Assembly: GCF_006345805.1 (NCBI RefSeq)
Contig: NC_043012.1
Coordinates: 13,392,001 to 13,456,000 of the forward strand
Direction: 5' to 3'
From: Octopus sinensis
Taxonomy: Eukaryota
DNA length: 64,000 bases
This document shows positions 1 through 64,000 of the stretch, one piece after another (within the stretch, counting starts at the first letter, position 1; every line of letters begins with the position of its first letter). Under the pieces are notes generated by a model that was not told where the DNA came from, did not search any database, and was given only the letters and a program-made list of their open reading frames with translations. The position numbers and the translations under genes were made by a program.

Positions 1-619
1 CATAATATCGTATAGTTGAGGTTATATGAGATACTGGTGTTAATGAGACCCAAAAGCGTCAGGTAATGCAGAATAAGTGCTATAGACAAACGGTAGTCGA
101 AACTAACTATGACTTAACTTTTCCGCTTACACCGTTTCCGATGAACGGATATTATTATTAATTAATATTCTTGAAACAGCTGTTAGACGTTCTACTATAA
201 ATGTTCTAATATCTATACCGCCTTGGTTTTTTATCTCATTACGCAAAATATTCATAATATCGTATATATATATATATATATATACACACACAACATATAC
301 CTATGAGGAGGTACCTAAAATACACACCAATTTCGCAATGTTATGTAATACACTTCGATTTACCTGTTTATACTTATATCGCTTTCAAATTATTCTTTAT
401 TTGAAGCAATGTATTGGTCCAGATGCGTTTTCCGCTATTCAGTGCTGGAACTCTAGAAGTGATGTCTTTTGACGTCTCCGTCGATTTTTTTTTATTTTCA
501 CCTCTTCCAAATTCTGTAGCACCACCTTCCTCACCAGTGATGCCTTCCGAGAAAAGGTCCGAATCATTTTCCAACTCTTCTTTCTGTTCACGACACACAT
601 TCAGTTTTGACTGCTTTTA

Positions 620-1142
620 ACCGTCCATGACTAAGCCTGGCCCAAATTTTGATGCATCAGGATTCATTCTCAATTCTTCGCTCAAAGTTTAAAAGCAGGA
701 GCTACAGGACACACCAGTCATATCAATAACTCCGTCAATTGTTCGGAGATGGTCCTCCAAAATCAGTTCATGAATTTTCTCAATTCGCCCTGAACGATGT
801 CGGACCTCAAGTGACATTTGACCAAGCCTAAAGTGGGAAAACTACTCATAAACATGTGTTTTACTCATGACAGATTCCTTGTAAGCTATTTTCCCTAGCA
901 GAAAACATGATTTCATGGAAGCTCACTGTTCCTTCGTTTCAGCCATCGCAAAAATCAACGAAAAGTGGAGAAAAACTGAAAAGGAAAGACGCACTCTGGC
1001 AGCACAAATTCACACAACAACGCTGTTTGACAGACTAATGTCTGGGGATCGCATCAAGTGGTTTCTAGCGGTGGAAACATCAACTACAACGGTTTTGTCC
1101 ATAGAGAAACTTTCCGGTTACTTCTTGGTACTCCCTTTTATA
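620..1142 (-). mobile_element. Decayed mariner transposon 5' part (HTH region)
   Basis: The minus strand translates with stops as MAETKEQ*ASMKSCFLLGK...YKESVMSKTHVYE*FSHFRLGQMSLEVRHRSGR...IEKIHELILEDHLRTID, matching the mariner N-terminal pattern (FKLGK...RFKxGxxSxED..RSGRP). A TIR-like end lies near 1140. Confidence 0.7.
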
Positions 1143-1239
1143 TATACCAGGCTGGCATGTATTATTCTTCTATTTCATTTCAACATCCTTCAATTTCTAA
1201 CGTTAAAAAAATCCCTCACATCATACATAGAACTAATCA

Positions 1240-1287
1240 TAATCATGTACATATACATACATATACATACATATACGTATATGCATA

Positions 1288-1338
<51 letters not shown>

Positions 1339-1467
1339 ATATATACATATATATATACATATATACATATACATAGATATACATATATACATATACATAT
1401 ACATACATATGTACATATACACACATATATATATATACATATATACACACACATGTATATATATGCA

Positions 1468-1501
<34 letters not shown>

Positions 1502-1514
1502 CATTTATGCATAC

Positions 1515-1564
<50 letters not shown>
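1240..1564. repeat. Compound (AT)n/(AC)n microsatellite, representative of dozens in the window
   Basis: Direct reading. It is the source of the poly-YI/poly-HT ORFs in the track. Confidence 0.95.
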
Positions 1565-1567
<3 letters not shown>

Positions 1568-1752
1568 TCAAGGAGAAAACACAAAAACGCGAGGATATGG
1601 AACAATTATAGTGTTATTGGACGCTCAGGGAAGGAAAGTAAGAAAGAGGGTTTAACGTTTCGAGCGGAGCTCTTTGTCAGGAACATAGAAAAAGGAAAGA
1701 TCAAAGGAAGGGAAGATGGAGGAAAAAATCTCCAACGATATAGACGCGGTCA
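1565..1752 (-). mobile_element. Short repeat resembling a Penelope-like element tail (second copy at 26585-26778)
   Basis: Shares AACGCGAGGA..TGGAACAA..TATAGT.TTATTGGACGCTCAGG...GTTTAACGTTTCGAGCGGAGCTCTT.GTC.G.AACATAG with 26585-26778. Carries the GAAGAG...CTCGAAACGTT-type motif typical of PLE termini. Confidence 0.55.
1650..1684 (-). ncRNA. Degenerate minimal hammerhead ribozyme motif (G8>A)
   Basis: Minus strand reads GTTC-CTGACAA-A-GAGC-tcc-GCTC-GAAAC-GT-T-AAAC; the core CUGANGA is broken at G8. Confidence 0.45.
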
Positions 1753-1806
1753 CACACACACACACACACACACACTCATACACACACACATACACATACA
1801 CACACT

Positions 1807-1872
<66 letters not shown>

Positions 1873-2040
1873 TACGACGGTTTTATTCGACTTTTCCGAC
1901 TACGAAATCCACTCACAAGGCGTTGGTCGGCCCGAGGCTATATAGTCGAACACACTTGCCCAAGGTGTCACACAATGGGACTGAACTCGGAACCATGTGT
2001 TTGGTAAGCAAGATACTTACCATACAGACACTCATGCGCC
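1873..2040 (-). mobile_element. tRNA-derived SINE, family A head
   Basis: Reverse complement of the GGCGCAGGAGTGGCTGTGTGGTAAG...GGTTCAGTCC...GGGCAAGTGT...GTGAGTGGATTT head seen intact at 35520; A- and B-box-like motifs. Confidence 0.8.
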
Positions 2041-2214
2041 TATACACACACACAGACAAATATATATATATATATATATATTATTATATTAAATTAGAGA
2101 TAAAACCACTAATAGGCAAATCAATATAACGTTATATAATATGTTTATACTATAAAATTGGATTTAATCCTAAATCTAATTTTTCCCTGTAAGTTTGGAT
2201 TTATTCCCTAATAT

Positions 2215-2245
<31 letters not shown>

Positions 2246-2682
2246 GATATATTCGTGTTTATGCGTATATAATATACGTATAGAAATTATAGTGTAACCC
2301 TAAGGACACTTAGTTGCACTAATGAAGTTCTTGTTATCTGTATTCTAGATATTGGTGTTTCCAATAGCTTTTTTTTTTACTTCCACCTTTCTTTATTTTC
2401 TCGTTTAAAAGTTTACTAATATATTTAATTCAACGTTATGAATAAGTGATAATTTCATTATTTATCATTACTGCCTTCTCCCTCAAAATTCCAGGCCTTG
2501 AGCCTAGATTAGAAAAGATTACTTACCATTAATTTATTTTTGAGCCATACATATTTACTCTGCATCGATTTATGATAAGTTGTATTATTATGAACTAAAA
2601 GCTGGCAAAACCAATCCTAATCTGACAAAGACACTTCTATCTTAATGAATATATAAATACACTTGCGGGTTTCTTTTCAGGT

Positions 2683-2713
<31 letters not shown>

Positions 2714-2838
2714 GGCATGTATGTATGCACATCTATTATGATGAAAATAATATTCATACATACACATATGTATAAGTATTTATGTATATATAATATATGT
2801 GTGTGTGTGTGTATACATACATATTTATTATATGTATG

Positions 2839-2921
<83 letters not shown>

Positions 2922-3354
2922 TATATACATATATGTATGTGTGAGTGCATGTCTGTTTGTGTCTCTGTACGCATTTGTGTATAGACGTTATTTTTATTAA
3001 TCATTATGATTGTTATTATTATTATTAGTAGTAGTAGTAGTAGTAGTAGTAGTATTGTGATTATTAATATTATCATTTGTATTATCATGTTTATAATTTA
3101 TATGAGCATTCATATATGAGTGTGTGTGGGGGGTACATTAAGACAGAAGAAGGTAAAAGTAAAAAAACTAACCTAATTACTGGGTCCGTATGAGCAAATA
3201 AACCCTTGAAATTGGGTGGTGCCTTAGTATATCTCCAGGCAATGATAATAGAGTAATAATAATAATGCTAAAAATAATAAAGATATATATATATACATAT
3301 ACACACACATATGTATACATATACATATGTATGCACATATATATACATATATAT

Positions 3355-3417
<63 letters not shown>

Positions 3418-3468
3418 TATATATATAATATATATATATATACATATACAATTGTAGATCGATGCGTA

Positions 3469-3503
<35 letters not shown>

Positions 3504-3624
3504 ATTGTGTGTGTGAGTGTGTGTGCGCGTGTGTGTGTGTTTGTATAAAGATAGATAGATAGATATCTGCGCTACATTAGGTTTAATTTATCAAGTAAAT
3601 ATTCTGCGATAAAATATGTTCTGA

Positions 3625-3716
<92 letters not shown>

Positions 3717-4174
3717 GTGTGTGTGTAGACTGACACACACACCGACACAGAGGCCGACAGACAGATACACACACACACTAACGTTTATATATATATAGAT
3801 ATTTAATTTCCCTCCCTGTAATAATTATATGTAGCCATAATTTTATATGCACATATAATATTTCTTCTATTATCAAACTTGTAAAAAACACATCGTATAC
3901 TTACCCATGTGTGTGGCTCCTTTAAGTTTAGTGTGCACTGGATATGCATAATTCGTTTGTGTCTTTTGCAAGCATCTGTCTACTTATGTAGGCATACAAA
4001 TTGATAAAAATTACCTTGTTCAAACCGGTTTTACACTTACACGCACTTATACATACACACTCATGTGGTTGTACAAATGTATTTATCAATATATATATAT
4101 ATATTATATATATATATATATATACATATTTACACGCACATACACACACACACATACACACACACATACACACA

Positions 4175-4226
<52 letters not shown>

Positions 4227-4393
4227 CTGTTTGTGTGTTCCTGTCATTTTTTGTACATATATATTCGGTTTCAGCTGGTCATAAAGATCTTCGTCAGTAT
4301 CTTTGGTGGGAACTCACCACTGATCCATCAATTGCTTATCTCTTAAAAAGGTTTTTTCAATCCCTACTGTTGCATCATTACACTTACCTAATC

Positions 4394-5563
4394 ATGTTAA
4401 AACTTCAGATGCTTTGGTATATTTTGCCACATATTTTGCACGCTTCCTCGGGGAATTCGCAGCATAAGTTGAGAGAGAATCTGTTTAAGAATTATAGCAA
4501 CACAATAAGACCTGTTCTGTACACAGACACAATCACAGATGTGGATTTATTTCTCTTTCCCTATGAGATTTACAAATTAGATTTAGGAGCTGGATTACTT
4601 ACTGCAAAATTCGTTATTGGTTACAAATGGACTGATGAATTCTTAGTGTGGAATAAAAGCCAATATGATAATATATCATCAATCAAAATGCCTTTGGTAA
4701 AAGTTTGGGAACCTCATGCATACGTGTGTAATGCTGAAAAAGTATATAGAATCAGGACTCCAAAACCCGAAGCATTGATATTATCCAATGGCACAATACA
4801 AACATCCACTGCGTGGGTATATACCACCTACTGTAAAATTGACAATACTAAATATCCTTTTGACATTCAGAATTGCGAAGTAATCATTTGTTTACCGTTA
4901 AGTAAACTAAATAATGTGAGAATTAAAACAATTATGACATTTAAAAAACAAGTTACCGTAGGAACCTGGAAAGTAGAAATAGACAAAGTGTTACCAAATT
5001 ATAATAAAAGTATTTGTCATGCATCGTGGCACTTAACACTAACGAAATTATCAACACAGTCGAAAATAATAATAATCATTCCACCTTTTCTACTAACATG
5101 TGTAACGATTGCTACTTTTCTTTTGCCCCCAGATACGAAACAAAAAGTCACTTTTTCTACAAACAGTTTTCTATCGATAATGCTTTATTTATCAAACATG
5201 TCAAAGGATTTATCATACCGCACAGCCAACCATTCTCTTCTATGGATATATGTCTTTTGCTTATCATGCATCAGCGCAATATCATGTATCGAATCGATAC
5301 TTGTTTGTCGCATTTATGTTTACCAAAAGGGCCAGGATCAATGTCAAATGTCTGAAAGAACAATATCATCGAATGACGACGTAGATATAAGTGAAACATG
5401 TAACAAACACTTGAATAAGAAATGGTTCGATGAAAGGAACACAATGAAGAAAAAATGCAAACATTTGAAATTTTTCCAACATAGATATATTGATAACTTT
5501 TGCTTGGTCTTCTTCACGTTGTTCTTTTTAATAATAGGTATAATTTTGAATTACATTGCATAG
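4394..5563 (+). CDS. Cephalopod chemotactile receptor-like (atypical nAChR-derived) Cys-loop channel subunit, 389 aa, uninterrupted CDS (here CR-a)
   Basis: ATG at 4394 gives a signal peptide (MLKLQMLWYILPHILHASSG), then RPV, WxDxxLxW, WxP, Cys-loop C-KIDNTKYPFDIQN-C (13 residues) and four TM helices (IIIIPPFLL; KVTFSTNSFLS; LLWIYVFCL; IDNFCLVFF). No vicinal CC and no loop B Trp. The track's start at 4001 is an upstream microsatellite read-through. Confidence 0.93.
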   Translation: MLKLQMLWYILPHILHASSGNSQHKLRENLFKNYSNTIRPVLYTDTITDVDLFLFPYEIYKLDLGAGLLTAKFVIGYKWTDEFLVWNKSQYDNISSIKMPLVKVWEPHAYVCNAEKVYRIRTPKPEALILSNGTIQTSTAWVYTTYCKIDNTKYPFDIQNCEVIICLPLSKLNNVRIKTIMTFKKQVTVGTWKVEIDKVLPNYNKSICHASWHLTLTKLSTQSKIIIIIPPFLLTCVTIATFLLPPDTKQKVTFSTNSFLSIMLYLSNMSKDLSYRTANHSLLWIYVFCLSCISAISCIESILVCRIYVYQKGQDQCQMSERTISSNDDVDISETCNKHLNKKWFDERNTMKKKCKHLKFFQHRYIDNFCLVFFTLFFLIIGIILNYIA

Positions 5564-5773
5564 ATCATTCCTTATAAAAAGTTGAAAGTAATATATTAAG
5601 TGTAGCATATTAAATTCTTGCACGTAATTTTATGTTACGTACTAATAGTTACAATCATCCTAATATTACTGTTATTTTTTATTATTATTACTATTATAAT
5701 AACTATTATAATCATTTTTCTGGATTTTGCTCATTTTGTCATTATTGTTGTTGTTATTATCGTTATCATTATT

Positions 5774-5945
5774 AAGGCAGCGAACTGGCAGAATCGTCAG
5801 CCGGTCGAGCAAATTGCTTAACGGCATTTCATTTGTTTCTGCGTTCTGAGTTCAAATTTCCCCAATGATGAATTTTCTTTTCGTCATTTCAGATTGGGTA
5901 AAAAAAAAAAAATACCATATTGAGGTTAATGTGCCAAAACTTGAA
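5774..5945 (+). mobile_element. tRNA-derived SINE, family B (decayed)
   Basis: AAGGCAGCGAACTGGCAGAATCG...TTCTGAGTTCAAATT head, homologous to 6066-6300 and 55455-55662. Confidence 0.6.
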
Positions 5946-5973
5946 GTCATCATCATCATCATCATCATCATAT

Positions 5974-6575
<602 letters not shown>

Positions 6576-6639
6576 TGAAGATGGTAAAAGAGTGAGTTGA
6601 ACACACTGAGGCTTGTGACGAAGAAAGAAGTGTAAGATT

Positions 6640-7450
6640 GATCTTATATCGAAAGGATTTTACGTGAAGTATGTAAGTTATCTAAAGTATCATCTTTTGT
6701 AATTCACTTATTTGGATCTGCCTTGTGGTTGGTCTATATACTTGTATTCTTTTCTTGATATCATTCCAAGTTTCCCCATAATAATAGGTAATGTTGTTGT
6801 GTCGAGATGCTACATTCTTCCGATTTAAATCTCCACAACCTTATATTCGCTGTTTTCAAACATGCAGTGGCGTTTTTTTTCTAGTCTAGAGCTGCAAATC
6901 TTTTCAATGTTATTTTTCACAACTAACTCTGGTCGGTGGGCCTGTATATTCTAATCCGATGAACAGTGAAGTTCCAAAGCATCGCAACGCCGGCACGCTG
7001 GGCGACGCCTGGTGGGTTAAAGTCCCACCAATCGTTTTTGCGTGAGGGCAGTTGTATGTGTAGAAAATTGACAAGTATATGTACTAAGCTGCTCTGTCAT
7101 GCATTTGCAAGTATTGTGTTTGTGCATCTATTGATTTTTGTGGTTGATTGTCTCAAAGTGTTCTCAGCATATGGAGCATGGTGTCTTGGTTTCAAATTTC
7201 AGGACATGATTCTGTTAATTTCTTGCCGAAATGGGCTGGTCCTAAGCAGCATTTATATGCCCATTAATTTCTGGTTCGAAACCAGACCATGACAGCCACT
7301 GATCAGTAAGTGCTGCTAAACAATATATTAATTGAAATGTCAAAATTGTGATCATTGCCTGTAGCCTGAAAATAATATAACGTATAATGTACTGTCAATT
7401 TGATGTTTGATAACTCTATCGTATGAGATGTGTTGCGCTTGTTCGCAGGC
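6640..7450 (-). mobile_element. R4/Dong-like non-LTR retrotransposon, 3' fragment (restriction-like endonuclease region), decayed
   Basis: Frameshifted minus-strand peptides TDQWLSWSG...NAA*DQ, LWNFTVH, QAHRPELVVKNNIEKIC and LPIIMGKLGMI...ISELQKMIL match the same motifs in the better-preserved copy at 62320-63450. Confidence 0.7.
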
Positions 7451-7939
7451 AGCCCTCTGTCTGCATATGTGAATAATATCATTTACACTTTAACAGTGAT
7501 TTAAGTTTTCCCAATCTAGATTCATTGAGTACTCTTCCTGGGTTAATGTTGCCTTCTAATGTTCTGTGCCTATGAGGCAAACATAGGCTTTGCAATATTA
7601 TATAATTATTATTCTATCAGTAATATCCATTCGTGTACTTACACCTGGAGACAGAGAGCGATTGTGGTGCTTTAATTTTGCTTTCGTTGAATTTATTGCA
7701 GGAAATTATTGTCAGTTATAAATACCCAGTATATTGAAGTGTTTTTACTGCATACAGTTTCAATTGCACATGTCATTGCGTTTTTAATGTATATTTATAA
7801 ATATGGGCTATTATCACTTATAATATATGAGTCGGAATTATATATTATCATAGTAGTTGGTACTGATTATATTTCGGAATTTCTTGTATTAAAATAAAAT
7901 GTACACTTTGTTATATTTGTATATTTCTATATGCATCTA

Positions 7940-8797
7940 TTGGGCTGAGGAATAATTCATGAGCGATTTTATTCTCTTTTCAAATTTAAAAACGTACGTA
8001 GAAACAAAACACAATGGCAAAATGTCTTGTGAAATGTTATTTGAAAGAGAATTGTTTGATCTACAAGTTAGTATGCTTTGATCTTCTCACTTTATTGATT
8101 TGTGAATATTTTCAGATCATTATAATGGAATGTCAAGTGAAGAAGTCTGAGCATTTTCGATACCATTTACTTTTTGCATTTAATCGAGGAGATAAGACTG
8201 CCGAAGTTGCTCGTGAGATTTGTGCAATTAATGGAGAAGGAGCAATAATTCAAAGTAGTTCGTTTTCGCCCTTCAGAATGGGAATTTTTACCTCGAGGAC
8301 GGATCACACACCGATCGAGCAATTGAGATCGATGAAGAGCGATTGAATCAGTTTCTGCACGAAAATCCACGGCAAACGACCAGAGAATTGGAGATGGATT
8401 GCGATAAAAAAAACTGTGGTGAACCACCTTCACGCAATGGGCATGGTTCATATAACTCAAATTGGCCAACCGGTGTGTGATCCGTCTTTCGGGTCAAAAT
8501 TCGCCGGTTTGTACTTTGAGGTATTGCTCCTTCTCCATACACAGCACAAATATCACGAGCAGCTTCGTTGTGCTTAAGATCGAGATTAAATGGAAAGAGC
8601 AAATGGTGTTGAAAATGTCCACTTGATTTTAATGATATGAAAATACACAATCAATAAAATTTACAAATCAAAAGACCTTAACATGTAGAGCAAAACATTC
8701 TCTTTCACATAAAATAAAACATTCTGCAAGTGCGTTTTGTTTCCGCGTGCACTTTTATATTCGATAAACAACGCTCATGAATTATTCCTCAATTCAA
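7940..8797. mobile_element. Non-autonomous mariner derivative built from two inverted 5' ends
   Basis: TIR-like ends TTGGGCTGAGGAATAATTCATGAGCG (7940) and CGCTCATGAATTATTCCTCAATTCAA (to 8797), each flanked by TA. The + strand encodes MECQVKKSEHFRYHLLFAFNRG..AEVAREICAINGEGAI and the - strand encodes HFQHHLLFPFNLD..EAARDICAVYGEGAI. Confidence 0.8.
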
Positions 8798-8846
8798 TAT
8801 ATCTTTATAAGACACACTGAGAGAGATTGTGTGTAGGTGTTTGTGT

Positions 8847-8893
<47 letters not shown>

Positions 8894-9258
8894 TGTGTGT
8901 CAGTGTGTGCATGTTTATACACCACTGATTGCCTCGACAGAAAAAAAAACACAAACAAGACAGTGAAATAATCTTTTATCAGCACAGAAGTCATCAATAA
9001 AGTTAAGAAGATGATTCTGGATAATCAGCAATTTCAATAGGTTATATGTTATTCATTGAATTATTTTTAGCCAATATATCTGTTCAGGAATTGGCTCACA
9101 ATAACATTTCCTGAAGACTTACTGAAGAAGTTGTCCGAACAAATAATTATAGAAATGCAAGCTAAAAGTGCAAAAGATCGACTTGTATTAGTTTTATAAC
9201 TTGAACTGCTTGTCTTATAATACATAAAATTATATATACGTAAGTGTGTGTGGGAGTG

Positions 9259-9309
<51 letters not shown>

Positions 9310-9676
9310 TATCTTCTTAAACTTTTAAAACTTTTTGATAGTTTATAAAAAATAAAAAAATAAATAAATATAAAAATATAAAAATTTAAAAATAAAATTA
9401 AAAATAAATAAATAAATAAAAATATAAATAAAAATAAAAATAAAAATATATAATTAAATAAAATATATATATATATATATTTATAATTTATAAGTTTAGA
9501 TTATTAATTTAAATAATTTTTTAAAATTTTAACTTTAATTTAGATATTTTAATTGGATTTTTATATTTTATATTTTATATTTTTTATATATTTTTTAATT
9601 AATTTTATTTCTATGTATTGGCTTATGCTTTTCACTGTTTGATTTGCCTAGTAGTGGTTTTATCTCCAATTTAATA

Positions 9677-9740
<64 letters not shown>

Positions 9741-9741
<1 letters not shown>

Positions 9742-9750
9742 CTAGCTAGC

Positions 9751-9836
<86 letters not shown>
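9741..9836. repeat. (GCTA)n/(GATA)n tetranucleotide microsatellite (others at 16730-16905 and 56690-56775)
   Basis: Direct reading. Confidence 0.95.
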
Positions 9837-10329
9837 GTACTGCAAATTTAGGGTGAATACTTGACAAGTGTAAGCACCTGACAGCTAGTTGCAGAGGTGA
9901 GAAGGAATATATCAAATACAACCAAAAACAGAACACAAAGGATGTCGCGGTACACGTGTTTCAAACTTTATAAACGACCTGTTCTTACATCAGTGTATAA
10001 TAGATATAAAAGATGGTTTAAAGTTCTCTTCAGCCGCATGCATTGTTATTCCAAAGAGTCACATCTCACTATAAAAATATTAAAAATACATGTAGTATTA
10101 CCCATAATAATAGGTATATCATATCTCCCTGAGAAAGTGTATTTGTAAAATTTCATAACTAAATAGGCGTATAGGGGATCATTGGATTTCGAAAATATGT
10201 CCATACTGTAATTCCAGTCAACATATAGTGAATGTTAAATAGATTTGAATGGGTTCATTCTTCTTGTAAGGAAATAAAAAGAAGGAAAAAGAACATGGAG
10301 AGGAAAAACATAGATAGAAAGAATAGAGA

Positions 10330-11191
10330 GAAAAAAGAAAATAGAAAAGAAAAAATGCTTAAATAGTCTTGACTATTAGTTCTGTCTTCAAAGGAAAATA
10401 TTTTGCCGGCGGATTTCCAAGATATATCCACCCAGATCATCACTGATCCGACTCCATCCTTAATAGTTGGAAGAAAGCAGTCTTTGTCAAATGCTTCTTT
10501 TGGTTGTCTCCACCCGTATACTCGGCCAGTGATTGGAAATAAGGTAAAGGATAACTTGTCCGAGAAAATAGCGTTCTTTCCACTGTTCTCGTGACCAATT
10601 CTGTAGGTATTTACGCCACTCTAAACGCTGTGCAACGTTTGTTTTTGAAAGTATTGGTTTTCTCATTGGAGCCCTCTCGTGAAATCCGGCTTCGTACAGC
10701 TCCCGCCGAACAGTTTTTGTGGCAACTGGTTTCTTGAGGTGGTCATTAATATCTGCAGTAAGTTTGGGAACTGTAGTTTTGTGATCATTTCTAAGAATTC
10801 GCGTAAGATACCAACGGTCCCTGTCTGAGAGTCTGGGTTTTCTTCTGAAGTTTTGTGTCGACGTGGAGGTTTTCTTCCTTCTTTCTCAAAGCCTGCCATT
10901 ACTTTCAAGATAGTACTTCTTTATGTACCAAATATGTCAGCTGTTTTCGTTACACCAGCGCCAACAATTTGACCTCTTTGAAAGTCCGATAGTCTGTCAT
11001 TTTAAGGGATTTTAATTAACCTTTTTTGATGATAACTGAAAAGAAAAAACAAATTTAGTAAAACATATTAAGCAACACTAATATTAAATAAAAAAAAACA
11101 TTAAAATAAACAATCTTTTGTCAGGTCTATAGATATTTCTGAATTATGATGCTATGATGCTATGTTTTCCCACTACTTTGTCAAAACCCTG
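10330..11191 (-). mobile_element. Tc1-family transposon remnant (5' TIR, HTH, first catalytic Asp region)
   Basis: Minus strand reads KVMAGFEKEG..., GFHERAPMRKPILSKTNVAQRLEW and AIFSDKLSFTLFPITGRVYGWRQPKEAFDKDCFLPTIKDGVGSVMIWVDISW (Tc1 'FSDES..F', 'PTVKHGGGSVMIW'). End is TA|CAGGGTTTTGACAAAG at 11191. Confidence 0.8.
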
Positions 11192-11275
<84 letters not shown>

Positions 11276-11404
11276 AGATCCTAGAAGACACACAGAGACA
11301 GACAGAACGGATTTAATATAATATATATATATACACACACACATATATATATATACATATGTATGTATGTATGTTTTATGTATGTGTGTGTATGTATATG
11401 GATG

Positions 11405-11560
11405 CTGTTGTGTTTATGTCTCCGTAACTTAGCGGTTCGACACGAGAGAATGACAGAATAAGTACTAGGCTTACAGAGAATTAGTCCGGGGTTCGATTAG
11501 CGCGACTAAAGGCTGTGCTCCAGCATGGCCACAGTCAAATGACTGCAACAAATAAAAGAT
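11405..11560 (+). mobile_element. SINE family A 3' module
   Basis: CGTAACTTAGCGGTTCG...AGAATAAGTACTAGGCTTACA...GACTAAAGGC.GTGCTCCAGCATGGCC.CAGTCAAATGACTG, as at 35750-35893. Confidence 0.65.
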
Positions 11561-11615
11561 AAATTATAAAAATAGATATATAAATAATAAGTAAATAAAT
11601 AAATATATAATTAGA

Positions 11616-11684
<69 letters not shown>

Positions 11685-12299
11685 CCTGCTCGCTTAGCCA
11701 GCGGGGTGGCGTCATTTCAAGGCTAAAACAATGCGAAGCGTATTGTGACCAGTGATGCGTAGCAGCATCTGATAGCCTGGTCAGTCATGTGATCATGTGT
11801 GATATATATATATAGAGATAAATAAATAAATAGATATGTCTGACAATATAAGAAATAGAAATAAATAAAATATAAATAATAAATAAATAAATCCATATAA
11901 AGAGTATGGATAAAAACAACATACGAAGCGACCTCATACGCACACAAACACATACACGCAAAAAAAAATTCACGGATGACCATAACAATATCAACAACAC
12001 GAGTAACAACGGAAGTAGCAGCCGCGGTGACAAGGATAGCAATAACAACAACCACAAGTATCACGATGGAAAGAGTAGGGCGAACACAGAGACACAGAGA
12101 GAAACAGGAACTGTACCAAATTTTCGCGACATCAGCAGCACAGGGGAGTGAGTGAATGGGGCTGTTTGTGAATAGAAAACAAACATCAACAAACAGAAAT
12201 GAAGCTATAGCAAATCATGTTTAATCCCGCACGGCACGTCCAAAACCACCCGGATCAGGGGCAGTGATCTGGCCTAGAACGGTCGTTATTTCACAACAG

Positions 12300-14600
12300 A
12301 TCACATACATGGTTGCGCAAAAACAGGCATAAGTGGGTAAAGGAAGAGTATGATACAATTATTGAAATATCATGAAAGAGCAAAGCTGGGAAGAAATCGC
12401 AGAGTAGGCCAATGTACATTGAAATTTTGGATGGAAAAGAACATGCATCCAATGTCAGAAAATGAACTAATTAACCAGGAGGAAGGTTTACTTGACTGGA
12501 ATTGAAATATTTCGGATTAGTGAGTTTGAGAGCTGCTGCGGATGGGTTACAAAGGATGATCTGAGTTGAAAACAGAGAGGTAGGAGTTGAAAGCAAGAAG
12601 AGTAGTAGTCAGGTGGAACAGGGAAATGGTGATGGGGCAGTTAAGGATGAGGAAAAGGCTCGTTATACAGTGAACTCTGACACCGTGGTGGATGGACATG
12701 TAGGGGAAATGAACCAACTAGATAATGAAATGCTTGAAATTCAAAGACGACTCACCGACTTGAATGATCCAGAAAAAAAGTTTAGATAGGAGTATCATAA
12801 ATAAAGTAACACAAATTATAAATAGTCATACCATATATCCAGACGGAGGACATGTCACAAACAAGGAATCTTTGAGTTATTGCACTACTTGCTGAGAAGA
12901 AATTACAACTTCAGAGAGCAAAAAATGGTGGGGCAAAAGAACCATGGTGGAAAAGACGCATTCAAAGGGACATAAAGTTGGCAAGGCAAGATCTGGAGAA
13001 AATTGAGAAACAGTTAAGAGGAAACTAGAAAAATGGGAAAAGGACCGACCGAAAAATTTAGAGAAGAAATATAAAATATAAAGAACGGGTTTGATGCAGT
13101 ATTCGAGCAGTTAAAACAGAGGATCGTGAAAAAAAGCCAAACTTTAGAAGATTTGTGAACAGAAAGAAGCAGTTCGAGAAGAACAGATTTTCAAAATAAC
13201 CCGAAGCAATTCTTCCTAACGTTAGGAGGAGACAATGGGGGATAATATTGCTCCTGATGTAAATCAAGCCAAGGAGTTCTGGAGCGGATTATGAAGAAAC
13301 AATATGGAGCATAAAAGGGATGCAATGTGCATAGGAACTAGAGATACACTTTCCTGGCTAAGGAAGACATACTACTAAGGAAACAAAACGATGTAGGAAG
13401 AGTGCTCAGGGTACCAAGAATCACCAGGTAATCGATAAAAATAGGTTGAGTTATTGTAAAACACATCATAAAAATCTCTGTAGTTTGGATTGACTTTAAG
13501 AAGGCATATGATATGGTGCCTCATTCTTGGATCGTTGAACGACTGCAGATGTTTGGTGTTGATGAAGACATCACAATTTTTCTAATGCGGAGCATGAAAC
13601 AATGGAAAACCAAATTGTACTGAAGTAATGTATTCCTTGGAAAAGTTAATAGCGGCATCTTCTAAGGTGACTCGTTTTCTCCGTTACTTTTTGTAATTGT
13701 ATTAATACCCATATAAATGACACTTAGGAAAGTTAAGATGGGTTACTGATGTGGGAAGAAATTCCCATCACTGAACCATCTTATGTTTATGGATAACCTG
13801 AAATTGTTTGGGAAGTCTGAAAAGCAGATAGATTCTTAACCAAAACAGTCCAGAAGTGTGTTTGGGACATCGGAATGGAATTTGGGATTACCAAATGCTC
13901 AGTACTTAATATGAAAAAGAGGGAAGAAAGCATTTTGCAGAGGATTGCGGATATCATCAGGAGAGACAATGGGTGAACACGATGGTAGTGAGTATAGATA
14001 TTTAGGGACTTTGGAGCTTGATGGCATTCTACACAAAGAAATGAAAGTCAAGGTCAGTAAGGCGTATCGAGAAAGGGTAAAGACAGTGTTGAAATTCAAC
14101 CTGAATGCCAAACATTTGATTACCGCAATGAATATCTAGACAGTTGCGGTGGTCAGATATAGTGAGTCCATCCTCAAACGGACTAAGGAGGAAATATCAA
14201 CACTGAATAGATGAACGAGAAAGGTGATGACGCTGCATGGGTGCCACACCCTAAAGCAAACGTAAACAGACTGTATATGAAAAGAAAGAATGGTAGCAGA
14301 AGAATAATTATTAAAGATCATTGTATAAGGAGTGAAAGGAGAACGCTTGCCGAGTATTTCATAAACCGTGATGAAGACCTACTGCAATATGCCACGAAAG
14401 ATATGGGTGTAAATGCAGATGAAAGTCTATCCAAAAAAGGATGAAATGAGTTCCCGAGAATGGAGAGAAGAGCAGATGTCAACTCGGGATTTGCGATTCC
14501 TTTCCGACAATTCATGAGACACCCATTTTCCAAGTTTAGGAAAGTTACCAAGTGGTTGAAGAAGATGATGAACAGTTGCATGGTTTGAACTAAGGTCTCT
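12300..14600 (+). mobile_element. R4/Dong-like non-LTR retrotransposon, decayed RT region with internal deletions
   Basis: Frameshifted motifs KEPWWKRRIQ, VVWIDFKKAYDMVPHSWI, GIF*GDSFSPLLFVIVLIP, HLMFMDNLKLF, YRYLGTLE and RLYMKRKNG; many stops. Confidence 0.85.
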
Positions 14601-14609
14601 ATTGTCAAT

Positions 14610-15054
14610 TCTCCAACTTATAATGTAGGATTTTCTTCACATAATGCCTCAAGGTGCTTATCATCAAACTCAACTGGACGTCCTGTTCGATCTTCATCTT
14701 CAAGTGTGAAATCTCCACTTCTGAATTTTGCAAGCCATCTTCTGCAAGTTCTTTCATTCAAGCATTCTTTCCCATAAACTGAGTGTATGTTTCGAGTCGT
14801 TCCGGCTGCAGAGTTTCCTTTTTTGTACTCATAAAGCATTATGTGCCTTAAATGCTCTTTGGATACTTCCATGTTAGAAGCGGTTTAATCAAAGAAATTT
14901 TAATTTTATAATTCTGTAAAATAATATTTAATTAGTTTAAATGTAAACAAATGCAGAAAATAACTTTTAATTCCATTAGACATTCCGAAAAGCTATTAAA
15001 TGTCCTTCAATTTTAAAAAAGGTGAACTCGGACAGAACTTAAAGGATGACCTGA
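14610..15054 (-). mobile_element. Mariner 5' fragment
   Basis: ORF 14618-14872 reads MEVSKEHLRHIMLYEYKKGNSAA...RRWLAKFRSGDFTLEDEDRTGRP; TIR-like TA|TCAGGTCATCCTTTAAGTT at 15054. Confidence 0.8.
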
Positions 15055-15907
15055 TATATTGAGGCCAGAAATTCTATATATATCTTCATTTTCCTTTGTA
15101 AGTGAAATGTGGAAAAAAATCGATGAGGACTTGGGGATACAGGAGGATATCTGTCTTCAGTAGCTTTTCTTACCTCAACTACACAACTTTCCTCTTCAAA
15201 GCCACCACACTGATAAGACAACTGCCCACACATCTTGGTCAAACAAATTTCCCGACAAGCAACTCGAACCTGAAAACACACTATCTGATAAACTCTAAAC
15301 CACACTACTGATATGTTTATGGAATTCAGCTTTTAAATAGGCAGAAATTCTAAGCTAAAGAAATAATGCGCAACCGAGAAATGAGTACTTATCGAAAGTA
15401 ATATAATGAAACATTTTCTATAAGTGTGCTTAAGATATTTTGCCGAATAGCATCAAGTTTGCTTTAGATTCTTCAAGAAATGTGCATTTACTTGCATCTT
15501 CAGAGAAAAATACTTTTATATATCTCTCTTTTACGCTTTTATTTGTGTGGTCACTCTCTTTCTTTCTTTCAGTCTTTCATTCGTTCTTTCTTTCTTATCT
15601 TATTTGTTTGTTTACTTCCTGTTTGCTTCTTTGCAAGAGAAAGAGAGAGAGAGAGAGGATGTGAGAGAGAAAGAAAGAAAGGGAAAGAGAGAACGTGAGA
15701 AAGAAAGAAAGAAAAAAGAGAGAGATCATATGTTTATAAAGAAGTGACAGTATTTGTAGATGCATATTAAGAAATGCAGAAGACACCAGTACTTCTTCTA
15801 TCGATCTCTTTTGACGTATACACACCAGCATCGGTTGTCAAGCGATGTTGGGGGGACAAACATAGACTCAAAAACATAAAACACACATACATATATATAT
15901 ACATATA

Positions 15908-16072
15908 TACGACGAGCTTCTTTCAGTTTCCGTCTACCAAATCCACTCACAAGGCTTTGGTCGGGCTGAAGCTATAGTAGAAGACACTTGCCCAAGGTGC
16001 CACGCAGTTGGACTGAACCCGGAACTATGTGGTTGATAAGCACGCTACTTACCGCACAGCCATTCCTGCGCC
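15908..16072 (-). mobile_element. tRNA-derived SINE, family A head
   Basis: Reverse complement of the 35520 head. Confidence 0.8.
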
Positions 16073-16263
16073 TATAAAAACAAGCAACGTTATCATCGGG
16101 CGTGATTCGAACTCACTACTTAAAGGAACGTTACTAAATACAGGAAAGCAGTTTCACCGTTGCTCGCTCATGATTTTTGCCAACCTACTACATTTATCTA
16201 ATCGCTAACAGTCCATATACACACACACACATACACACACATACACACAAACACACATACACA

Positions 16264-16307
<44 letters not shown>

Positions 16308-16324
16308 CTTTTATTCTATTCTTC

Positions 16325-16700
16325 TATTGCATCAGACATTTGAGTGCGACCATGCTGCAGCACCTCATTGAAGGGTGTTTTTAGTCTACTACTTATTCTA
16401 TCCCACTCTTATGCCGAACCGCTATGTCATGGGGAAATAAACACACCAACACCGGTTGTTAAGCGGTGATGTGGTAGAAAAAAGACAGAAACAAAGATTC
16501 GTGAACACACGGATATATATATGTGTGTGTATGTGTGTGTGTGTGTGTGTTCGATGGGCTTCTTTAAGTTTCCGTCTATCAAATCCACTCATAATGCTCT
16601 GAGCGGGTGAGCCTACAGTAAAAGTCACATTCCCAGGTACTGCTCGACCCGGAAACATGTGGTTGACAACCAAGCGTCTTACCACACAGCTACGCATCAT
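16325..16700 (-). mobile_element. tRNA-derived SINE, family A (head, microsatellite, tail), decayed
   Basis: Head at 16549-16700 and tail module at 16325-16500 in the expected order on the minus strand. Confidence 0.65.
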
Positions 16701-16809
16701 ACACTTACACACTCACACGCACGCACAGACATATAGATAGATACATGAATAGATAAATATATAGATAGATAGACATATAGATAGTTAGATAGCTAGCTAG
16801 CTAGCTAGC

Positions 16810-16906
<97 letters not shown>

Positions 16907-17819
16907 GAAGAGAGAGCGGAGAGAGAGAAAGTGCCATGGAGACAAAGATACGTGTAGATAGACATTAATTAAAATCAATTATATTTCTTTTATTTTATAT
17001 TATATCTTCAAGGACTGTTAAGAAATATTTCCCGTTATGAAATATAAATACTTCAAAATCTTTCTTTAGCATCGAATTTCCAAGTGATTTTCTTGTATTC
17101 TTTGCAGACAAAGAAAGAAACAATATCAAAAGTAGTGAAAGATAAAGCATTAATACAAATGTATAGTCACCAAAAGCAACACTCAAATATAGACGGAATT
17201 ACCTCTTAACATGTGATAAAAGTAGGAATAACAAAAATTAAACTGAAAACATTCAAAGATTTTTAGAAGTTGTATGCATGTTCTTACCCGTTCATTGCAA
17301 ATAAAAGTGGAATTCTATGGCTGCAAGTGAAAATGACTTAGGTAATTTAAGATTACGACATAACTTACATCAAAACTTTAGTATTTTGATTGTGAAATAC
17401 TTGTAGAAAATATATCTATAAAGGCTATCTATAAGCCGGCATAAATTCGTGTTGCAGCATCTACGTCAAACATGTTAAATCATGTCAGACAACAGGCGAA
17501 AGAAAAAGGATAGCGGATTGGAAATGGCGATCACTTCTCAGAACACAACAATGCCATTTGTGATGATGCGACGGTGGATTAAATATTCAGGCGGGTAAAT
17601 TTTAACTATTACAGCAATCCCTCGACCATCGAGGGTGCTACGTTCCCCCTGCCCCCACGCAATAGGTGAAAATTCTTGTAGTAGAAACAGTACATTTACT
17701 GTATATTTTACTTTATTTCTTTTATATAATGCATATATTTATTTTATTATGAATGCAAAACAACACCACACAGTAAAGGGCGTAAGCTTAAACAGCGATA
17801 GGTGAACTGCGATATGGAG

Positions 17820-18290
17820 AGGATTACTGGACAGGTTGGGGCAGACGTAACTCCCTTTTTTATTTGTATAATTTTTATAGTTTTCTACTTTCAACAAGAT
17901 AGTGCAACATCTCACTATGGTTAAAACCTTTCAAGAACGGTTAAAACTTAATTTTGAGGTGAGCTGTATAGGACCACGTTGAGCGATTATGTGGTCATCA
18001 CGATCATCAGACCCAACATTATCTGACTTTTTTCTTGAAAGATCTCGTTTACTCCCTGAAACCGAAATCAATTCATGAATTAAAACTAGCAATTTCTGAT
18101 AAATGTTCTGAAATTAACGTTGAAATGTGTCAAAATCTTTGTAGAAGTGTTGCTTGGAGTGTTCAGCGTTGTACTGAAAACGCAGGCGAGCGTTTTGAAC
18201 ATGTTAATTAAATTTTTTATGAATTAGGACTTTCAGGGAGCATAGTGCAATTAATTTTCATTGCTTCTTTTCATTTCTTTTACCACCCTA
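17820..18290 (+). mobile_element. Tc1/mariner-superfamily transposase C-terminal remnant
   Basis: Translates as WSSRSSDPTLSDFF..LKDLVYSLKPKSIHELKLAISDKC...MCQNLCRSV...CTENAGERFEHVN* (decayed WPPRSPDLTPLDFF...GxxFEH). Confidence 0.6.
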
Positions 18291-20439
18291 ATAATTTTTT
18301 GTACAATAAAAAATTACTAAATACACGAAAAGGTTGCACTATAAAAATTACTTAAAAACAAGGGCATGAATTATGCCGCACGCCGTAAAATAATTCGTAT
18401 GTGCTCTCTTAAACCGAAGTATAATTGGTGTAATCAGCTTATTCGAAAAAGTCGTTACGCCGCAAATTCTTTTCCTAGTCAATTCAAATGTATATATCAG
18501 TTCTTAAAAATCGTAAGAATATAAAGATTCTCCAGATGGCTAGATCCGTACTGAAGTGCATGACAGCAAGAAATTTTGTCATATTAGTGAAGGTCATTAT
18601 TATTAACTGGTCTATTAGGAACATCCCCCAAAGAATCTTTAATTATAGATCTCAGAATATATGTCCCTAGAAAAATAGATGCCTGGAAAACCATTAATGC
18701 AGATGGTTAGCATTAGGATTTAAACAGATCAATAAAAGCCTACATTGAATGATGGGAAACACCTTCAAAGAGATATGTGCACAACAGCCACTGTCGTCCA
18801 GAGACAAAAAGTAAAAGTCACGCATATGTTTATCGGTTAAGGTCCAGGCACTTAAAGAAAGGAATGTGAATAACTCCTGTACAATTTGCAGCCTCATAGG
18901 AGCAACAAATGTGAACCCGGTAATTACCGAAAATAATAAATATTAGATCATCAACAGTGGACGTTTTACACACCAGAAAAGAAATATTCCCTCTTACGTG
19001 CAAAAGTATCATCTCATATTTCGAAATTTCAAGCATGACCCCATTACCTTACCCACCATGCCACCCCTTCAACCTAGTAGATTTGTGTTGCTTTAGATTG
19101 AGCATATGTGCATTCTGCATTACTTGTATACTATGCATTAAAGACATAGACTGGCTTGATATTATACCGGACTTACAACACAAATATGCCTAACACATAT
19201 TCATGACATCATACGATTCACAGAAGAAAATATGTTCATGAAGCTATGAACTTACAATTTCATGGATGAAGTTTGGAATAAAAGAATTTGTGAAATCTCA
19301 TAAGTTTGTGCACTTGCTCAAATAAGTATATAACGCATGATGCAGATGTGCAAGTGTTTGTGTCTATCAGTGTGTGTGTATGTATGAGTGTGTAGCTATG
19401 TAAATGAACGTGATGGTCTCCAGTAATATACGGGTTCGCTGGAGATGGTTATGTGTAACTCTCGCGTCTAATTGCGCCGTTTATTTTAACCGAGGCGTTA
19501 ATGATGTAGTATTCTTCTACATATCTTCTTAAATACCACCTTTAAAACATCAGTCTTCGTCCAGATCGTCATAATTAAAAGCATAGACTATTCTAGCAAA
19601 GTAATTTTTCCAATGTTAGCGCTTTAAAATGCGATGGGAATTAGATTACAAAATTTACTGACTCGTTTGTTGGTCAGATTTGCTTGTCCTCTGACAGTTT
19701 TTTCCAGTAGCTTTTCTTGTTCTCAGTCTTCCTGGAGTATTTTTTCTCTGTTTTCGGCATTGTGGACGGTTCTGTTTACTTCAAATTTATTCATATTTAG
19801 TGTGATGTTAATTTGTGTTGGTGTATCTTTTTGAAACAAACTCCCTCCTAAAGTATCTGGGAAAACTGAATACGTTTTTGAACTACCAGTAATATTTTAG
19901 GAGAAATTTAAGCAGGATAACGTGGTTAATTTTAATTGATTGATATAAAATGAAAAGAAAACTCGGAAACTAAGCAGATGTTAATGTGTATATTCATTTT
20001 TGTAGAGACCCTATGTATACTTCCTCACGCAAACACACACATACACGTACATACACACACACGCGCGCGCGCACATACACACACACAATCCACTTTATGC
20101 ACCTCTATGCAGCTCCGCTTGCCCTGTTTCATTCATTGAGCATGAGTTTTATTCCCAGAATTTATATAATAGTAATCTTCCAGTACACCACACAGTGGGA
20201 TCGAATCACGGACCTCGTAGCTATCGGAAAACTCTTTTGTTATTCGTATATACCGCCTACAATTTATGCATGTAATTATTAAGATTAAATACACACCGGC
20301 AGCTACAATTAATGCGTGTATGTACATACATGTGTGTGCGTTTGTGTGTGTGCTTGTGCCTCTGTGTGTGTATGCGGGTTTGTTTGAGCGTGTAAATATA
20401 CATTATATATAAAGGCGAGTAAAACGGAAAGTCATATTT

Positions 20440-20485
<46 letters not shown>

Positions 20486-20580
20486 TTTAAAAATTAAGGG
20501 TAGAAATTGATATAAGTCAATTAAAACCAGTGGTCTAGCACATTAAAAAAAAACCGAAGATTAAAATATTTATATATACC

Positions 20581-20769
20581 AATTAAGGACTGAACACGAA
20601 AAGGTGGACAGTCAACATGCTAGATATAGACGTCAAATCGCCATTCTCCACAGGATTATGTTCTCAAATAAAAATTTTTATTTGAGAACATAATCCTTGT
20701 GGAGAATGGCGATTTGACGTCTATATCTAGCATGTTGACTGTCCACCTTTTCGTGTTCAGTCCTTAATT
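20581..20769. repeat. Spacerless palindrome with 94-bp arms
   Basis: Checked base by base: centre between 20674 and 20675, perfect except one extra T at about 20698; extends with one mismatch to 20571-20779. Confidence 0.95.
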
Positions 20770-20839
<70 letters not shown>

Positions 20840-21394
20840 AGACAAATGTAAATGCTATACGTATACTACACTCATGTATATATATATATATTTATATATG
20901 TATACACATATATATAAATCTATAAGAATATATTTATGCACATTGACAGACGTACCCGCATCTATATAGCTGTATGATTATATGTGTAACTATAAATGAT
21001 CACACCCACGAACACACTTTTGCATACACTTAAACCCGTATAGATTCAGTTGATGCTGTCTTCCTTTTTTTCCCTCTTAATAACTCTTAATTGGATGACA
21101 AGTCAATTCAAAAGTAAAAGAGACATTCGCTTATAGCCTACCTTGTTGTTAAGAAAGACCTTTACTCATTGCTTATTCTCCAGCATTAGGGTGTGTTACC
21201 TAAATGGATATTGCTTGCATTAAATAGTTATGGTTAGGTAACTGACCTAACTATCTTTCCATAAAAGGCTGGTTTATTTGATTTGTGGCCTAAACTCCAT
21301 ATTTCATTAGGGACAAATGATGGAGATCTATTTACATAGCTCTCAAGCAATCCATTAAAATCCAGTGATATAGATTTGCAATTCAATTACGAGA

Positions 21395-21404
21395 TATATA
21401 AAAG
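21395..21404 (+). promoter_or_regulatory. Candidate TATA box for CR-b
   Basis: TATATAAAAG in non-microsatellite context about 600 bp upstream of the ATG; weak evidence in so AT-rich a genome. Confidence 0.2.
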
Positions 21405-21524
21405 TGCACTCACCAACATCTAGCTTTATATGTGTGTGTGTTTTTCTGAGTGCAATTATGAATAAATGTATATTTGTACGTATGTGTTATGATATGTGTG
21501 TGTGTTTATGTATGCGTGTGTGTT

Positions 21525-21559
<35 letters not shown>

Positions 21560-21798
21560 ATGTGTGTGTGTGTGTGTGAGTGTGTGTCTCTGTGTGGGAT
21601 AAATCATTATTTCCTCAGAAGCATTTCCTTCAGATATAAATATCTCCTATTATATGTCAACGACATTTATTTCGCGTATTCCAATGAGACGTTTTAAAAA
21701 ATATTTCATTCGCAAATCCCAACTTATGACTGAAGTTTGCTGTTAGTGTCTGTCCTGATTTTCCACTCAGCAATTTATGCTTGAATGGAATATAACAA

Positions 21799-21958
21799 GT
21801 GAGTAAGTAATATGACAATATTATGTATTACACATTACACGATTTGTACATCATATCCAGCTATTTTGCGTTTTAAATAAGAATGAAAATTTGCATAATT
21901 TACATATTTCCCTGACATTAAATTCTAATGTCGAACACCTCGATAAACTGCTTTGTAG
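21799..21958 (+). other. Candidate 5' UTR intron of CR-b
   Basis: Overlapping donors GTGAGT (21799) and GTAAGT (21803), branch-like TTCTAAT (21923-21929) and acceptor CTGCTTTGTAG ending at 21958, 42 nt before the ATG. Confidence 0.4.
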
Positions 21959-22000
21959 CCGGAATATTATAGTACCGTAAACACGTAACATTGTAAAAAT

Positions 22001-23164
22001 ATGTATGTTAAATTCTTATTTCTACCAACCGTCTTTGCTCTAGCAGTATCATGTAGCGAAGAAGTACTGTTACAAAAGGATTTGCTAACACATTACAATA
22101 AATATACAAGACCTGTACGAAATATAAATACAACTGTATTTGTTGATGTACGTGCATCTCTAAATAAACTTTATGATTTCAATGTATTTAAAGGAATACT
22201 CGTTGCAGAAATATATATTATAATGCGCTGGAAAGATGAATATCTTTGCTGGAACAAAACAGAGTATGGAAACGCAGAAAGTATCCTTTTACCTAAGGCT
22301 AACATTTGGACACCCAATATTTATATATGTAATGCTATCAAAATCATTGGCAATCATCGTTATGAACGTCAGGTTACGGTATGGCGGAATGGAAATGTAG
22401 AAGAAGAATCGTTTTATACATACCAACTATTCTGCGACGTTGATAATTCTCGATATCCGTTTGACGCACAACTTTGCCGCACGTATATATGCCTACCTTA
22501 TCAAAAGGACAACTTAACCCTGATTAAATCACTTCGTACAAATCCAGTAAGTGATATGGAAGGATGGCATATTGACACGAGTACTGAACCGCTGAAAACA
22601 TACAATGGCCAACAATTCGCAACTCTATCAATACGCTTAACCCGCACAGCTGTTATTAGCAGATTAATTATTATTTTACCGCCGATCATGCTGACGGTTT
22701 TAATAACATGCGCGTTTTTCTTACCAGCATCTGCAGGAGAGAAAGTAACATTTTCAACAACTGTTTTTCTTTCTAATATGGTTTATTTAATCGACAATAC
22801 CAACTTACTAACAAATACAGACGGGAAACTATGTTTGTTCCTGTTGTACCTAATGGGGCTGACAATCATGGGAGGAATTTCATGCATTAGTTCGATTTTG
22901 TTAAGTAGGATTTATATTTATCAGACTATACCGAGAACAACTGCAAAAATTAGTCCAATATCAACGGCAACAACAGAGAAAGAATCAAAAATAATTACTC
23001 AGGACACAAAATATTCCTTACCAAGAATATCATCATTAGAAGAGAGCAAAACCTCATTGAATGGAATGACGCGATGGGAAAAACTTGACAGATTCTTTTT
23101 TGTTCTGTCAACAACAATATTCATGATATTTACTTTGACTTTTGCAATACTTTATTCTCAATGA
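22001..23164 (+). CDS. Cephalopod chemotactile receptor-like Cys-loop channel subunit, 387 aa, uninterrupted CDS (here CR-b)
   Basis: Signal peptide MYVKFLFLPTVFALAVS, then YTRPV, WKDEYLCW, WTPNIYICNA, Cys-loop C-DVDNSRYPFDAQL-C, M1 IIILPPIML, GEK-M2, M3 and M4 (LDRFFFVL). No vicinal CC. The extracellular domain aligns without gaps to CR-a at roughly one-third identity by eye. Confidence 0.95.
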   Translation: MYVKFLFLPTVFALAVSCSEEVLLQKDLLTHYNKYTRPVRNINTTVFVDVRASLNKLYDFNVFKGILVAEIYIIMRWKDEYLCWNKTEYGNAESILLPKANIWTPNIYICNAIKIIGNHRYERQVTVWRNGNVEEESFYTYQLFCDVDNSRYPFDAQLCRTYICLPYQKDNLTLIKSLRTNPVSDMEGWHIDTSTEPLKTYNGQQFATLSIRLTRTAVISRLIIILPPIMLTVLITCAFFLPASAGEKVTFSTTVFLSNMVYLIDNTNLLTNTDGKLCLFLLYLMGLTIMGGISCISSILLSRIYIYQTIPRTTAKISPISTATTEKESKIITQDTKYSLPRISSLEESKTSLNGMTRWEKLDRFFFVLSTTIFMIFTLTFAILYSQ

Positions 23165-23300
23165 ATTTGATTAACGTTTCAATAACTGTAAAACTGATGT
23201 GGCTTATTATATGTAAAAGGAGTTTATAATGTATGGAATTGCTCACCCGCGTTTATTCATAAGGACACTCGCATATGTGCGTATGAGTGTATGTGTGACT

Positions 23301-23344
<44 letters not shown>

Positions 23345-23395
23345 ATATATATTTCTGTGTGTGTTCGTATGCGTGCATGTATATATATAAATATA

Positions 23396-24421
23396 CTAGC
23401 ATTAAAGACCCGTCGTTGCCGGGTCATAGTGCTAGTGCATGTATATAAGTGTAGATATATGTGTACATATTACATGTACATCTATAAATATACATCTACA
23501 CATAAAATACAAAATACAAAGTTATATCTTGATATCGCTAGTGATAACAATACTCAAAATATATAACAGACTGGAATTGTTAGCCCGTCTCTTGTAACTT
23601 CAATCAATTGTATCTTGTCCTCCCTCTTGTATAGAAGTGTGGCTACAATCCAGCCTACCTCTACTTCCGGGGGGGGGGAGGATTTTACATTTTTTTCCGG
23701 GACGTCCTACTTCCCAGATATAAAGGTAAAAATAAAATATTTCCACTTTGCAAGTTCGAGTCGAGTACTCCCTTACACACTCCCTTGACTCGAACCTTGA
23801 TTCTATTGTGGCGAATTTACCGCCTCTGATTAGATACATTTCATAGTCGCACCAAGACACTTTTCAAAGGTGCTTTCTTCCATGTGTTCAGATATTCTTT
23901 TTTCTCTAAATTGTATACTGTATAGACAATAGTCTTTTCTTTAATTTAATTTTTTATTATCCATCTGGATTATTCCATTTCTGCACGCTAATTTTATTTT
24001 TAATTTATTCCCATTCATGTGAAACCACTTATTCAAGTTCAAATCATTAATGCAATTTTGTACCAATTGCTATTTTTACTTTTGTTATGTTACTTTAGTT
24101 TGATTTTAATTATTACTTACTACATATAATTCAATTTTTATTATTATTTTTATTGTTAAAGTGAAAGTATCTGACATAAAATAGAGAAACGTTTTTGTTT
24201 CACTTTTAACACGTAATACTGAAATAGTGGAGAAGATATGATATTGCTATGGGCTCGCTCTAGGCAAGAAGTTTAACATTTTTTTTTGCCCATGAAACTA
24301 CATGGACCCTAAGTAAGGCATGTGTAAAATTTGAATGGAATTGGTTGTGTAGTTCTCAAGTTTTAGGGAAACACACACAGAGACAGACAGACACACATTC
24401 TCAGTTTTATATATATAAAGA
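23396..24421 (-). mobile_element. Non-autonomous Helitron
   Basis: Minus strand starts A|TCTTTATATATATAAAA followed by (TGTC)n-like repeats, has the subterminal hairpin GACCCG/CGGGTC (23407-23425) 7 nt from the terminal CTAG|T, and shows no TSD. Confidence 0.75.
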
Positions 24422-24444
24422 TATATATATATACATGTATATAC

Positions 24445-24513
<69 letters not shown>

Positions 24514-24554
24514 TAGGATATGCATGATATACATATATATACTTATATATGATG

Positions 24555-24599
<45 letters not shown>

Positions 24600-25477
24600 C
24601 CCTGTGTGGGGCTGTATATATGCACACTCACAATTCCGCAAACACACAGACATGCATTTATATGTATATATGTATGTCTATATGTGTGTATACATGAATA
24701 TACTACTAGACGTTGGTGTTGAAATATGAGCATATATTGAGTACTAAATTTTAATTGTTTGGCTGAATGAATTGTTTTTGCCAAGTGCTAGGTTCATCGA
24801 ATGGAATATCTATAATCCTTCTGCTCTTCACCTTATATGATACGCACTAATTTACTTGTGTATTCACTTATCGAAAATTTGATTGCTCGTTGTCTTTATT
24901 AATTGTAAAGCATTTTGTAAGAATTCATTCAATTAAACGTTATTTGTTCCTTTAACATTTGTAACTGTATTAAGTTTCGACCATGCTGAGACGACGCCTT
25001 TAACCTTGCGAGTTGCTTGAAATATCGACATTCAGATTCGTACTTATGAGCCGGAAACGTAGATAAACATATACCATTTCTCTTTCTCACTCTGACTCTC
25101 TCTCTCTCTATCTATCTATCTAACTCTCCCTCTCTCTCTCTATCTCTCTATCTCTCATGCTATCACTCTGTCGCTACCTCTCTCAATCTCCTTATTCATC
25201 ACCCTCTTGTACTATCTTATATCCCTACCCACCCTCATGCACCCAATAACACTAAAAAATGGTCAAAAGTTTTCCACAGGAACTTAGCTCAATTTGAAAA
25301 ATCCAACAGAATGGACGAAAGCGCTCTATATATGATATATGATATAAGTTATAAGATGTATATAAACATGTAATATACAAATAAATATCTGTAAATATAA
25401 AACCATCCGAATTTCTGAGTACCTCATTTCTTCTAATATAAAATACCTGTACATCACGTATATATATATATATATAT

Positions 25478-25518
<41 letters not shown>

Positions 25519-25558
25519 TATATATATATATATATAGATATATATATATATATATATC

Positions 25559-25618
<60 letters not shown>

Positions 25619-25713
25619 AAAAGGCCTCTAAAAGAAGAAGCAAGTACTAGATACACAAAAAGTGGATAAATTCAATGAAAGGAAAATCAAAACCGTTTAC
25701 AAACTCGGCTCAT

Positions 25714-25787
25714 CTTATACTGCAGCTTCGTCTTTTTTTTAGCAGAAAAAATATAATTTATCTGCCAAGGCTAGACTCTTCAGTAAG
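25714..25787 (-). ncRNA. Hammerhead ribozyme copy with a core mutation (GAAAC>GAAGC)
   Basis: Inverted copy of 26241-26316: CTTA-CTGAAGA-GTCT...AGAC-GAAGC-TGCA-GTA-TAAG. Confidence 0.5.
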
Positions 25788-26240
25788 CAGCCTTTGTTAT
25801 CCTAGAAGTACATATCGTTAGAAGCATGTGCGATTCTAACGACTTGCATTCTCTAACTTTTCAGACCGGTGCGCAGACGCAAAAACATACCCGGCTAACA
25901 GAGAGGATGCCGGTATAAGGTCTACGAGTAAATTTATCGAGTAATATGTAAACATAGTAAAAAGGGTAATAAAATAAATTATTATTACCAGTGATCTAGC
26001 ACAAAAGACAAATTAGTCATTAGACTATATGTTATTCATATATAAGTACATTAAAAGGCCTCTAAAAGAAGAAGCAAGTACTAGATACGCAGAAAGTGGA
26101 TACATTCAATGAAATGAAAATTAAAAACGTTATCCTAGAAGTACATATCGTTAGAAGCATGTGCGATTCTACCGACTTGCATTCTCTAACTTTTCCGACC
26201 AGTGCGCAGACACAAAAACATACCCGGCTAACAGAGGCTG

Positions 26241-26316
26241 CTTACTGAAGAGTCTAGCCTTGGCAGATAAATTATATTTTTCTGCTAAAAAAAAAAAGAC
26301 GAAACTGCAGTATAAG
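26241..26316 (+). ncRNA. Minimal type I hammerhead ribozyme with intact core
   Basis: Helix I CTTA/TAAG; core CTGAAGA; helix II GTCT/AGAC enclosing a GCAGA/TCTGC hairpin; GAAA; 2-bp helix III in palindromic ACTGCAGT; cleavage triplet GUA ending at 26312. Confidence 0.75.
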
Positions 26317-26507
26317 ATGAGCCGAGTTTGTAAACGTTTTTGATTTTCATTTCATTGAATTTACCCACTTTTTGTGTATCTAGTACTTGCTTCTTCTTTT
26401 AGAGGCCTTTTAATGTACTTATATATGAATAACATATAGTCTAATCACTAATTTGTCTTTTGTGCTAGATCACTGGTAATAATAATTTATTTTATTACCC
26501 TTTTTAC

Positions 26508-26584
<77 letters not shown>

Positions 26585-26585
<1 letters not shown>

Positions 26586-26778
26586 GTTAATCCAAACAAG
26601 AAAGCACAAAAAACACAACAACGCGAGGACGTGGAACAAATATAGTATTATTGGACGCTCAGGAAAGAAGGAGGGTTTAACGTTTCGAGCGGAGCTCTTC
26701 GTCGGAAACATAGGAGAAGGAAAGATCCAGAGAAGGGAAGACAGAGGAAAAGAAATCGCCAACGGTACACACGCGGTC
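26585..26778 (-). mobile_element. Second copy of the PLE-tail-like repeat (see 1565-1752)
   Basis: Homologous to 1565-1752; contains the hammerhead-like motif at 26675-26709. Confidence 0.55.
26675..26709 (-). ncRNA. Degenerate minimal hammerhead motif (U4>C)
   Basis: Minus strand reads GTTT-CCGACGA-A-GAGC-tcc-GCTC-GAAAC-GT-T-AAAC; helices I and II pair fully. Confidence 0.5.
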
Positions 26779-28083
26779 GTATGTATGTATGTATGTATAT
26801 GTGTATGTATATGTATAACGAGACACGGAGACAGAGTGAGGGAGACTGAGAGAGGAAGAGTGAGAGAGAGAAATGCTATATGTTTATGTATGCGTGTATA
26901 TGTATATATTTGTGAACAGATTACTTATCTATTTCCTTTTTATTAGTGTCTTTGCCTAATTTGCCTTTCATGCTTTCAGGTTCGATAAAACGAGTACCAG
27001 TTGAACACTGAGGTAATTGACTAATCGCCTTCCTCGAACGTGGTGGCCATGTGTCAAACATTCAATTAATAATTTGCATTCACATCACCACATACAAATT
27101 ATTCAAGCACAAACCATGTCTCTTTGTTTCGCCGCACTATTAAAGGCGTTTCCACCTTACTTATTGCTCTTCATGCATGTGTACACGCACAACACATTCC
27201 ACCTAGCTCCTGCCATGTGTTTTATCATAAAACTTATATGCCCCTACACTCACTTACCCCTGAATACATTTTCACCAAGTGGAACTAAAATTGTATTCAC
27301 AAACACCAACGGCTCCAGTCTTTGTTACGATCACAGTCATACTTCTACACTAGCGGATTATACGCATATAGTCACCATACTAACAAATGCCATATACCCT
27401 TATGTCCGCTTTTAGACAGAAACACCAAATTACAAGCATCTAAACATTAGCATTCCCATGGTAATTTTTGTGCATTCCTCTCCCCATATTCTCCTGAAGC
27501 TGTGCATTAGACATTTGATATTTTTTGTGGCTAATGTTCGTCCCTCGTGAATTTACTTCTGTTGTGACAATCGATTTAAACTTTAAACTTATTCATGCCG
27601 CCAAGTGTAATTTTAAATGAGGCTTGGCAATTTCACAAACGTACATGCATTCAAAATAAACTGAACTCTACCTGTTGAAATTATTTCGTAATAACTTTCT
27701 GAACAATAAAACTTTCTACAGATATAAAAGTTTCAACAAATAGGTTACAGTTTGCATAAATTACGAGCATATATTACGAGAATTCGCTGTGAAATGTTTA
27801 TTAGAGGAAGGCAGTCGAGAGTATTTTTGATAATTACCAAGCTGCAGAATTTGTTCCGCGTGCGTTTAGATGTTTTAGATTACATTGACAAAAAGAAATA
27901 CGTTGGATGACTATTCTACGCTTTTCTTTTTGGAAATTGTTCAATGTGTATGTCTTTTAAAATGTAATTTCTTAGGATTATAGCATGAGGAAGAGCGATA
28001 CCAAAAATTCCCCTCTGTAACTTATTTGCTTCAAACTATGCCGGAAACATAAGAAATTTTTATTTTATTATAAATGTTCATTT

Positions 28084-28836
28084 AGCGAGGTCCTTAAAAC
28101 ACAGATTCAGCCACAGATCTTATGACTTCATAATTAGTGCACAAAATGCACTTTTTAATCATCAGTGATGGCATAATGAAGACATAAAATTATGGTAGTT
28201 GTGACTTTAAGAGTCCCTTATAGCGTGTTACATTTATGTATAGTAATGCTCGTAATATAAATAAATATATCTAAAGAGAATAATTCAAAATTTCTCCCTT
28301 ATGAGGTTTTTCATGCTAACTACTTGATAAATTCTTATAAAGATCTTATCCTATTTTAAATTGAACCGGAATACATTCACTGCTGATTTATTCTGAATAT
28401 ACATGTGTACCAAGATGCAATTCGAAAAGCACGCATGTTACATAGATATATAAGAGTGAACAACGGTATGTACTATGATGGATACATTTGGTGTTCGTCT
28501 GGTATGCTGATTTTTTCTTCATTTTTTTATGTGCCCTTATTATGCCTGTACTGATGATTAAAAAGTGCACTTTGTGCACTAGTTATGAAATCATATGATC
28601 TGCGGCTGAATCTGTTTTTAAGGAGCTCGCTCCGAGAGTTGCATTCCCTCGCGATCTGTACACTATTAGTTATGGTAGTTTCGACTTTAAGCGTCTCTCA
28701 TAGCGAGCATTTATGAATAGTAATGCTCTTAATATAAATAAATATATTTATAGGGAATAATTAAAAATGTTTTCCTTATGCGGTTTTTCAGCTGACTACT
28801 TGATAAATTCTTATAACGATTTTATCCTCTTTAAAA
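28084..28836. repeat. Interleaved inverted repeat (28084-28181 / 28536-28631) and direct repeat (28191-28360 / 28671-28836)
   Basis: GCGAGGTCCTTAAAACACAGATTCAGCCACAGATC...TTTTTAATCATCAGT recurs reverse-complemented; TATGGTAGTT..GACTTTAAG...CTACTTGATAAATTCTTATAA recurs directly 480 bp later. Confidence 0.85.
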
Positions 28837-28871
28837 ATTTAATATATATATATATATATAAAGAAAGAATG

Positions 28872-28927
<56 letters not shown>

Positions 28928-28932
<5 letters not shown>

Positions 28933-28967
28933 TGGATTTGGTAAACGGAAGCGGAAAGAAGCCCGCC

Positions 28968-29042
<75 letters not shown>

Positions 29043-29250
29043 ATGTTTGTGTGTCTGTGTTTGTCCCCCCAACATCACTTGACAACTGATGCTGGTGCGC
29101 TTACCTCCTCGTAACTTAGCGGTTCGGCAAAACAAACCGATAGAATAAGTACTAGGCTTACAAAGAATAAGTCCTGGGGTCCATTTGCTCGACTAAAGGC
29201 GATGATCCAGCATGGCCACAGTCTGAAACAAGTAAAAGAGTAAAAGAGTA
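28928..29250 (+). mobile_element. SINE family A, 5'-truncated
   Basis: GAGTGGATTTGGTAAACGGAA...GAAGCC, then microsatellite, then the tail module. Confidence 0.75.
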
Positions 29251-29261
29251 TATATATATAT

Positions 29262-29339
<78 letters not shown>

Positions 29340-29424
29340 GTATGTATGTATATAATTAAAATCTTAGGGTAGCAAGAATATTTATCGAAAGAAATTCTTA
29401 GTTACCAGTGGTCTAGCGAGAAGG

Positions 29425-29469
<45 letters not shown>

Positions 29470-30941
29470 TATACACGTTCATATTCAATATAATATACAT
29501 ATGAAAAAAATCATATTAAATATATTAAATGTATGGGCAAATAAATTCAAAACTGAATCATTCTGTAGCCCATCACTCGCTATATGTTCATTACGTTTAG
29601 GCTGTGTATTGGTGTGGTAATTTGCAACAAAATTTCTCTCCTGAAACCAAATGACGATACATGAAAACAGATTTCTTATCAACATTTAATATATTACCAT
29701 TTTCAGGTTCTAAATTGGTAAAATAACTTATGTTCTTAACAATGCCAATTAAGTTTAATATTACGTGAATTTCAGTTGAAATATCTTTCACACTTATATA
29801 ATTATCTATGTTGTATATGTAGTAGTTGCCTTGTTCATACAGTCAGCTTTAGAAGTGAAGTCTTGTCGACGTTGATTTGATCGCAGTTGAGAAACAACTT
29901 ATTACCTGGTATATGAGGTTTGTTCCTGATAAATTTCATTTTGTAGTTGAGTTTTATCAACTCATCTTATGAATCACCCAATAAAAATATCATGGAAAAT
30001 ATAAAATATAGGAAATAAGCTGTGGTACAATTTATGTCTACAGTACACCATATATTAAACAAAATTATATTAAATCTATATTAAAATTGAACGACAGTAA
30101 ATGGGGATTAGCATGCCAGTCTAAGCTATGAATTGTATGTGTTCATACAAACATTTGATTAAATAATGATTTACTATCTTCATAAGGAGCACTCATTTAG
30201 AGCTGGATATCTTTCAAAGACTTGAAGAATATTCATTATATACATGTAACAAAACTCTTTTAGAATATACTACTGTTACACGTTTCTCTTCTTTTCTAAT
30301 GCGCAAAGTACCAAATGTAATCACTTGAATCGGCAGTATTACACACCGAATATTCAATATGATAAAAGATAAGATTTTTCATCATTCGTGAACGAGATAA
30401 GAAGACCAATGAAAAATACTAGCTCCTATATAGTGCTTCATTTATCTATCTATATTCATAGTAAAATAAATACTTTGAAAAGGTGAAATTCATTCTAACA
30501 ATGTCTGGCAACTTATAGGCTCTGTACAGATACAGAAGATTTTATGTGTATATTACCAGAATCTTAGGAAATATTATTTGATGAATGAAACAATCTTTAC
30601 ATTAACTTAATATATTTTCGTTTCGTTTCACAATAGTCTGTTATTTTACAATTGTTAAGAGTGTTTTGTGCATTCATTTCGTGCAGTAGTATTCTGTAAT
30701 TATCAGTTGTTGCTCCTGGCTAAAACCAAACTATTTTGTAGACGTTGACATTAGTCAAGAAACCAAGGAATTAATACTATTTTGATGAAAGAATCACCAA
30801 GAATATGCAGCCATATTTCATTAAACTATGCAAACAAATGATATGATTATTTTTCAGTGGATCGTCTAAAGATTTTGTATTGTTGTATTATTTGTTCCTA
30901 TACATGGTGTGAGCTGAAGGGAAAATTGCTAACTTTATATA

Positions 30942-31153
30942 CGAAGATGTGCTGAAATGTTCCTGGCTTTAATGGCATTGCGAAAGGCGTGGTTCGAGGC
31001 CCAACTTTTCGCGTTCTTTTACAGGGCTTAGAAGAACAGAAGCATCACCGCAATGCGTATCTGAGAGGGGAATATGTTTTTATAAAATCATAAATATTTG
31101 ATCCTCCTGTATGTTCTTTTACCCAACGCCAGGAGCTTTTCAGCAACACCACG
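30942..31153. mobile_element. Mariner-type MITE
   Basis: Imperfect TIRs CGAAGATGTGCTGAAATGTTCCTGGC and GCCAGGAGCTTTTCAGCAACACCACG, TA on both sides, 212 bp. Confidence 0.65.
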
Positions 31154-32328
31154 TAGATCAGGCTGATGCTTTAGTAATACTAAATAGAATGGAAAAATTA
31201 TGAAAGTGGGTTTTGTTTGATATGCTAATTGAACATCCTCTCTATTCAGCAAATCTATAAGAGGATATGAGGTTAGCGCAATGAAGATACATGGAGGGTT
31301 GATCGATTAGTCCGAAAATGCAACACATTCCTCTGACAACTCTATTGCATATTAGAGTTGTTAAGTGTAGAAAACATGAAAGAGAAGTTATTTCTTCATA
31401 TTTCACAATAATTCAATAAAATCAGGGTGTTTAAAATCAAGCGCAGTGCAATTTATCAAAAACATATACAAATCCTGACATATCAAAATTACAATAAAGT
31501 ATTTCTACCACACGTGTATATTAAATAAAAACAGTAATAAAGCAATTTGCACGAATTTGTCGTCATTTTAGATGGATATATTACTATAAATTTACGCAAG
31601 ACATCATACATTTCCACTAACGTTTTCATATTTACTTTGGAATTCAGTTTTGTTTACTTATTATCTTATTCATAACTGGGTTCTCTTTCAAGTAAATGTC
31701 TTATTGACGGCCTGGCTAAGTCGAAGAATATTATTATCTCCACATATTTTGACTTAGCTGATGTTCCGAAATAAAGGCATATCTTGTTTAGGCAGGCTGC
31801 CTAAATTGACAAGCGACTATGGCATGTGTGTTTTTAGAACATTTAGAAAGAAGAAAAGTTATATAAATGAAGTGAAATGTTCCTCTTTCTTCTATATCTT
31901 ACATGTCATCGGTACCGCGATAATTCTAAAAATATTAATCAAGTCTCTCTCAAACCACACTGTGGCATCTTACAAACAAATGAACAGATGTATTCAGAAT
32001 CTAATATATCTAAGCTCAAATGCTACGATGGTTACGCCCAGAATTTGTTTACACCTAGGCCTGGTAGATCAGAAGCTAATATTGATTACAAAGGAAGAAC
32101 AACCGACGCCGAAACCTGGCATTTGTGTAACTATTAAAGGTAGCATATCACACAAATACAGACAGAATAGTGGGATATCAAAAGAGCTGTCAGTTCTAGT
32201 TGGTGTAAATGTTTAATGCTTTGTGTCACATTAACGGTAGTTAAATTAATTACTACTTCAGCATGAGTCGACAAGGATTATTGGAATACTAGCAGTATCG
32301 CCCGGCGTTGCTCGGGTTTGTAAGGGAA

Positions 32329-35300
32329 GATCTCTTTCGGCACCATCTTTGATCTTTTTCGGCACACTCTTTGATCTCTGTCGGCACCTCCTTTGATCTC
32401 TGTCGGCACCACTCTTTGATCTCTGTCGGCACCCATCTTTGATCTATGTCGGCATCCCCTTTGATCTCTGTCGGTACATCCTTTGATCTCTGTCGGCACC
32501 CCTCTTTGATCTCTTTCGGCAACCCTTTGGTCTCTCTCGGCACCCCTCTTTGATCTCTGTCGGCACCCCTCTTTGATCTCTGTCGGAACCCCTTTGATCT
32601 CTGTCGGCACCCCTCTTTGATCTCTGTCGGCACCCCTCTTTGATCTCTGTCGGCACCCCTTTGATCTCTGTCGACACCCCTCTTTGATCTCTGTCGGCAC
32701 CCCTCTTTGATTTCTGTCGGCACCCCTCTTTGATCTCTGTCGGAACCCCTCTTTGAACTCTGTCGGCACCCTCTTTTATCTCTGTAGGTACCTGTCGGCA
32801 CACCCCTCTTTGATCTCTGTCGGTACCCCTCTTTGATCTATGTCGGCACCCCTTTGATCTCTGTCGGCACCCCTCTTTGATCTCTGTTGGCACCACCTTT
32901 CATCTCTGTCGGCACCCCCTTTGATCTCTGTCGGCACCCCATTGATCTCTGTCGGCACCCTCTTTTATCTCTGTCGATACCCCTCTTTAATCTCTGTCGG
33001 TACACTTTTTGATCGCTTTCGGCACCCCTCTTTGATCTCTGTCGGCACCCCCTTTGATCTCTGTCGGCACCCCCTTTGATCTCTGTCGGCACCCCCTTTG
33101 ATCTCTGTCGGCACTCCCTTTGATCTCTGTCGGCCACCCCCCCTTGATCTCTGTCGGCACCCCTTTTTGATCTCTGTCGGCACCCCTCTTTGATCTCTGT
33201 CGGCACCTCTTTGATCTCTGTCGGCCGCCCTTTGATCTTTGTCAGCACCCATCTTTGATCTCTGTCGGCAACCCCCCTTTGATCTCTGTCGGCACCTCTT
33301 TGATTCTGTCGATACCTCCTTTGATCTCTGTCGGCACCACTTTGATCTCTGTCGGCACCCCTCTTTGATCTCTGTCGGCACGCCTTTGATCTCTGTCGGC
33401 ACCCTCTTTGATCTCTGTCGGCACCCCCTTTGATCTCTGTCGGCACCCCTCTTTGATTTCTGTCGGGACCCTCCTCCTTTGATCTCTGTCGGCACCCCTC
33501 TTTGATCTCTGTCGGCACCCCTCTTTGATCTCTGTCGGCACCCCTTTGATCTCTCTCACACCCCTTTTGATCTCTGTCGGCACCCTCTTTGATCTCTCTC
33601 GGCAACCCTCTTTGTCTCTTCTCTGTCGGCACCCCTTTGATTTCTGTCGACACCCTTTTTGATCTCTGTCGGCACCCCTCTTTGATCTCTGTCGGCAACC
33701 CCTCTTTGATCTCTGTCGGCACCCCTTTGATCTCTGTCGACACCCCTCTTGATCTCTGTCGGCACCCTCTTTGATTTCTGTCGGCACCCCTCTTTGATCT
33801 CTGTTGGAACCCCTCTTTGATCTCTGTCGGCACCCTCTTTTATCTCTGTAGGCACCTGTCGCACACCCCTTTGATCTCTGTCGGTACCCCTCTTTGATCT
33901 ATGTCGGCACCCCTTTGATCTCTGTCGGCACCCCTCTTTGATCTCTGTTGGCACCACCTTTCATCTCTGTCGGCACCCCCTTTGATCTCTGTCGGCACCC
34001 CATTGATCTCTGTCGGCACCCTCTTTTATCTCTGTCGATACCCCTCTTTAATCTCTGTCGGTACCCTTTTTGATCGCTTTCGGCACCCCTCTTTGATTTC
34101 TGTCGGCACCCCCTTTGATCTCTGTCGGCACTCCCTTTGATCTCTGTGCTCCCTCTGATCTCTGTCGGCACCCCTCTTTGATCTCTGTTGGCACCCCTTT
34201 GATCTCTGTCGACACCCTCTTTGATCTCTGTCGATACCCCTCTTTGATCTCTGTCGGCACCCTCTTTGATCTCTGTCGGCACCCTCTTTGATTCCTCTCG
34301 GCACCCCTCTTTGATCTCTGTCGGCACCCCTCTTTGATCTCTGTCGGCACCCCTTTGATCTCTGTCGGCACCCTATTTGATCTCTATCGGCACCCCTCTT
34401 TGATTTCTGTCGGCACACCCATTGATCTCTGTCGGTACCACTCTTTGATCTCTGTCGACACCCTCTTTTATCTCTGTCGATACCCCTCTTTGATCTCTTT
34501 CGGCACCCTCTTTGATCTCTGTCGGCACCCCTCTTTGATCTCTGTCGGCACCCCCTTTGATCTCTGTCGACAACCCTTTTTGATCTCTGTCAGCACCCCT
34601 CTTTGATCTCTGTCGGCACTCTCTTTGGTCTCCCTCGGCCTCCCCTTTGATCTCTGTCGGCACCCCTCTTTGATCTCTGTCGGCACCCCTCTTTGATCTC
34701 TGTCGACACCCCTCTTTGATCTCTGTCGGCACCCCCTTTGATCTCTCTCAGCACCCCTTTGATCTCTGTCAGCACCCCTCTTTGATCTCTGTCGGCACCC
34801 CTCTTTGATCTCTGTCGGCACCCTCTTTGATTCCTGTCGGCACCCCTCTTTGATCTCTGTCGGCACCCCTCTTTGATCTCTGTCGGCCCCCTCTTTGATT
34901 GCTGTCGGCACCCCTCTTTGATCTCCGTCGGCACCGCCTTTGGTCTCTGTCGGCACCCTCTTTGATCTCTGTCGCACACCCCGGACCCCTCTTTGATCTC
35001 TGTCGGCCCCCTTTGATCCCTGTCAGCACCCCTCTTTGTCTCTGTCGGCACCCACTTTGATCTTGTCGGCACCCTTTTTAACCTCTGTCGGCACCCCTCT
35101 TTGATCTCTGTCGGCACCCCCTTTGATCTCTGTCGGCACCCCTCTTTGATTTCTGTCGGGACCTCCTTTGATCTCTGTCGGCACCCCTCTTTGATCTCTG
35201 TCGGCACCCCTTAGATCTATGTCGGCACCCTATTTGATCTCTGTCGGCACCCCCTTCGATCTCTGTCGACACCTTCTTTGATCTCTGTCGGCACCCCTCT

Positions 35301-35356
35301 TTGATCTCTGTCGGTACCCCTCTTTGATCTCTGTCGGCACCCCTCTTTGATCTCTG
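32329..35356. repeat. Minisatellite, consensus CTTTGATCTCTGTCGGCACCCCT (23 bp, variants 21-24 bp), about 130 units
   Basis: Direct reading; copy number estimated as length divided by unit size. Confidence 0.97.
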
Positions 35357-35519
35357 AGGCCTTGAATGGTGTAAAGCAATCTTGTTATCAGGTCTGACGT
35401 TCATCAAAACATATATTAATGAAATATTATAACCTAAGCAATGGGATACATTACCGTAACTACATTTATTTATGCACATACACACACTGCGAAATTGGGA
35501 GAGAATATATATATATAAT

Positions 35520-35893
35520 GGCGCAGGAGTGGCTGTGTGGTAAGTAGCTTGCTAACCAATCACATGGTTCCGGGTTCAGTCCAACTGCGTGACATCTTGG
35601 GCAAGTGTCTTCTACTATAGCCCCGGGCCGACCAATGACTTGTGAGTGGATTTGGTAGACGGAAATTGAAAGAAGCCTGTCGTATATATGTATGTGTATA
35701 TATGTATATGTGTGTGTTTGTGTGTCTGTGTTTGTCCCCCTAGCATTGCGTCCCCGTTACCTAGCGGTTCGGCAAAAGAGACCGATAGAATAAGTACTGG
35801 GCTTACAAAGAATAAGTCCCGGGGTCGATTTGCTCGACTAAAGGCGGTGCTCCAGCATGGCCGCAGTCAAATGACTGAAACAAGAAGAAGAAT
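35520..35893 (+). mobile_element. Full-length tRNA-derived SINE, family A
   Basis: Head GGCGCAGGAGTGGCTGTGTGG (A box) and GGTTCAGTCC (B-box-like), central (TG)n, and tail module ending GAAACAAGAAGAAG. Confidence 0.88.
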
Positions 35894-36243
35894 GTAAGCA
35901 TTTTCAGAGTGTTATAGCCAAAAAATAGCTAAAAAATGCATTAAAATTGGAAAAAAAATTATCGTAAATTTTTTTTAAATCGTTGACTCATCGTAGACAT
36001 TTTTAGAGAGTTACTTCCCTTATATAATAGCGAAAAAAATGCATTAAAATGGAAAAACATGATGGTAATTTTTTTTTAATCGTAGACTCATCGTAGACGC
36101 GCGCTAATACCCGGAAGGGCTCGATATGAATCACGACTATAAGATACCTGCTTTTGGTTACACTGCACCGCAAAATGTGGGAGTAGTTAGGAATCTAAAT
36201 CGTAGGAGACAGACACACAACTTCACTTTTATATATATATATA

Positions 36244-36625
36244 CTAGCAGTATCGCCCGGCGTTGCTCAGGTTTGTAAGGGAAATAACTATAAAGCATTT
36301 TTAGAGAGTTATAGCCAAAAAATAACAAAAAATGGAAAAAAATGATGGTAAATTTTTTTTTTAGTTAAAAAAGGTGGAGTTGCGTCCCCTAGACATTTTG
36401 CGGTTTGTGTTTCTGATTCTCGATCCCATGTCGAATTTATCGATTTTTTTCAGAACTGGGGGAACTTTTCAAAATTTTCGCTGCGTTAGTTTTGAATTAT
36501 GACATTGGGCTATGTGTGTGTCAAGTTTCATCAGAATCGTTTGAAAGCCGTGGTCAGGGTGAGGGTACAAGCAAACAGACACACAGAAACACGCACAGAC
36601 AAACTGCCGTTTATATAGAGAAAGA
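36244..36625 (-). mobile_element. Short non-autonomous Helitron, head-to-tail with the previous one
   Basis: Minus strand starts A|TCTTTCTCTATATAAACGGCAGTTTGTCTGTG; 3' end ...CCGGGCGATACTGCTAG|T is identical to that at 32289. Confidence 0.75.
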
Positions 36626-37954
36626 TAATGCTATGCTTATGGAATATAAAGACAACAACCCCAAATCAATGCAGTTAACAGAAAGTGAAGGCAATGATAA
36701 AGGCCACATTTACGAAAATTCACATATTCTGAATACATGTTTTATACAGTTTCTATTTAATTTGCTGCTCCCCTCGATCAGAGTTTCGATTTACAGGATT
36801 GTCGTTCATGTGAAACTCAAAGCATAAACTTCTAGGAATTACAACCGTGTTTCGTGGTCTGCTACCACAACAGCTCCTTCATAGGACCCAGTTAGCTTTT
36901 GACGTGCCCCTCCCCACCTTTCGGAGATGTCTTTAGCTCTGATATTGGATGCATGTCTTCTTCTTTCTTCTGTTCGATGTATCGTCAGCGAGTGTCAGCC
37001 GGTGACTGACAGACTTGTCAATTTTTTGCATTTAAAAAGAAATGAAACCTAAACCTGTTTCGGTACCCAGGTAGAGATACGTCATTCCTTTTGTTAAAAA
37101 GTGTCGTTCATTAAATATTTTGTGAATAAACTCCAGCTCGCCGGAATCTGCATGCAATATTTTGTTTTATCAATACCAGCTTACAAAGCAAGCTAGTAAA
37201 AAAAAAAAACCAAATCCTATTCGATTGAATACATCGTTATGCGAGATAAATGTTCTGGTTCAATTGCTATAATTTTCATTTTACTCGCAGCTCATATTTT
37301 AGAAATATGTTATAAGAATCTTTTCCGGTTGTCAGTTTTCTGATAGCTTTATCGTCCATCTAGATCTGCTGGTATTTTTTGTTATCTAATCAGTAATTTT
37401 ATGCCATGGCATATTAAAGAACGTCAAATTGGTATAAAATGGAATAATATGTCTTACTGGTTATTGTAATGTATTATATCCACTTAAGCTTCCAAACACT
37501 GCGCATCATTATAAAACTTTTCCCATAAGTTTATTTATAATGCTTGCTTCAAGCATACAATTCCATTAGACGGGAATTATTTCAGCGTGCTTGGCCTTTA
37601 ATCGATTAAACCTGCAGCACTATACTGGAAGGATCAAGTCCTTCGTATGTCTCTCCTCAAAAAATGCTGTTGATTCTATTAAACATTTGAGTGGAATAAA
37701 ACCATTCATAATGGAGTACCAAGCAGTATGCCAACGTTCCGGGAATCAAAGTTATGATATATCGATCTTCAAACCAAAACTACATCTGGCATCACTATTT
37801 CCTTTGTTGTTTCAGTTGAGTTATTTCTAGTATTCGTCAGCTTACAAGTCATGCATTACGCTCCACAATCATTCCTTGACATATCTTATCTTATTCCTTG
37901 ACATATCTTATTTTTATATCATGAATAATATTCATAATATTATTTATTCCTCAA

Positions 37955-38400
37955 TACTTACTTACTTGTACTTATGGCGACATTCACCCTAGGCGGGTGG
38001 AATCGGCTTCTTCTACCACCCTCGAGGCATCTCGAGCCATGGCAGCCCACGCACGACGGTCCTGCGCCAGTTCACTGGAGATAGCGAGCCAGTCACGGTT
38101 CCATCGGCACAGGCTGACCACCTGTGGACCCGTGAGCACGGAGAGGTCCTCTTTGATCGTCGTAACCCATGTCTTCAGCTGCCCGCCCGCGCATTTCCAC
38201 CAGTTGGGAAGTGGAGTTGGGAGAAAGACATCACGGCCCAGTTCACCCACCGGACGCCTTAAATGCATGGCCAAACCACCGCAAACGCCGTTGCAAAAGG
38301 ACAGATGGAAGGGGCCGCAGAGATAGGCGAAGTCGGAGATTGGCAGTGGGAACTCGATCCACCCGACGGCAGCGAAGAATGCACCGGAGGCAGTCATTGT
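37955..38400 (-). mobile_element. RTE-clade LINE 3' end
   Basis: ORF 37984-38397 contains HLRRPVGEL...GGQLKTWVTTIKEDL...LAQDRRAW (RTE C-terminus), followed by a CAAGTAAGTAAGTA tail. Confidence 0.8.
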
Positions 38401-39339
38401 CGAAGACTTCCAGCCTTCCTCAATATTTAACAGTCACTAATAGATAAGTCAAAATGTAGTGTTTCAAGCCAAAGTTAAGTGAAAATATGCTAAATATCTT
38501 TTATTTAACGCCATCAGAAATGGCTTTCGTGTTCCCATCAATCAGACATTAGTAGTCGATAATTTGCTGAACCTCAGCATCAGTACCAAAGTGTCACGCT
38601 ATCTCTAATTGCATGTTCCTATATCATAGTTTCCGTTTTTAATTTCCTAACGTTCGGGATTTTCAAATAAGCATGATAAATCTTCGATGTTTCTCTCGCT
38701 ACAATATTAATCCTGCTTATCAGATATTTGTCGTAAATTAGCTACAGGCAATACACAGCCGCCCAGTATCAAGAAAGCAAATATTATAATAAAATACTGA
38801 GGATTTTAGAACGTCGATGTTTACATAGCAGTTACTTTGAACACAATAGAAATGAGAAAGGAAATTGTTGTTTTTTTTTACTTTTCGGTAGACTCATGAA
38901 GGATGTTACTAGTATAAGACTGTACACTTTGTTTCTCGATTTCCCTAAAACCTACGTTATAAACTACACCATATTTCCAGAATAGAGTTATATTTATCAT
39001 CACTTCTGCGATTCACAACGCTATACAAATAGATATATTTGACTCTCTAGGCGCCGATTTGCAGGCCCACTGATAGTTATTGGTTGATGTTTGCCCATCG
39101 TCTTCGAAAACAGTGTCGATCACCTGTATATGGTTGGCACTCGATAAACTGAGATAATGACATCCGTGTAAGGCAGTACGATTAACTCACATTTTACTTT
39201 GCGCCGGATGATTCTCCATGTTTCTGGTGAGAACAGTAACACGTCAACACGTCATTAATTACAGATTTGGTGAGAGAGTGCATTAAGACACTTCCTGTAT
39301 GATATCAAACGGTTCGTATAAGTGACTATTCACCCTACC

Positions 39340-40435
39340 CACAGAACTCTCACTGTATATTGTATTTGTTTGTCCGTGGACAATGTATCTCAACAACCAC
39401 TTGATGGATTCGGCTGAAAGTTTCAGGGATCTTTGGCCCCGTAACTAGCACGAACTGATAATATTTTGGGATCGATCTAGTACCTGACAAGGATTCTGGA
39501 TTATTTGTTATATTTACTTTACATGAAGTATTACTATCTTACGCCCACTTTCAAGTCTTCCTCTGATTATCTCTCTTGGAAGCACGCTCATAGTTCCCTT
39601 GTAAGTTATGGCAGCGTTGCTATTTCCAAAGTTTTATTTTCGCTTCTCTATTATTCATTTTACTCGCGTCTCTACCTTAGTACAAACTGATGGATGAAGT
39701 AATCAAACTACCTAAACAAACTGAAGCAAAACCGATCAGAAAGTTAATAACACTAATATGCTAAATAGCAATAATAAATTTAATTTATCCTAAACAAACG
39801 AATTTAAAACCGTTCAGAAAGTAAATAATATTAACATATTCAAAAGTAATAATAAATTTAGTTTATCCGCAACAATTTTTTGCTTTACCAATTTCAAATA
39901 TATCGCTCCTGTTAAAAGAATTCTTAGCTACTTCACAATTGCATTTCTAAATCTGCCTTGAAGGAAGCTTTAATTCTTAGACTTACTCTTTTGTGCGCAA
40001 CGATGTTGCTAAACCTCAGTTAACAGCACCGTATGCAGATCACTTTTGTTTCTTTCACGCACGGATAATTTTTCCCTATAAACCCTAATGGCAGTAAAGA
40101 CACTATATCATTAGATAGACTAAAAAAGGGCTTCATAGACGAAACTGTCCATGTTCTCACTGCAAACCACACACACATCATTACAAACACGGCCCGCACA
40201 CCCAACTTCATGTTCCATGATTATCACTGGGATCGATCAGGTACCGGGCAAGGATTCTGGATTATTTTGCCGGTTTTTTACTTCATTTTTGAGAGAGGTA
40301 GGGTTCAATTTTAGTGTTCTCGTTTATAAAAGTAATCGAGTTTATTTCAGATATTCTCGTTTTAAACTCACATCCGGCGAATCGTTGAGAGCAGTTCTTG
40401 TTGCCTTGCCGGGGGTTTGCGCTCTCTGAGTACTC

Positions 40436-40438
<3 letters not shown>
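39340..40438 (+). mobile_element. Decayed Helentron/DINE-like non-autonomous element
   Basis: 5' GTTTGTCCGT...ATCTCAACAACCACTTGATGGATT..GCTGAAAGTTT; internal duplicated GGGATCGATC..GTACC.G.CAAGGATTCTGGATTATTT (39467, 40229); 3' GGGGGTTTGCGCTCTCTGAGTACTCTT. The class is assigned by resemblance only. Confidence 0.4.
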
Positions 40439-40760
<322 letters not shown>

Positions 40761-41074
40761 TAGACGTCGTACAGTATGCAATATCATCAGGTTGTTCATT
40801 GAAGATATGTCAACGGGGGATTTGTACCGTTTGCCAAATCACAACTACTTTACGCAACATACGTGCAGTTCCAATTATTGATAACTTTAGCAATGCATCT
40901 AGATTGTAGGGTTTTCATATATTTTTACAGATTGGGTGGTATTGAACCCAATACTCCGATGACAATAGGGATAGCCTTTATATTTGAATCTCGTAACTGC
41001 CACAGCTTAGCGATCTCAGTTATCAGATCTCTATGTTTATCAAACTTTTTTTCTCTTTCTTTCATGATGATGTG

Positions 41075-42000
41075 TTGACTTCCTGGCAGTGCCACGTAGA
41101 TTATTAGGCATACTTGTTTGTCCCTCCTGAAGGTTACTAAATCCGGTCTTTGGTGTTCTTAAACCTTTCCTCCCTGGAAGTCCCATAAGGTTTTTACAAT
41201 CCCATTTTCGTCCGTTACTTTTTCCGGTGTAGGTTAGTACAAAGCACCCGTAACCTCATAGCCATACTTACGGCCTACTAGCCACTGGATATTTTCGACT
41301 ACCTTGTCGTGTCTACGCTTCTGTTTTTTCTGCGCAAGACTTTCCCAATCACTATCAATATGTGTCACAATTTCGACCCTCTTCCTACACATTCTGCAGA
41401 GGTACGTTGCTCTTGTATGATATACATTCGTTTACCCTGAGTTGGTATTCAATACTGTTAGGCTTTCGGTATTCTTTTTAGGTCACCTTTGTTGAGCTAC
41501 CTCTATGATGCTTCCTGGCGTTATAATGTGTTGGTTTCACAAGGACCTCACTATGTAATTCTATACGGAATATGATTTCTTCTCTCACGTTGGCTGTTCT
41601 TGATCGGAAATCATGAGCCATTCTCAAGGCCAATTTTGTTAACTCCTTACTGTAGTAGGATTTATTTGCTGTTTACCACATATTCTTCCATAGTTCTCCT
41701 TTCACTGTTGATGCACTCCCGTATGCTAACGTGTTCTGCCTTTTTCTTCCATTTGTATGCTTGGGTTCCATCACCTGTAACGGTACTGGTACATGGAATG
41801 TATCATACACCCATTCCATTGGCTCTTCCAATCTGTCTGGTTCATTTTCCTGGAACCTCTTCATCAGTGGCTTCCTTTGTCCCTTTTCAAAACCGTTTCT
41901 GCTTTTAATTCCACACTTCATTTCCCTATGTACTCTGCTATTTCACCATCTCCCCACTAGTGTTTTCTGTTTTTAAATGATCTCACGTACACCTTATCAC
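41075..42000 (-). mobile_element. R4/Dong-like LINE 3' fragment (zinc knuckle and REL endonuclease), decayed
   Basis: Minus strand reads RMCRKRVEIVTHIDSDWESLAQKKQKRRHDKVVENIQW...PTPEKVTDENG and LWDF...EHQRPDLVTFRRDKQVCLIIYVAL. Confidence 0.75.
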
Positions 42001-42169
42001 CAATTTTGAAAAAAAGTTGAATTGATTCTCCGAGTACTTTTTTCCTCGCCAAGTAACATTTTTCAAAAATTGACTTCACCTTTCTCGCGAATAACAGTTT
42101 TGGTGGTGACCTTCCTGTACACACTTAGGAATTGCTGCAGAACGACTTTGTCTGTGACCTACTTCTTTG

Positions 42170-42950
42170 CTTTTTCTAAAGCCCTTTGAAATGTGTTCAC
42201 AAAACGTCCTGCTTGTCCATTTCACCTGGGATGGTAAGGCGCTGACGTTTTACGTTCTAACGTGAACATTTCGAAGATTTTTCTATGTTCACTGTGTTCC
42301 ATTATCATATACAATCATGTCTGGGGAGCCAAATCTTGCGAATAATTCGTGCAAGAAATTTATTACCGTTGATGAGGATGGTTTTTTGCACTTTACATTT
42401 TCCGACCATTTTGTAAAACTACTATTGTGTATTAATAACCATTTCACCGCCCCATAGAATCGATGAGTAGTCTTGTCCATGGATTCTTCACTTCTTCCAG
42501 AGCTCATCCTCTGTAAACTTATACTACGTCTTCAAATTCCTTGTTCATCTCCGACAAATACACGTAACTGCGCATAAGCGGTTTCATCATTGCGATCACA
42601 GGATGTCCAATATGGAATTCTTTCCATGTTCTTTTCTGTAGAGTCTCTCGTATCACTACCCGTATCGAAATGCATTTTGATACTAGTGTATTCGTTTCTC
42701 ACCTTGATGAATTTTCTGTTCGTTGTACAAACTTTTTTTCTGATGACAAGCTATTTATTTTTTATCGTTTGTTCCAATTTTTCGCCACCTTGGTTCTGCA
42801 ATGCAATTGTGTTTCCACAAGGAAAACGCTTGAAATTTATGTCAGTTAAACTTATGTCAGAAACATTTTTAGGCAATATAAAGTTACAGTGTTTCTCATG
42901 ATCTATCGTCGCTAGTTTCCTCTGAATTAGATGCGTTTTCATTTCGTCCG
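42170..42950 (-). mobile_element. Ty3/Gypsy LTR-retrotransposon integrase remnant
   Basis: Minus strand reads GHPVIAMMKPLMRSYVY (HHCC region), LHELFARFGSPDMIVYDNGTQ and TSAPYHPR*NGQAGRFVNTFQRAL (rve core). Confidence 0.85.
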
Positions 42951-43489
42951 TCCAGTCTTAGCTTTTGTTTCGAATTTTTTTTCAAATCTTCGGTAATATA
43001 CCGCGAAGGTGGTGACTCCTGCTTCCGGATCATATTTAAATTCATTTATTGAATTTGCTACATGGTCTTGCGAAAATGTATTTTACGGTTTTCTAACCAA
43101 CTTCGCAAGATGTAGCATTTGTTGCTGTGTTGCTTTTGGTGTTATTTGAGTTCTAACAAATTTTCCAGAATTTTACAGATTTTTCGTAAAATATGTACAC
43201 CAAACATGTTGTTTCAACGTTAACCACGTGATTTTTTATATTTTTTTATATACTTTCCGCCACAATCCTATTAGCAGTTTTGATAATGTAAATTTGATCT
43301 CGTGATTTTCTTTCGTTCAATGTGCCTCAATAAATTATTGATTTTACTCGTCTCTTAATTCAGTGTACATTCGTTGGCCTTATTAATGTCGCACATAAAT
43401 TCTGAATGTTGCACATTAAGATTGATGCATCCGCGTTCAGACCAGTGGCATTTCATTAATTACACTCATCATTATCACCCACTAATGTG

Positions 43490-44465
43490 ACAGAAGTGAC
43501 TTCCTCATCACCAAGGCAATGGATCGAGCGAAGTGCGGGGCGGTCCACAAACTCACAAGAAACACGCTCAACATCCACATAGTTTCCCAGCACCACGAAC
43601 GTTCACGACTTATTTGAATGGCCTTCAATACAAAGCCAGACTCCTTTTAGCTAAAGACCAGGAGGAGTTCCAGTCCAGCCTTGATGATAAGTTCGAGGTG
43701 ATAGGCAGTCATAATAGGGACAGCCTAAACAGTTCTTGAGCCAGAGACTGTACAACCACTCGTGGACAAGTGAGAGACCAACGTTGATTGGTAGAAACAC
43801 CTAAACGTCTCCTAGTGACGTGACACATACAGAGTCTGTAAATCCAGGACCCAGACGAAGTTTCGCAGCATACAAACCTGAAGATGCGCAGCTGTACGCT
43901 AACACTAACAAGTCCAAGGTGTCGAAGTTATTCAAGGCCCTTCCAGAAGTGGAATATCCCAGCTGGTGTCTGATGGCTATGAAAGATAAAGAAGGAATCA
44001 GGGCAAGATAGGAGAAGCACTTCAACTAACTCCTAAACCGGTCATCCACTATCGACTAGGTATAATTTGGAGGTCCTGGTCCAAGCAGCCTCGAACTATG
44101 TTCGCCCTCAGCCAAATATCACCAATGAGGGAGTCCAGCTTAAGTGGGTAGAGAGTTTAAAGTACCTTGTAAGCACAATCTCAGTCGATGAATAACTGGA
44201 CAGAGAAATTGCATCCAGAATCCACAGGACCTGTCAAGCACTTGGAAGACTAACACAGAAAGTCTTCCATCAGAAGTGTATGAGACTGTCGACAAAGCTC
44301 AAGATCTACAAGGCTGTAGCATCAGAGGGCAACGTCCGCCTCTATCCTATCAACAGACTATCGCTGTAATACCTAGGGTTACTTGCGTCCTTCCAGGTTT
44401 GGAATATAAGGTCACATGCAGTCTTATCGCTTTGAACACAGACCTTGTCGCCATTGGACATTGAT
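43490..44465 (+). mobile_element. RTE-like LINE remnant with the RT core deleted
   Basis: Peptides DFLITKAMDRAKCGAVHKL, GIRAR*EKHFN*LLNRSSTID and VESLKYLVSTISVDE*LDREIASRI...ALGRLTQKVF...LSTKLKIYKAV. Confidence 0.75.
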
Positions 44466-44579
44466 GTATTGATTTTATATACTAAGAAAAAGAATGTAGT
44501 CAAGATATGGATACAACCTATGTATTTAGCGCTTTCATTACTGATATATATATATATTATATATATATATATATATATA

Positions 44580-44681
<102 letters not shown>

Positions 44682-45426
44682 GTGTGTGTGTGTGTGTGGT
44701 GTGTGTGTGTGTGTAAAATATAACTGTTCTGCAATTGGTAAAGCTGCACTGAATGTATAGAAGCAAACATGTTTGTGGGCGACGAATGTGAAAACGTGTT
44801 CACCTTACCTCAAGGTAGAACGTCGGAGAAATAGACAACCGTGAACTCGGGTTTGCAGAATATGTTTATTATTGTAAATCTCAATGGTCCTCGTCAGCTA
44901 TGTCAATCTAAAAGACTAAATTGAAAATATCCGCTACATCAGTGCATGTATTCTCGGCCAATAGCCACAGCCATAAGCAGAAAAGTTTTATATAAAAATG
45001 TGAATATTATTACAATACAATGATATTATTTGCAGCGAAATGAAGCACAGTAAAGTAGAACTGTAAATAGGAAATAGTGGTACAACAAGGTACAAACTGT
45101 TGCTGGAAATTGCAGTCGATAACCGTTCGACTCTAGGTAAAGCTTCACTGAATTATAGAGACGCAAACTGAATGTGTGCGGGCGGTGATATATAAAACAA
45201 AATTCGTCTTAGTTTTAGGTAAACAAATGCAACACCAGAGTTTTTCGACAGACTTACATCAACAAGATATCTTTATTTGTATAAGATATCACTCACGATG
45301 ACTCTTTGAAATGGATGAAAGGGAGGAAGGCGCTAAATACAGTTTATTTATCCAAATCATGACTATTTGTTCATCTTGATATATATGTATGTATATATAA
45401 ATATATGTATATATAAATATATATAC

Positions 45427-45481
<55 letters not shown>

Positions 45482-46309
45482 TGCGCCTACGCTTGTTCAT
45501 ATATATATATATAATATATATATATATATTTGTATGTATGTTAGTGTATGTATCAAATGAAATCTCTATGAATTATCATGTAGTTTCATATACACGTAGA
45601 GTTCTGATGTAAACAAGATTTAGTATCAACACATAGAATTCTAGATGTTGAATCTTAACACATTACATATATTTCTCTTTATTAGTATATTGGAAAGTGA
45701 AGCACCATCATTTCAATTATACAATATGTAAACGAATAAGTCCATATAGCAATTTAAATATCAGGTAGCTCCTGTTGAAGATTATGACCTGGACTCACCC
45801 CACATTACTGGATATATCGAGTAACATAACACAAACTAAAAATGGCTCTTGGCCTCAAATTCTGTAATCTATAAGAGGAGCTAATTTGGTATAAATTTCT
45901 GTGCGCGATCACCATCCATTTCTTGGAACTATAATATGTGCAGTAAGATAGCACGTCAAACATAATACTGTGTTAAACACAACAAATAATACGCAAGCAT
46001 AAAGTTTATCTCTGATAAGTAGAAACAAGTAATGATACACTCGGAAAATAGTATTGTGTCTTCGGGTGGAAAGCAGCTTGAATAGGATTGTCAGCTAAAT
46101 TTGAGCCACTCTCACGACACGTACAAGGTTCTTTAGACAAGGTTCAATAGCGTTTTGCAACTAAAGAAGTATATTCTCAGTAATTAGTTGCTTCTTATTT
46201 TGCAAATAGAGAAAATATATGCAAGCGTCAAATAAATGATGACATATAATTCATGGATAATAACTCTTCGTGATGATTCTGCTGAAAAATAATCGACCTA
46301 ATTTTAGTA

Positions 46310-46960
46310 AAATTTCTTTGCTGACAGTTGCCAAAATTGTAGTAAATATTTTGCAAATTTGATTGGTGTGGCATCTATAGTAAGATTATACCTCATACTG
46401 GTTAGAAGGAGGAAGTGATTCCTCTAGTTTCAGAATATTTGTTCCGTAGAAGCAAGCTCACCACTCATTGGATGGTGAAATATTTAGGATGAATTTATAA
46501 ATCACGATAATATTACCTTAGAAAACACGTACGATTAAAATATTTTATTTTAGGGGCATCGTAATTTATTGCAGCACTTTTGTGAACTGGTTGCAAGATT
46601 GTTCATCATGTTTTTAAGCTATTATTTAACCTTGTGGACAGTCACAATCCTATGAAAAACATTAACAACGTTAAGCACCTAAAATAAAATGTTAGAGCTC
46701 GACATTTTACAGACTTGCATTTGAAGTAATCGGTCCCATTTTACGTGCTTTCTGAGAAAATACTAGCGTCGTGCATCAGTTCATTCCAAACAGTACAGCA
46801 GCTAATGAGTGGTGAGCTTCATTCCAAGAAACACATATTCTTAGGCTACAGGAATTACTTGATCATTCGATCCAAGATGAGGAGTGTTCTTACTACGCAT
46901 GCCACACAAAACAAATTTGTAAAATCTTTACTATAACTTGGCAATTGTCAGCAACAAGAT
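46310..46960. mobile_element. MITE-like element with ~60-bp inverted ends
   Basis: TTGCTGACAGTTGCCAAAATTGTAGTAAATATTTTGCAAATTTG (46318) recurs reverse-complemented at about 46905-46957. Confidence 0.45.
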
Positions 46961-47769
46961 GACACTACCGTGAGGGATTTCGAGTTACAAGCATTTTGTG
47001 TAACTTTCATCAGTACACGTGAAGTAAATATGAAATAAAATATTCTCCTAGTCTCTTCTGAAATTGGTGAAAATATGAATGACTTTCTAAACGTTTGACT
47101 GTAAGCTCCAGAAAATCACATTGAACTTGACACTAACCACCCCACCCCTTATTCAACTCATAGCAAATAAATTGTCATTGATCTTTAAAATTTGAAGCTG
47201 TCAGATGGACAGATTACGCATTTGTACCTACGAAAATTTTGATGCATCAATGCACTGTAAAGGTACATGATTAATCCATAGGCTGGAAGATACAATTATT
47301 ATCTATTGTGTTATGTGAGTCGTTTTGATTTAATGCATTTTTCTCATACACTCTCATGTGCTATGTCATTTAATATGCATTCAGTTCCTAATGATTCTGT
47401 GTTTTTAAATGACCATGAGAAAGGAAAGCATTTTATGGTTGCTAAATTTACACAGACAAGTTCATGATTCTTGTCACTAATATCTACATATTAGATAAAC
47501 GCATGTTGCTCAGACAGCGTTGTAATCAGCTCATCAAATCAACCTACAAGAAATGTTGTGTATCCAGAGCGCAAAAATCTGTCTGAATTGTCAAAATTAT
47601 ACTCATTTGTTAAGTGACAAAAGTAAAAGTCATCAATAAACGTAGACTCAAAAGCGTTAGACTTCATAGAAGTTAAAAACAAATTCCTGTTTACTACGGT
47701 TAATCGAATATATCTGCATTGTGTTAAAAAGTAGACGTGTATACACATACACACATACATACACATATA

Positions 47770-47930
47770 TCGCTTGACAACCGATGCTGGTGTGTTTACG
47801 TTCCCGTAACTTAGCAGTTCGGCAAAAGAGACCGATAGAATAAGTCCTGGGGTTCGATTTCCTCGACTAAAGGCAGTGCTCTAGCATGGCCGCAATAACT
47901 GAAACAATTAAAAGAGTAAAAAGAAAAGAG
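47770..47930 (+). mobile_element. SINE family A 3' module
   Basis: CGCTTGACAACCGATGCTGGTG...GTTCGGCAAAAGAGACCGATAGAATAAG...CATGGCCGCA. Confidence 0.7.
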
Positions 47931-49298
47931 TATATAATATGCGCCCTGGCTATCTGGTAACATGCATCCTTCGGCTACAACCTGCTTGCACCCATTAATG
48001 TGTGTGAGCGTGCGTGTGTTATGTATGTGTATGTGTGAAGTGTCTCCAGATGACACCGATGTGTGTCCACATCATTTCTCTCTCATTGCACACGCAAACC
48101 CAATGTTGGGATCGAAATCAGCATCACTTACGCACAAATTTTCTTATTTACTAGGGTGTGTCTCCGCTCGTAAGCATACACAGGAAATGTATCACTGTTA
48201 GAGTGTCTGGCAAAAAGTTTGACTGGAAAATTTTTTTTTATATATTTTACAGTTCTGTTTTCATCATTTGCTAATCAATTTTATAGTTCTCTATTTGGTT
48301 GCCCAGTTTATGAATTTATGCCATAATTTTCGGCGTAAATAACGAAATGGAAATAGTTTTAGAAATGATGTTTGGCTTAAGTATTGAGAAAATAATATTC
48401 ACCTAAGCAACTACGGCATAAATTCACAACCAACTAATGACATGAGTACATATAAACAGAGCATAATCATACGAGGACCACATTTATTCATTTATGCATA
48501 TAGAAATACATTAATAATACATATATGCAGTCTCGAACATACAAATATATGATATTCATAAAGAAATATACATAACGTATCTTTATGCAGGTATATATAT
48601 AAACAAATAGTTCTCTGTAAGTCTGTGTGAGTGTGTGTTTGCAATTTCATACGTTAGTATATATAACTGCATTCTAGCTTAACATTCAATGGTTTTATAA
48701 TTTTTTTTAGATTACATATTAGAGTAATACAGATACACATGCACACACACACACAATCGCACATATATTTTATAGATGAGAGACAGACATTCTCCGTATA
48801 GTATACACTTCGACGTGCTCAAGAGATTTGAACTTTAGCAGGTGGGGTGGGTAAATGTAAGAATTCGCAAGCTAGGCTAATCGGTATACAAAAATTATGA
48901 AATACATTTAATACAAAAAATGTACGTTTACAAATAATAGAAATTATATCAGGAATTATAGGGGTTAAATAAAAGTTTTACGAGTCAAACAGCTGTTTCT
49001 GGGTGCTTGGTGACTCAAACTAATGATTGTAAATTAATTCCATCATTGAACAATATCGGACTCTCGTATATGGAAAGATATGTACAACTTTAGTATTAAA
49101 CGTATTAAATATTTTTTATACATCGATACTCCTAACTTTCTTATCCTTATATTTACTCCCATACACGCATTTATGTATGTATACACTAGCACACATAGAT
49201 ACATGGATATGTGCATGCGCACACACACACACACATTATACTCACACAGACAAGCATGCACAAATACACACATGCACACACGTATATAGTTATATATT

Positions 49299-50498
49299 CA
49301 GAGTGCGTCAGGTATTTGAGGACAGATTTATCTTTTAAAAATAAACATATAATAACAGACAATGAATTTATTTATCAGAAAATGCTATAAGGATAAAAAT
49401 TAACCTTCCTTTCTAGAATTCTGTTCAATAAATCCACCTTTAGTCTTCAACAACTGCTTCTGTATGACATTTAAATCATCTACATGCTTCAATCAAGTGG
49501 TTCTGGTTCATTTTGGACATTACTCTGACTATGGCAGCTTTCAAAAATATTTGGAGTTATGGGCGTGTTCCTTCGCCTCTCTCTCAGCAATACCCCACAT
49601 GTAATAGTCCAATGGGTTGAGATCTGAGGAATTAGGAGGCCAAATGTTAGGGGATAAGTGATCATGAAAATTTTTTCAGCCATCGTTTCCTGTGTTTCTA
49701 GAGCCATGTTTGATAGTGTGGAGACTTACGGAAACACATATGGACTTCCATTGCATATACTGTCTATCCAGGACTTAGGAATTATTTCCAGGACCTCAGT
49801 CTAGAAGGCAGAGTTAACTCTAAGGCATTGTGGAAAGAAGTAAGGGGGCATCACGTCTCCTTTATTACTGACAGCCCCTAAACACATGACAGGTGCAGGA
49901 AATGTTGTATGCATAAAACGTGGAACTGCAGAAGGGTATGCACATAAACATTTATCATTTCGTCAGTTAACTTTTTGATCTTGGTCGATGTTTTGCATGT
50001 TTAAGTAAAAACCAAATCAAATCTTCTTCTACTGGACTTTTCAAATTAAGAGCGTCTTCGATCTGATGTAATGATTTCTTTTGCCCTTTCTGACAAATTG
50101 ACCTTTCGTCATTATATAAGTCTTATATCTGATGTCTTCGTGGACAACAATTCTGAGTGTTCTTTCTGACACATGGAGATCTTCTTCAATTGGCCTCATG
50201 GACTTTAGGGATTGTAATCAATTATCTGTTGAACTTACTGGATAAATTCAGGTGATCTGATGATTTCGGAAGGCTTAGAATGCTTTTTATGTTTTCATAC
50301 GTTTCTATCATCGGTCTGTAGCTCCTTACAAATCCAGATATTTCTAAGCACAGCCTACATAATCAAAATAACAGCATGGTCTTCATTTCTTGAGTAACAC
50401 GAGGGTCTACTGTTATTATTCTCCGAACGAAAGATTATACAGTGTTAGCAAATTATACAGCAATGACCCAAATAACCTCGAATAGCTTACGCACCCTG
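49299..50498 (-). mobile_element. Near full-length decayed Tc1/mariner element, maT (DD37D)-like
   Basis: TIRs CAGAGTGCGTCAGGTATTTGAGG and CAGGGTGCGTAAGCTATTCGAGG. Minus strand reads VMCLGAVSNKGDVMPPYFFPQCLRVN, SPYVF...MALETQE and IWPPNSSDLNPLDYYMWG. Confidence 0.8.
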
Positions 50499-50507
50499 TA
50501 TATATAT

Positions 50508-50579
<72 letters not shown>

Positions 50580-50770
50580 TATGTGCGTGCGTTTGTATAT
50601 ATACACACACCCGCACATCCTCATACATCCATGCACACAACCACATACGCATACACTCACACATCTACACACATACACACACACACACACGCAAACACAG
50701 GCACACACACACATAAATATATATATGTGTGTATATATATATATATATGTGTATATATATATATATATAT

Positions 50771-51235
50771 AAAAAAGCAATAAAGATTCAAGTTAATTTA
50801 AATGAATTTACTTGAATATGGTACCTAACTTAGATGCACCAAAACAAACTATACGGTTTTAACAATACAGTAATGTGGGGTGATTATAAGCGAGAAAGAA
50901 GCAACAAGAATGGATAGGTTTTTAGTACAATCGTTTCATACAAGGACAGGCTTTATTAAAAGTTGCAAAAATTTCAGGATATAAACGTGTCCCGTACTCA
51001 TCAGCTAAAATACATGTGAGTTCTCTAGACATCCTAGTGGTTGAGGCTATACTCATGAAGTAATGTAGATAATTAAGTAACATAAACATATTTCCAAAGT
51101 TCATTAAAGTTCTTTAAAGATGATGTACAGTCTTATCACAGAATTTTAAAAAAGTGTTAATAGCATCACAGAGAAGGTCACTTAATCCATAGTGTACATA
51201 TGAATTTCCAGAGATATGAGGAGGGATTACATACT

Positions 51236-51294
<59 letters not shown>

Positions 51295-51805
51295 TGTGTG
51301 TGTGTGTATATATATATATATATGTGTATATATATATATATAAAAAAGCAATAAAGATTCAAGTTAATTTAAATGAATTTACTTGAATATGGTACCTAAC
51401 TTAGATGCACCAAAACAAACTATACGGTTTTAACAATACAGTAATGTGGGGTGATTATAAGCGAGAAAGAAGCAACAAGAATGGATAGGTTTTTAGTACA
51501 ATCGTTTCATACAAGGACAGGCTTTATTAAAAGTTGCAAAAATTTCAGCATATAAACGTGTCCCGTACTCATCAGCTAAAATACATGTGAGTTCTCTAGA
51601 CATCCTAGTGGTTGAGGCTATACTCATGAAGTAATGTAGATAATTAAGTAACATAAACATATTTCCAAAGTTCATTAAAGTTCTTTAAAGATGATGTACA
51701 GTCTTATCACAGAATTTTAAAAAAGTGTTAATAGCATCACAGAGAAGGTCACTTAATCCATAGTGTACATATGAATTTCCAGAGATATGAGGAGGATTAC
51801 ATACT

Positions 51806-51812
<7 letters not shown>
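50771..51812. repeat. Tandem duplication with a 571-bp period
   Basis: 50771-51241 and 51342-51812 differ at only two positions I could find (G/C at about 50978/51549 and a 1-bp indel); junctions lie in (TA)n/(TG)n. Confidence 0.95.
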
Positions 51813-51903
<91 letters not shown>

Positions 51904-51941
51904 CATATATACATGTATACTTTGATTCTTTTACATGTTCC

Positions 51942-52232
51942 AGTCATTTCACGGCGGCCAAAACTTAAAGGAAAATCGACCTCAGGACTTATTCTTTGTA
52001 AGCCTAGTATTTATTCTATCCCCCTCTCTTGGTGAACTGCTATATTATGGGGACATAAACACACCAACATCTGGGACGGTCTTCTTTCAATCACCGTCTA
52101 CGAAATCCGCTGAAAAGTCTTTGGTCGGCCCGTAGTTATAGTAGAAGACACATTCCCAAAATAAAACGCAATGGAACTGAACCCGGAACTATGTGGTTGG
52201 GAAGGAAGCTTGTAAGAACACAGGCACGCCTG
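51942..52232 (-). mobile_element. tRNA-derived SINE, family A, decayed
   Basis: Head at 52078-52232 and tail module at 51942-52075 on the minus strand. Confidence 0.7.
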
Positions 52233-52372
52233 CGTCTATACACACACACACGCGCGCATACACATACATATATACACACACACACACACACACATACGTC
52301 TGTTACTCATAAATACAAGCTCATATCTTTCTGTACGGATATACGTATAGATGACTGCATGTGTGTGTGTTT

Positions 52373-52417
<45 letters not shown>

Positions 52418-53283
52418 TGTGTTCCTATGTTTGTTTAGGTATACCAATGAATATATTAAATATATATTATTTCGCAGATGTAGGTAATCAGAATTGATAG
52501 GTTTTCCAGCCTAATGTATAAACAGATATTATTCTAATTACTTACACATATATCAATCAAACTGTCCTTGTATTACCTTGGATTTGAGTTCCTTTTACTT
52601 TTATTACTTAGTCTCACACCTTTTTCAGACAAATATATTTATATTAGCGAACGCTAATGCATACGGAGGTGAGTTATTTACAACAGTATATCGTTGTTGT
52701 TACACATGCTTTGCTTTGCTTTCCTTCCACTCATCTTTGTTTTTAAAATATTAGATGTATTTGCCAGAGTCCATTTTACAAGCTTGAAGTGGTGATCAAT
52801 AATTAACATAAATGCGATGCTTTAAAAGCTGCAAACTGATAGCAAATAACCGATCGTGTGTGTTTTGTCTGTAGATGAATATCGATTGGTTTATCAAAAT
52901 AGCAAATTAGCGGGAGAAATCACGCCATTAGTGCTTCGCGTTTTCTGGTACATGGTTCGAACTTTAGCGTGAGCAATCCCTGCAACAGCCTGAGCGTTTT
53001 ATCCAAGTTACAAAATATTTGAAAGTTCGAGGCCGATGCAAATACAGAAGAGATCGATCGGGTTAAAAAACTTGTTAAAAAACTCCAATTTCAAAGCACT
53101 ATTTCTCTTCTACCTTTTAGTACCGCCCTCACAGTGGCCTATATTACATGGAAAGGTTCTCGCTCTTGATCACTCCATATATAGATGCGTGTGTGTGTGT
53201 GTATTTGTGTGTGAGTGTGTGTCTGTTTGTGTGTGCGTGATGTGTGTGTGTATATATATATACGTATATATATATATATATCT

Positions 53284-53348
<65 letters not shown>

Positions 53349-53897
53349 TATATATATAAGTTCGGTGTGTGGTAAAGTAAATTATTTTACTGAACCCTAA
53401 TTATATAACGTAATGTTTTAAATATACCGTAAATGGTCTTTTTACATACTGAACAATACTTGGTAAAATTAATTAATAATTAATTAATTTTACCCTTTTA
53501 TTATTGATCATATATATATATATATTATATATATATATATATAATATATATATATATATAAATGAATATGTGTATACATATATTCGAGACCCCCATCGGT
53601 CATGAATGACCATGGGATTTAAGTGGGGTTAAATATTAACTTTTGGTATTATTACTACTCTCTGTCGCTAATAAATGATTCTTACAAAAACTCACGGGCT
53701 AATCGCGACACCGGCCCCTGTTTTGGTACTGTTTTTTTATTGATTTGACTAGAAAGTAATTTCGTTTTCTGCCAACAGATAGCTTTCAATATTGTGACTT
53801 TTTCGTTTGACATTTGATAGCCGTTACGTTTAGCTTACTTTAGAAGCAACTTGCGCGAAATTTTGCTTACACTTGTTAGTTTAGTGTCAGTTTTAAC

Positions 53898-54320
53898 ATG
53901 GAGTGCAAAAGAGAACATCTTCGCTATATTTTGGTATTTTATTTCTATAAAGGTAAGTAAGCTGCCGAGGCTCACAAAGAGATATGTGGAGTTTATGGTG
54001 TTGACTCTTTAACAGAACGCACATATCAGAAACGATTTAAATAATTCCGTTCAGGAGATTTTTCACTGAAAGCTGAACAACGTTCTGGTCGATCTACTGA
54101 AGCCGATGATGACCGAATCAAAGGCGTAATTGAATCTGATTGTCATATAACTGAGCGAGAGATTGCATGTACAAAACACAACAATTGAAAATACTCAAAA
54201 TGTCTTGGACTCGTTAAGAAGCTTAATATTTCGGTTCCACATAAATTGAAAGAGATTTCATTCACAAAACGAATCAAATATTTGCGATATGCATCTCATT
54301 ATGCAATGAAACACAACATT
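53898..54320 (+). mobile_element. Mariner transposase N-terminal remnant
   Basis: MECKREHLRYILVFYFYKGK*AAEAHKEICGVYG...FRSGDFSLKAEQRSGRSTEADDD...VPHKLKE. Confidence 0.8.
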
Positions 54321-54398
54321 CAACAATACGATTGGTGTACACACACACACACACACACATACACACATACACACAGACGCATACACACACACACATAC

Positions 54399-54474
<76 letters not shown>

Positions 54475-54536
54475 CTATATATATATAATTAAGTATCTAA
54501 ATGTTCCCCTATATAGAACTGCAATAAAAATATATA

Positions 54537-55446
54537 CGAGGGGCGTTCAATAAGTAATGCCCCTCACCCACTTCCCATAGCAGTAGAGCAACGACACTTG
54601 GCGCAGTTATTAGTCTTTTTCTACATAGGAACTACTCAGAGTTATGCATTTCTCCCATCGTTTGATACAGCTCTGGAGACCGTTTTTGTAGAAGGCCCTA
54701 GCTTGGTCCTCCACCACGACGTGACTTCAGAAATCTAGGCTGCATCATCTGGGAAACGCTTTCCTTTCAAAATCAACTTCATGGCTGGGAAGAGGTGAAA
54801 ATCAGAGGGTGCAAAGGGAGGAGTTCATAGCTGCACGCCTGTGCTTTGACTCATCTTCTTGGCACATCTCCAAATTCATCCTCGAGCACTCAACGTGTTC
54901 TTGCTTCTGGAAAGGTGTGAGCAACCTGGAAATCCCTCTGGCAGACACCTTTTGCATATGCAAATGGTCATGAATGATAGTTTCCACAGACCCGGTACTA
55001 ATCTTGACCTTATGGGCTATTTGGCGAATAGTTATACGTTGACCTTCCAAAATGGCAGCTTCAACTTGACGGACAGACGTCTCATCAACGGCAGAAGGGG
55101 GCGACCAGATCTGGGAGCTGTTTCCACAGAGTTCCGACTATGTTTGAATTCACAATGCCAGCGTTTTACAAGGTCATATGATGGGGCATCATCACCATAA
55201 GTTGCTTTCATTTCATCAAAAGTCTCCCGTGGTGTGCGTCCTTTCAAATAAAAAAAACAGATCACTGCTCGACACTCAACAGGCTCCATTTCACACTTGA
55301 CTCAGTTCAAACACCTGTAAATCAGAAACCACAATTAGTTCAGAGCTGTAATTCGCCACTTAATCTATAGAGGTATAAATAAGTGCACACAGCTAGATCA
55401 AACAACTGCAAGTGGGTCGGAGGCATTATTTATTGAACGCCCCTCG
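54537..55446 (-). mobile_element. Internally deleted mariner with intact TIRs (910 bp)
   Basis: TIRs CGAGGGGCGTTCAATAA(G/A)TAATGCC and TA duplication on both sides. Encodes MEPVECRAVICFFYLKG...RSGRP and ITIRQIA...KVSAR fused to the C-terminal SDFHLFPAMK; the DDD core is missing. Confidence 0.9.
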
Positions 55447-55454
55447 TATAAACA

Positions 55455-55662
55455 GAAACGTTAGCACGCTGGGCGAAATGCGTAGCTGTATTTCGTCTGC
55501 CGTTACGTTCTGAGTTCAAATTCCGCCGAGGTCGACTTTGCCTTTCATCCTTTCGGGGTCGATAAATTAAGTACCAGTTACGCACTGGGGTCGACGTAAT
55601 CCGTTTATCAGTCCTTGTTTGTCCCCTCTGTGTTTAGCCTCTTGTGGGTAGTACAGAAATAT
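55455..55662 (+). mobile_element. tRNA-derived SINE, family B
   Basis: CGTTAGCACGCTGGGCGAAATG...TTCTGAGTTCAAATTCCGCCGAGGTCGACTTTGCCTTTCATCCTTTCGGGGTCGATAAATTAAGTACC. Confidence 0.8.
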
Positions 55663-55859
55663 ATATATAAACAATTACATATGGTATTCAACTGATGTGA
55701 ATTGGATGTTTAGCCCACCAATTTGAAGGATCTCTTTCCCTCATTTTGTTAGGTTATATATACAATGTCTCTCTCACCTACCACCCGTCTTTCTTCCCAC
55801 TAAGCAACAAATTCACCCACAACTTTCGCTTTCTTCTTTCTGACATTCGCCCCTATGTT

Positions 55860-56645
55860 TTCAACACGATCCCATCTGCCTTTTAAAAAAGGTAGGAGTC
55901 TTAGAAATCTCTTTGTTAGAATCTTTGCAGCTCCCAGCTCTGCACAACCAGGTATCTTTAGATGCTCAGACAATATCGTAACACATGCCTCTAGATCAAC
56001 AATATTACGACCATCGTGTGACCCAAGAAGCAATGTCACATAACACACCATGCACTTCGGTGAGTCTCATATATTACATCAAATGTAAACACTCCAGTGT
56101 TCTTTACATTGGCGAAACAGGGCGACGCGCTGGAGATCGCTTTCGCGACTACATCAGAAGCATAATGTTACGTATGCCAGGCCAACCTGTCGTCACCCAC
56201 TGCCACACTCTGAATCATTCGATTTATCAGTAGATTTATCAGTGTGTGGCATGGCCTCTCACCACGGCCACGGAAACACCAGTAGCAATGTATCATATTT
56301 GATTTTGGCACTATGTCCCCAACAGGTATGAATGAACGTTTATCCGTTTCATCCTTTCACCTCTTCTTAATTCTTTTTTTACATTTCTTAATCCTCCCTC
56401 CATCCTCTCTCTTCAGCTTTCCCGTAATTACTTACCTCTACTCTTTCCATTACCCTTTTCCTTCTCCTTTCTGCTCGCCCCCTCCTATAACTTCTGTTTC
56501 ACTTTAGCTGCCCCTGTTATTCTGCGTCCATTATCAGTTGCAGCCAGTTTTTTAAGCTAGAAGGATGTAAACTCTGTTTGGATTGTTGCTTGTTCTTCTC
56601 TTTTTCTCTGCCCCATGAGGAAGCATTGAATACGAAACGTTGGAT
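55860..56645 (+). mobile_element. Penelope-like element 3' fragment: GIY-YIG endonuclease plus tail
   Basis: CTSVSLIYYIKCKHSSVLYIGETGRRAGDRFRDYIRSI...PVVTHCHTLNHS preceded by PGIFRC; tail ends TGAGGAAGC...CGAAACGTT. Confidence 0.85.
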
Positions 56646-56689
56646 TTTCCACTCCTCACGGCGAGTTCATTGTACCACTTTCACAGTTT

Positions 56690-56772
<83 letters not shown>

Positions 56773-57408
56773 GTCTCTCTGTCTATTTATATGTCTCTCT
56801 ATTTGCATGTCTATCTATCTAGCTAGCAAACTATTATATTTTATAAAACGAACTTCTAATTACATAACCTTGGTCGTTCTTTCAAATATCTACTTTCTTG
56901 ACTCACTAAAAGGGTGTGTATTCCTTATCATTATAAGCCAGAAAAAGAAATTTCAACTACTTAACCGTTTTAAATATTTGCACTGATGTCCCCAACTGCT
57001 AATATTTACAGAAATCGGAATTTAATTACTCAAAATCATAAGCTGTACTTTTATTGACGTCTAAATTACTTTGTTGCATCTAATTGGCCACCGAACCACT
57101 TACTGAGTTGTTCTCTATCTAATTGGCCACCGAACCAATTATCGTGTTGTTCTGTGGCGGTTCTGATTTTTGTGATTCATTTTCTTTCTCTATCTCACTC
57201 TCTATCTCTTTCTTTTAACCACTTTCTCTCTCTCCTTATTAATCAATGTATCCATTTATATATCTATGTACATATCGATATGTGTGTGTATGTGTGTGTG
57301 TGGACGTGTGTGGCGTATATACGTGTGTTTGTGTATATATATATATATTATATATATATATATATAATATATGCAGGCGTGTCTGTGCAGACAGAGATAT
57401 GTAAATCC

Positions 57409-57456
<48 letters not shown>

Positions 57457-57887
57457 CTATATACATACATATATATGTACACGCGCGCTCATACACACAC
57501 ATCACACACACGCACGCAGGCACACACATACACATCTACACACACACATATAGATTTATTACACTTTTCACGTAGTTTTGTCATGGACATATATTTAATG
57601 CCGTTATTTTAAAACCTACAGATGAACACATTATTTTCCAACACTGTAAAAGCAACAAACAGCAGACCAAATTGCGAAAGAAAAGAAACAAGACAGGTAA
57701 AGAGATACAATTGATTTATACAGGTGCCTATAAACAGTTAAATAAATGTTATTCAAATTATTGAAAAACGATTTTAATTTTTCTCATTTTATGATGTTTG
57801 ACTGTTTTGTTGTTTTTTTTGTCTAGTCATCGATGTCACTTTTATTATTGTTGTTGTTTTATTTTTTATGCGTTGTATGGTATAGAC

Positions 57888-58651
57888 CAGCAGTTCCCAA
57901 GCTGCCAACCTTTACACAGTTGTTCCCAACAGTGGTTCTCGTCGCTTATATTTAAATATTTTCCCCTCAGATCACTTTTAATATGCTTATCCTTAAATAC
58001 ACACACACACACACACACACATCTATATATATATATATATAGAGAGAGAATATTATATACTGAATTTATATTGAATGCTCTATTGTATCAAAGTATTAAT
58101 ACTATTAAAGTATTTATATACTTAATACGAGCGATTATATATATATATATATATATATTAAATAATATATTATTATTAATATTAGGAAATCAATATCAGA
58201 AAACTCCTCACAAAGATATACACGTGTGAAAAATGATTGCTGTATTAAAAATATATAAATAGATAAATGTAAATTTTAAATATAAATTTTTAATTTATCT
58301 TTCAAACTAACACCATTATTACTTCAATTTTTTTAAAAATACCATTTGATATGTTATACAAAATTCAAATTTTCTATCTCTGAAGAGCAGAAGAGTTGTG
58401 TATAAATGCTTATCAATATAGGATTTCATTAGACGTTTAACACTTCTGTGAAACGATCGTAAGATACTTTAAATACTTAATTCAAAACTTTTAAACCGAA
58501 ATATACATTATATATTTATACTTATACGTTTTACATATATTTTTATACATATTTATATTTATTTATTCATATATTTTTAATACAACAATTATTTTTCACA
58601 CGTGTATATCTTTGTGAGGAGTCTTCTGATATTGATTTCCTAATATTAATA

Positions 58652-58682
<31 letters not shown>

Positions 58683-58763
58683 ATTTTGAATGTAGTTCAC
58701 GGACACACAGTACTAAATTTGCGAACCACCAGAGATCCGCGGACCCCATGTTGGGAACCACTA
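57888..58763. mobile_element. hAT (Charlie-like) non-autonomous element with an internal long inverted repeat
   Basis: TIRs CAGCAGTTCCCAA / TTGGGAACCACTA, 8-bp TSD GTATAGAC / GCATAGAC, subterminal GGTCCGCGG-type motif, and an internal IR at about 58160-58270 / 58560-58660. Confidence 0.75.
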
Positions 58764-59289
58764 GCATAGACAGAAAATCGATAAAGTGAATTTTCCCGTT
58801 TCATTTACGGTACATAATTATATTTCATTTTATAAATAAGTAAATTTGCGGTCATCATAATTGCAGGCACTGGCCTCCAGCTAGTATTTTTGATAGAGTC
58901 TCATTAAGAATCGCTCTATGTTGCATTCATAAATATCATATGATGTGTACCTTTATTTAATTTGAATTTTTCTGTATTAATTTCTGTATTTACTTTGTAA
59001 TTTATTTACCTCCATCTGTCATTTTCATATTTTATACATCTTTAGAAATAAATGTTCTGTGATATTTGAGTATTTTGTTTCCATTTTAAGTATTCCTATT
59101 AAGTTATTATTGCACTTGTTAGCTTTATAATTTCTGCTTGTATTTCCTCTACTTGTAAAAGTTTTATTTTAATCAAATTCATTGTGTATTCCCAATGTAG
59201 CAGTGTTATATACAATCCTAAATTTAGTGGAAATGTTGTTTAAAAATATCGTTCTTTATAAGATGCTGAGATAATAAAATCCTTAGTAC

Positions 59290-59450
59290 AGTAGACAGAA
59301 TCTCTTCCGAGCAGGGCTCAAATTCCTCAGAGATTGACTTTGCCTTTCATCCTTTCGGAGTCGATAAAATAAGTACGCCTTGAATACTGGGGTGGATGTA
59401 ATAAACTTAGCCTCATCCCTGTAATTGTTGGCCGGGTGTCAAAATTATTA
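59290..59450 (+). mobile_element. SINE family B fragment
   Basis: TCAAATTCC...GACTTTGCCTTTCATCCTTTCGGAGTCGATAAAATAAGTAC. Confidence 0.65.
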
Positions 59451-59589
59451 TTATTGTTTTTGTTGTTGTTTTACTTCTCAGAGAGCTCGATCTTGTTTCT
59501 TCTGGTAGATTCTGTGAGGGCGGACAGTAGCATGGTGTCGAGGTCGCACAGGGGCACTTTGCGCACATTATAAGCGTTGGTACTTGGTT

Positions 59590-59820
59590 GTAATTATCGT
59601 GGGAAACATTCAACATTCAAGTACCAATTTTAAAAACCTAGCTATCCCCAGCAGCGCAGTTATTTCGGTTTGCTCTGCTCTAATGTCAATTCCAATTTCT
59701 CTATCGTATTTCTCGAAAAAGGTTGTTAGTGCTCCAAGTTCATCTAACTTCTGGAATAACAGACACTCTCCTATTAGTCTACATTCTTGCAGTTTCGTCT
59801 TTTAATAGTCTGTAACTTTC
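59590..59820 (-). mobile_element. REL-type LINE extreme 3' coding remnant
   Basis: Minus strand reads LGALTTFFEKYDREIGIDIRAEQTEITALLGIARFLKLVLE (cf. KTALLGTARILR). Confidence 0.55.
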
Positions 59821-59856
59821 AATCTTTTCTATTATTATTATTATTATTATTTTATT

Positions 59857-60528
<672 letters not shown>

Positions 60529-60547
60529 CATTATTATTATTATCACT

Positions 60548-61250
60548 CAGTAGTTTTATTTTTATAGCGTGCTTTCACTTCACTACCGAGCGCAGCTCTC
60601 TGTGCCTTAGGTATGTGCTGTGATTTGTTGTGATGCTCTGATGGTTATTGTATGGAAAGTGTTTTACGTAGGACGTGTGCAGTGCCTAGTAGTGCAATTT
60701 TCGGTATGTTATATGTGTTTGTAAGTCCTGGTGTTTTTGTTATGTATTTGTCTGAATATTTTTTTATCATGCCTAATGCATCTACTATGATAGGAATTGT
60801 TTCTGTTTTTAGATTCCACATTCTGGTTACCTCTTTTTCCAGGTCTTTGTATTTTGAAAGTTTCTCCATTTCTTTTAGAGTCACGTTGTCATCTGCCGGT
60901 ATTGATACATCAATTAGAAAGCATTTTTTTCTTCATGATCTCTGACAACTATATCTGGTCTGTTGGCCTTAATTTCTCTATCTGTGTGTATCGGCATATC
61001 TCATAGTATGGTTGCTTTCTCGTTTTCTGTGACCTTTTCTGGTGTGTGCCTATACCATCTTTTTTCTGTTGTTATTCCATAATGTTGGCATAGCTTCCAG
61101 TGTATGTAGGTTCCAACTCTGTCATGTCTGTAAATATATTCCTTCTTAGCCAGGACTGGGCAGCCAGAGATAATATGATTTATTGTTTCTTGTCCATCTC
61201 CACATATTCTGCAGTTACTTGTTATATTTCTTTTCATTACATGTTTTTGG
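60548..61250 (-). mobile_element. R4/Dong-like LINE, 5'-truncated 3' end
   Basis: CRICGDGQETINHIISGCPVLAKKEYIYRHDRVG (CCHC) and EKLSKYKDLEKEVTRMWNLKTETIPIIVDALGMI...ALLGTAHVLRKTLS; 3' UTR runs into (TAA)n. Confidence 0.9.
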
Positions 61251-61285
61251 TAATTATTAATATTATTATTATTGTTATTATTATT

Positions 61286-61835
61286 GAGTGAGAGAGCAGT
61301 TCATGCCCTCAAAGTGACACTGGGGTAAAATATACGAAGCCCAATATACCCATCATGACTACCCGTCTGATAAGGGTACACCAGGCACATGCATCACAAC
61401 CATATGTGCACGACATGGTGATCTCATATCAAGATAAACAGCACATGACCTTGCAGGTGGGGCCCAGTTAGAAATTTCTTCAGGTTGAGTAGCCCATCCC
61501 GCTCAAAAGGTCCCTGAATAAGGGTTGTTTAAGGATGTTGAATGAACCACCCATGTTTCCAGAGGTGAATTATTCAAACCCCAAAGAATCCCTCTCAGCA
61601 CATGGCTATGATGCTCCCCAACTACTTCTGCTCGTGATTAGAGATGCACATATCGTCAGCCACTCAGGGACATGCTCAACTGGTTAAGGTCAAACAACTG
61701 ACAAGCAAATCTGTGGTATTGAGCAGAATATTTGCTGTAGCCCATCTTTTATACCAAGACAAAACAATGTACATGATAACACTTCCAATCAGTTAAGATC
61801 AGAAGCCATGAGAGCCACTGCCTGGTACTGCATCA

Positions 61836-61836
<1 letters not shown>
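61286..61836. mobile_element. 551-bp non-coding element embedded in (ATT)n, copy 2
   Basis: About 20 substitutions relative to copy 1 by eye; identical ends. Confidence 0.8.
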
Positions 61837-61893
<57 letters not shown>

Positions 61894-61903
61894 TATTATT
61901 ATT

Positions 61904-62160
61904 CAGTAGTTTTATTTTTATAGCGTGCTTTCACTTCACTACCGATCGCAGCTCTGTGTGCCTTGGGTATGTGCTGTGATTTGTTGTGATGCTCTGATGG
62001 TTATTGTATGGAAAGTGTTCTGCGTAGGATGTGTACAGTGCCTAGTAGTGCAATTTTCTGTATGTTATATGTGTTTGTAAGTCCTGGTGTTTTTGTTATG
62101 TATTTGTCTGAATATTTTTTTATCATGCCTAATGCACCTACTATGATAGGAATTGTTTCT
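61904..62160 (-). mobile_element. Shorter 3' end of the same R4/Dong-like family as 60548
   Basis: Near-identical to 60548-60805, then truncated into (TCT)n/(TAT)n. Confidence 0.85.
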
Positions 62161-62173
62161 TCTTCTTCTTCTT

Positions 62174-62246
<73 letters not shown>

Positions 62247-62260
62247 TATTATTATCATCA

Positions 62261-62312
<52 letters not shown>

Positions 62313-62319
62313 TTTTTTT

Positions 62320-63450
62320 TTCTTCTTTCAAATTTTCTTCCATTTCTTGCCGAGTGTCTTCCCGACTCCTAGGGCAAAGAAACTCATAGTGTATATTGGT
62401 AGGCCATTAAACCAAACTCAGTAGTTCGTTCATTTTTTTTAAAATTAATATACATGAGCAGCAACAGTTCTCACATCGACAATGCTCTTCTCAATACGTG
62501 TGATGTACCAGTTAAGACAATCTTTTGCACTTCTTGCAGGGATGGTAAGCCAGGGATCATTCTCATATAATTTTCGGTTCCCTTCTTGATCATTCCTAGT
62601 GCTCCTACGATCACTAGTATTGTAACCGCCTTGAGATGCCACATTTTCTCAACTTCAATGGGTAGGTCTTTATATTTTCTGAGCTTGGGATGCTCATGTC
62701 GATCAATAAGCAAACTTTATTGTTTTGGTCTTTCACAACAATATCTGGTTTATTGGCCTTGATGGTTCGGTCTGTATGTACTGGAAAGTCCCACAGAATG
62801 GTTACATTTTCTCCTTCAGTTACAGCCTCAGGGTGGTGATTATACCACTTGTCGGCAGTTTTGATATTGTAATGCCGACTTATTAGCCAGTGGAGATATT
62901 GGCCAACTCTGTCATGTCTTAATTTATACTCCACTGGTGCTAAGACTTTACATCCAGAGATTAAGTGGTCCACTGTTTCAATCATGTCGTTGCAGAATCG
63001 GCATTTTGGGTCTGCTCCATTTTTCATCACATTGGCCTGGTAGTTCTGGGTTAATAGGCTTTGGTCTTGAGCAGCCACGATGAAACCTTCGCTCTCTGCT
63101 TTTAGCCCTGAGCTCCGCACCCACTGATGGGTTTGATTCTGGTCAACATCAGCTTGTTTGCTGCGGGTCACATATTTGCCGTGCAGAGGTTTCTCCTCCC
63201 ACCTATCAGCCAATTGCTCGTGCGCTTTTTTCATTGCCATCATTTTCACCTTCTTTGCAACAATAGTTGTCGTACTTCCCTCGGGTTGTTCAGTTTGGGT
63301 ATCCTGCACGAGATCAATAGCAAATTTTTTGCTTTCCTTGATGATAGAATGAAGCTTCTTTCGTCTCTCGTGATTTTCCACGAGCTTTAGCATCCAGTCA
63401 TTCGATATTTCGAGATATTTGGCCAGTCCAATTGTGGTTGTTTTGTAAGC
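62320..63450 (-). mobile_element. R4/Dong-like LINE 3' portion (different subfamily), best-preserved copy
   Basis: WEEKPLHGKY, THQWVRSSGLKAESEGFIVAAQDQ, CRFCNDMIETVDHLISGC, LWDFPVHTDRTIKANKPDIVV..CLLIDMSIP (REL PD..D), then a frameshift to KLRKYKDL...GTSHVLRRALSM*; (TAA)n on both sides. Confidence 0.92.
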
Positions 63451-63482
63451 TAGTTTTATTATTATTATTATTATTATTATTA

Positions 63483-63517
<35 letters not shown>

Positions 63518-63545
63518 TGTATTATTATTATTATTATTATTATTA

Positions 63546-63589
<44 letters not shown>

Positions 63590-63599
63590 GCCATTACCT

Positions 63600-64000
63600 T
63601 TGCGCAGCTTCTAAAGCTGGAGATGTACTGCGGTGTCAGCTGTTCACTAACAGTGAACTAAGGTAACACCTCTTATCTTTCGAGCACCTTCGAGCACCTT
63701 ATCTTTCAGGCCATCCAAGCAGTGCTACTTTTTATGAGTACTCCACCCTTATTGCAGCCCATATATATTCCACGTACTTCTCGAGATTGTTGCCCACCGT
63801 TCTCATGGCTCCAACAATTATTGATACTACTGCTACTATATTTCATCGAACACAACTGCTTAACTTCCCAAGCTAACGTGTCGTATCTATCGACTTTTCT
63901 TTCTTCCTTATCGCATACCTTGTTGTCAGCTGGGCATGCTATATCTATGATTCAACATCGTTTGTTTTCTTTTTCAATTAAGCCTATGGCTGGCTTCCTA
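63600..64000 (-). mobile_element. Further decayed REL-type LINE 3' remnant
   Basis: Minus strand reads DTLAWEVKQLCSMK... resembling YxDLAWEVKxLW; frameshifted. Confidence 0.45.

What the first reader, a model, noticed from the sequence alone, without database searches (positions are those of the whole stretch)
5138..5206. Opposite pore electrostatics in neighbouring receptors
Seen: CR-a M2 region is DTKQK-VTFSTNSFLSIMLYLSNMSK, giving -2' Lys, -1' Gln, 6' Asn, 13' Leu and 20' Lys. CR-b (22739-22804) is SAGEK-VTFSTTVFLSNMVYLIDNTN, giving -1' Glu, 13' Val and 17' Asp. Known: the -1' Glu ring is the main determinant of cation selectivity and Ca2+ permeability in nAChRs, while anion channels use a -2' Pro/-1' Ala motif, which CR-a also lacks. 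Inference: CR-b is a conventional cation channel; CR-a may be low-conductance, Ca2+-impermeable, less cation-selective, or a modulatory subunit that retunes heteromers, giving a route to inhibitory or graded taste-by-touch coding.
Basis: partly seen in the sequence, partly recalled or inferred. Interest (0 to 1): 0.7.

Follow-up and report, generated by a model that had tools for sequence, protein, structure and literature searches.

The report
Octopus taste receptor with altered pore
Two neighbouring octopus "taste-by-touch" receptor genes differ at the ion filter of their channel: one keeps the usual Gly-Glu-Lys motif, while the other has a conserved Lys-Gln-Lys that should reduce calcium and cation flow, though this has not been measured.

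Summary
Window 4394-5563 (+) (CR-a, 389 aa) and 22001-23164 (+) (CR-b, 387 aa) are intact, intronless Cys-loop receptor genes. Their best sequence and fold match is the solved octopus chemotactile receptor CRT1.

The M2 register is correct, because M1-M3 aligns without gaps to CRT1 and to 5-HT3A. CR-a reads T-K-Q-K where CR-b, CRT1 and 175 of 184 related M2 segments have an acidic -1' residue, usually in G-E-K/R.

K-Q-K is derived. CR-a and CR-b are sister lineages, apparently tandem duplicates. The motif is identical in two orthologues (81% and 68% identical). The CR-a pore domain is under purifying selection (M1-M3 dN/dS 0.16 at dS 0.43).

"Opposite electrostatics" overstates the difference:
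- 13' Leu and 20' Lys are shared with CRT1, a Ca2+-permeable cation channel.
- 6' Asn is absent from the orthologues.
- Both genes have Lys at the vestibule site that is usually Asp in cationic relatives.

The real difference is confined to -2'/-1'. The closest precedents are 5-HT3B (-1' Ala) and muscle nAChR epsilon (G-Q-K). I think CR-a most likely lowers Ca2+ permeability and conductance, probably within heteromers. An anion-permeable homomer is not excluded. It is a variant of a known family and of moderate interest. No function was tested.

The parts
4394..5563 (+). CR-a: intronless chemotactile-receptor-like Cys-loop subunit gene (389 aa plus stop)
   Evidence: Continuous ORF. Pfam Neur_chan_LBD, E 4.5e-29. 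Best PDB sequence match is CRT1 8eis/9e6b, E 1e-46. Best fold match is 8eis_A, TM 0.88, rmsd 2.4 A. Whole-gene dN/dS against the orthologue is 0.50, p=2e-5.
4832..4876 (+). CR-a Cys-loop (C147-x13-C161, CKIDNTKYPFDIQNC)
   Evidence: Read directly from the sequence. C147, P155, D157 and C161 are invariant in the alignments.
4733..4765 (+). CR-a extracellular vestibule loop (A114-K124, AEKVYRIRTPK), net basic. K116 aligns with 5-HT3A Asp127 and with an Asp in CRT1.
   Evidence: Ungapped phmmer alignments to CRT1 and 5-HT3A and the CR alignment. The significance of this position is described in PMC3091210, and that of the CRT1 E104 loop in bioRxiv 10.1101/2025.03.03.641191. Loop alignment is less certain than the M2 alignment.
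5138..5146 (+). CR-a selectivity-filter codons AAA CAA AAA = K249(-2') Q250(-1') K251(0'), replacing the ancestral G-E-K
   Evidence: Identical in orthologues P0001 and P0002.
5138..5209 (+). CR-a M2 pore helix (K249-L272): 2' Thr, 6' Asn, 9' Leu, 13' Leu, 16' Ser, 17' Asn, 20' Lys
   Evidence: AlphaFold helix 249-272. Ungapped alignment to CRT1 M2. M2 dN/dS is 0.08, but the sample is small.
5405..5560 (+). CR-a predicted MA helix (338-353, Lys-rich) and M4 (363-388)
   Evidence: AlphaFold secondary structure. A basic MA stretch is also seen in CRT1-like paralogues, so it does not discriminate.
22001..23164 (+). CR-b: intronless chemotactile-receptor-like Cys-loop subunit gene (387 aa plus stop), 35% identical to CR-a and sister to it in the tree
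   Evidence: Orthologue P0004 is 74% identical. dN/dS is 0.36.
22433..22477 (+). CR-b Cys-loop (C145-x13-C159, CDVDNSRYPFDAQLC)
   Evidence: Read directly from the sequence.
22736..22804 (+). CR-b M2 with the conventional filter G246(-2') E247(-1') K248(0'), 13' Val, 17' Asp. The -4' position is Ser, so the cytoplasmic acidic ring is missing.
   Evidence: Orthologue P0004 has SSGERVTFSTTVFLSNMVYLIDNTS.

Best explanation
CR-a and CR-b are two intact, tandemly duplicated members of the cephalopod chemotactile receptor (CR) family of nicotinic-receptor-derived ion channels.

CR-b keeps the ancestral cation filter, G-E-K at -2'/-1'/0'. The CR-a lineage replaced it with K-Q-K. This removes the ring of five -1' carboxylates and places a ring of lysines at the narrow cytoplasmic mouth of the pore. 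The change has been kept under purifying selection in at least three octopod genomes.

Inferred mechanism (not shown): a CR-a subunit lowers the local negative potential at the selectivity filter. This would reduce or abolish Ca2+ permeability and lower single-channel cation conductance. It most probably does this as one subunit of heteromeric CR pentamers that also contain Glu-bearing subunits. Precedents are 5-HT3B in 5-HT3A/B receptors and the Gln-bearing gamma/epsilon subunits of muscle nicotinic receptors. The effect would be to tune the ionic signal produced by a given chemical contact.

Shown here: gene identity, register, derived state, conservation and selective constraint. Inferred: the effect on permeation and the heteromeric role.
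For: - Identity: Pfam LBD; best PDB sequence hit CRT1, E 1e-46, ungapped across M1-M3; AlphaFold model with M2 at 249-272; best fold hit CRT1, TM 0.88; an 18-leaf clade with CRT1 in an NJ tree of 145 receptor units, with the CR-a and CR-b lineages as sisters.
- Derived state and rarity: all other CR-clade lineages have G-E-K/R. 175 of 184 related M2 segments are acidic at -1' and 162 of 184 have Gly at -2'.
- Constraint: the motif is identical in P0001 and P0002. M1-M3 dN/dS is 0.16 (Fisher p=2e-6) at dS 0.43, and the whole gene is 0.50 (p=2e-5).
- Functional analogies from the literature: alpha7 E-1'A abolishes Ca2+ permeability. 5-HT3B has -1' Ala and 20' Asn, needs 5-HT3A to reach the surface, and lowers PCa/PCs from 1.1-1.4 to 0.5-0.6 (PMC2443672).
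- Natural precedent: muscle nAChR epsilon reads G-Q-K in solved structures.
- CRs are reported to form homo- and heteropentamers (PMC11526382).
Against: - No expression, assembly or electrophysiological data for CR-a could be obtained. The orthologue contigs are genomic, not transcripts, because their ends are microsatellites.
- CR-a keeps an acidic -4' Asp, which could partly compensate.
- In alpha7, E-1'A alone does not remove monovalent cation selectivity, so the size of the effect is uncertain.
- Heteromeric partnership is assumed by analogy only.
- ECD dN/dS of 0.61 shows fast evolution. This is typical of chemoreceptors but is also compatible with some relaxation of constraint.
- The survey is based on representatives at 50% identity. 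A 2026 preprint reports 'mixed' TM2 motifs in the CR clade (PMC13174522), so CR-a may not be the only non-GEK CR.
Confidence: 0.5

Rival explanations
1. [quoted passage not shown] Activation would then shunt or inhibit the sensory cell instead of exciting it. This would be an anion-permeable pLGIC that arose without the canonical -2' Pro/-1' Ala motif.
For: - Per subunit, the filter region -5' to 0' has net charge +1 in CR-a (D, K, K), 0 in CR-b and -1 in CRT1.
- 5-HT3A E-1'A alone gives PNa/PCl 0.89, and adding a basic residue at 19' gives 0.37 (PMC3091210). CR-a combines a neutral -1' with Lys at -2' and 20'.
- A single Arg ring at 9' gives the muscle AChR a Cl- conductance at positive potentials (PMC6800317).
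- K116 occupies the vestibule position that is Lys in anion-selective pLGICs (PMC3091210).
Against: - There is no Pro insertion, and the M1-M2 linker has the cation-type length, ungapped against CRT1.
- 13' is Leu, not Thr.
- alpha7 needed E237A, V251T and the Pro insertion together for anion selectivity (PMC6800317).
- 20' Lys and the vestibule Lys also occur in Glu-bearing CRs, so they do not by themselves make a channel anionic.
- The -4' Asp is retained.
- Whether homomers form at all is unknown.
Confidence: 0.15
2. The K-Q-K filter is functionally near-neutral. Other determinants (-4' Asp, polar 2'/6' rings, vestibule, portals) keep CR-a an ordinary non-selective cation channel, and the difference from CR-b has little physiological meaning.
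For: - A -1' Gln is tolerated in muscle nAChR epsilon within a good cation channel.
- Extracellular and MA-helix residues are strong independent determinants of Ca2+ permeability and conductance (PMC3091210, PMC2443672). In CRT1, vestibule residue E104 tunes Ca2+ permeation.
- The -4' Asp is retained.
Against: - In epsilon only one of the five -1' residues is Gln. A CR-a homomer would have none acidic.
- A basic residue at -2' is very rare: 5 of 184 segments, 3 of them the CR-a lineage.
- Strict conservation of K-Q-K across about 0.35 synonymous substitutions per site, with the pore domain the most constrained part of the gene, argues that the motif matters.
Confidence: 0.2
3. CR-a is a non-conducting or decaying copy, either a recently relaxed duplicate or a silent subunit, and the filter change reflects loss of channel function.
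For: - dN/dS is fairly high in the ECD (0.61) and in ICD+M4 (0.68, not significantly below 1).
- No transcript evidence was found.
- The exact protein is not on record in the public gene-call collection.
Against: - The ORF is intact, with signal peptide, Cys-loop, four TM helices and 9' Leu, in the window and in P0002 (full length). P0001 is also intact as far as its 335-aa model extends.
- M1-M3 dN/dS is 0.16, p=2e-6.
- The motif is unchanged in three genomes.
- High ECD rates are expected for chemoreceptors under diversifying selection (PMC11526382).
Confidence: 0.07

Closest known systems
Octopus chemotactile receptor CRT1 (PDB 8EIS, 9E6B) and the cephalopod CR family
   Same: It is the best sequence and fold match and falls in the same clade. 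Shared features are an intronless gene, the Cys-loop, no loop-C Cys pair, and the M2 framework (VxxxTxxFLSxxxYL, 9' Leu, 13' Leu, 20' Lys).
   Different: CRT1 has E(-4') S G E(-1') K and an acidic vestibule loop (MDKSEEND, carrying E104). CR-a has D T K Q K and a basic loop (AEKVYRIRTPK). Overall identity is only about 30%. The ligands of CR-a and CR-b are unknown.
5-HT3B subunit of the 5-HT3A/B receptor
   Same: A natural subunit of a cationic Cys-loop receptor that lacks the -1' Glu (it has Ala) and the 20' acid. In heteromers it lowers Ca2+ permeability (PMC2443672).
   Different: It belongs to a different subfamily. 5-HT3B is documented to depend on 5-HT3A, whereas dependence of CR-a on a partner is unknown. 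CR-a has Gln rather than Ala at -1', and Lys at -2'.
Muscle nicotinic receptor gamma/epsilon subunits
   Same: They have a -1' Gln in a G-Q-K motif (epsilon chains 9avv_B, 9dmg_B and others). Epsilon also has 6' Asn, as the window CR-a does. They are obligate heteromeric, non-alpha subunits.
   Different: They keep Gly at -2'. There is only one such subunit per pentamer. They form part of an acetylcholine-gated synaptic receptor.
Engineered selectivity mutants of alpha7 and 5-HT3A (E-1'A, with or without Pro insertion, V13'T or S19'R)
   Same: Neutralising -1' and adding basic residues near the pore ends reduces Ca2+ permeability and erodes cation selectivity (PMC2443672, PMC3091210, PMC6800317).
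   Different: These are laboratory constructs. Full anion selectivity needed a Pro insertion and 13' Thr, and CR-a lacks both.
Molluscan anion-selective nAChR-like subunits (Lymnaea) and the 'Inhibitory-CL' clade
   Same: They show that nAChR-derived subunits in molluscs can switch charge selectivity through TM2 changes (PMC13174522, citing van Nierop 2005).
   Different: Those carry PAR-type motifs, which CR-a does not. They also lie outside the CR clade.

Membership tests
Cys-loop pentameric ligand-gated ion channels (nicotinic-like branch) | Neurotransmitter-gated ion-channel ligand-binding domain | tested here: met
   Pfam PF02931: E 4.5e-29 for CR-a and 2.5e-30 for CR-b.
Cys-loop pentameric ligand-gated ion channels (nicotinic-like branch) | Cys-loop C-x13-C with the central xPFD motif | tested here: met
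   CR-a has CKIDNTKYPFDIQNC and CR-b has CDVDNSRYPFDAQLC.
Cys-loop pentameric ligand-gated ion channels (nicotinic-like branch) | Four transmembrane helices, with M2 carrying the 9' Leu gate | tested here: met
   The AlphaFold model of CR-a has helices at 225-241, 249-272, 282-319 and 363-388. 9' Leu is present in both genes.
Cys-loop pentameric ligand-gated ion channels (nicotinic-like branch) | Cation filter G-E-K/R at -2'/-1'/0' | tested here: not met
   CR-a has K-Q-K. CR-b meets the feature with G-E-K.
Cephalopod chemotactile receptors (CR) | Falls in the clade that contains functionally and structurally characterised CRs (CRT1) | tested here: met
   An NJ tree of 145 units gives an 18-leaf clade with CRT1. 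This is a distance tree without bootstrap support. The best PDB sequence and fold hits are CRT1.
Cephalopod chemotactile receptors (CR) | Intronless coding sequence, arranged in tandem gene clusters | tested here: met
   Each gene is a single continuous ORF. The two genes lie 16.4 kb apart on the same strand. The intronless structure of CRs is stated in PMC13174522.
Cephalopod chemotactile receptors (CR) | Loss of canonical acetylcholine-binding signatures (the loop-C vicinal Cys pair) | tested here: met
   There is no CC dipeptide anywhere in CR-a or CR-b (sequences). Loop-C regions are aligned.
Cephalopod chemotactile receptors (CR) | Expression in sucker chemosensory cells | not testable with these tools
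   No transcript data were available. The Logan contigs carrying the orthologues are genomic.
Cephalopod chemotactile receptors (CR) | Gating by poorly soluble or hydrophobic contact ligands, not by acetylcholine | not testable with these tools
   This needs electrophysiology.
Anion-selective Cys-loop receptors | The -2' Pro / -1' Ala (PAR) motif, with an M1-M2 linker one residue longer | tested here: not met
   CR-a has T-K-Q-K and aligns to CRT1 and 5-HT3A without a gap.
Anion-selective Cys-loop receptors | A polar 13' residue (Thr) | tested here: not met
   CR-a has 13' Leu and CR-b has 13' Val.
Anion-selective Cys-loop receptors | A basic residue at the vestibule position equivalent to nAChR alpha1 Asp97 / 5-HT3A Asp127 | tested here: inconclusive
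   CR-a K116 and CR-b K114 align with 5-HT3A D127. Some Glu-bearing CRs also have Lys there (P0010), and loop alignment is uncertain.
Accessory pore-tuning subunits (5-HT3B-like, muscle gamma/epsilon-like) | A non-acidic -1' residue within an otherwise cationic receptor family | tested here: met
   CR-a has Q250. Epsilon G-Q-K was verified in PDB chains. 5-HT3B -1' Ala is taken from PMC2443672.
Accessory pore-tuning subunits (5-HT3B-like, muscle gamma/epsilon-like) | Requires a Glu-bearing partner subunit for assembly or function | not testable with these tools
   This needs co-expression and co-assembly experiments.

The most novel reading that the evidence does not exclude
CR-a homomers, or CR-a-rich heteromers, are non-selective or anion-permeable. 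That would give the octopus sucker an ionotropic chemoreceptor that shunts or inhibits rather than excites. It would also represent a switch in charge selectivity achieved by a natural K-Q-K filter, without the canonical Pro/Ala motif.
Probability: 0.13. Interest if true: 0.8.

Novelty: new variant of a known kind. Interest (0 to 1): 0.45.

Why it matters
Chemotactile receptors are a recently described sensory receptor family. They are described as non-selective cation channels that assemble as homo- and heteropentamers. For CRT1, Ca2+ permeation is itself a tuned signalling variable.

A conserved CR lineage that has lost the -1' Glu ring and gained a -2' Lys would be a natural pore-tuning subunit. 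It offers a direct handle on how subunit mixing diversifies the ionic output of taste-by-touch cells.

It is also a natural test of selectivity-filter rules that have mostly been derived from engineered mutants of nicotinic and 5-HT3 receptors. The prediction can be tested with swaps of two residues.

Tried and rejected
1. Word-indexed homologue searches with CR-a, CR-b and a 17-sequence CR profile returned only 2-5 relevant proteins. A species-named survey of all CRs was therefore not possible. The exhaustive representative search was used instead.

2. I first read the three 1.57-kb Logan contigs that carry the CR-a orthologue as transcripts. I rejected this because the contig ends are (CA)n and (GTT)n microsatellites, so they are genomic unitigs. 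There is therefore no expression evidence.

3. The key primary papers were not held in the library: van Giesen 2020, Allard 2023, Kang 2023, and Cymes & Grosman 2012 and 2016. What I say about them rests on secondary citations or on my own knowledge, and is marked as such.

4. I considered the basic MA-helix stretch of CR-a (NKKWFDERNTMKKKCKHLK) as a 5-HT3A-like brake on conductance. I rejected it as a discriminating feature because CRT1-like paralogues are similarly basic there.

5. I considered an A-to-I RNA editing idea, since AAA CAA AAA is A-rich and CAA to CGA would mimic the GluA2 Q/R site. The local 300-nt RNA fold is no more stable than shuffled sequence (z = +0.66), so there is no support.

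6. I looked for further CR genes or fragments in the window by tblastn and found none.

7. Looking up the orthologues' species through the SRA run numbers gave an unrelated paper.

8. Exact-sequence lookups of CR-a and P0001 in the gene-call collection found nothing.
Full report
**What is in the sequence.** The window holds two complete single-exon ORFs on the + strand. CR-a runs from 4394 to 5563 (389 aa, from the ATG at 4394). CR-b runs from 22001 to 23164 (387 aa). tblastn with both proteins finds no further copies or fragments in the 64 kb. Window 5138-5206 encodes KQKVTFSTNSFLSIMLYLSNMSK (K249-K271), and 22739-22804 encodes EKVTFSTTVFLSNMVYLIDNTN (E247-N268). The window is AT-rich (35% GC) and full of microsatellites, as expected for a cephalopod genome. 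The species could not be named with the tools available.

**What the genes are.** Both proteins carry the Pfam ligand-binding domain of neurotransmitter-gated channels and a C-x13-C Cys-loop with the PFD core. Against all PDB sequences, CR-a's best hits are the octopus chemotactile receptor CRT1 (8EIS, 9E6B; E about 1e-46), well ahead of 5-HT3A, nicotinic alpha7 and the squid receptor CRB1. An AlphaFold model of CR-a (mean pLDDT 76.5) has the expected beta-sandwich. Its helices are M1 225-241, M2 249-272, M3 282-319, MA 338-353 and M4 363-388. Its best structural match is CRT1 chain 8eis_A (TM 0.88 normalised to the target, rmsd 2.4 A).

In a neighbour-joining tree of 145 receptor units drawn from the 150 best hits of an exhaustive profile search, CR-a, CR-b and CRT1 fall in one 18-leaf clade. 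Within it, the CR-a lineage (CR-a, P0001, P0002) and the CR-b lineage (CR-b, P0004) are sister groups. Neither protein contains a vicinal Cys pair. Both genes are intronless and lie 16.4 kb apart on the same strand. They are therefore two anciently duplicated tandem members of the CR family, now 35% identical. The tree is a distance tree without bootstrap support, so I hold the sister relationship with moderate confidence.

**Is the register right?** Yes. CR-a aligns without any gap from M1 through M3 to CRT1 (LLPPESGEKVSLATTIFLSNVLYLVQIDK) and to mouse 5-HT3A (LPPDSGERVSFKITLLLGYSVFLIIVSD). The conserved basic residue K251 is therefore 0', Q250 is -1', K249 is -2' and D247 is -4'. In CR-b, K248 is 0', E247 is -1', G246 is -2' and S244 is -4'. 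The predicted M2 helix starts at K249.

**How unusual is it?** I extracted M2 from every receptor unit in the 150 nearest representatives, which gave 184 segments from 148 proteins.
- -1' is Glu in 170, Asp in 5, and non-acidic in 9. Three of those 9 are the CR-a lineage.
- -2' is Gly in 162 and basic in 5, three of them the CR-a lineage.
- Within the CR clade, every other lineage has [S/T/A]-G-E-[K/R].

Because the sister lineage and all other members of the clade have G-E-K, K-Q-K is the derived state. By contrast, 13' Leu and 20' Lys each occur in 19 of 184 segments and are present in CRT1 itself. 6' Asn (8 of 184) is Thr in both CR-a orthologues. So only the -2'/-1' pair is a robust feature specific to this lineage.

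**Is it maintained?** The two closest database proteins are P0001 (81% identical; UniParc UPI0006957214) and P0002 (68%; Logan assemblies of three sequencing runs). Both read PPDTKQKVTFSTTSFLSIMLYLS[N/K]MSK. P0002's genomic contig is colinear with the window, including non-coding flanks, at 77% nucleotide identity. Nei-Gojobori estimates for CR-a against that orthologue are:

| Region | dN/dS | dS | Fisher p |
|---|---|---|---|
| Whole gene | 0.50 | 0.35 | 2e-5 |
| Extracellular domain | 0.61 | 0.32 | 0.02 |
| M1-M3 | 0.16 | 0.43 | 2e-6 |

Within M2 there is 1 non-synonymous against 3 synonymous changes. CR-b has an orthologue from the same sequencing project (P0004, 74% identical, SSGERV...; dN/dS 0.36). 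So the duplication predates the split of these species, and both genes are constrained. In CR-a the pore domain is the most constrained part. A pseudogene explanation is therefore unlikely.

There is no evidence of transcription. The orthologue contigs end in microsatellites and are genomic.

**Electrostatics along the whole pathway.** Per subunit, the region from -5' to 0' carries:
- D, K, K (net +1) in CR-a;
- E, K (net 0) in CR-b;
- E, E, K (net -1) in CRT1.

At the outer end of M2, CR-a has K20' and D21', CRT1 has D19' and K20', and CR-b has D17'.

In the extracellular vestibule, published work on 5-HT3A shows that Asp127 (nAChR alpha1 Asp97) strongly controls Ca2+ permeability and conductance. 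That position is Asp in virtually all cationic members and Lys in anionic ones (PMC3091210). In the ungapped alignment, this Asp aligns with K116 of CR-a and with K114 of CR-b, whereas CRT1 has Asp there. The adjacent CRT1 loop (MDKSEEND) is acidic. On the sequence numbering of 8EIS it contains E104, which is reported to tune CRT1's Ca2+ permeation (bioRxiv 10.1101/2025.03.03.641191). The aligned loops of CR-a (AEKVYRIRTPK) and CR-b (AIKIIGNHRYERQ) are basic.

Both window receptors therefore differ from CRT1 in the vestibule, and CR-b has also lost the -4' acid. "Conventional" describes CR-b's -1' ring only. "Opposite electrostatics" is an overstatement. The basic MA stretch of CR-a is shared with CRT1-like paralogues and does not discriminate.

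**What it most likely does.** Established results for this superfamily, as cited in papers I could read:
- alpha7 E-1'A abolishes Ca2+ permeability (PMC2443672).
- 5-HT3B has -1' Ala and 20' Asn and depends on 5-HT3A for surface expression. It lowers PCa/PCs of the heteromer from 1.1-1.4 to 0.5-0.6 (PMC2443672).
- 5-HT3A E-1'A is essentially non-selective (PNa/PCl 0.89), and with S19'R it becomes modestly anion-selective (0.37) (PMC3091210).
- Full anion conversion of alpha7 needed E237A, V251T and a Pro insertion (PMC6800317).
- Solved muscle nicotinic receptors show that the epsilon subunit naturally reads G-Q-K, with 6' Asn.
- CRs are described as non-selective cation channels that form homo- and heteropentamers (PMC11526382).

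From my own memory of van Giesen et al. 2020, which I could not read here, different CRs and CR combinations were reported to differ in ion permeation.

Putting these together, my best reading (about 0.5) is that CR-a is a functional CR subunit whose K-Q-K filter lowers Ca2+ permeability and cation conductance, most plausibly by tuning heteromers. The rivals are:
- a non-selective or anion-permeable homomer (about 0.15);
- a near-neutral change buffered by other determinants (about 0.2);
- a silent or decaying copy (about 0.07).

The anion reading is weakened because there is no Pro insertion and no 13' Thr, and because 20' Lys and the vestibule Lys also occur in Glu-bearing CRs.

**Novelty.** The family, the idea that CR subunit composition diversifies ionic signals, and the existence of Cys-loop subunits without a -1' Glu are all known. 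A 2026 preprint that extracted TM2 motifs across molluscan nAChR-like genes already states that the CR clade shows "mixed ion selectivity patterns" (PMC13174522). It gives no details that I could access. In the material I could reach, I found no description of the following:
- the specific, conserved K-Q-K filter of this lineage;
- its derived origin next to a G-E-K sister gene;
- the selective constraint on it.

I rate it a new variant of a known kind, of moderate interest. It is readily testable with two-residue swaps in CRT1, for which agonists are known.

**Limits.**
- The survey covers cluster representatives at 50% identity and only the best 150 hits.
- The word-indexed searches were nearly empty.
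- The species of the window and of the orthologues are unnamed, apart from O. bimaculoides for P0010 and P0012.
- The tree is NJ only.
- Loop alignments in the vestibule are less secure than the M2 alignment.
- Nothing about expression, assembly, ligands or permeation was or could be measured.

Noticed in passing
window 32329-35356: A 3-kb minisatellite of about 134 copies of a 23-bp unit (GATCTCTGTCGGCACCCCTCTTT, 81% matches). It produces many long spurious ORFs on the minus strand (PTEIKEGCRQRSKRGADRDQRG...), which have no Pfam match.
   Followed up: partly
window 62614-63594 (-): A 326-aa ORF with a weak zf-RVT hit (zinc-binding region of reverse transcriptases, E 4e-4, below Pfam's cut-off), preceded by a poly-Ile run from an (ATT)n repeat. 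It is probably a retrotransposon remnant.
   Followed up: partly
window 6068-6200, 55453-55572, 59318-59374 (a diverged copy is also visible at about 5780-5870): A short interspersed repeat (AAGGCGGCGTGTTGGCAGTATCGTTAGCACGCCGGGTGAAATACTT...) that sits next to long (ATT)n/(ATC)n microsatellites just downstream of CR-a. There are 3 copies at 80-100% identity in the window. ARAGORN and Rfam find no tRNA or RNA family anywhere in the window.
   Followed up: partly
window 4739-4741 (CR-a K116) and 22340-22342 (CR-b K114): Both receptors have Lys at the vestibule position where almost all cationic Cys-loop receptors have Asp (5-HT3A D127 / nAChR alpha1 D97) and where CRT1 has Asp. The neighbouring loop, acidic in CRT1 (which carries E104 there), is basic in both. 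This could lower Ca2+ permeation in both genes independently of M2.
   Followed up: partly
window 22730-22732 (CR-b S244, the -4' position): CR-b and its orthologue P0004 have lost the acidic -4' (cytoplasmic ring) residue. CR-a (Asp), CRT1 (Glu) and 112 of 184 related M2 segments keep it. CR-b is therefore not fully canonical either.
   Followed up: no
Both orthologues have Thr, which is the family consensus. The muscle nAChR epsilon subunit also has 6' Asn.
   Followed up: yes
related proteins P0006, P0008, P0009, P0011, P0028, P0031 and others: Many of the nearest database 'proteins' are 600-1470 aa and contain 2-8 complete receptor units. They look like tandem intronless receptor genes fused by automatic gene prediction, so family counts from such annotations will be too low.
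   Followed up: no
L001 1-25 and 1550-1572; window flanks of CR-a (about 4050-4230 and 5650-5760): Microsatellites flank the CR-a gene in both the window and the orthologous contig, and the short-read assemblies break exactly at them. The non-coding flanks are still about 77% identical between the two species, similar to the coding region.
   Followed up: partly

What the first reader, a model, noticed from the sequence alone, without database searches (positions are those of the whole stretch)
32329..35356. A natural TOPflash: ~130 tandem TCF/LEF sites, each beside a helper-like site
Seen: nearly every 23-bp unit contains CTTTGATC (often CCTTTGATCT), followed 2 nt later by TGTCGGC, which is GCCGACA on the other strand; the previous unit's copy sits 5-6 nt upstream. 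Known: CCTTTGATC is the optimal TCF/LEF HMG site used in Wnt reporters, and invertebrate TCFs also bind GC-rich helper sites (GCCGCCR, core RCCG) through the C-clamp at short spacings. Inference: the array could be a strong Wnt-responsive enhancer or a TCF sink 9 kb from a chemoreceptor gene. Caveat: any short unit may match some motif by chance, and there is no functional evidence here.
Basis: partly seen in the sequence, partly recalled or inferred. Interest (0 to 1): 0.72.

Follow-up and report, generated by a model that had tools for sequence, protein, structure and literature searches.

The report
Octopus minisatellite resembling TCF binding sites
A 3-kb run of about 134 copies of a 21-23-base unit in an octopus genome belongs to a repeat family found at several unrelated chromosomal sites; each unit does look like a binding site for the Wnt-pathway factor TCF, but nothing shows that it works as a gene switch.

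Summary
The array is real: 32329-35356, 134 units of 21-23 bp. "Nearly every unit" is overstated. CTTTGATC occurs in 91 units, the optimal CCTTTGATC in 33, TGTCGGC in 85, and the exact composite in 60.

On paper the TCF grammar is good. The helper-like site GCCGACA keeps the critical GCCG and fits the worm Helper consensus GCCRAnW. It lies 3-5 nt from the HMG-like site in the favoured "Akimbo" orientation. The fly Helper GCCGCCR never occurs.

The array is not a locus-specific element. The same unit forms arrays of 0.35-9.2 kb at three other sites on two Octopus vulgaris chromosomes, and their flanks are unrelated. In the window, the array, 155 bp of unique DNA and a SINE-like repeat together interrupt a Helitron-like element 41 bp from its 3' end. 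Other copies of that element lack the array.

Within the window array, substitutions follow base composition and do not spare the motifs. Across the family, GATCAAAG and GCCGACA are kept while the G-rich spacer varies.

Best reading: a dispersed, TE-associated minisatellite. TCF binding is plausible in vitro, but enhancer or sink function is unsupported.

The parts
32329..35356 (.). Minisatellite array of about 134 units of 21-23 bp. The + strand consensus is CACCCCTCTTTGATCTCTGTCGG and the - strand reads GATCAAAGAGGGGTGCCGACAGA. Length variation lies in the C/T tract.
   Evidence: TRF; wraparound alignment and per-position table; motif counts.
32660..33120 (.). Block of about 15-20 units that is duplicated 1,061 bp further on, at about 33721-34180.
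   Evidence: Identity is 92-99% at offset 1,061 against 80-93% at control offsets. Ten variant units match at a 47-unit offset, eight of them consecutive.
32289..32328 (-). Conserved 3' terminal segment of a Helitron-like element (...TTCCCTTACAAACCCGAGCAACGCCGGGCGATACTGCTAG followed by T). It abuts the array directly.
   Evidence: A second copy lies at 36244-36283. Five ends in the window and in O. vulgaris all finish CTAG followed by T. The subterminal hairpin is weak.
35357..35511 (.). 155 bp of unique sequence between the array and the SINE-like repeat. Together with those two it forms the 3.57-kb block that interrupts the Helitron-like element.
   Evidence: No match elsewhere in the window, L001 or L002.
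35512..35891 (+). Copy of an abundant SINE-like interspersed repeat.
   Evidence: BLAST matches to at least six other places in the window at 70-82% identity, and to several places in O. vulgaris L001. ARAGORN calls no tRNA here.
35896..36243 (-). 5' body of the interrupted Helitron-like copy (Element 1). Its homology stops at ...GAAAATGCTT, 9 bp short of where the 3' terminal segment at 32328 resumes.
   Evidence: 90% identity over 252 bp to the complete short element in O. vulgaris L001 14207-14604; alignment A1.
36244..36617 (-). Uninterrupted short copy of the same Helitron-like family (Element 2), without an array. Its CTAG end abuts the start of Element 1.
22001..23164 (+). Intronless Cys-loop receptor ORF, an octopus chemotactile-receptor relative. 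It is the 'chemoreceptor gene 9 kb away'.
   Evidence: Pfam Neur_chan_LBD E = 2.5e-30; PDB 8EIS 'Octopus sensory receptor' E = 7.8e-48 and CRT1 9E6B.

Best explanation
The feature is one array of a dispersed minisatellite (satellite-DNA-like) family of octopus genomes. Its monomer is about 22-23 bp with a conserved 18-nt core, GCCGACAGAGATCAAAGA, and a variable G-rich segment of 4-5 nt.

Shown:
- The same monomer builds arrays at several unrelated chromosomal sites in another octopus species.
- The window array changes by slippage in the C/T tract and by duplication of multi-unit blocks.
- The window array lies within a 3.57-kb block that interrupts a non-autonomous Helitron-like element 41 bp from its 3' end.

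Inferred:
- The array reached this site by insertion of pre-existing satellite DNA (transposon-mediated, or by repair or reintegration of extrachromosomal repeat DNA), not by growing from local sequence.
- It persists through the usual expansion, contraction and homogenisation dynamics of tandem repeats, without a locus-specific regulatory role.
- The TCF-like HMG + Helper grammar belongs to the monomer and was amplified with it. Such DNA would probably bind a C-clamp TCF in vitro, but that is not the reason the array exists here.
For: Array anatomy.

Same family elsewhere in O. vulgaris GCA_951406725.2:
- OX597818.1 at about 51.1 Mb: 9.2 kb of the 22-bp unit GATCAAAGACGGTGCCGACAGA.
- OX597822.1, near the chromosome end: 2.1 kb of the 23-bp unit GATCAAAGAGGAATGCCGACAGA and 0.35 kb of the 22-bp unit GATCAAAGAGGGTGCCGACAGA, next to 34-bp and 74-bp satellites.
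- The flanks of the four arrays share no homology apart from common interspersed repeats.

Dynamics: there is a recent block duplication inside the window array. Deletions concentrate at two positions of the C/T tract.

No sparing of motifs in the window array, stratified by base type:
- HMG-like 8-mer against the rest, A/T positions: 1.6% vs 2.4%, p = 0.32.
- HMG-like 8-mer against the rest, G/C positions: 6.4% vs 7.2%, p = 0.65.
- Helper-like G/C positions 8.2% against linker 6.2%.

Decay of the grammar: part of the O. vulgaris array is a 10-bp derivative, GATCAAACCG, that has lost the CAAAG core.

Transposon context: the Helitron-like 3' end abuts the array. The element's body resumes beyond the block with only 9 bp missing, and two other copies have no array.

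Other readings fail: no RNA family, no strand self-structure, and no protein family.

Precedent: dispersed satDNA-like arrays linked to Helitron/Helentron elements are documented in other molluscs (PMC7492417, PMC8268682, PMC5139131).
Against: - The four array consensus sequences differ only in the 4-5-nt spacer. GATCAAAGA and GCCGACAGA are identical in all four, and spacer length stays at 4-5 nt. This is what constraint on a bipartite protein-binding site would give.
- In the O. vulgaris arrays the GATCAAAG octamer is the least variable part of the unit, even among distinct unit types.
- The on-paper match to a bipartite TCF site is unusually good. For a pre-specified factor it is improbable by chance, at about 1e-4 per random unit.
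- The mode of dispersal is not shown. Only one of the four arrays touches a Helitron-like end.
- Only three loci outside the window could be examined.
Confidence: 0.7

Rival explanations
1. The arrays are real multi-site platforms for TCF or another HMG-box protein. Each unit offers an HMG site plus a C-clamp Helper site in Akimbo orientation. The array would then act as a Wnt-responsive enhancer, or as a sink that titrates TCF or Groucho, and selection on binding keeps the two motifs while the spacer drifts.
For: - Motif quality and geometry: CTTTGATC in 91 units, GCCGACA in 85, AK spacing of 3-5 nt.
- Literature rules: the first four Helper bases are the critical ones, AK6 is optimal, and any nearby Helper increases binding. 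The worm consensus is GCCRAnW.
- Near-identity to the synthetic HMG-Helper reporter unit.
- Conservation between arrays and between species of both motifs and of spacer length, with a variable spacer sequence.
- GATCAAAG is the least variable block in the O. vulgaris arrays.
- CpG is not preferentially decayed: 9 of 133 units changed at the CpG, and CpG o/e is 0.69. This argues weakly against heavy germline methylation.
Against: - There is no sparing of either motif within the window array after control for base type, and the Helper-like positions are never spared.
- The family consensus is GATCAAAGA. The optimal S-flanked 9-mer is in only 33 of 103 WWCAAAG sites in the window array, 15 of 302 in L001 and 16 of 74 in L002a.
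- The full fly 11-mer fits one unit of the window array, and GCCGCCR occurs in none of the four arrays.
- The 2 nt between the Helper-like site and the next HMG-like site are conserved as well. A single contiguous 18-nt core plus a slippage-prone G run would explain the pattern without selection.
- The array locations are unrelated and include a subtelomeric satellite cluster and the inside of a transposon.
- One array has partly converted to a 10-bp derivative that lacks CAAAG.
- The motif was picked after the fact. The same unit also contains a CACCC box and fits the generic SOX/HMG core WWCAAWG (my own knowledge).
Confidence: 0.13
2. The array is cargo of a Helitron-like transposon. Tandem repeats just upstream of the 3' hairpin are a regular component of an array-bearing subfamily, and transposition of that subfamily spreads the satellite around the genome, as in oyster Helentron-derived elements.
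For: - The array ends exactly at the conserved 41-bp 3' terminus of a Helitron-like element, the usual place for Helitron internal repeats.
- The 5' body of the same element lies on the other side of the block.
- There is a precedent in molluscs (PMC7492417, PMC8268682).
- A Helitron-like 3' end lies 750 bp from the large O. vulgaris array.
Against: - Two uninterrupted copies of the element (window 36244-36617 and L001 14207-14604) have 9 bp where the 3.57-kb block sits, so the block looks like a later insertion.
- None of the three O. vulgaris arrays abuts a Helitron-like end. One abuts a LINE 3' tail and another abuts (AAT)n.
- The block also holds a SINE-like repeat and 155 bp of unrelated DNA.
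Confidence: 0.12
3. The array is expressed. Either it yields a repetitive protein from the stop-free minus strand (ORFs up to 331 aa, 23-aa period GVPTEIKEGCRQRSKRGADRDQR), or it is a source of structured or small RNAs.
For: - The minus strand has no stop codon in the consensus unit, which gives many overlapping ORFs.
- The O. vulgaris annotation contains a 'hypothetical predicted protein' built wholly on such an array. The transporter gene model P0003 starts inside the second array and matches the array translation.
Against: - The 23-bp period with 7% indels shifts the frame constantly, so all three frames are open only because the unit lacks stops. About a third of random 23-mers would be the same ((61/64)^23, my arithmetic).
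- The only protein hits among 5.8 billion sequences are these two array-derived models, and no Pfam domain is recorded for the array-derived model P0001.
- No Rfam match.
- Both strands fold worse than shuffled controls, z = +2.1 and +2.3.
Confidence: 0.03

Closest known systems
Synthetic multimerised TCF reporters: TOPflash-type HMG-site multimers and the 6xHMG-Helper reporter (unit GGAAGATCAAAGGGGGTAGCCGCCAGT, quoted in PMC3916239)
   Same: - Head-to-tail repeats of an AGATCAAAG(G) HMG site followed by a G-rich spacer and a GCCG-type Helper site in Akimbo orientation.
- The 22-bp units of the array differ from the matching 23 nt of the synthetic unit by one deletion and one substitution.
   Different: - The array is natural, has about 134 diverged copies rather than 6-8, and has no minimal promoter.
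- The Helper is GCCGACA and never GCCGCC.
- Most units carry GATCAAAGA rather than GATCAAAGG.
- No response to Wnt signalling has been tested. The identity of the spacer is coincidental, because the reporter's spacer is an arbitrary design choice.
Dispersed satellite-DNA-like arrays associated with Helitron/Helentron non-autonomous elements in bivalve molluscs (Crassostrea gigas; PMC7492417, PMC8268682) and the satDNA-TE networks of PMC5139131
   Same: - A mollusc genome with short-to-medium arrays of one monomer family scattered over chromosomes, not confined to one heterochromatic block.
- An array lying next to a rolling-circle transposon end.
   Different: - The monomer is much shorter, 22-23 bp, which puts it in the minisatellite range.
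- Only one of four arrays touches a Helitron-like end, and intact copies of that element lack the array. The link to the transposon therefore looks secondary here.
Tandem repeats that carry transcription-factor sites, such as CTCF-binding macrosatellites and GGAA microsatellites used by ETS fusion proteins (my own knowledge)
   Same: A repeat unit that contains a factor's recognition sequence can create a very high local density of sites, with real effects on chromatin or transcription.
   Different: In those cases occupancy and function were shown experimentally. Here only the sequence resemblance exists.

Membership tests
Minisatellite / dispersed satellite-DNA family | Head-to-tail tandem array of a 10-100-bp unit with many copies | tested here: met
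   134 copies of a 21-23-bp unit, 81% matches.
Minisatellite / dispersed satellite-DNA family | The same monomer forms arrays at several unlinked loci | tested here: met
   Three further arrays on two O. vulgaris chromosomes with unrelated flanks. The count in the window's own genome could not be made.
Minisatellite / dispersed satellite-DNA family | Array-specific variants and higher-order or block duplications, indicating unequal exchange and homogenisation | tested here: met
   Each array has its own spacer variant or alternating unit types. A block of about 460 bp is duplicated at 92-99% identity in the window array.
Bipartite TCF Wnt-response element (HMG site + Helper site) | HMG site matching SCTTTGWWSWW, with core CTTTGWWS | tested here: inconclusive
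   CTTTGATC is in 91 units and WWCAAAG in 103. The S-flanked 9-mer is in only 33 units and the full 11-mer in 1. The core is met but the flanks are suboptimal in most units.
Bipartite TCF Wnt-response element (HMG site + Helper site) | Helper site for the C-clamp: fly GCCGCCR, worm GCCRAnW, vertebrate GCSGS or RCCG | tested here: inconclusive
   Matches: GCCGCCR 0, GCSGS 1, GCCRAnW 98, RCCG 104. The consensus sequences are from PMC4154663 and PMC3916239. The preference of the octopus C-clamp is unknown.
Bipartite TCF Wnt-response element (HMG site + Helper site) | Helper within about 10 bp of the HMG site in a productive orientation (AK about 6 or FF0 best) | tested here: met
   Akimbo orientation with 3, 4 or 5 nt in 12, 28 and 40 units, plus KK0 with the following Helper-like site (rules).
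Bipartite TCF Wnt-response element (HMG site + Helper site) | Bound by TCF and activated by beta-catenin signalling; activity lost when the sites are mutated | not testable with these tools
   No binding, chromatin or expression data are available.
Bipartite TCF Wnt-response element (HMG site + Helper site) | Motif positions under stronger constraint than the spacer | tested here: inconclusive
   Window array: no sparing after control for base type. Across four arrays, the consensus differences lie only in the spacer, and GATCAAAG is least variable in the O. vulgaris arrays, but the Helper-like positions are not spared. Units are not independent observations.
Helitron (non-autonomous rolling-circle transposon): the element that the array interrupts | 3' terminus CTRR followed by host T; 5' terminus TC preceded by host A; no target-site duplication and no terminal inverted repeats | tested here: met
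   Five of five ends finish ...CTGCTAG followed by T. The complete copy L001 14207-14604 reads gaagtA|TCTTTATAT...CTGCTAG|Ttaac with no duplication. The 5' ends of the two window copies are blurred by TA-rich sequence.
Helitron (non-autonomous rolling-circle transposon): the element that the array interrupts | GC-rich hairpin about 10 nt upstream of the 3' terminus | tested here: inconclusive
   A 6-bp bulged stem, CCCG-A-GC/GC-CGGG, ends 8 nt upstream of CTAG. It is weak (-4.5 kcal/mol, z about -1) and is lost in one copy.
Helitron/Helentron-borne tandem repeat, as in oyster HINE-type elements | The array is a constant internal component of the element's copies | tested here: not met
   Two other copies of the element have no array at that position. 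Three other arrays have no Helitron-like terminus at their edges.

The most novel reading that the evidence does not exclude
Octopus genomes carry a satellite family whose monomer is a working bipartite TCF site (HMG + C-clamp Helper, Akimbo, 4-5 nt spacing). Array-level selection would keep this grammar across species, so arrays of 100-400 units would act as Wnt-responsive super-enhancers or as nuclear sinks that buffer TCF, Groucho or beta-catenin dosage. The array studied here lies inside the chemotactile-receptor gene cluster.
Probability: 0.1. Interest if true: 0.75.

Novelty: new member of a known kind. Interest (0 to 1): 0.3.

Why it matters
As it stands, this is an ordinary class of object, a dispersed TE-associated minisatellite. 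Its main practical lessons are cautionary.
- A short repeat unit that matches a famous motif becomes "130 sites" by amplification alone.
- Such arrays have already produced spurious gene models in the O. vulgaris annotation.

It is still a cheap and clean test case. The unit is within two changes of the matching stretch of an engineered HMG-Helper reporter, and its two motif blocks and spacer length are shared by arrays in two octopus species. A gel shift with octopus TCF with and without the C-clamp, plus a reporter with 6-12 units, would show quickly whether a natural satellite can recruit the Wnt effector. If it does, satellite copy number would become a plausible variable in Wnt dosage in cephalopods.

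I found no description of octopus satellite DNA in the literature searched.

Tried and rejected
- **Coding repeat.** The minus strand is stop-free. However, the period is 23 bp with frequent indels. The only protein hits in 5.8 billion sequences are two O. vulgaris gene models built on sister arrays. Rejected.
- **Structured RNA or DNA.** No Rfam match at E <= 0.1 in 31000-37500. Both strands fold worse than shuffles. Rejected.
- **tRNA-derived head of the neighbouring SINE-like repeat.** ARAGORN finds nothing. The repeat is therefore called only "SINE-like".
- **Orthologous locus in another species.** The chemoreceptor ORF is not in the protein collection by exact look-up. Its only homologue at E <= 1e-30 is a 74%-identical protein on a 1.8-kb contig. 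Presence or absence of the array at the syntenic site could not be tested.
- **Metagenome scan with the 18-nt core.** It returned 33 contigs, each with a single chance match and no arrays.
- **Terminal inverted repeats or target-site duplications around the array, or flank repeats elsewhere in the window.** None was found except the 43-bp Helitron-like terminus.
- **Contamination by a reporter plasmid.** Rejected. The units are diverged, carry GCCGACAGAG rather than the reporter's Helper site, lie in octopus repeats, and recur in an independent O. vulgaris assembly.
- **Resemblance to the LEF-1 site of the TCR-alpha enhancer (from memory).** It reduces to CCCTTTGA, so I dropped it.
- **G-quadruplex on the minus strand.** G4 runs are 19 nt apart, too far for a canonical quadruplex. 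Not pursued.
- **Species of the window.** Not determined. The repeat families are 82-97% identical to those of O. vulgaris.
Full report
**1. The observation**

Tandem Repeats Finder reports 32329-35356, period 23 (equally well 45 = 22+23), 134.3 copies, 81% matches and 7% indels. I aligned the whole stretch to a circular 23-mer and obtained 136 units.

The + strand consensus is CACCCCTCTTTGATCTCTGTCGG. On the - strand it reads GATCAAAGAGGGGTGCCGACAGA. Units are 23, 22 or 21 bp long (37, 24 and 17 GATC-to-GATC distances). Nearly all the length variation is loss of one base at two positions of the C/T tract (42 and 39 units).

The array is 54% G+C against 34% for the rest of the window. Its + strand is 72% pyrimidine.

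Exact motif counts are lower than "nearly every unit":

| Motif (+ strand) | Units |
|---|---|
| CTTTGATC | 91 |
| CTTTGAT | 102 |
| CCTTTGATC | 33 |
| TGTCGGC | 85 |
| CTTTGATC-NN-TGTCGGC | 60 |

A block of roughly 460 bp (about 32660-33120) recurs 1,061 bp further on at 92-99% identity, against 80-93% at control offsets. The array has therefore grown by multi-unit duplication.

**2. The surroundings**

The window looks like octopus DNA. It is AT-rich and full of microsatellites, with many copies of one SINE-like repeat.

It holds two intronless Cys-loop receptor ORFs. The one at 22001-23164 carries Neur_chan_LBD. Its best solved relatives are the octopus sensory receptor 8EIS (E = 8e-48) and chemotactile receptor CRT1.

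The 43 bp directly left of the array recur once more in the window, at 36241-36283, without an array. Read on the minus strand they are ...TTCCCTTACAAACCCGAGCAACGCCGGGCGATACTGCTAG followed by T.

The same terminus occurs three times in the Octopus vulgaris loci I fetched. All five copies end CTAG followed by T, while the sequence upstream of the last ~35-40 bp differs between copies.

One O. vulgaris copy (L001 14207-14604) is a complete 398-bp element reading gaagtA|TCTTTATAT...CTGCTAG|Ttaac, with no target duplication. Those are the hallmarks of a non-autonomous Helitron. The subterminal hairpin is only weak.

In the window, on the minus strand, the order is:
- Element 2, an uninterrupted short copy (36617 to 36244).
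- The 5' body of Element 1 (36243 to 35896), 90% identical to the O. vulgaris copy.
- A 3.57-kb block: the SINE-like repeat at 35512-35891, 155 unique bp, and the array.
- The last 41 bp of the element (32328 to 32289).

Alignment A1 shows that the block replaces just 9 bp (TATAGTTAT on the element's strand) that are present in the two other copies. So the array lies inside one Helitron-like copy, and it is not a regular part of that element.

**3. Relatives elsewhere**

Translating the stop-free minus strand and searching the protein collection found one O. vulgaris "hypothetical predicted protein". A second search, with the translation of its array, found the transporter gene model P0003. 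Both led to DNA from assembly GCA_951406725.2.

| Array | Location | Size | Unit consensus |
|---|---|---|---|
| Window | 32329-35356 | 3.0 kb | GATCAAAGAGGGGTGCCGACAGA (23 bp) |
| L001 | OX597818.1, about 51.1 Mb | 9.2 kb | GATCAAAGACGGTGCCGACAGA (22 bp) |
| L002a | OX597822.1, 33-120 kb from the chromosome end | 2.1 kb | GATCAAAGAGGAATGCCGACAGA (23 bp), alternating with a ...GGAGTACCGAC... type |
| L002b | same locus as L002a | 0.35 kb | GATCAAAGAGGGTGCCGACAGA (22 bp) |

- The L001 array is interleaved with a derived 10-bp repeat, GATCAAACCG.
- L002b abuts 34-bp and 74-bp satellites.
- Apart from common interspersed repeats, the flanks of the four arrays are unrelated.
- L002a is followed by the 3' tail of a LINE plus (TAA)n. 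The same tail is present in the window at 62314-62534.
- None of the O. vulgaris arrays abuts a Helitron-like end.

The object is therefore a dispersed minisatellite family shared by at least two octopus genomes. An 18-nt scan of the metagenome collection gave only single chance matches.

**4. How good is the TCF reading?**

The literature I read gives these rules:
- Fly HMG site: SCTTTGWWSWW.
- Fly Helper: GCCGCCR. The first four bases are the most critical.
- Helpers must be close to the HMG site.
- The Akimbo orientation with 6 nt (AK6) and FF0 are best. AK5 was used in the first binding assays.
- Any nearby Helper increases binding (PMC4154663).
- The C. elegans Helper consensus is GCCRAnW and the vertebrate one is GCSGS or RCCG (PMC3916239, PMC4267635).

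Against these rules the unit scores as follows:
- The Helper-like GCCGACA is 6/7 to the fly consensus with GCCG intact, and 7/7 to the worm consensus.
- It stands in Akimbo orientation 3, 4 or 5 nt from the HMG-like 11-mer in 12, 28 and 40 units. It abuts the next HMG-like site as KK0.
- The 22-bp unit AGATCAAAGGGGGTGCCGACAG is one deletion and one substitution from the matching 23 nt of the synthetic 6xHMG-Helper reporter unit GGAAGATCAAAGGGGGTAGCCGCCAGT.

On the other side:
- GCCGCCR never occurs in any of the four arrays.
- The S-flanked 9-mer is in only 33 of 103 WWCAAAG sites in the window array, 15 of 302 in L001 and 16 of 74 in L002a. The family consensus is GATCAAAGA.
- The full 11-mer fits a single unit of the window array.

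A random 23-mer unit carries CTTTGATC with p about 0.0007-0.001, and together with RCCG with p about 0.0001. That is unlikely for one pre-chosen factor. The motif was chosen after seeing the sequence, however, and an octopus genome has very many tandem-repeat families. From my own knowledge, the same unit also contains a CACCC box and fits the generic SOX/HMG core WWCAAWG.

**5.

In the window array, substitutions per site are 0.038 in CTTTGATC, 0.059 in the Helper-like heptamer, and 0.045 in each linker.

G/C positions mutate about three times as often as A/T positions. Once that is controlled, the HMG-like octamer is not spared:

| Positions | HMG-like octamer | Rest of unit | p |
|---|---|---|---|
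| A/T | 1.6% | 2.4% | 0.32 |
| G/C | 6.4% | 7.2% | 0.65 |

The Helper-like G/C positions are, if anything, more variable than the linker (8.2% vs 6.2%).

This test has little power, because selection on one unit among 134 would be negligible.

The comparison between arrays is more informative, and it points the other way:
- The four consensus sequences are identical over GCCGACAGAGATCAAAGA and differ only in the 4-5-nt G-rich spacer. Spacer length stays at 4-5 nt.
- In the two large O. vulgaris arrays GATCAAAG is the least variable block, also when each distinct unit type is counted once.

Caveats to the between-array result:
- Units are not independent.
- The spacer is a slippage-prone G run, with a CpG in L001.
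- The 2 nt between the Helper-like and the next HMG-like site are conserved as well. The pattern is therefore equally one contiguous core plus one hypermutable run.
- The Helper-like positions are not spared within any array.
- Part of the L001 array has turned into a 10-bp repeat that has lost CAAAG.

**6. Other readings**

- The minus strand has ORFs up to 331 aa, but only because the unit lacks stop triplets.
- There is no protein family behind those ORFs.
- There is no Rfam match.
- Neither strand folds; both do worse than shuffles.
- CpG is not preferentially lost: 9 of 133 units are changed at the CpG, against 10-14 at several non-CpG G/C positions. CpG o/e is 0.69, against 0.84 for the rest of the window. 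This gives no sign of heavy germline methylation and says nothing about somatic chromatin.

**7. Verdict**

The array is real. The motif description is correct in kind but inflated in number.

The thing itself is one array of a dispersed minisatellite family. It lies within a 3.57-kb block that interrupts a Helitron-like transposon copy in the spacer of a chemotactile-receptor gene cluster.

Dispersed satDNA-like arrays entangled with Helitron/Helentron elements are a known feature of mollusc genomes (PMC7492417, PMC8268682, PMC5139131). I found no description of this family, or of octopus satellites generally.

The resemblance to a bipartite TCF site is real on paper and would probably give binding in vitro. 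Nothing here shows function in vivo, and the genomic distribution is that of a satellite, not of an enhancer.

| Reading | Probability |
|---|---|
| Selfish or neutral satellite | about 0.7 |
| Functional TCF/HMG-box platform | about 0.13 |
| Helitron carriage as the means of spread | about 0.12 (overlaps with the first) |

Noticed in passing
window 4001-5563 (+) and 22001-23164 (+): Two intronless Cys-loop receptor ORFs with Neur_chan_LBD. The second is closest to the solved octopus chemotactile receptors (8EIS, CRT1). The first ORF as listed starts far upstream of its domain (aa 155-310) inside microsatellite-derived sequence, so its true start is probably a later ATG. The window is part of a chemotactile-receptor gene cluster.
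   Followed up: partly
window 36244-36617 (-) and 35896-36243 (-); L001 14207-14604, 1357-1398; L002 50668-50709: A family of short non-autonomous Helitron-like elements (TC...CTGCTAG, inserted at A|T) shared with O. vulgaris at 90-97% identity. In the window, the CTAG end of one copy directly abuts the start of the next, in a head-to-tail arrangement.
   Followed up: partly
window 62202-63594 (-); L002 10793-11040, 11756-12002, 13581-13829, 15705-15953, 23530-23771: The 3' end of a retroelement: an ORF with a weak zf-RVT match, a tail of about 248 bp, then (TAA)n. In O. vulgaris L002 the same tail plus (TAA)n directly follows one satellite array. It is itself multiplied into 411-487-bp higher-order tandem repeats.
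   Followed up: partly
L001 10001-10753 (P0001); L002 10001-76402 (P0003): The public O. vulgaris annotation contains gene models built on this satellite. One is a 250-aa 'hypothetical predicted protein' lying wholly inside the array. The other, 'proton myo-inositol cotransporter-like', starts inside the second array and matches the array translation. Both are probably annotation artefacts caused by the stop-free strand.
   Followed up: partly
L001 2318-2803, 3141-3305, 4350-5003, 7230-7483, 8637-8890, 10874-11048: A 10-bp repeat (GATCAAACCG / GTTCAAACCG) is interleaved with the 22-bp units. It looks derived from them by internal deletion, a satellite giving birth to a shorter satellite.
   Followed up: no
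L002 25304-26307 and 26408-27356: Two further satellites (34-bp and 74-bp units) directly adjoin the small array, 33-120 kb from the end of chromosome record OX597822.1. This is a subtelomeric cluster of unrelated tandem repeats.
   Followed up: no
window 35512-35891 (+), with copies at 1822-2040, 15786-16072, 52075-52234, 11348-11559, 29012-29239 and others: A very abundant SINE-like repeat with an internal TA/TG microsatellite. There are at least six partial or complete copies in the 64-kb window and several in each O. vulgaris locus. ARAGORN does not recognise a tRNA in its head.
   Followed up: partly
window 39711-39875: A 78-bp tandem repeat (2.1 copies) reported by TRF. Not examined.
   Followed up: no
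window 37984-38397 (-): A 137-aa ORF whose sequence looks like the C-terminal tail of a LINE-type reverse-transcriptase ORF (my reading). It has no Pfam match.
   Followed up: partly
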